Shown piece after piece: positions 1 to 7,344 of a stretch of 7,344 nt of DNA. Position numbers and translations under genes: made by a program. The notes beneath the pieces are model-generated. The model had not been told where the DNA came from. It worked only from the letters and a program-made list of their open reading frames with translations, and did not search any database. Each line of letters starts with the position of its first letter. Position 1 is the stretch's first letter. The stretch comes from a virus (lineage: Duplodnaviria > Heunggongvirae > Uroviricota > Caudoviricetes), in IMG/VR virus record IMGVR_UViG_2526164662_000048, positions 1 to 7,344 of that record. One strand, given 5' to 3'.

Positions 1-2208
1 GGCCGCACGCTGTGCGTCTTCGATTTTCTTGCGCGCCCTTTCCGCTTCATCCGGAAGCACACCGAGCTTTTCAAGTATCCACGCCAGCGTATCCAGCAAC
101 ATTTTTGCAGGTGTCAGAACAAGTTGTAACGCACCGCCAAGAACGTTACCGAATATCTCGCCAGCACTGGTACATTTATCCAGCGTTTCCTTGCTGGACT
201 CCATCGGTGACAGCAGCGATTTAAACCAGTTAAACACCTGGCTGATCCCGCTTCCGATTGCGTCAAAAACAGGACCAAACCGTTCAAAGGTTTCGCGCAA
301 CGGGGTCAGCCTTTCCATAATCCCGCTGAACACCCCGGCAAAAAATGCCCTGATGGGATCCCAGTATTTCCAGATAAGAACGGCAGCTCCGGCAAGCGCA
401 GCCACAATAAGACCAACCGGACTGAACAACGCCCCGATAGCGCCTCCCAGTAAAGAAACGGAACCCGTCACCATTCCCCATAGTGCTGGCAGGACCCTGA
501 CAGCATTCATTGATCCGGTCAGGAGAGAAAAACCAAGACGCAGTTTTGCCAGCGGACCAGCAAGCACACCAATAGCCAGCGACAACGAGCCAACCGTTGC
601 AGTCATTGCCAGCAACGCACCGCCTGCTATCAGTAGCTGGCGCGTCAGTGCCGGATGGGCCTGCGCCAGCGCCGTCACCCTTGATACCACCCGCGTGAGC
701 CACTGCGTGACAGAACGCAGCGGACCGTCAATCAGATCTGCAATGCGGATGCGCAACCCTTCCCATGCACTGCCGAGTGATTTCAGATCGCCGTCAAGGT
801 TGTTGGCCATAACCTTTGCTGTGCGTTCAGCCTCACCGCGCGCGCCTTCAAGTTCTTTTCTCAGTTTGGGTAAGGAACCGTCACCCGCTGCATCAACGAG
901 CGCCATAAACGATGTGAAAGCCTCTTCTCCGGCAATGTCCTTAAAGAACGATACCCGGTCAACTTCCCCGTATTTGCGGGTGGCTTTATAAAGGTCGGCC
1001 AGCACATCCTCCATCGGGCGCATTTTGCCCCCGGCATCCGAGACAGACACGCCCAGCTCTTTCAGCGCCTCTGCTGCCGCCTTTGGCGGTGATGCCAGAC
1101 GAGCCAGGCTGGCACGCATTGCCGTCCCGGCATCACTTCCCCTGATACCCATATTCGCCAGCACGCCCGCCATCGCTGCGGCCTGCTCCAGCGATATTCC
1201 CAGCTTGCCCGCCACCGGACCTGCATATTTCATGGTTTCGCCCAGTGCGCGTAAATCAGTATTGGTCCGGGTAAATGCTGCTGTCAGCGTATCGCCCACC
1301 CGGTCCATTTGATCGGCTGTCAGGTTGAACTGTGTGAGGATATTTGAGCCAATATCTGCCGTCTCGCCGAGATCCATACCGCCAGCCGTTGCCATGCTCA
1401 GCACGCCGGGAAGCGCAGCCTGAATGGCCTGCGGAGTGAAGCCAGCCATTGCAAGAAATGCCTGTCCACTGGCGGCATCGCCTGCGGTGAACTGCGTTTC
1501 AGAGCCAAGTTTTAACGCCTGCTCACGCAGCGCCTTAAACTGCGGGCTGTTCTGGTCGATTCGCGTCAGTGCCTGAACGCGGGACATCTCTTTGCCGAAC
1601 CCGATCGCAGGCTGCAAAAAACGCCCGGCAGCATAGCCGCTCGCCGCTGCCGCACCAATTGCCAGCGCACCACCTGTTTTCAGTTTTCCCGCGGTTTCCT
1701 GCGCGCGCGAATACCGCTCACGCGCCCGCGTTACACGCGCAAGCGCCTGCCGTTCGCGTTCAAGCTGGTTGTTGTACTGTTCGGTGCGTCTGATGGCCTG
1801 CTGGATGGTGTTATCGCTGCCTGTCAGGGAAATGCCGTGGCGTTTCAGCTCTCCGCCAATCTCCCGCATTTTCTGAATTTCCCGTGTGCGCGATTCATTC
1901 AGGCGTTCAAGCCGGGTGCTTAACTGCTGCATCAGCTTTTGTTGTTTTTCGCTGAGCACTGTACCCGTGCGTTGTAACTGATTAAGGGCGTTAAGCTGGC
2001 GTCGTGCTTTCACGATACCCGCATCCGCTTTACTGACAGCGTCGCGGGCGCGCTCAAATGAACGCGCCTGACGCTCGAGATTTTTGATCGCCCCCTGCGT
2101 TCGCTGGATGGAGTCACCAAACTGCCCCATCAGGCGGCGGGCGTTTTCGGCAGGCCGGGTCAGCCTGTCAACGGCGCTGAAAGCGACCCGGATATCAAGA
2201 GTCTTCAT
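1..2208 (-). CDS. T: Tail tape measure protein (P2 gpT-like), 3' end truncated by the window edge
   Basis: I scanned the minus-strand frame codon by codon: it is open for all 736 codons from the ATG at 2208..2206 to position 1, with no stop. N-terminus translates MKTLDIRVAFSAVDRLTRPAENARRLMGQFGDSIQRTQGAIKNLERQ, followed by a coiled-coil-like, Ala/Gly-rich body typical of tape measures. It sits directly downstream of E/E' as in P2 FETUD. An in-frame ATG at 2217..2215 is an alternative start. The plus-strand ORFs listed here are antisense artefacts. Confidence 0.85.
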   Translation of the reverse strand, partial: MKTLDIRVAFSAVDRLTRPAENARRLMGQFGDSIQRTQGAIKNLERQARSFERARDAVSKADAGIVKARRQLNALNQLQRTGTVLSEKQQKLMQQLSTRLERLNESRTREIQKMREIGGELKRHGISLTGSDNTIQQAIRRTEQYNNQLERERQALARVTRARERYSRAQETAGKLKTGGALAIGAAAASGYAAGRFLQPAIGFGKEMSRVQALTRIDQNSPQFKALREQALKLGSETQFTAGDAASGQAFLAMAGFTPQAIQAALPGVLSMATAGGMDLGETADIGSNILTQFNLTADQMDRVGDTLTAAFTRTNTDLRALGETMKYAGPVAGKLGISLEQAAAMAGVLANMGIRGSDAGTAMRASLARLASPPKAAAEALKELGVSVSDAGGKMRPMEDVLADLYKATRKYGEVDRVSFFKDIAGEEAFTSFMALVDAAGDGSLPKLRKELEGARGEAERTAKVMANNLDGDLKSLGSAWEGLRIRIADLIDGPLRSVTQWLTRVVSRVTALAQAHPALTRQLLIAGGALLAMTATVGSLSLAIGVLAGPLAKLRLGFSLLTGSMNAVRVLPALWGMVTGSVSLLGGAIGALFSPVGLIVAALAGAAVLIWKYWDPIRAFFAGVFSGIMERLTPLRETFERFGPVFDAIGSGISQVFNWFKSLLSPMESSKETLDKCTSAGEIFGNVLGGALQLVLTPAKMLLDTLAWILEKLGVLPDEAERARKKIEDAQRAA

Positions 2209-2297
2209 TGTCTGCATTCCCGCTGCGAAGTGCCGCCCGCTCACGCCAGCTAACCACTTCGCCGGGCGTCATCATGAAGATTTCGGCGGGCGACCAG

Positions 2298-2725
2298 TTA
2301 AAAATGGCGGCAATATCCGCCACCAAAGTCTTCTATGTGCTCAAAGCACACAAGGGTGATTACGCTGCCGTCTCCTGCACGCTCTTCGCGCCAGAGTCTG
2401 GCTCGCTCATAAAATTTACAGCCACTGCGCACAACTGAATAAAATCGCGTGACGACATTTTTTTGATCGTCACTTCATCCAGTCGCGGTGATGTCACGCG
2501 TGACAGCAGCGTAAACATGGATTCCGCTTTCAGATTCAGCACATCAGACAGCGACAGACCACGCAGAGATCCAGCCTGCTCAATAGCCCCGGTGATCTCC
2601 ACATACGTGATTTTTTCGCCGCCTCGCTCAATTGGTTGGGTCAGTTTTACGCCACGCTCACTGGTTTCTTTCACAGTGTCAGCAACTACCGTGTTTTCGG
2701 TATCGATGTTTTTCGTCTCTTTCAT
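2298..2725 (-). CDS. E+E' fusion made by a programmed -1 frameshift (predicted 142 aa: about 89 aa of E plus a 53-aa E' extension)
   Basis: On the minus strand a run of 7 A (plus 2458..2464) lies in the context ATC AAA AAA ATG. The -1 frame is closed by a TGA at 2477..2475 just upstream, then open for 53 codons (NVVTRFYSVVRSGCKFYERARLWREERAGDGSVITLVCFEHIEDFGGGYCRHF) to a TAA at 2300..2298. The predicted total of 142 aa matches what I recall for P2 gpE+E'. Confidence 0.6.
2360..2725 (-). CDS. E: Tail assembly chaperone (P2 gpE-like), zero-frame product of 121 aa
   Basis: ORF in the track; good SD (minus strand AAGGAG about 7 nt upstream of the ATG at 2725..2723). Small acidic protein located between tail tube and tape measure, the conserved position of the tail chaperone. 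Confidence 0.85.
   Translation of the reverse strand: MKETKNIDTENTVVADTVKETSERGVKLTQPIERGGEKITYVEITGAIEQAGSLRGLSLSDVLNLKAESMFTLLSRVTSPRLDEVTIKKMSSRDFIQLCAVAVNFMSEPDSGAKSVQETAA
2457..2465 (-). other. Candidate slippery site (A7 run) for the E/E' -1 frameshift
   Basis: It is the only homopolymeric or slippery sequence in the 16-nt interval where the zero and -1 frames are both open. tRNA-Lys re-pairing on AAA is a classic -1 slip. Confidence 0.5.
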
Positions 2726-2779
2726 CAGGAAACTCCTTTCAGTCAGAGGCGACGCACTGCGCCGCCTGCATATTACTTA

Positions 2780-3292
2780 TCAGCCAAGCCCAAGCGCGGA
2801 ACGGATGCGATCGGGCACAATGTCCTTGCCGTCCTTCCGGTAAATGAAGTTCAGCAGGTCAATCTCCCACAGCGGGCGATCGTTAACGCTCAGCTTGTAG
2901 TAGGTGTTTTTAACAGCGTAAGTGTGTGATGTGGCTTCGCCCTGTTTGGCTTCCCCCATATCAATTTCCGTCACACGTCCACGCATCTCGACTTCATACA
3001 GGTCGCTTTCTGCATCGGTGTAGTATTCACCCGCAAAACGCAGCAGCGTGCCGTCAATCGTGCCGCCATACTTAAGGAACAGCTCACGAACTGCGCCCCC
3101 CATGACAAAGCTCGCATCAAGCGCGGAGTCGTCCAGACCGAGATCAATACTTACCGCACCCATCATGCCACCACCACGATAGCTGTCGGTTTTGCGCGTC
3201 AGCTTAGGCAGAGTGACGGACGTCACCTTACCCACTTCGTTTTCACCATCCACAAACAGCGTAAAAAAGCGAAGATGTTTTGGCACAGCCAT
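2780..3292 (-). CDS. FII: Major tail tube protein (P2 gpFII-like), 170 aa
   Basis: ORF in the track. The protein (MAVPKHLRFFTLFVDGENEVGKVTSVTLPKLTRKTDSYRGGGMMGAVSIDLGLDD...) closely matches my recollection of the P2 FII family (LPKLTRK, YRG.GM, DLGLDD, MRGR..EID.GE.KQGE). Its start overlaps the FI stop (TGATG). Confidence 0.93.
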   Translation of the reverse strand: MAVPKHLRFFTLFVDGENEVGKVTSVTLPKLTRKTDSYRGGGMMGAVSIDLGLDDSALDASFVMGGAVRELFLKYGGTIDGTLLRFAGEYYTDAESDLYEVEMRGRVTEIDMGEAKQGEATSHTYAVKNTYYKLSVNDRPLWEIDLLNFIYRKDGKDIVPDRIRSALGLG

Positions 3293-4476
3293 CAGGCACC
3301 TCCCAGCACCGCAAATGCGGGTTCAAAGTATTCATCAGTAAACGTCTGGTAAAGCTCCATATCTTCCAGCGGCGGAACAGGCGTATATTTGTAGCGAATA
3401 CGCACACGCCCCTGACGTAAATCCGTGGTGCTGTTATCCACCACGTCATACCAGCACTCCGCGCCAATCAGTTTCCCGGCAGTAACCAGTGAATCCAGCT
3501 TTGCCCTGATGGCACTGATTACATCCTTCACGTTCGCAGGCGTCAGTGGACTGTCGATGGTTTCAAACTGCGCTTCCGCAATTGAATCAGCCAACACCTG
3601 TGCGGTTCGGGTATACACCTCAAAGATGTAGGCGTTCGTTTCCGGTGTGCGGTTGCCCCAGAAGCGGAACCCGTTGCGACGAATAATGGTCGTGATTTCT
3701 TTGTTGTTGAGGCTGTTGGCATCACTGTCTTCGGCCTGCAACGACCAGAACACATGCCTGGACATCCCCAGCACATTTTTAACCGGAACGTTGGACAGTG
3801 ATTTGTGCCACCCCTGCTCATGGTCAATGTACGCACGAAGGCCGCACGCATAGGCAGGCGCGGGGAACGTTTCGTTTTTGCCACTTTTCGGGTTGTAGGC
3901 GATGAAGTCCGGCCATAAGAGCATCACCTCACGTTCGTTGAATTTCTGGCGGTAGGTAATCGCCTCAGCCATCGTGTTACAGCCGTGACATGAGGCATAC
4001 ACAAACGCGCGCAGTTTACCCGCAATCACGCACAGGGATTTTGTCACCGCCTCCGTGTCCAGCTCCGGCGCGGCCAGAATACGCGGACGGTATCCGATGC
4101 TTTCATCCTGCTCTGCAACAAGCAGCGCATACATCCCCGTATAGCTGCCGTCATCCTCAGAACCACCGATAACCAGTTGATCCTGCGTCTTTCCGTCTTC
4201 TTCTTTGTGTTCAGCCACGCGAACGACGATCACCTTTGTGCTCACCTGGTCTGCGATGGCCTTAAGCGCACGATAAAGCGTCCCCGTTGTTCCGCATTTT
4301 CCCAGCACGTCATTGACGCGGGTCAGCAGTGTGGGCTTGTTCAGCGGGAACAGCTCCGCGTCCGCATCATCCGCCGTTGCCACGATACCGATAACACTGG
4401 AATCAACATCATTAATCGCTGTTACCAGGTCGGTACTTTCCGTAACACGGGCACCATGAAAACGAGTTTCACTCAT
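3292..4476 (-). CDS. FI: Contractile tail sheath protein (P2 gpFI-like), 394 aa
   Basis: ORF in the track. Sequence tracks P2 FI along its length as I recall it (DADAE.FPLNKP, LRAF.Y, WPDF, IDHEQGWHK.LSNV, RRNGFRFWGNRT, YTRTAQV, YKYTPVPPLE). SD AAGGGG about 8 nt upstream of the ATG at 4476..4474. Confidence 0.95.
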   Translation of the reverse strand: MSETRFHGARVTESTDLVTAINDVDSSVIGIVATADDADAELFPLNKPTLLTRVNDVLGKCGTTGTLYRALKAIADQVSTKVIVVRVAEHKEEDGKTQDQLVIGGSEDDGSYTGMYALLVAEQDESIGYRPRILAAPELDTEAVTKSLCVIAGKLRAFVYASCHGCNTMAEAITYRQKFNEREVMLLWPDFIAYNPKSGKNETFPAPAYACGLRAYIDHEQGWHKSLSNVPVKNVLGMSRHVFWSLQAEDSDANSLNNKEITTIIRRNGFRFWGNRTPETNAYIFEVYTRTAQVLADSIAEAQFETIDSPLTPANVKDVISAIRAKLDSLVTAGKLIGAECWYDVVDNSTTDLRQGRVRIRYKYTPVPPLEDMELYQTFTDEYFEPAFAVLGGA

Positions 4477-4633
4477 AGCTTCAGCCCCTTGTATCCGTTA
4501 AATGATTCGGCAACAATCATCACCCACCACGCGCGTAATCTCACTCCTGCGCCGTTCTCCCGCCACGGCGACAACAAAAAGCAGTAACCCCCTCCGCACG
4601 CACATGCGACCATGCCGCACAGGGAGGGAACAG
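4477..4633. promoter_or_regulatory. Divergent intergenic region between FI (leftward) and D (rightward); must hold promoters for both
   Basis: 157-bp non-coding gap between two divergent start codons, each with its own SD (AGGGAGGG 5 nt before the D ATG at 4634). I could not pick out convincing -35/-10 elements or a P2-type TGT-N12-ACA late-promoter dyad by eye. Confidence 0.4.
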
Positions 4634-5743
4634 ATGACCGACACCACCATGCAATTGCTCAGTCAGGGCACAGACCCCGTGAAAATGCCGGATTTTGATA
4701 TTCTCGCGGAGGGTAAAACGCTGTCAGGCGTGGCAGAGCGCCTGATGAGCCTGTCACTGACCGACAACCGGGGATTTGAGGCGGACCAGCTCACCATCAC
4801 GCTGGATGATGCGGATGGTCAGTTGCAGCTACCCCCACGGGGCGCGCGCCTGACGGTTCTCATTGGCTGGAAGGGAGAACCGCTGACAGAAAAAGGCACT
4901 TACATTGTTGATGAAATCGCTCACGAAGGACCGCCGGACAGGCTGACTGTTTCAGCCAGAAGCGCAGATTTTCGGGATGAATTTAACGTTAAACGTGAGG
5001 TGTCCTGGCATGATGTGACCCTTGAGCGTGTGGTATCCGCCATCGCTCATCGGTATGGTCTGAAACCACAAATCAGCGAAATGCTGATGGATATCGAAAT
5101 CGACCACGCCGACCAGACCGAAGAAAGCGACATGTCCTTCCTTACGCGCATGGCGGAAATGCTGGGCGCAATCACCACGGTAAAAAGCGGTAATCTGTTA
5201 TTCATCATGCCAGGTGGTGGCGTGAACGCACAGGGCCAGCCGTTGCCCTCGTTCGTCATTACACGCAGCAGCGGCGATCGCCATCAGTTCCGCATTGCTG
5301 ACCGCGAGGCGTATACGGGTGTACGCGCCTACTGGCTTGATCTTAATTACGGGAAAAAGAAAAAAGTCAGCGTGAAACGCCGCAAACCGCCAAAACCCAA
5401 AAAGGAGAAAAGCAGTAGCCGTGAAGGTGATTATATGGAAGGCGCAGAAGGCAATGTGTTTGTGTTACGCAAGACTTATCAGAACGAGCAGGCAGCAAGA
5501 CGCGCAGCGGCGGCAAAGTGGCAGCAGCTACAACGCGGAGCCGCAGCGTTCTCCATCACACTGGCACGTGGACGCGCAGAACTCTACCCCGAAATGCATG
5601 GCACGGTAACAGGATTTAAAAGCGAAATTGATAATCAGGACTGGATTATTGCAAAAGCCGAGCACACCATTGATAACAGTGGCTTTACCACGCAGCTTGA
5701 GCTTGAAGCCAAAATCCCGGAATGGATAGCAGAAACAGAGTAA
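4634..5743 (+). CDS. D: Tail protein D (P2 gpD, late control D family), 369 aa
   Basis: The track ORF 4502..5743 is trimmed to the ATG at 4634, which has a strong SD. The protein matches the gpD family as I recall it (SLTDNRGFEADQL, GWKG, RSADFR, SWHD, FLTR.AE, ITRS.GDRH.F.IADR.AYTG, lysine-rich KKKKVSVKRRKPPKPKKEK stretch, NSGFTT.LELE). Confidence 0.9.
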   Translation: MTDTTMQLLSQGTDPVKMPDFDILAEGKTLSGVAERLMSLSLTDNRGFEADQLTITLDDADGQLQLPPRGARLTVLIGWKGEPLTEKGTYIVDEIAHEGPPDRLTVSARSADFRDEFNVKREVSWHDVTLERVVSAIAHRYGLKPQISEMLMDIEIDHADQTEESDMSFLTRMAEMLGAITTVKSGNLLFIMPGGGVNAQGQPLPSFVITRSSGDRHQFRIADREAYTGVRAYWLDLNYGKKKKVSVKRRKPPKPKKEKSSSREGDYMEGAEGNVFVLRKTYQNEQAARRAAAAKWQQLQRGAAAFSITLARGRAELYPEMHGTVTGFKSEIDNQDWIIAKAEHTIDNSGFTTQLELEAKIPEWIAETE

Positions 5744-5937
5744 ACAACTTAGATGCATTAGCCCTGACATTTGCTAACGCGCTTACAGCAAGAATCATAA
5801 CCAATCTGACAGCCTACCCGGTGTCAAAATCAGAAGAGCCTTACATTAGAATATGTTAATTTGTAGCAAACAAATTTACACACAAATGATTACTGCTGAA
5901 ATAGCCCCCATAAATACCATGTCAAAGGATCCATGTT

Positions 5938-6603
5938 ATGAATATGCAAATTTTTATCGCACCAGCAGCCACAGTTGCTGCAGTCTGCCTTGCTGCATAT
6001 TTTGCTTTACGAAATGAACGTAAAAAGAAAGCACTTGAGATTAGAACAACTCAACTAGATCGAATATCAGAGCTAGTAAACCGAGCATCTACCAATTTGA
6101 TGCAATATACAGGTACTCTTGCCTCTATACTGGAAGCGCACGCCAAAGATAATTATCTACCGAACAAAAAATTTGACATTAATGTAATTAGCAAATGGAA
6201 AGATTGCCTCGATGAGAGTGAGGTCTGGGCGATTGATAGACAGCAACTAAGAACATGTCAGCACAGTCTGGAGTTTCATCGTGAAAAAGAATGGGCTGAA
6301 TGGAAAAAAATAATTCCACCATTACTTGATAAAATTGACCAATTTTTTCTCATATCTAAGCCAGGGCAACCTGTTACGTTTATAAATGGCCAAAACAAAA
6401 CAGCTGATGAACTACTTGTTTTCTCAAGATATTTGAGAAAACAAACAGCAGAAATTGAATCAGTACGTCAGCTGTTACTTTCTCAAATGAGAGAGGAATT
6501 CATCGAGTTAACTAGCTTTGAACCTGTCACAATGTTTAGCTTATTTAAATCAATAAAGAAAAATGTCATGCAATTTTTCTGTATCAGTGCTCTTAAAAAT
6601 TGA
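5938..6603 (+). CDS. Hypothetical membrane-anchored cargo (moron) protein, 221 aa, function unknown
   Basis: ORF in the track with SD AAAGGA 8 nt upstream. N-terminal hydrophobic helix (IFIAPAATVAAVCLAAYFAL) followed by RNERKKK, then a charged, probably helical soluble region. Hand counts of sample lines give roughly 25 to 45 percent GC here versus roughly 57 percent in the tail genes. Followed by a hairpin terminator. I recognise no family. Confidence 0.7.
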   Translation: MNMQIFIAPAATVAAVCLAAYFALRNERKKKALEIRTTQLDRISELVNRASTNLMQYTGTLASILEAHAKDNYLPNKKFDINVISKWKDCLDESEVWAIDRQQLRTCQHSLEFHREKEWAEWKKIIPPLLDKIDQFFLISKPGQPVTFINGQNKTADELLVFSRYLRKQTAEIESVRQLLLSQMREEFIELTSFEPVTMFSLFKSIKKNVMQFFCISALKN

Positions 6604-6618
6604 CGCTCTGTTGCAAGC

Positions 6619-6647
6619 AACCCCAGTGTTAAACTGGGGTTATTCTT
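6619..6647 (+). terminator. Putative rho-independent terminator of the cargo gene
   Basis: Perfect 9-bp stem AACCCCAGT (6619..6627) / ACTGGGGTT (6633..6641) with a 5-nt loop GTTAA, followed by the T-rich ATTCTT, 15 nt after the cargo stop codon. Confidence 0.5.
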
Positions 6648-6752
6648 GCTAAGAGACCTTTCTACGGCATCAGTAAACAAAACGAACTATCAGTTGGAGT
6701 CTGAGCAAGTTCAGCCTAAACTAGCGACAGCACTACGTTAAGGGAGGTCGCT

Positions 6753-7013
6753 ATGTTCCGTTGTCCGCTTTGTGGCGCATCTGCCCGTATCCGCACCAGT
6801 CGTCCGGAAAATGATTCAAACACCGTGCGGCAAAAGTATTACCAGTGTAACAACCTGGAATGCGGCGTATGCTTCTCAACACTGGAAGCTTTCCATAAAT
6901 TCACATCGAAACACGCCTCCGGCATCCACTCTTCAGAAGATATCCCGTGGCATGAGCTGCCAGCTTCACACAGGGGAAACAATCAGATGAGCTTGCCTTT
7001 ACCTCAGAATTAA
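6753..7013 (+). CDS. ogr: Ogr/Delta-family zinc-finger late transcription activator, 86 aa
   Basis: MFRCPLCGASARIRTSR...QKYYQCNNLECGVCFSTLEAF matches the Ogr signature (MFHCPLC...ARTSR...RYHQC.N..C...F, with Cys-X2-Cys ... Cys-X4-Cys). Strong SD AAGGGAGG 6 nt upstream. Position just downstream of D matches P2. Confidence 0.88.
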   Translation: MFRCPLCGASARIRTSRPENDSNTVRQKYYQCNNLECGVCFSTLEAFHKFTSKHASGIHSSEDIPWHELPASHRGNNQMSLPLPQN

Positions 7014-7022
7014 CAGGCAGAA

Positions 7023-7051
7023 TTGCCGGAGTAACAAAAAAGCGATAGATT
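7023..7051 (+). promoter_or_regulatory. Candidate sigma70 promoter for the hok/mok-like transcript (TTGCCG-17 bp-TAGATT)
   Basis: -35-like TTGCCG at 7023..7028 and -10-like TAGATT at 7046..7051 with a 17-bp spacer, about 25 bp upstream of the Mok-like ATG. Hexamer matches are partial (4/6 each), so this is tentative. Confidence 0.25.
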
Positions 7052-7073
7052 ACGCGCGGGTGCCTTTCGGCTG

Positions 7074-7286
7074 ATGGTCGGAGGGAATACCCGAAGGCCA
7101 GATGTGGAAAGGCCCCGGAAAACATCTCTGTTTAACCGAGGCCCTAACCGCATTACCTTGACAAGTGAAAGGTTAGCGCCTCTCCGGAAAAGGAGCAAGT
7201 GCTATGTCGCAAAAATCGCTTACGGCCATCACGTTCTGCGTGACGGCAATCCTCATCATCTGGATGTTGCACGGTTCGCTGTGTGA
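7074..7286 (+). CDS. Mok-like overlapping reading frame (70 codons) upstream of and overlapping the hok-like ORF
   Basis: 70-aa ORF in the track, in a different frame from the toxin ORF, starting 130 nt upstream of it and ending inside it. This is the mok/hok overlap architecture. The product is basic and low-complexity, as expected for a frame used for translational coupling rather than for its protein. Confidence 0.4.
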   Translation: MVGGNTRRPDVERPRKTSLFNRGPNRITLTSERLAPLRKRSKCYVAKIAYGHHVLRDGNPHHLDVARFAV

Positions 7287-7344
7287 AATACGGATGAGCT
7301 TCTGGGGAGCGGAGTTTGCGGCGTTCTTACAGTGTAAGCAGTAA
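7204..7344 (+). CDS. hok: Hok/Gef-family type I toxin, 46 aa
   Basis: Translates MSQKSLTAITFCVTAILIIWMLHGSLCEIRMSFWGAEFAAFLQCKQ: a single TM helix, then the SLCEIR motif and an E(F/V)AAF motif shared with Hok of plasmid R1 (..RKSLCEIRYRDGHREVAAF..). SD AGGAG 8 nt upstream. The stop codon is the last three bases of the window. The ORF is below the 60-aa cut-off of the supplied track. Confidence 0.6.
   Translation: MSQKSLTAITFCVTAILIIWMLHGSLCEIRMSFWGAEFAAFLQCKQ

Follow-up and report, generated by a model that had tools for sequence, protein, structure and literature searches.

An inherited inversion of the FI–U tail block in P88-like prophages, with a predicted two-way Ogr-dependent promoter between FI and D

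Identity and gene content of the window

In phage P2 the FI–U tail genes are not inverted, and D is the last gene of the PF operon, with its start overlapping the stop of U. In the DNA analyzed here, a 7,344-nucleotide stretch of an Escherichia coli prophage (the window), T, E/E′, FII and FI are on the minus strand and D, a cargo ORF, ogr and hok are on the plus strand, and the collinear one-strand FI-FII-E-T-U-D arrangement of the PF operon is not present. This poses two questions: whether the order reflects damage, a recent rearrangement, an assembly fault or an inherited organization, and how D is expressed. Our main reading, to which we give a probability of about 0.8 with its parts taken jointly, is that the window is a P88-like right arm with an inherited ancestral inversion of FI–U and a putative two-way Ogr-dependent promoter between FI and D.

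The window contains a P2-like (Peduoviridae) tail module, with homologues of FI, FII, E/E′, T, D and Ogr recognized through Pfam and PHROG (E weakly) and U lying outside. The genes are as follows.

1–2208, minus strand: T, tape measure, N-terminal 736 codons (Pfam PhageMin_Tail, E = 1.3e-57; 98% identical to T of P88 and of locus L002)
2195–2326, minus strand: E′ remnant with GpE domain (Pfam Phage_P2_GpE, E = 6e-13)
2360–2725, minus strand: E, tail assembly chaperone (from ORF, position and 88% identity to P88 E)
2780–3292, minus strand: FII, tail tube (Pfam Phage_tube, E = 8.7e-47, full length)
3292–4476, minus strand: FI, tail sheath (Pfam Phage_sheath_1, Gp18_domIII_N and Phage_sheath_1C; PHROG 23, tail sheath, E = 8.5e-128)
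4634–5743, plus strand: D, baseplate hub or spike, gpD/VgrG-like (Pfam Phage_GPD, E = 2e-16; PHROG 52, E = 1e-166)
6753–7013, plus strand: ogr, late-gene activator with a C4 zinc finger (Pfam Ogr_Delta, E = 5e-14; PHROG 603, transcriptional regulator)
7204–7344, plus strand: hok/gef-family toxin gene, running to the right edge of the window (Pfam HOK_GEF, E = 4e-7; RefSeq Hok/Gef in L002)

The Pfam match of E to Phage_TAC_7 is weak and under the cut-off (E = 0.003), and an Rfam scan gave no family at gathering score at the hok/gef gene. Position 1 of the window is base 1 of contig AIGU01000041.1, and the rest of T lies past the contig end. D starts at the ATG at 4634 and has its own Shine-Dalgarno sequence, GGGAGGG, at 4622–4628; alignments of D homologues begin at 4634, and the RefSeq start of D in L002, a 98%-identical prophage locus, is the same. 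The longer ORF at 4502–5743, considered as D, was rejected as over-extended on the strength of these alignments and the L002 start. With D starting at 4634, the FI–D spacer is therefore 4477–4633 (157 bp).

The window is the right arm of a P88-like (Xuanwuvirus, Peduoviridae) E. coli prophage. It is 96.6% identical to phage P88 across 87% of its length and matches complete E. coli genomes at 98% identity over its full length, with at least 80% coverage in 1105 of 5426 genomes. Its high identity to P88 and its gene order are those of Xuanwuvirus, as far as 7.3 kb can show for a genus that is defined on the whole genome. The closest relatives are P88 (Xuanwuvirus P88, NC_026014), phiSM (Citrobacter), PhiR44_2, P884B11, 500465-2 and Chuche, a group that shares 94–97% nucleotide identity across 87% of the window, the 157-bp FI–D spacer, and the order U, T, E′, E, FII, FI reading leftward followed by D, ogr and hok reading rightward. 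The window differs from P88 in a 968-bp cargo insert, and from the group in a different allele of the 3′ part of E and in a 1-nt insertion that puts E′ out of frame.

Gene order in related phages and prophages

An earlier reading of the window from its sequence alone (the sequence-only reading) had described FI-FII-E-T as reading leftward and D and ogr as reading rightward, with FI and D as divergent neighbors, and had proposed that the block is inverted relative to P2 with one breakpoint in 4477–4633. The ORFs and Pfam assignments bear out the orientations, FI and D are indeed divergent and 157 bp apart, and the inversion and the breakpoint are supported. The sequence-only reading also placed U beyond the left edge; in relatives U is directly downstream of T on the same (minus) strand. 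Near-identical complete genomes continue past T with U, then a DNA invertase, an invertible fiber segment, and then G and H in forward orientation.

A recent strain-specific rearrangement, or a misassembly at 4477–4633, had some initial appeal, as the source is a draft contig ending inside T and the order is unlike that of P2, 186 and the pyocin clusters. However, of 1374 complete E. coli genomes with any match to a 657-nt query spanning the FI–D junction, 1358 match it contiguously, at 95–99% identity. Eleven phage records have the junction as well, as do 59 loci spread over about 26 genera. Both forms of this explanation are effectively refuted, including the misassembly that the sequence-only reading had allowed for.

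The same order is found in whole phages, namely P88, phiSM, the Senquatrovirus SEN5 (Salmonella) and the Reginaelenavirus Kp4871-3 (Klebsiella). P88 is inducible with mitomycin C and forms plaques (PMC5285337), and phiSM is a temperate, plaque-forming phage that is spontaneously released and lysogenizes K-12 (PMC6456863). SEN5 and Kp4871-3 share the inverted layout and have the canonical TGT-N12-ACA motif in the FI–D spacer, but their D proteins are 63–70% identical, they have no invertase beside U, and they infect other hosts.

A survey of Enterobacterales loci in GTDB species genomes, grouped by identity of D, separates the two arrangements completely. All 59 loci with D 61–98% identical have H rightward, U, T, E, FII and FI leftward, and D and ogr rightward (about 26 genera), and all 21 loci with D 47–53% identical have the canonical order. 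The inverted order is thus common to three ICTV genera and 59 species-level prophage loci. The four outgroups (phiCTX, Mannheimia phiMhaA1, Ralstonia RsoM1USA and Vibrio MAR) are all canonical. The D tree and the FI tree (quick neighbor-joining trees, without bootstrap) each recover the inverted loci as a monophyletic group, which points to one ancient in situ inversion of FI–U. The window has the order of this clade, a 157-bp spacer (120–200 bp in the clade) and a central dyad at 4556–4573.

An inverted FI–U block is therefore how a large and well-sampled group of functional P2-like phages is normally organized, by inheritance, and not the result of damage or of a recent event. Of the possibilities left by the sequence-only reading, a lineage with non-canonical organization is the correct one; a rearranged phage, a decaying prophage or a domesticated tail cluster does not account for an order common to intact phages and 59 loci. 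That reading had itself stated that many intact, inducible phages with this exact order would make it a lineage feature, and this is what the induction of P88, the release of phiSM, the plaques formed by both, and the three genera and 59 loci show. What had seemed a broken operon, and is here removed as a false alarm, is how a very common family of prophages is ordinarily arranged; about one quarter of complete E. coli genomes have it, among them O157:H7, O55:H7, O111 and O145 strains. Annotation pipelines and callers of prophage intactness that expect the collinear P2 order should not score it as degraded, and the relative orientation of FI and D is a simple marker of a deep Peduoviridae sub-clade comprising Xuanwuvirus, Reginaelenavirus, Senquatrovirus and many unnamed prophages.

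Origin of the inverted layout

We infer that the event was an inversion in place, although this is formally inseparable from excision and re-insertion of the FI–U block. In the ancestor of a large enterobacterial P2-like sub-clade, FI-FII-E/E′-T-U would have flipped in situ and then become fixed, one breakpoint lying a short way upstream of the PF late promoter and the other between U and D.

Two other origins have to be weighed. The first is replacement, in which recombination would have placed a foreign FI–U cassette between G and D in reverse orientation. Genomes of P2-like phages are mosaics, and their content is known to vary at the G/FI boundary, which is occupied by Z/fun in P2 and by an invertase or other genes elsewhere. 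Nonetheless, the same monophyletic inverted clade is recovered with FI and with D, and the gene content and both neighbors of the block (H/G on one side and D/ogr on the other) are unchanged; a two-breakpoint inversion is therefore the simpler account, and we consider replacement improbable.

The second is that FI–U is a programmed reversible segment, flipped by the adjacent Hin/Gin/Cin-type DNA invertase in the manner of the tail-fiber segment. The window's relatives carry a segment and invertase like those of Mu G, P1 C and e14 P (the Gin/Cin/Pin family) beside the block: in both L002 and P88 the invertase gene adjoins U, and a fiber segment with 734-nt inverted repeats lies just past it. 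The FI–U block itself is unlike these segments in several respects. First, it is not flanked by inverted repeats serving as crossover sites, the sole pair touching FI being a 16-nt match of a size expected by chance for a 14-kb region. Second, the invertase is detected in 10 of 64 clade loci, yet all 64 are inverted, including lineages that lack it. Third, Wadgaonvirus 500465-1 keeps the canonical order although its invertase is 82% identical. Finally, the opposite orientation occurs in none of the 64 loci, and the contiguity of the junction across E. coli gives no sign of both orientations among near-identical genomes. A programmed switch is thus very improbable. The sequence-only reading had recommended a search for inverted repeats or recombinase genes at the breakpoints; no flanking repeats were found, and an invertase lies beside U in L002 and P88 but is absent from most clade members.

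A predicted two-way promoter between FI and D

Whatever the origin of the inversion, co-transcription of D with FI–U is impossible, and D needs its own promoter, as the sequence-only reading had anticipated. D is most likely driven from a late promoter shared with FI and acting in both directions, as the elements predicted in the spacer suggest; this promoter is the modest new element of the present analysis.

4516–4521, minus strand: predicted −10 element GATGAT of a leftward FI promoter, at a conserved distance to the dyad (predicted start about 4509)
4556–4573, no strand: putative Ogr-type activator dyad TCT-N12-ACA, centered between 4564 and 4565, at a fixed offset in the clade
4605–4613, plus strand: predicted extended −10 element TG-c-GACCAT of a rightward D promoter, at the mirror distance to the dyad (predicted start about 4620)

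The consensus of P2 late promoters is TGT-N12-ACA and these promoters depend on Ogr (PMC3931495), which is linked genetically to the RNA polymerase alpha subunit (PMC11434276). In such promoters the dyad is centered some 55 nt before the start, and there is a −10 hexamer and a poor −35. The dyad in the window matches five of the six consensus positions; the exact consensus is absent from the window, and the relaxed motif is found four times against 6.2 expected, which by itself is not above chance. The argument for the site is comparative. One T[G/C]T-N12-ACA lies 66–80 nt from the FI start in 58 of 64 clade loci, and its half-sites are the highest-information columns of the anchored spacer alignment.

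The two −10 elements are likewise positioned relative to the dyad. On the FI side, an A2/T6 hexamer is located 43.5–48.5 nt from the dyad center in 93% of 61 unique clade sequences (26% at the next-best offset), and a hexamer is found at the same place in 75% of canonical PF regions. On the D side, A2/T6 is present at the mirror distance in 89% of the 61 sequences (21% at the next-best offset), with G at −14 in 89% and TG in 61%; in canonical PF regions a hexamer occupies this position at no more than background frequency (12.5%). From these patterns we infer that the motifs between FI and D are functional promoters and that Ogr binds at the dyad.

This arrangement closely resembles the divergent pP/pO pair of P2, in which a single activator site (annotated at 3057–3087 in the P2 reference record) serves both promoters and the mapped starts, 3016 and 3127, are 55.5 nt either side of the dyad center. 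The FI–D pair, which is predicted, has in common with it a central dyad, outward-facing promoters, starts about 55 nt off center and a spacer of about 150 bp, and the 43.5–48.5 nt between dyad center and −10 hexamers is as in P2 pO. The same half-sites (GTTCT...ACAACAAAAGC) recur within the window's own lineage, in the spacer between P and O of L002. The P2 pair differs in that it was mapped experimentally and flanks the terminase and scaffold genes rather than those for the sheath and D. Relative to the P2 FI–D operon, the genes are homologous (D and FI are 51% and 47% identical to the Peduovirus pro147 proteins), an Ogr-type activator gene is likewise downstream, and a PF-type dyad and −10 lie equally far upstream of FI; the differences are the orientation of FI–U and the Shine-Dalgarno sequence and predicted promoter that D has of its own in the window.

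We propose that the inversion placed the PF activator site beside D, and that the 157-bp spacer would then have become a two-way Ogr-dependent late promoter. One dyad-symmetric Ogr site (4556–4573) would sit midway between the two promoters, the leftward −10 driving FI-FII-E-T-U and the rightward extended −10 driving D, and possibly ogr in relatives without the cargo insert, with both predicted starts about 55 nt from the dyad center as in pP/pO. That an ancient inversion split the P2 tail operon and that PF became a second pP/pO-like promoter, through gain of an extended −10 at the mirror position, is the account we somewhat favor. In this account the inversion would have been tolerated because Ogr-type sites are dyad-symmetric and able to act both ways, and a symmetric activator site would have let the phage survive the severing of an essential gene from its operon. 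The spacer would then offer a clear natural case in which promoter exaptation rescued a rearrangement that had broken an operon, and of this we found no description in the searchable literature. It would also provide a small (157-bp) bidirectional promoter under activator control that could be studied. D and ogr are only 36–88 nt apart in most clade members, and ogr would therefore have a late promoter about 1.2 kb away instead of about 6.4 kb; the short Ogr-activated D(-ogr) unit so created would tighten positive feedback.

Alternatively, D could be expressed with no local Ogr-dependent promoter, either by antisense read-through from the rightward V–G/invertase unit or from a constitutive promoter. 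The D-side −10 of the window is weak, GACCAT matching three of six consensus positions, and a generic sigma-70 scan of the window flagged neither the FI nor the D promoter; such misses are expected of activator-dependent promoters that have no −35 element, though the scan lends no positive support either. To reach D, read-through would need to run some 6 kb antisense to a late operon that is transcribed strongly. Moreover, the D-side −10/TG is fixed in distance to the dyad and not to the D start codon in 89% of the 61 diverse sequences, and it is absent from canonical PF regions. We regard expression of D by these other routes as unlikely, and the shared Ogr-dependent promoter as the better explanation.

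E/E′ and the condition of this copy

The window departs from its relatives in the E/E′ region, where the relevant element is as follows.

2411–2417, minus strand: candidate −1 frameshift heptamer A AAT TTT, near the 3′ end of E (read from the sequence, with a putative function)

Relatives with the other E allele also have T TTT TTG at this site, as does P2, whose record marks the corresponding TTTTTTG as a site of −1 frameshifting. In the window the heptamer is present but the GpE domain of E′ is out of the −1 frame of E, the result of a 1-nt insertion near 2323 identified by frame analysis and by alignment to L002, P88 and CFSAN018748; the relatives are intact, and the E. coli matches to the E′ region are 1 nt shorter in all 12 listed.

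The insertion raises the question whether this copy is a decaying prophage or a domesticated tail cluster (tailocin), regardless of the layout of its lineage. With E′ out of frame, the E+E′ product would lack the GpE domain, and E+E′ is called essential in the P2 record; furthermore, the contig ends in T and the head and replication genes are out of view. Against this, all other genes in the window are full-length and 88–99% identical to those of the plaque-forming P88, and the insertion, which lies in a short G/T run, could have arisen as a sequencing error, since the assembly is a draft.

R-type pyocins and other P2-derived tailocins share the set of sheath, tube, chaperone, tape measure, U and D genes with the window, and the order in pyocin R2 is collinear; we know of no tailocin with the inverted FI–U order. 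The window's relatives, unlike tailocins, are complete, plaque-forming phages with head, lysis, replication and integrase genes. L002 has portal, terminase, capsid and lysis genes, with its head, lysis, baseplate and fiber genes distal to the integrase, and P88 has integrase and replication genes besides the head and lysis set, so that, judged on L002 and P88 rather than on the window, the loss of head, packaging, replication and integration genes that defines an R-type tailocin is not seen. Decay or domestication would in any case leave the gene order unexplained, since intact phages share it, and we consider either condition rather doubtful for this copy.

Cargo insert between D and ogr

The remaining difference from P88 is the insert downstream of D.

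5754–6721, plus strand: low-GC cargo insert of 968 bp (GC 0.35–0.41), in place of which P88 has 1 nt by blastn

It contains an orphan ORF of 221 aa (5938–6603) and a hairpin at 6619–6641. The ORF has no match in Pfam, PHROGs or NCBIfam, and its PADLOC match is below threshold; its homologues, all annotated as hypothetical, are from E. coli and Kluyvera only.

Organization of the tail region

The genes of the window were identified from a six-frame ORF list together with Pfam searches, and are arranged as follows.

1..2208, minus strand: T (PhageMin_Tail), running past the left edge (ORF and Pfam)
2195..2326, minus strand: remnant of E', with the GpE domain (ORF and Pfam)
2360..2725, minus strand: E (ORF list)
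2780..3292, minus strand: FII, tube (ORF and Pfam)
3292..4476, minus strand: FI, sheath (ORF and Pfam)
From ATG 4634, plus strand: D, with GGGAGGG before the start codon (ORF and Pfam; start from homologue alignment and RefSeq)
5938..6603, plus strand: 221-aa ORF, unannotatable, within a low-GC stretch
6753..7013, plus strand: ogr (ORF and Pfam)
7204..7344, plus strand: hok/gef gene, extending to the right edge (ORF and Pfam)

The sequence-only reading had FI, FII, E and T reading leftward and D and ogr rightward, and both the genes and their strands are as it described them. The 4502..5743 ORF over-extends D, as alignment of homologues and the RefSeq annotation of a 98%-identical genome both begin the gene at ATG 4634; this leaves 4477..4633 between the divergently oriented FI and D, the gap that had been claimed. 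All of the window genes are full-length except E'. Base 1 of the window is also base 1 of draft contig AIGU01000041.1 (GCA_000250095.2), so that T is cut by the contig end; the assembly may have broken within the tape measure gene because the genome holds repeats or another similar prophage. At the other end, the hok/gef-family toxin gene lies at the prophage terminus, with its flanking 300 nt about 83% identical to the hok loci of many Stx-converting phages, and an Rfam scan of the window gave no family at the gathering score, with no Sok or hok RNA element callable.

The inverted order is an inherited lineage feature

Escherichia phage P88 and other Xuanwuvirus records match the window at 94–97% identity over 87% of its length, the unmatched portion being an insert between D and ogr, and complete E. 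coli chromosomes carry prophages 98% identical to it over its full length. At least 80% of the window is present in 1105 of 5426 E. coli genomes. The complete P88 genome and L002, a RefSeq-annotated prophage locus 98% identical to the window, share one order: V, W, J, I, H and G rightward, leading to an invertible fibre segment and a DNA invertase, followed by U, T, E', E, FII and FI leftward, and then D, ogr and hok rightward, adjoining the attachment end. U thus lies downstream of T, past the left edge, where it had been placed. Of the genes that were to be looked for in inverted order past T, U is found so in both genomes, but G and H read rightward there.

A survey of gene order was made by scanning an alignment of D proteins against one genome per bacterial species, which gave 80 loci with 10-kb flanks. 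There are several clear features. First, all 59 loci with a D 61–98% identical to that of the window, from about 26 genera of Enterobacterales, have the order H> U< T< E< FII< FI< D> ogr>. Second, all 21 loci with D at 47–53% identity have FI> FII> E> T> U> D>, and the more distant phages phiCTX, Mannheimia phiMhaA1, Ralstonia RsoM1USA and Vibrio MAR are likewise canonical (4 of 4). Third, the 62 inverted tips group together as a single clade in neighbour-joining trees of both D and FI, and nothing canonical falls inside it. Finally, among the 1374 complete E. coli genomes that match any part of a 657-nt query spanning the FI|D junction, 1358 hold it as one contiguous stretch, which disposes of a misassembly at this point. 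A recent rearrangement is likewise contradicted by the unanimity of the 59 loci and by the single clade in the two trees.

The layout is found in functional phages. Mitomycin-C induction yielded P88, which is plaque-forming (PMC5285337), and its relative phiSM is spontaneously released, makes plaques and lysogenises (PMC6456863); the same inverted block is present, without the invertase, in Salmonella phage SEN5 (Senquatrovirus) and Klebsiella phage Kp4871-3 (Reginaelenavirus). The arrangement is accordingly a property of the lineage, one of the alternatives that had been suggested, rather than a rearrangement of this element. Canonical order is seen in Peduovirus pro147, Kapieceevirus ST512-KPC3phi13.2 and Wadgaonvirus 500465-1. 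The window is thus a P2-like tail module without one canonical feature, collinearity, which is broken exactly as in all genomes of Xuanwuvirus, Reginaelenavirus and Senquatrovirus. We propose a single ancient inversion of the FI–U block, passed down through a large sub-clade, which explains the survey, tree and junction results together.

The alternative that the FI–U block is a reversible switch, with each orientation recurring, is not supported, since the block lacks flanking inverted repeats and no clade member carries it in the opposite orientation. The sequence-only reading had proposed looking for inverted repeats or recombinase genes at the breakpoints; a search of 14 kb of the near-identical L002 locus found just the known fibre-segment repeats and short pairs, with none flanking the block; a 16-nt pair touching the 5' end of FI was set aside as a crossover site, being of a size expected by chance over 14 kb. 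The invertase was also rejected as the cause of the inverted layout, as its gene is missing from most clade members and the canonical Wadgaonvirus 500465-1 holds a copy 82% identical to that of the window lineage. Relatives have this Hin/Gin-type invertase directly beside U, together with an invertible tail-fibre segment of several cassettes whose inverted repeats reach 734 nt (96% identity). In L002 this region lies to the left of U (14000–18900), and two of the segment's fibre and assembly genes are annotated there as frameshifted.

The inverted layout is therefore real yet ordinary, and genomes that show it, those of Xuanwuvirus, Reginaelenavirus and Senquatrovirus, have for years been publicly available. 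In the searchable literature we found no paper on the FI–U inversion or its promoter, and neither the SEN4/SEN5 paper nor that on P88 (PMC5285337) mentions gene orientation. In the text on the Xenorhabdus xnp1 tailocin, the genes for the sheath and the main fibre are described as flanking a variable region; this was considered as a precedent and discarded, because it reads as canonical order.

A predicted two-way late promoter between FI and D

The FI|D spacer is 122–198 bp long in all 64 loci of the inverted clade, and 58 of these contain exactly one T[G/C]T-N12-ACA dyad, located 66–80 nt from the FI start. Most clade dyads have the canonical TGT-N12-ACA, the P2 late-promoter consensus (PMC3931495), and the window sub-lineage has TCT-N12-ACA at 4556–4573. 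In the window itself there is no exact TGT-N12-ACA, and the relaxed motif occurs four times against 6.2 expected, which is not above chance; the motif alone is thus without weight, which comes instead from its conserved position across relatives. Likewise, a generic sigma-70 and terminator scan found nothing in the spacer, and the number of sites it called was not above chance.

In an ungapped alignment of the 61 unique spacers anchored on the dyad, conservation outside the dyad is highest at two -10-like hexamers in mirror positions, 43.5–48.5 nt from the dyad centre. The second-position A and sixth-position T are both present in 93% of these spacers on the FI side and in 89% on the D side (26% or fewer at other offsets), where there is also a G at -14 in 89% and a full TG extended -10 in 61%. 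Among 16 canonical PF regions, PF being the late promoter of the P2 FI operon, the FI-side hexamer is in the same place in 75%, and the mirror position scores 12.5%, equal to background. The D-side element keeps a constant distance to the dyad and a variable one to the D start codon, the behaviour expected of an activator-positioned promoter element. The elements predicted in the window are these.

4516–4521, minus strand: predicted leftward -10, GATGAT (reverse complement), with a predicted start near 4509
4605–4606 and 4608–4613, plus strand: predicted rightward extended -10, TG and GACCAT, with a predicted start near 4620

This arrangement has a counterpart in P2, which we compared using the feature table of its GenBank record and PMC3931495. 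The record annotates one activator site (3057–3087) shared by the divergent late promoters pP and pO, whose starts, mapped at 3016 and 3127, lie on either side of the dyad centre at a distance of 55.5 nt; the pO -10 is 43.5–48.5 nt from that centre. With distances so matched, the FI|D spacer resembles in its geometry a known two-way late promoter of P2, and the P|O spacer in the lineage of the window has the same half-sites. Genetics indicates that Ogr acts via the RNA polymerase alpha subunit (PMC11434276). We infer that the FI|D spacer is a two-way Ogr-type late promoter, with D probably expressed from the rightward element; PF would have been turned into a bidirectional promoter of the pP/pO kind, serving both the FI side and D. 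This predicted conversion is the only modestly new point here, and is directly testable.

An insert between D and ogr

The low-GC insert (5754–6721, 968 bp, GC about 0.36) occupies exactly the region from the D stop to 31 nt upstream of ogr, and is absent from P88. The 221-aa product of its ORF (5938–6603, plus strand) is hydrophobic at the N-terminus and has no match in Pfam, PHROGs or NCBIfam and a single sub-threshold one in PADLOC (E = 0.023); a large protein search returned solely hypothetical proteins, from E. coli and Kluyvera only. The D–ogr gap is just 36–88 nt in 60 of the 64 clade loci, and two others (L009 and L052) have different inserts of 1.4–1.5 kb in the same spot, so that it looks like an occasional cargo site. 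L009 lies on a 226-kb contig labelled Vagococcus sp. WN89Y (NZ_JBQPOM010000071.1); the D of its P88-like prophage is 98% identical to that of the window, and the presence of such a prophage in a Firmicute-labelled assembly is most probably due to contamination or a wrong label. The cargo ORF is followed by a hairpin (6619–6641) whose T tract is poor. If it terminates transcription, D and ogr could not share a transcript in this copy, and ogr would have to rely on a promoter within the 110 nt that precede it; a consensus promoter scan of 6642–6752 found none.

The state of this copy

Near 2323 the window is longer by one base than L002, P88 and a genome that shares its E allele, and this extra base puts the conserved GpE domain of E' off the -1 frame from the slippery heptamer at 2411–2417 (minus strand). 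E+E' is marked essential in the P2 GenBank record, and a real insertion would truncate this chaperone. The extra base could be an inactivating mutation, leaving this copy tail-defective, or it could be a single-base error of the draft assembly in a short G/T run; among the E. coli matches listed to 2190–2730, 12 of 12 are shorter by one base. It has no bearing on gene order. Mobile elements interrupt the window-homologous region elsewhere: ISEcp1 with blaCTX-M-15 in E. coli NZ_CM151386.1, IS3-family or IS1A elements in other complete genomes, and IS100 in phage records 520873 and 503458.

Follow-up and report, generated by a model that had tools for sequence, protein, structure and literature searches.

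The D–ogr junction and its cassette

The stretch of DNA analysed here, referred to as the window, comprises positions 1 to 7,344 of the viral record IMGVR_UViG_2526164662_000048 and represents the right end of a prophage of the P2 family. The initial annotation had used P2 as its point of comparison, but the element is P88-like (Xuanwuvirus, Peduoviridae) rather than P2 proper, and a locus in E. coli O55:H7 CB9615 is 100% identical to the window. Gene D (gpD, tail/baseplate; 4634–5743, plus strand) matches Pfam Phage_GPD with an E-value of 2.7e-16 and terminates with a stop codon at 5741–5743; its mechanical open reading frame (ORF) starts at 4502, with position 4634 being the start of the 369-amino-acid form that is annotated in sister phages. 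Downstream lies ogr (6753–7013, plus strand), which has its ATG at 6753 and encodes the zinc-finger late-gene activator (Pfam Ogr_Delta, E 5e-14). The two genes, which form the left and right flanks of the site described below, are separated by 1009 nt (5744–6752) with a GC content of 0.381, versus 0.547 across the remaining window, and the fall in GC begins directly 3' of the D stop codon. The D–ogr spacing is 81 nt in P2 itself and 38–42 nt in those P88-like phages whose site is empty. The initial view that about 1 kb of AT-rich DNA sits between two otherwise near-adjacent genes is thus borne out. No cas gene or CRISPR array was found within the window or the surrounding 41 kb.

The gap contains a single long ORF (5938–6603, plus strand) coding for the 221-amino-acid protein WP_001057122.1, which RefSeq annotates on the CB9615 locus. 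The translation of 5938–6600 is identical to the Table S8 sequence of DS-43 (construct D668), a protein whose anti-phage activity was validated in the DefensePredictor study of DeWeirdt et al. (Science 2026, PMC13092281; preprint 10.1101/2025.01.08.631726, 2025). A Shine-Dalgarno sequence, AAGGA (5925–5929, plus strand), is found 8 nt before the ATG. The best candidate for a native promoter is an upstream block (5845–5895, plus strand) that the Kluyvera copies of the gene preserve almost unchanged, despite their coding sequence being only ~77% identical. As the cloned fragment (5744–6703) is active, the DS-43 promoter must lie within 5744–5937, a region in which a sigma-70 scan gave no site and where manual candidates all reached 8 of 12 matches or worse. 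An Rfam scan of the insert returned nothing. The ORF is followed by a hairpin (6606–6655, plus strand) with a terminator-like core at 6619–6641, consisting of a 9-bp stem and a weak T-tract (ATTCTTGCTA). Its extended fold has a stability of -26.7 kcal/mol (z = -5.2), which was matched by none of 200 shuffles, and the Kluyvera copies do not share it. The earlier description of a self-contained unit holds, with the Shine-Dalgarno sequence, ORF and hairpin core all lying where they had been placed.

When compared with the empty sites of sister phages, the insert is precise. It takes the form of a low-GC cargo cassette of ~968 nt (5754–6721, plus strand) that is missing from Chuche, P88, P884B11, Shae_phiSM and PhiR44_2. 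Comparison with the empty site, which holds one junction repeat copy only (GCAACTTAGA, with ATAGCG on the other side of the junction), places a left repeat copy, ACAACTTAGA, at 5744–5753 (plus strand). The right copy (6712–6721, plus strand) is degenerate, reading CAGCCTAAAC here and ACAACTTAGA in most other cassettes. Within these boundaries, a leader (5754–5850, plus strand) that is diverged yet alignable across cassettes is common to nearly all 15 cargo types at the junction, irrespective of the cargo or the cargo strand, and a trailer (6691–6722, plus strand; CAGTTGGAGTCTGAGC...) is conserved in all of them. D–ogr is a one-cassette site with a flanking direct repeat of 9–10 nt and a conserved leader and trailer. 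The trailer holds TTGGAG (6694–6699), a 17-nt spacer and TAAACT (6717–6722), the last of which is TAGAAT in most other cassettes and in the empty site, and this arrangement is a candidate promoter for ogr.

The direct repeat at either end, the conservation of the leader and trailer, and the carriage of the putative ogr promoter on the trailer together suggest that a dedicated site-specific mechanism, rather than flanking homologous recombination, may move the D–ogr cassettes. An integron attC type was considered and rejected, as the GTTRRRY and RYYYAAC cores are absent from the junctions when inspected by eye. Terminal inverted repeats were likewise dismissed as a general cassette feature, being significant in only three of the 15 cassettes, of which the DS-43 cassette is not one. 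The primers for DS-3 and DS-33 are similar to the cassette leader, with no exact match to them among 107 loci.

A defence hotspot in P88-like prophages

The initial annotation had proposed that the contents of the D–ogr gap be tabulated, and this was done for 84 loci, made up of 80 with an Ogr at least 97% identical and four of five more distant genome loci. The junction is empty (38–42 nt) in 35 of these, holds the DS-43 gene in seven and is filled by 14 other low-GC cargos in the remaining 42. The 15 cargo types measure 1.0–3.5 kb and all have a GC content of 0.33–0.43. They include a PifA-like KAP NTPase (PADLOC, E 2.6e-64), a PDC-S31/DUF2971 protein (E 3.7e-27), a GmrSD-like cargo comprising GmrSD_N plus HNH, PIN_4 and PIN_12 cargos, a PsyrT-like protein and a cargo with a weak match to HEPN_RiboL-PSP. 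Because unrelated and largely defence-associated cargos alternate between conserved core genes, and because empty sites exist, this site in P88-like prophages qualifies as a defence hotspot, with its cargo enriched in known defence genes. The alternation of cargos, together with the precise insert relative to empty sister-phage sites, also confirms that the DS-43 gene is horizontally acquired single-gene cargo, as had been supposed. About half of the cargo types are still without annotation, and such a compact and precisely bounded hotspot can be mined at little cost for more candidate defence genes.

Accessory hotspots of P2-like phages have been described between gpA and gpQ (old/tin) and at Z/fun (Rousset et al. 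2022, PMC9122126), and a "third hotspot between a tail protein and CI" has been reported in P2-like phages (iLund4u preprint, 10.1101/2024.10.15.618418). As with the known P2 hotspots, the site described here holds variable, low-GC, anti-phage cargo flanked by conserved core genes in a prophage of the P2 family. It differs from them in its position, which is between D and ogr of P88-like phages. PADLOC, Pfam and PHROG scans of DS-43 gave no hit that would relate it to Old, Tin or Fun.

The DS-43 protein and its family

On the basis of sequence conservation the 221-amino-acid ORF is a real gene, since ~45 homologous protein clusters, extending down to ~20% identity, retain the same length and architecture. 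The homologues are always single genes and are found in mobile defence contexts, with neighbours that include SNIPE, Gabija, a retron-like RT plus TIR, a KAP NTPase and HipA/McrA-like genes. Chromosomal defence islands, a lambdoid prophage and an ICE are further settings in which they occur.

Hydrophobicity, the AlphaFold2 model and family conservation all show a single N-terminal transmembrane helix at residues 5–24 (codons 5950–6009, plus strand). The sole strongly hydrophobic stretch of 19 amino acids begins at residue 5 (residues 5–23; Kyte-Doolittle 2.11), and Table S8 of the published study gives a transmembrane segment at 1–23 (PMC13092281). The helix is directly followed by a basic juxtamembrane stretch, RNERKKKALE, and the two together form the best-conserved part of the family. 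An excess of lysine and arginine after the helix relative to before it is seen in 34 of 34 members (mean 4.8 vs 1.1), and because of this positive-inside bias DS-43 is predicted to adopt an N-out/C-in orientation with a cytoplasmic C-terminal domain. In the AlphaFold2 model, built from an alignment of 34 sequences (pLDDT 89, pTM 0.73), a single helix (4–71) comprises the membrane helix running into the first helix of a bundle, followed by three further bundle helices and a C-terminal helix (199–219). The cytoplasmic domain is therefore predicted to be an up-down four-helix bundle with an amphipathic C-terminal helix, in keeping with the one membrane helix and cytoplasmic helical domain of the initial annotation. 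Seven residues are invariant, namely P9, A20, L24, K30, K31, H114 and W122, and the family carries a conserved L-x-F-H-R motif. The invariant residues of the helix and its basic collar indicate that this region is more than a passive anchor.

The helical bundle and the conserved histidine raise the prospect that DS-43 is a membrane-tethered, divergent HEPN-type RNase or nucleic-acid binder that cleaves or sequesters RNA upon infection. The bundle would then be a degenerate form of the HEPN domain, which is itself a four-helix bundle, and catalysis or RNA binding would fall to the invariant H114 together with R115, a residue found in 30 of 34 members. The weak HEPN_RiboL-PSP match of another cargo at the same junction is in line with this, as is the fact that Csx28 was first predicted to be a divergent HEPN protein (10.1101/2021.11.02.466367). 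However, DS-43 lacks both a Walker A and an R-x4-6-H motif, as had been observed from the outset, and although some R-x4-6-H pattern occurs in 16 of 34 members it does not fall in a conserved column. Moreover, no member has a HEPN match in Pfam or PADLOC, and the HEPN-like interface of Csx28 is in a nuclease-inactive arrangement (10.1101/2021.11.02.466367). Overall, a HEPN-type activity is considered unlikely.

Sequence searches provide few clues as to the relationships of the family. Scans of DS-43 against Pfam, PHROGs, NCBIfam and PADLOC gave noise only, as did PADLOC and Pfam scans with all 34 family members. A family profile search at E<=10 returned family members only, a PDB sequence search with two profiles found no match, 8GI1 included, and Foldseek found nothing among the BFVD viral structures at E<=0.001. 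The protein had been called unrecognised, which holds with respect to sequence libraries but not to the literature, where it goes by the name DS-43 and is described as structurally homologous to Csx28. The study assigns WP_001057122.1/D668 to the category "Structural defense homolog" (Table S8), and the HHblits/HHpred link that it gives is weak, with 17% query coverage and a probability of 55.7 (PMC13092281). One UniRef entry names the DS-43 protein "DUF4760 domain-containing", a label that UniRef also applies to Csx28. None of the 34 members matches Pfam DUF4760 at E<=10, in a test that is insensitive, as the Csx28-like DS-13A fails hmmscan too. An hhalign comparison of the DS-43 family with DS-13A gave a probability of 0.8%, and no sequence homology between DS-43 and Csx28 was reproduced in this analysis.

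The likeness to Csx28, a type VI-B2 CRISPR accessory protein (PDB 8GI1), is one of architecture and role. Both proteins are small (177 amino acids for Csx28, 221 for DS-43) and antiviral, and they share a plan in which one N-terminal membrane helix precedes a cytoplasmic bundle of four helices, as predicted for DS-43. The predicted amphipathic C-terminal helix is an addition in DS-43. Furthermore, DS-43 protects without a partner and has neither Cas13b nor CRISPR in its vicinity, whereas Csx28 confers defence only together with Cas13b. The four-helix bundle is a very common fold, which is a general caution against equating it with a Csx28-like pore. It is possible, if rather doubtful, that DS-43 and its ~45 enterobacterial relatives belong to the structural class of Csx28 as free-living members and, as a separate matter, that the D–ogr cassettes move in a site-specific manner. 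In that event, one 221-amino-acid protein would both sense infection by diverse siphoviruses and form a membrane pore, and the CRISPR-associated Csx28 would be a domesticated member that has lost its own sensor.

Anti-phage activity and its possible basis

The D668 primers map to 5744–5768 and 6673–6703, which defines the cloned fragment as 5744–6703. In the published work this was carried in MG1655 on a low-copy plasmid with the native upstream region, and gave -log10 efficiency of plating (EOP) values of 6.34 for Bas19, 5.11 for SECphi18, 5.0 for both Bas1 and Bas3, and 4.78 for Bas9, with Bas11 at 0.52 and forming small plaques (PMC13092281 Table S7). The sensitive siphoviruses fall into three groups: Drexlerviridae, Nonagvirus and Dhillonvirus. 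The plaque assay with native upstream region that the initial annotation had suggested is therefore already in the literature, with resistance seen (PMC13092281 Tables S6, S7, S8, S11), and the anti-phage role that it had conjectured is substantiated by this exact fragment, which lowered plating by 10^4.8 to 10^6.3 for five siphoviruses. The DS-43 cassette alone, with its own upstream region, has been shown to protect E. coli K-12 against siphoviruses, and DS-43 is almost certainly an anti-phage defence gene. The anti-phage role of this moron is already published, in a paper that offers neither a mechanism nor a hotspot description or family analysis for DS-43 (PMC13092281).

It could be argued that DS-43 is not dedicated to defence and that the plaque phenotype is a side effect of a plasmid-borne membrane protein, through envelope stress or an altered receptor or energy state, in which case its natural role would lie elsewhere, for example in lysogenic conversion or the timing of phage lysis. 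The supplement reports one plating experiment per phage, the DefensePredictor log-odds are modest (4.94) and the main text is silent on the gene (PMC13092281). Such a side effect is nonetheless very improbable given the low-copy vector and native upstream region, the genomic contexts, which are those of defence cargo, and the size and phage-specificity of the protection, with five phages reduced by at least 10^4.8 and Bas11 almost unaffected.

The best overall explanation, with about an even chance of being correct, is that the window carries a single-gene defence cassette in the D–ogr hotspot whose product acts like a stand-alone Csx28. The pore-forming part of this explanation is drawn by analogy and is held with somewhat less assurance, falling a little below an even chance. 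The pore of Csx28 is an octamer and depolarises the membrane (10.1101/2021.11.02.466367). DS-43 would reside in the inner membrane in an inactive oligomeric state until a sensitive phage infects the cell, an event that either the cytoplasmic bundle or the membrane helix itself would detect. A pore may then be formed or opened by the helices, and the resulting depolarisation would stop metabolism and so abort phage production. The sensing step has to be postulated, as Csx28 alone is inactive and DS-43 works alone. Lambda RexB and the transmembrane effectors of CBASS, Pycsar and retrons are single-gene or small membrane effectors of abortive-infection systems, and probably collapse the membrane potential on infection. 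DS-43 is not known to be homologous to any of these, and it lacks a partner gene, whereas their action requires a sensor or signal supplied separately. If the resemblance to Csx28 is real, DS-43 would show this class of pore working without CRISPR.

The range of sensitive phages can also be read in a different way. Protection of 10^5–10^6 is recorded only for siphoviruses, and these belong to three otherwise unrelated groups, which points to an entry step that they have in common and not to a common trigger in the cytoplasm. DS-43 might therefore mediate superinfection exclusion at the inner membrane, blocking genome delivery by siphoviruses and leaving the cell unharmed, a reading that is tentative and on balance improbable. 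The membrane helix, as the region of highest conservation, could interfere with the tape-measure/ejection channel or with a host DNA-entry factor, and a small, prophage-encoded, constitutively expressed protein anchored in the inner membrane would be suited to this. T4 Imm, P22 SieA and HK97 gp15 are small inner-membrane superinfection-exclusion proteins of phages and prophages. DS-43 has no sequence or profile similarity to these, or to known exclusion proteins in PHROGs, Pfam and PADLOC, and differs in that its mass is predicted to be cytoplasmic, with only ~4 residues in the periplasm. Moreover, the presence of homologues in chromosomal defence islands and an ICE, besides prophages, is more typical of general defence genes, and Table S7, which gives hits only, does not list lambda or T5, both siphoviruses, as affected (PMC13092281).

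The family analysis frames a clear test between pore-forming abortive infection and exclusion of DNA entry, and identifies P9, A20, L24, K30, K31, H114 and W122, along with the membrane helix and the four-helix bundle, as targets for mutagenesis. With regard to the abortive-infection reading, a 10^5-fold loss of plating without plaques fits exclusion equally well.

The D-ogr insert and its anti-phage gene

Between the first base past the stop codon of the tail gene D, which ends at 5743 on the plus strand, and the last base ahead of the ATG of ogr (6753-7013, plus strand) lies an interval with a GC content of 0.381, compared with 0.547 in the remaining window. As described in the initial annotation, this GC drop accompanies a 221-aa open reading frame (5938-6603, plus strand) with an AAGGA ribosome-binding element 8 nt before its ATG. 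The hairpin at 6619-6641, which had been called a clean terminator, does fold far above shuffled sequence (z = -5.2), but its T-tract is weak. D and ogr were also correctly described as near neighbours in P2, where the gap is 81 nt and contains the annotated ogr promoter. In the nearest phages, which are P88-like (Xuanwuvirus), the distance is 42 nt or less (Chuche, P88, P884B11, Shae_phiSM and PhiR44_2), with the sequence ...GCAACTTAGA running into ATAGCG....

All 1009 nt of the interval match E. coli O55:H7 CB9615 at 100% identity; there they lie inside a P2-like prophage adjoining ihfA/pheT and the reading frame is annotated as hypothetical protein WP_001057122.1. Among 5426 complete E. coli genomes, 58 contain the same DNA, and it is chromosomal in every case. 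A full-text literature search with the accession gave no match; the protein is listed in the supplementary tables of the DefensePredictor study (PMC13092281, Science 2026; preprint January 2025). There it is construct D668, named DS-43, taken from the ECOR assembly GCF_003333565.1 and scored with a log-odds of 4.94, defensive = TRUE, in the category 'Structural defense homolog' (Table S6). The protein sequence in Table S8 is identical, with a transmembrane segment at 1-23 and a coiled coil at 158-184, and the best known-defence match given is Csx28 of Prevotella buccae (17% coverage, probability 55.7). The protein had initially been described as unrecognised, which holds for the Pfam, PHROGs, NCBIfam, PADLOC and PDB sequence libraries but not for the literature.

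The cloning primers of Table S11 (PMC13092281) map to 5744-5768 and 6673-6703, and the tested fragment is therefore 5744-6703. Plating of five phages was strongly reduced by this fragment, with -log10 EOP values of 6.34 for Bas19, 5.11 for SECphi18, 5.0 for both Bas1 and Bas3 and 4.78 for Bas9, together with a value of 0.52 and smaller plaques for Bas11; the D668 entries are limited to these six phages (Table S7, PMC13092281). Bas01 belongs to the Drexlerviridae, Bas19 to Nonagvirus (Queuovirinae) and SECphi18 to Dhillonvirus. We take Bas3, Bas9 and Bas11, from the BASEL collection, to be Drexlerviridae as well. The anti-phage role that the initial annotation had proposed for this cargo is thus established by published plating. 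Since the cloned fragment is active, a promoter independent of prophage factors lies within 5744-5937.

IS1A interrupts the DS-43 gene in two complete genomes, E. coli AR_0128 (NZ_CP021722.1) and AR_0118 (NZ_CP020048.1), and in phage 520873 the gene is fragmented (2104-2502 of locus L004), with D likewise split. These copies are either inactivated genes or assembly errors.

A defence hotspot built from cassettes

The tabulation of the D-ogr gap that the initial annotation had proposed covered 85 Ogr-anchored loci, of which 84 could be scored, made up of 80 IMG/VR loci (Ogr at least 97% identical) and five loci from species-representative genomes (Ogr 63-98% identical). The junction is empty in 35 of the 84 (38-42 nt) and holds the DS-43 gene in seven, whilst the other 42 are filled by 14 further inserts, unrelated and 1.1-3.5 kb long, with GC 0.33-0.43. 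These alternative cargos include a PifA-like KAP NTPase (PADLOC E 2.6e-64), PDC-S31/DUF2971, a GmrSD_N + HNH protein, two PIN-domain proteins, a weakly matching HEPN_RiboL-PSP protein, a PsyrT-like PRTase pair, a SEC-C protein, an alpha/beta hydrolase and several proteins without annotation. The D-ogr junction is a genuine defence hotspot. Among the alternative cargos (2065-3087, minus strand, in L002, the locus of phage 500465-2, and 13 other types in loci L023-L099), about half gave no PADLOC match. They include a 500-aa PIN_4 protein, a 356-aa PIN_12 protein, proteins of 386, 478 and 274 aa and pairs of 932 + 120 and 188 + 134 aa, and are candidate new defence genes.

As the gpA-gpQ and Z/fun hotspots are already in the literature (PMC9122126), this kind of site is known, and the finding amounts to an experimentally validated defence gene at a type of prophage hotspot already described. 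What remains of interest is the mechanism of DS-43, its possible relationship to Csx28 and the well-delimited cassette site with its many unannotated cargos.

All 15 cargo types (L021-L100) have in common a diverged leader of some 100 nt on the left (5744-5850 in the window; consensus TAGATGCATTAGCTCAGAC...CTTACAGCACAGAACCAAACCTAATCTGACAG....) and a trailer of some 50 nt on the right (6691-6722; consensus CTGTCAGTTGGAGTCTGAGCcAGTACAACTTAGA), which are kept whatever the identity or strand of the cargo. The right end of the cassette repeats (G/A)CAACTTAGA, present as a single copy in the empty site, so that a direct repeat of 9-10 nt brackets each cassette. Terminal inverted repeats are absent from most cassettes, including that of the window, and occur in a few (L039, L095 and L045, the last with 29 nt, p about 0.03). 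Trailer and junction together form TTGGAG-17 nt-TAGAAT about 30 nt 5' of the ogr ATG, the window version being TTGGAG-17-TAAACT at 6694-6722. From this arrangement we infer that the trailer may carry the -35 element of a candidate ogr promoter, and would be conserved because a hairpin-bearing cargo would otherwise sever ogr from upstream transcription. This anatomy of leader, trailer and repeat goes beyond published work.

The forward primers for PIN8/DS-3 and GNAT/DS-33, two further validated systems (Table S11, PMC13092281), resemble the cassette leader (ccgctttgtgccagaagcggac and ...gtgcattagttcagatg), a hint that these systems came from homologous hotspot cassettes; neither has an exact match among the 107 fetched loci.

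Homologues and possible mode of action of DS-43

Homologues of DS-43 are single genes in varied mobile contexts. A copy of 85% identity occupies the same D-ogr site in a P88-like prophage that lies at a different attachment site, and 73%-identical Kluyvera copies are found in a lambdoid prophage, adjoining a colicin-like gene, and in an integrase island that also carries a retron-like RT and a TIR protein, along with a helicase of 1207 aa. More distant homologues adjoin an integrase and a SNIPE nuclease, directly follow an integrase, or sit beside Gabija GajA/GajB; others lie in an island adjoining smpB, together with a KAP NTPase, and in an ICE, adjoining HipA and an McrA-like HNH protein. 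The E. coli and Kluyvera copies are homologous over a stretch that starts about 100-140 nt 5' of the ATG and ends just beyond the stop codon. Within it, a block of about 50 nt (5845-5895) with a small inverted repeat (5854-5864/5870-5880) is near-identical, compared with only about 77% identity in the coding region. The block is probably the promoter or operator, but no consensus promoter could be assigned in it.

When 1.84 billion cluster representatives were searched exhaustively with a profile, only 23 matched, and word-indexed profile searches raise the family to about 45 clusters in total. Where the source names an organism, the hosts are Escherichia, Kluyvera, Klebsiella, Citrobacter, Salmonella and Pseudescherichia. 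All members are annotated as hypothetical and none contains a Pfam domain. As initially noted, the protein has one N-terminal membrane helix, its single hydrophobic stretch (residues 5-23) being followed by RNERKKK, and a motif scan found neither Walker A nor R-x4-6-H. The latter motif is not conserved in the family either, which makes a HEPN-type RNase unlikely. Invariant in an alignment of 34 sequences are P9, A20, L24, K30, K31, H114 and W122; conservation is highest in the segment formed by the membrane helix and its L-R-N-E-x-x-K-K-x-L-E collar, and a second motif, L-x-F-H-R, includes H114. Such conservation argues that the helix and basic collar do work beyond anchoring.

The main text of PMC13092281 mentions neither DS-43 nor Csx28 and does not address mechanism. 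Csx28 (177 aa) combines a single N-terminal membrane helix with a four-helix bundle in the cytoplasm; as an octameric pore it depolarises the membrane upon Cas13b activation, and it gives no defence alone (10.1101/2021.11.02.466367). DS-43 is predicted to have the same body plan, and both proteins carry the UniRef label DUF4760. This likeness, together with the conserved helix, leads us to prefer a model in which DS-43 would be a stand-alone Csx28-like membrane effector, opened by infection to cause depolarisation and hence abortive infection. The resemblance is weak evidence, because profile and Pfam searches did not reproduce a sequence link between the family and Csx28, four-helix bundles are ubiquitous and DS-43, unlike Csx28, does not need Cas13b. 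The chief alternative, superinfection exclusion acting when phage DNA enters the cell, would suit the very high protection and the restriction of the affected phages to siphoviruses of three unrelated groups; it fits less well with a protein whose mass is almost wholly cytoplasmic and whose homologues occur in non-phage defence islands.

Flanking genes of the prophage end

The window lies at the right-hand end of a P2-family prophage. Its minus strand encodes the tube (2780-3292), the sheath (3292-4476) and a tail chaperone, as well as the tape-measure protein, the last by the annotation of the identical CB9615 locus. In P2, FI through D all lie on one strand. In this phage lineage D, ogr and hok lie opposite to sheath, tube and tape measure, making D divergent from FI (4476-4634); the D reading frame starts mechanically at 4502, and at the equivalent of 4634 as annotated in sister phages. 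A hok/sok-type toxin-antitoxin module is found 3' of ogr (7058-7344), with a hok/gef gene at 7204-7344 on the plus strand (Pfam HOK_GEF, E 4e-7; PHROG MokW-like) and an Rfam sok match at 7058-7217 (plus strand) of 48 bits, under the gathering score of 59. Sister phages whose D-ogr site is empty carry this second moron too; it lies between ogr and the end of the prophage.

Follow-up and report, generated by a model that had tools for sequence, protein, structure and literature searches.

A probable hok/sok-type type I toxin-antitoxin module at the end of a P88-like prophage, with a 46-residue toxin and most likely without a conserved mok frame

Does the short open reading frame that lies directly beyond ogr belong to a working hok/sok-type type I toxin-antitoxin module, and is its translation coupled to an overlapping mok frame, as it is in plasmid R1? 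The window analyzed here is the whole stretch of 7,344 nucleotides at positions 1 to 7,344 of the IMG/VR virus record IMGVR_UViG_2526164662_000048, and the original prediction, made from the letters of this stretch, placed a Hok/Mok-like locus at its right end. We conclude that the locus is very probably an intact hok/sok-type module, carried as the last cargo of a P88-like prophage some 140 nt inside the ihfA junction; its toxin is already annotated and catalogued, and the 70-codon frame overlapping the toxin gene is most likely fortuitous. The coordinates of all features are collected in Table 1.

The product of the toxin ORF is MSQKSLTAITFCVTAILIIWMLHGSLCEIRMSFWGAEFAAFLQCKQ in the ORF listing. 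Direct reading of the peptide reveals a single N-terminal hydrophobic stretch at approximately residues 7–22 (TAITFCVTAILIIWML) together with the motifs SLCEIR and EFAAF, so that the ORF, its hydrophobic helix and both motifs are all found where they had originally been described. The protein matches the Pfam family HOK_GEF (PF01848) over profile positions 5–42 of 42, with 29.9 bits against a cut-off of 22 (E 4.1e-07), and PHROG 251 with an E value of 1.3e-22. The HMM search thus bears out the proposal of a Hok-family type I toxin gene directly after ogr. All seven family-conserved residues are present in the alignment (M1, C12, T14, L26, C27, E28 and E37); these are the residues shared by more than 80% of 1264 Hok peptides, at logo positions M1, C16, T18, L30, C31, E32 and E41. 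Two NCBIfam cut-offs are missed, that of the HokA equivalog NF007290 (34 vs 89 bits) and that of the Hok-family subfamily NF007279 (21.6 vs 73 bits); as judged by these models, the protein is no HokA, nor does NCBI's narrower Hok model include it. Its relatives make up 67 protein clusters from E. coli, Shigella, Salmonella and Klebsiella, at 59–100% identity and nearly all exactly 46 aa long, and comparison of the window copy with relatives gives dN/dS values of 0.13–0.44. Since the Pfam and PHROG matches, the constant length over 67 clusters and the dN/dS values point the same way, the ORF is, on sequence evidence, more than a chance reading frame.

The toxin had also been described as shorter and more divergent than the familiar Hok proteins, and it is both, with 46 aa against 49–52 and 20–28% identity to R1 Hok, HokB, HokC, HokD, HokE and PndA. 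A tblastn search of plasmids with the peptide (E 1e-3) recovered relatives of its own survey cluster only (cluster 72, below) and missed the classical R1/F hok genes, and the distances to classical Hok proteins were therefore taken from the sequences in Table S2 of a recent survey of Hok peptides (Escalera-Maurer et al., bioRxiv 10.1101/2025.08.07.668861). That survey lists the identical peptide as 72_1621, in a high-abundance cluster, and assigns the 933W/Sp5 paralogue, 72_1589, to the same cluster 72. Plasmids for toxicity assays exist for both, LRP137 for 72_1621 and LRP157 for 72_1589, and only 19_179, 60_1482 and 69_1540 are named as non-toxic among the 45 homologs tested (bioRxiv 10.1101/2025.08.07.668861). 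Because 72_1621 was cloned and tested and yet is not one of these three sequences, we infer that the exact 46-aa peptide is among those reported to be toxic, a reading made by exclusion from the text of the preprint and not from its figure. In the E. coli genomes that are 100% identical, RefSeq labels the ORF 'Hok/Gef family protein' (WP_000078916.1). The suggestion of a new family member does not survive these records, in which the gene is annotated and its peptide catalogued and cloned for toxicity assay. The survey did not cover mok, Sok or the mRNA structure of the cluster, and says so explicitly for mok and Sok (bioRxiv 10.1101/2025.08.07.668861).

The window covers the right-hand end of a P88-like prophage (Xuanwuvirus, P2-related) of E. 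coli. Several complete E. coli chromosomes contain segment 6700-7344 with 100% identity, and the segment is 93–97% identical to the sequenced phages P88, PhiR44_2, Chuche, 500465-2, P884B11 and 520873 and to the sequenced Citrobacter phage Shae_phiSM; the locus is found in the genomes of the first five, and where a taxonomy is given (P88, P884B11) it is genus Xuanwuvirus, family Peduoviridae. At least 80% of this ogr-hok segment is held by 1158 of 5426 complete E. coli genomes. In phage RefSeq records the hok gene is labelled 'MokW-like host killing', which is a family name and no evidence of identity with HokW or Mok. The 100% identical locus of E. coli TUM9757 (L001; window position = L001 minus 1301) has the gene order tail genes, gpD, a gene for a 221-aa hypothetical protein, ogr, hok and host ihfA-pheT-pheS. 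Sequence common to all 5426 E. coli genomes resumes at L001 8907, which is the ihfA terminator, and the hok terminator ends at L001 8767; from these two positions, the hok module is placed as the last cargo of the prophage, approximately 140 nt inside its junction with the host ihfA terminator.

Copies of the module are not confined to this setting. We gathered 18 distinct copies from varied genetic contexts: P2-like prophages of E. coli and Salmonella with the order ogr, hok, ihfA; the ends of lambdoid prophages (933W after lom, and a Salmonella prophage after tail-fibre genes); a relaxase-bearing element; Klebsiella oxytoca; and Salmonella tandem arrays of two or three copies. Members of cluster 72 are found in P88-like and Stx prophages, plasmids, ICE-like elements and the Salmonella tandem arrays. 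An alignment-based locus search of a one-genome-per-species collection returned six loci, three of which resemble enterobacterial contamination of unrelated assemblies.

A consensus scan for sigma-70 promoters and terminators returned terminators only, with promoters on neither strand, and both promoters of the module were therefore assigned by homology and conservation. The candidate hok promoter matches the consensus at 8 of 12 positions, below the threshold of the scan. Its -10 hexamer is kept as TAGAAT, TAGATT or TAAATT in 17 of 18 relatives, its -35 hexamer is variable, and the -10 ends 6 nt upstream of position 7058, the start of the Rfam hok-leader match; the promoter originally proposed here is in the right place. 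The Rfam model in question is RF01794, named 'sok', which matches plus-strand positions 7058..7217 over its full length (model 1-157) with 48.4 bits (E 1e-08; gathering score 59). On the K-12 genome the same model matches the hok strand and not the annotated sokB/sokC strand, with 110–118 bits for hokB and hokC. Because its K-12 matches fall on the hok strand, RF01794 is a description of the hok leader, sense to hok mRNA and not Sok, of which the window locus is a divergent member. A separate Rfam match to mir-268 (E 0.2) was dismissed as chance.

Table 1. Features of the hok/sok-type module and its surroundings. Positions are those of the window unless given for the 100% identical TUM9757 locus (L001).
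Feature	Position	Strand	Remarks
ogr	6753..7013		upstream of hok; 86-aa Ogr/Delta zinc-finger gene; Pfam 52.4 bits
Candidate hok promoter	7023..7051	+	-35 TTGCCG (7023-7028), 17-nt spacer, -10 TAGATT (7046-7051); direct reading
Predicted hok mRNA 5' end and tac (GGGUGCCUUUC)	7058..7068	+	Rfam start 7058; pairs with 3' fbi or ucb
Out-of-frame ORF, 70 codons (earlier 'mok')	7074..7286	+	open in window allele; not conserved; probably no gene
Predicted Sok antisense RNA	7106..7162	-	about 57 nt: unstructured 5' tail of about 18 nt, GC-rich hairpin, UUUC; ends inferred
ucb / anti-SD (GAAAGGCCCC)	7107..7116	+	5' arm of Sok-target hairpin (full-length fold); tac partner (truncated fold)
Sok-target hairpin (GGCCCCGG ... 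CCGAGGCC)	7111..7143	+	alignment columns 73-80 with 99-106; includes GAGG 7138-7141
Predicted Sok promoter	7170..7198	-	-35 TTGCTC (rc 7193-7198), 17-nt spacer, -10 TAACCT (rc 7170-7175)
Anti-SD GCCUCUCC	7178..7185	+	masks hok SD; dcb-like partner of GAGGC in truncated fold; MFE folds
hok Shine-Dalgarno AAGGAG	7190..7195	+	8 nt before ATG; direct reading
hok CDS	7204..7344	+	46-aa Hok/Gef family toxin; cluster 72 of 2025/26 survey; Pfam PF01848, RefSeq WP_000078916.1
Intragenic element GCGGAGUUUGCGGCGU	7309..7324	+	pairs with hok start-codon region 7204-7219; columns 170-185 with 278-293
GC-rich 3' hairpin	L001 8654-8677, beyond window		covaries in alignment
fbi AAGGCACCC	L001 8702-8710; 55-67 nt beyond window		exact complement of mRNA 5' end GGGUGCCUU
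Intrinsic terminator, then T run	L001 8732-8759, beyond window		consensus scan; covaries in alignment

The window ends exactly at the hok stop codon, as had been pointed out, and the 3' fold-back of the mRNA was assessed on extended sequence, for which we took the 125 nt after the stop codon from the 100% identical L001 genome. No IS element or other interruption occurs in these 125 nt. An interruption just beyond the window had been named as an observation that would speak against the locus; what follows hok instead is the GC-rich hairpin, fbi and the terminator, all in place. The minimum free energy (MFE) fold of the 409-nt transcript (L001 8359-8767) is closed by a 15-bp helix between the 5' and 3' ends, at -177.8 kcal/mol and with a z score of -8.1 against shuffled sequences. 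Calls of prophage boundaries that end at the hok stop codon cut off fbi and the terminator, and hok loci at prophage ends can look incomplete though they are complete.

The folding evidence was extended with an RNAalifold consensus from an alignment of 17 transcripts. The consensus contains 83 pairs, 20 of which keep pairing through changes on both sides, and such double-sided compensatory pairs occur in the tac/fbi helix, the Sok-target hairpin, the 3' hairpin and the terminator. In tac/fbi (columns 21-32 with 376-388) four pairs are changed on both sides; in the Sok-target hairpin, pairing is preserved by AU in place of GC in four sequences and by UA in place of CG in one. The alternative tac/ucb helix (7058-7068 with 7107-7116) comprises 10 pairs with 96.3% of cells paired, as compared with 33–57% in slid controls. 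Two of its pairs are changed on both sides, in the same two tac columns that covary, and it forms in the predicted fold of the truncated mRNA as well. One relative (L013/L014) is without the 5' tac region. Taken together, tac/fbi, tac/ucb, the Sok-target hairpin, the 3' stem-loop with its tail and the terminator support the presence of the structural hallmarks of R1 hok mRNA in the predicted transcript.

Closer to the toxin gene, the GAGG at 7138-7141 is conserved and corresponds to the mok SD of R1, hokB and hokC, the leaders of hokB and hokC being homologous here. The hok SD reads AAGGAG(C/T) in 16 of 17 aligned copies and ACGAG in Sdiar. The local hairpin between this SD and its anti-SD is 93.6% paired over the 17 copies and does not covary, and the alignment therefore gives evidence neither for nor against it. 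A 5-bp pairing of GAGGC with GCCUC can form in all 17 copies, with one compensatory change, and in one lineage three positions, in ucb, in the GAGG arm and in GCCUC, are altered together. The intragenic element is invariant in the 17 copies, even at synonymous sites.

These results bear directly on the possibility, raised in the original prediction, that the locus is a decayed copy, that is, a non-functional hok remnant like several of the chromosomal hok loci of K-12. The short and divergent protein, the scores below the Rfam and NCBIfam cut-offs and the relative that has no 5' tac region speak for such a remnant. They are set against a peptide whose length is kept at 46 aa across four enterobacterial groups, the dN/dS values given above, RNA elements that are all intact and covarying when the 125 nt that follow the window are included, the absence of any downstream IS element or interruption in that extension, and a peptide reported to be toxic and not counted among the three non-toxic ones. 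We consider decay very improbable indeed. The module is already known, annotated, catalogued and assayed, and is functional-looking, neither new nor decayed.

For the antisense RNA, which had been expected on the minus strand within 7060..7200, an approximate position can now be offered: Sok is predicted to run from about 7162 to 7106 on that strand. This placement draws on the layout of the 18 copies and on homology to sokB and sokC. In folds of 18 of 18 copies the minus strand has an identical architecture, consisting of a variable stretch of approximately 18 nt, a conserved GC-rich hairpin and UUUC or UUCG, and this architecture recurs in the annotated SokB and SokC of K-12, whose hairpin is homologous. 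Counted from the hok ATG, the positions are likewise similar, with -42..-98 here, -48..-104 for sokB and -49..-107 for sokC. The predicted Sok promoter matches the consensus at 6 of 12 positions and is absent from the scan output; over the 18 copies each of its hexamers has two alleles (TTGCTC/TTTACT and TAACCT/TATCCT), the spacer is always 17 nt, and the position agrees with that of the sokB promoter (TTGCCG-17-TAAGAT). The complement of the Sok 5' tail is the least conserved segment of the module, with a mean pairwise identity of 0.61 as against 0.72–0.86 elsewhere, and because of this lowest identity the variable tail fits the role of a recognition or specificity determinant that diverges between paralogues.

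We then come to the overlapping frame. The original prediction described a 70-codon ORF, out of frame with hok, as the mok that couples toxin translation; the ORF exists in the window, where the A of the hok ATG sits in the middle of one of its codons and the two frames differ accordingly, but its status as a conserved mok does not hold. Its ATG at 7074 lacks an SD and is separated by 16 nt from the 5' end of the mRNA, and its 70-aa product has no match in Pfam, NCBIfam, PHROG or PADLOC. The mok frames of R1, hokB and hokC begin with an ATG 7–8 nt after GAGG and extend past the hok SD; the only in-frame starts after GAGG in the window are ATT 7152, at a distance of 10 nt, and TTG 7158, at 16 nt. 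In phage P88, whose DNA is 96% identical, TTG 7158 is replaced by TAA, which closes the frame and leaves no start codon, and the same holds for other alleles of more than 93% identity. In 933W the 70-codon frame is broken twice.

The survey of leaders was widened to 144 copies, which gave 72 distinct analysable leaders, mostly from IMG/VR proviruses, and in each we looked for an ORF running from GAGG to the hok SD, with the near-cognate starts CTG, ATT, ATC and ATA allowed. No such ORF is present in 42 of the 72 leaders, near-cognate starts included; in 13 others the possible starts are all near-cognate, and in the last 17 a canonical start is available, in most cases with an implausible spacing. 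K-12 hokB and hokC served as positive controls for this script, and their annotated mok ATG was recovered in both cases. Most likely, then, the 70-codon ORF is fortuitous and a mok leader ORF is not conserved in the cluster-72 subfamily, as far as these sequences can tell.

The same observations have to be weighed against a canonical hok/mok/sok organization, in which translation of a real mok, with ATT 7152 or TTG 7158 as a more plausible start than ATG 7074, would open the hok ribosome-binding site and Sok would block mok initiation as in R1. Several features agree with it: the ORF exists and has the frame relation to hok that is seen in R1 and K-12; GAGG is conserved at the position of the hokB/hokC mok SD and is followed at 10 nt by ATT 7152; the window haplotype, in which the frame is open, is the commonest single one among the 144 copies and in the IMG/VR sample; and in R1 the translation of mok up to the hok SD is mandatory. 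Conservation of GAGG, however, is equally explained by the covarying Sok terminator hairpin, ATG 7074 lacks an SD and falls within the tac-proximal 5' structure, and TTG 7158 is more distant from GAGG than the mok starts of hokB and hokC. With the closed frames of P88 and the other closely similar alleles, and the 42 leaders in which no ORF can reach the hok SD, we regard the canonical organization as unlikely. A functional mok may nevertheless exist as a lineage-specific trait of the window allele.

A module without mok would need a different activation step, as R1 requires mok translation. Based on the pairings described above, we propose, with a confidence that falls just short of even, that cluster 72, the family of 46-aa Hok proteins, is a natural mok-less variant of hok/sok in which GAGGC acts as an anti-anti-SD: after 3' trimming GAGGC would pair with GCCUC and thereby directly free the strong hok SD, and Sok, instead of shutting off a leader ORF, would sequester the GAGGC arm and promote RNase III-dependent decay. 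This activation by GAGGC/GCCUC is put forward as a hypothesis, suggested by the MFE folds together with one compensatory event. A search for mok-less hok loci found no report in the searchable literature.

In the mechanism that we favor for the module, the weak promoter at 7023-7051 would give rise to a hok mRNA of roughly 410 nt that starts near 7058 and ends at the terminator about 120 nt beyond the window. The full-length mRNA would be closed by the covariation-supported tac/fbi helix between its ends, and in this form the GAGG arm would lie in a hairpin, the hok SD would be masked by CCUCUCC and the AUG would be paired with codons 36–41; by analogy with R1, the full-length form would be translationally inert. 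Slow trimming of the 3' end back to the stable 3' hairpin would remove fbi, upon which tac would pair with ucb, a helix again supported by covariation, and GAGGC would re-pair with GCCUC, a step that presumably exposes both the Sok target and the hok SD. As long as the prophage is present, the unstable Sok RNA of about 57 nt would, as its homology to SokB and SokC suggests, pair with the leader and bring about decay or a block of translation. Should the supply of Sok fail, the 46-aa Hok, the toxicity of which was reported by others, would enter the inner membrane and kill or lyse the cell. Plausible triggers of such a failure are loss of the prophage, shut-off of the host by another phage, and prophage induction.

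The toxin-antitoxin mechanism of the module is well supported, and addiction, lysis aid and abortive infection are equally compatible with the sequence, which does not discriminate between these roles. To a role other than addiction we give somewhat less than an even chance: the module may aid lysis on induction, like the prophage-borne hokW-sokW module of Sakai prophage 5, Sp5 (Takada et al. 2021, PMC8621323), or serve in abortive infection, as reported for R1 hok/sok. Deletion of hokW-sokW halves phage release, and mitomycin C treatment raises the level of HokW; prophages are four-fold enriched in hok genes, and the module lies at the prophage end, where morons are typically found. HokW, however, belongs to a different, HokD-like cluster and is 24% identical to the 46-aa protein, and the module matches no PADLOC model.

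For annotation the practical change is small, the gene being annotated, abundant and already assayed. This abundant subfamily is of interest in that it retains all RNA elements of the R1 paradigm but not the mok frame. If this is confirmed experimentally, (i) coupling of translation by mok could no longer be regarded as universal among hok/sok systems and (ii) cluster 72 would provide a natural system for studying repression of hok by Sok where there is no leader ORF.

Finally, we compared the module with known systems. Its nearest counterpart is sequence 72_1621 of cluster 72 (bioRxiv 10.1101/2025.08.07.668861), from which the 46-aa peptide does not differ at the protein level. The prophage-borne HokW of hokW-sokW (PMC8621323) is more distant, with 51 aa, a HokD-like sequence and membership of cluster 35. 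Stx phages that carry hokW also carry a cluster-72 copy after lom, with 83% DNA identity to the window copy; identification of this Stx-phage match with the published hokW was rejected, since the peptide encoded by the matching 933W segment is another one of 46 aa and the retrieved loci do not contain the hokW primer sequence. K-12 hokB/mokB/sokB and hokC/mokC/sokC share with the window locus the homologous Sok hairpin, the position of the Sok promoter, a similar distance between Sok and the hok ATG, and leaders that begin with the same GGGUGC; they differ in scoring more than twice as high with RF01794, in having a mok ATG 7–8 nt after GAGG and in their proteins, which are 20–22% identical to the window Hok. 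The R1 Hok protein, with 52 aa, is 28% identical, and mok translation is mandatory in R1, whereas neither a mok start codon nor an open mok frame is conserved here. Shared with R1 hok/mok/sok are the core motifs of Hok, including SLCEIR, the layout of the leader, in which tac, ucb, the GAGG hairpin and GCCUC precede the SD, the tac/fbi closure, the 3' stem-loop and an antisense RNA of approximately 60 nt against the leader, which in the present module is predicted.

The Rfam model RF01794, which carries the title 'sok antitoxin (CssrC)', matches the hok/mok-coding strand, whereas the annotated sokC and sokB RNAs lie on the other one. The final bases of the model are the hok AUG; RF01794 in effect describes the hok mRNA leader, and strand calls based on it will therefore mislabel Sok. 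Matches in the window and in the two K-12 loci are listed in the table with the other features discussed here.

The opposite end of the hok mRNA is affected by how viral stretches are delimited. At least 26 of the 80 listed IMG/VR stretches (loci L029-L099) stop exactly 13 nt past the conserved hok motif, i.e. at the hok stop codon, and the window has the same end point (7344). This indicates that provirus- or gene-based boundary trimming routinely cuts off the hok 3' UTR, with loss of the 3' hairpin, the tac-pairing element fbi and the terminator, and that loci trimmed in this way appear truncated for that reason.

Coordinates of features in the window and in the comparison loci
Feature	Sequence	Position	Strand	Remark
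RF01794 match	window	7058..7217		
RF01794 match	L023 (K-12 hokC locus)	502-654		
RF01794 match	L024 (K-12 hokB locus)	567-718		
Cluster-72 hok copy	L003 (phage 933W)	1500-1870		after lom
Tandem cluster-72 copies	L017	1501, 1991		
Tandem cluster-72 copies	L018	1501, 1995		
Tandem cluster-72 copies	L020	1501, 2140, 2847		
Tandem cluster-72 copies	L021	1501, 2005, 2503		
Replaced leader region	L013 and L014	about 1300-1400		upstream of hok at 1501
Ibs-family toxin gene, 19 aa	L022	1881-1940	-	
gpD-like (VgrG/Pvc8 family) tail protein ORF, 413 aa	window	4502..5743	+	
221-aa ORF, hydrophobic N-terminus	window	5938..6603	+	between gpD-like tail gene and ogr

Copies of hok from the 46-aa subfamily (cluster 72) lie without annotation in the original records of the phages 933W, VT2-Sakai and Min27. 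In 933W, fbi and the start codon of L0129, the next gene downstream, overlap (ATGGCACCC), and a terminator is absent from its usual position after fbi. Salmonella enterica carries two or three complete hok/sok modules of cluster 72 in tandem arrays, spaced 490-710 bp apart; the copies differ mainly where they are complementary to the 5' tail of Sok. In a Salmonella lambdoid prophage (L013/L014), unrelated sequence stands in place of the promoter, tac and the initial ~40 leader nucleotides in a module that is otherwise intact, fbi included; this copy may be inactivated, or else transcribed from elsewhere. In Salmonella diarizonae (L022), hok is followed after 240 nt by the gene for a type I toxin of the Ibs family, so that two unrelated type I toxin loci adjoin each other. 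Cluster-72 genes 72-98% identical also occur on contigs of assemblies labelled Planococcaceae, Vagococcus and Xanthomonas pisi (L004, L005, L008), where enterobacterial or phage contamination is the most likely explanation.

Upstream of ogr, the gpD-like ORF spans 413 aa in the window, whereas the RefSeq CDS in the 100% identical E. coli TUM9757 genome (L001 6191-7044) has only 266 aa; an additional small partial pseudogene is annotated there on the opposite strand. The mismatch may reflect a start-site or annotation inconsistency. The 221-aa ORF has no Pfam match above threshold and none in PHROG or PADLOC, and is labelled hypothetical in RefSeq (WP_001057122.1). In phage P88, the tail protein gene and hok lie too close together to leave space for this ORF, so we regard it as variable cargo.
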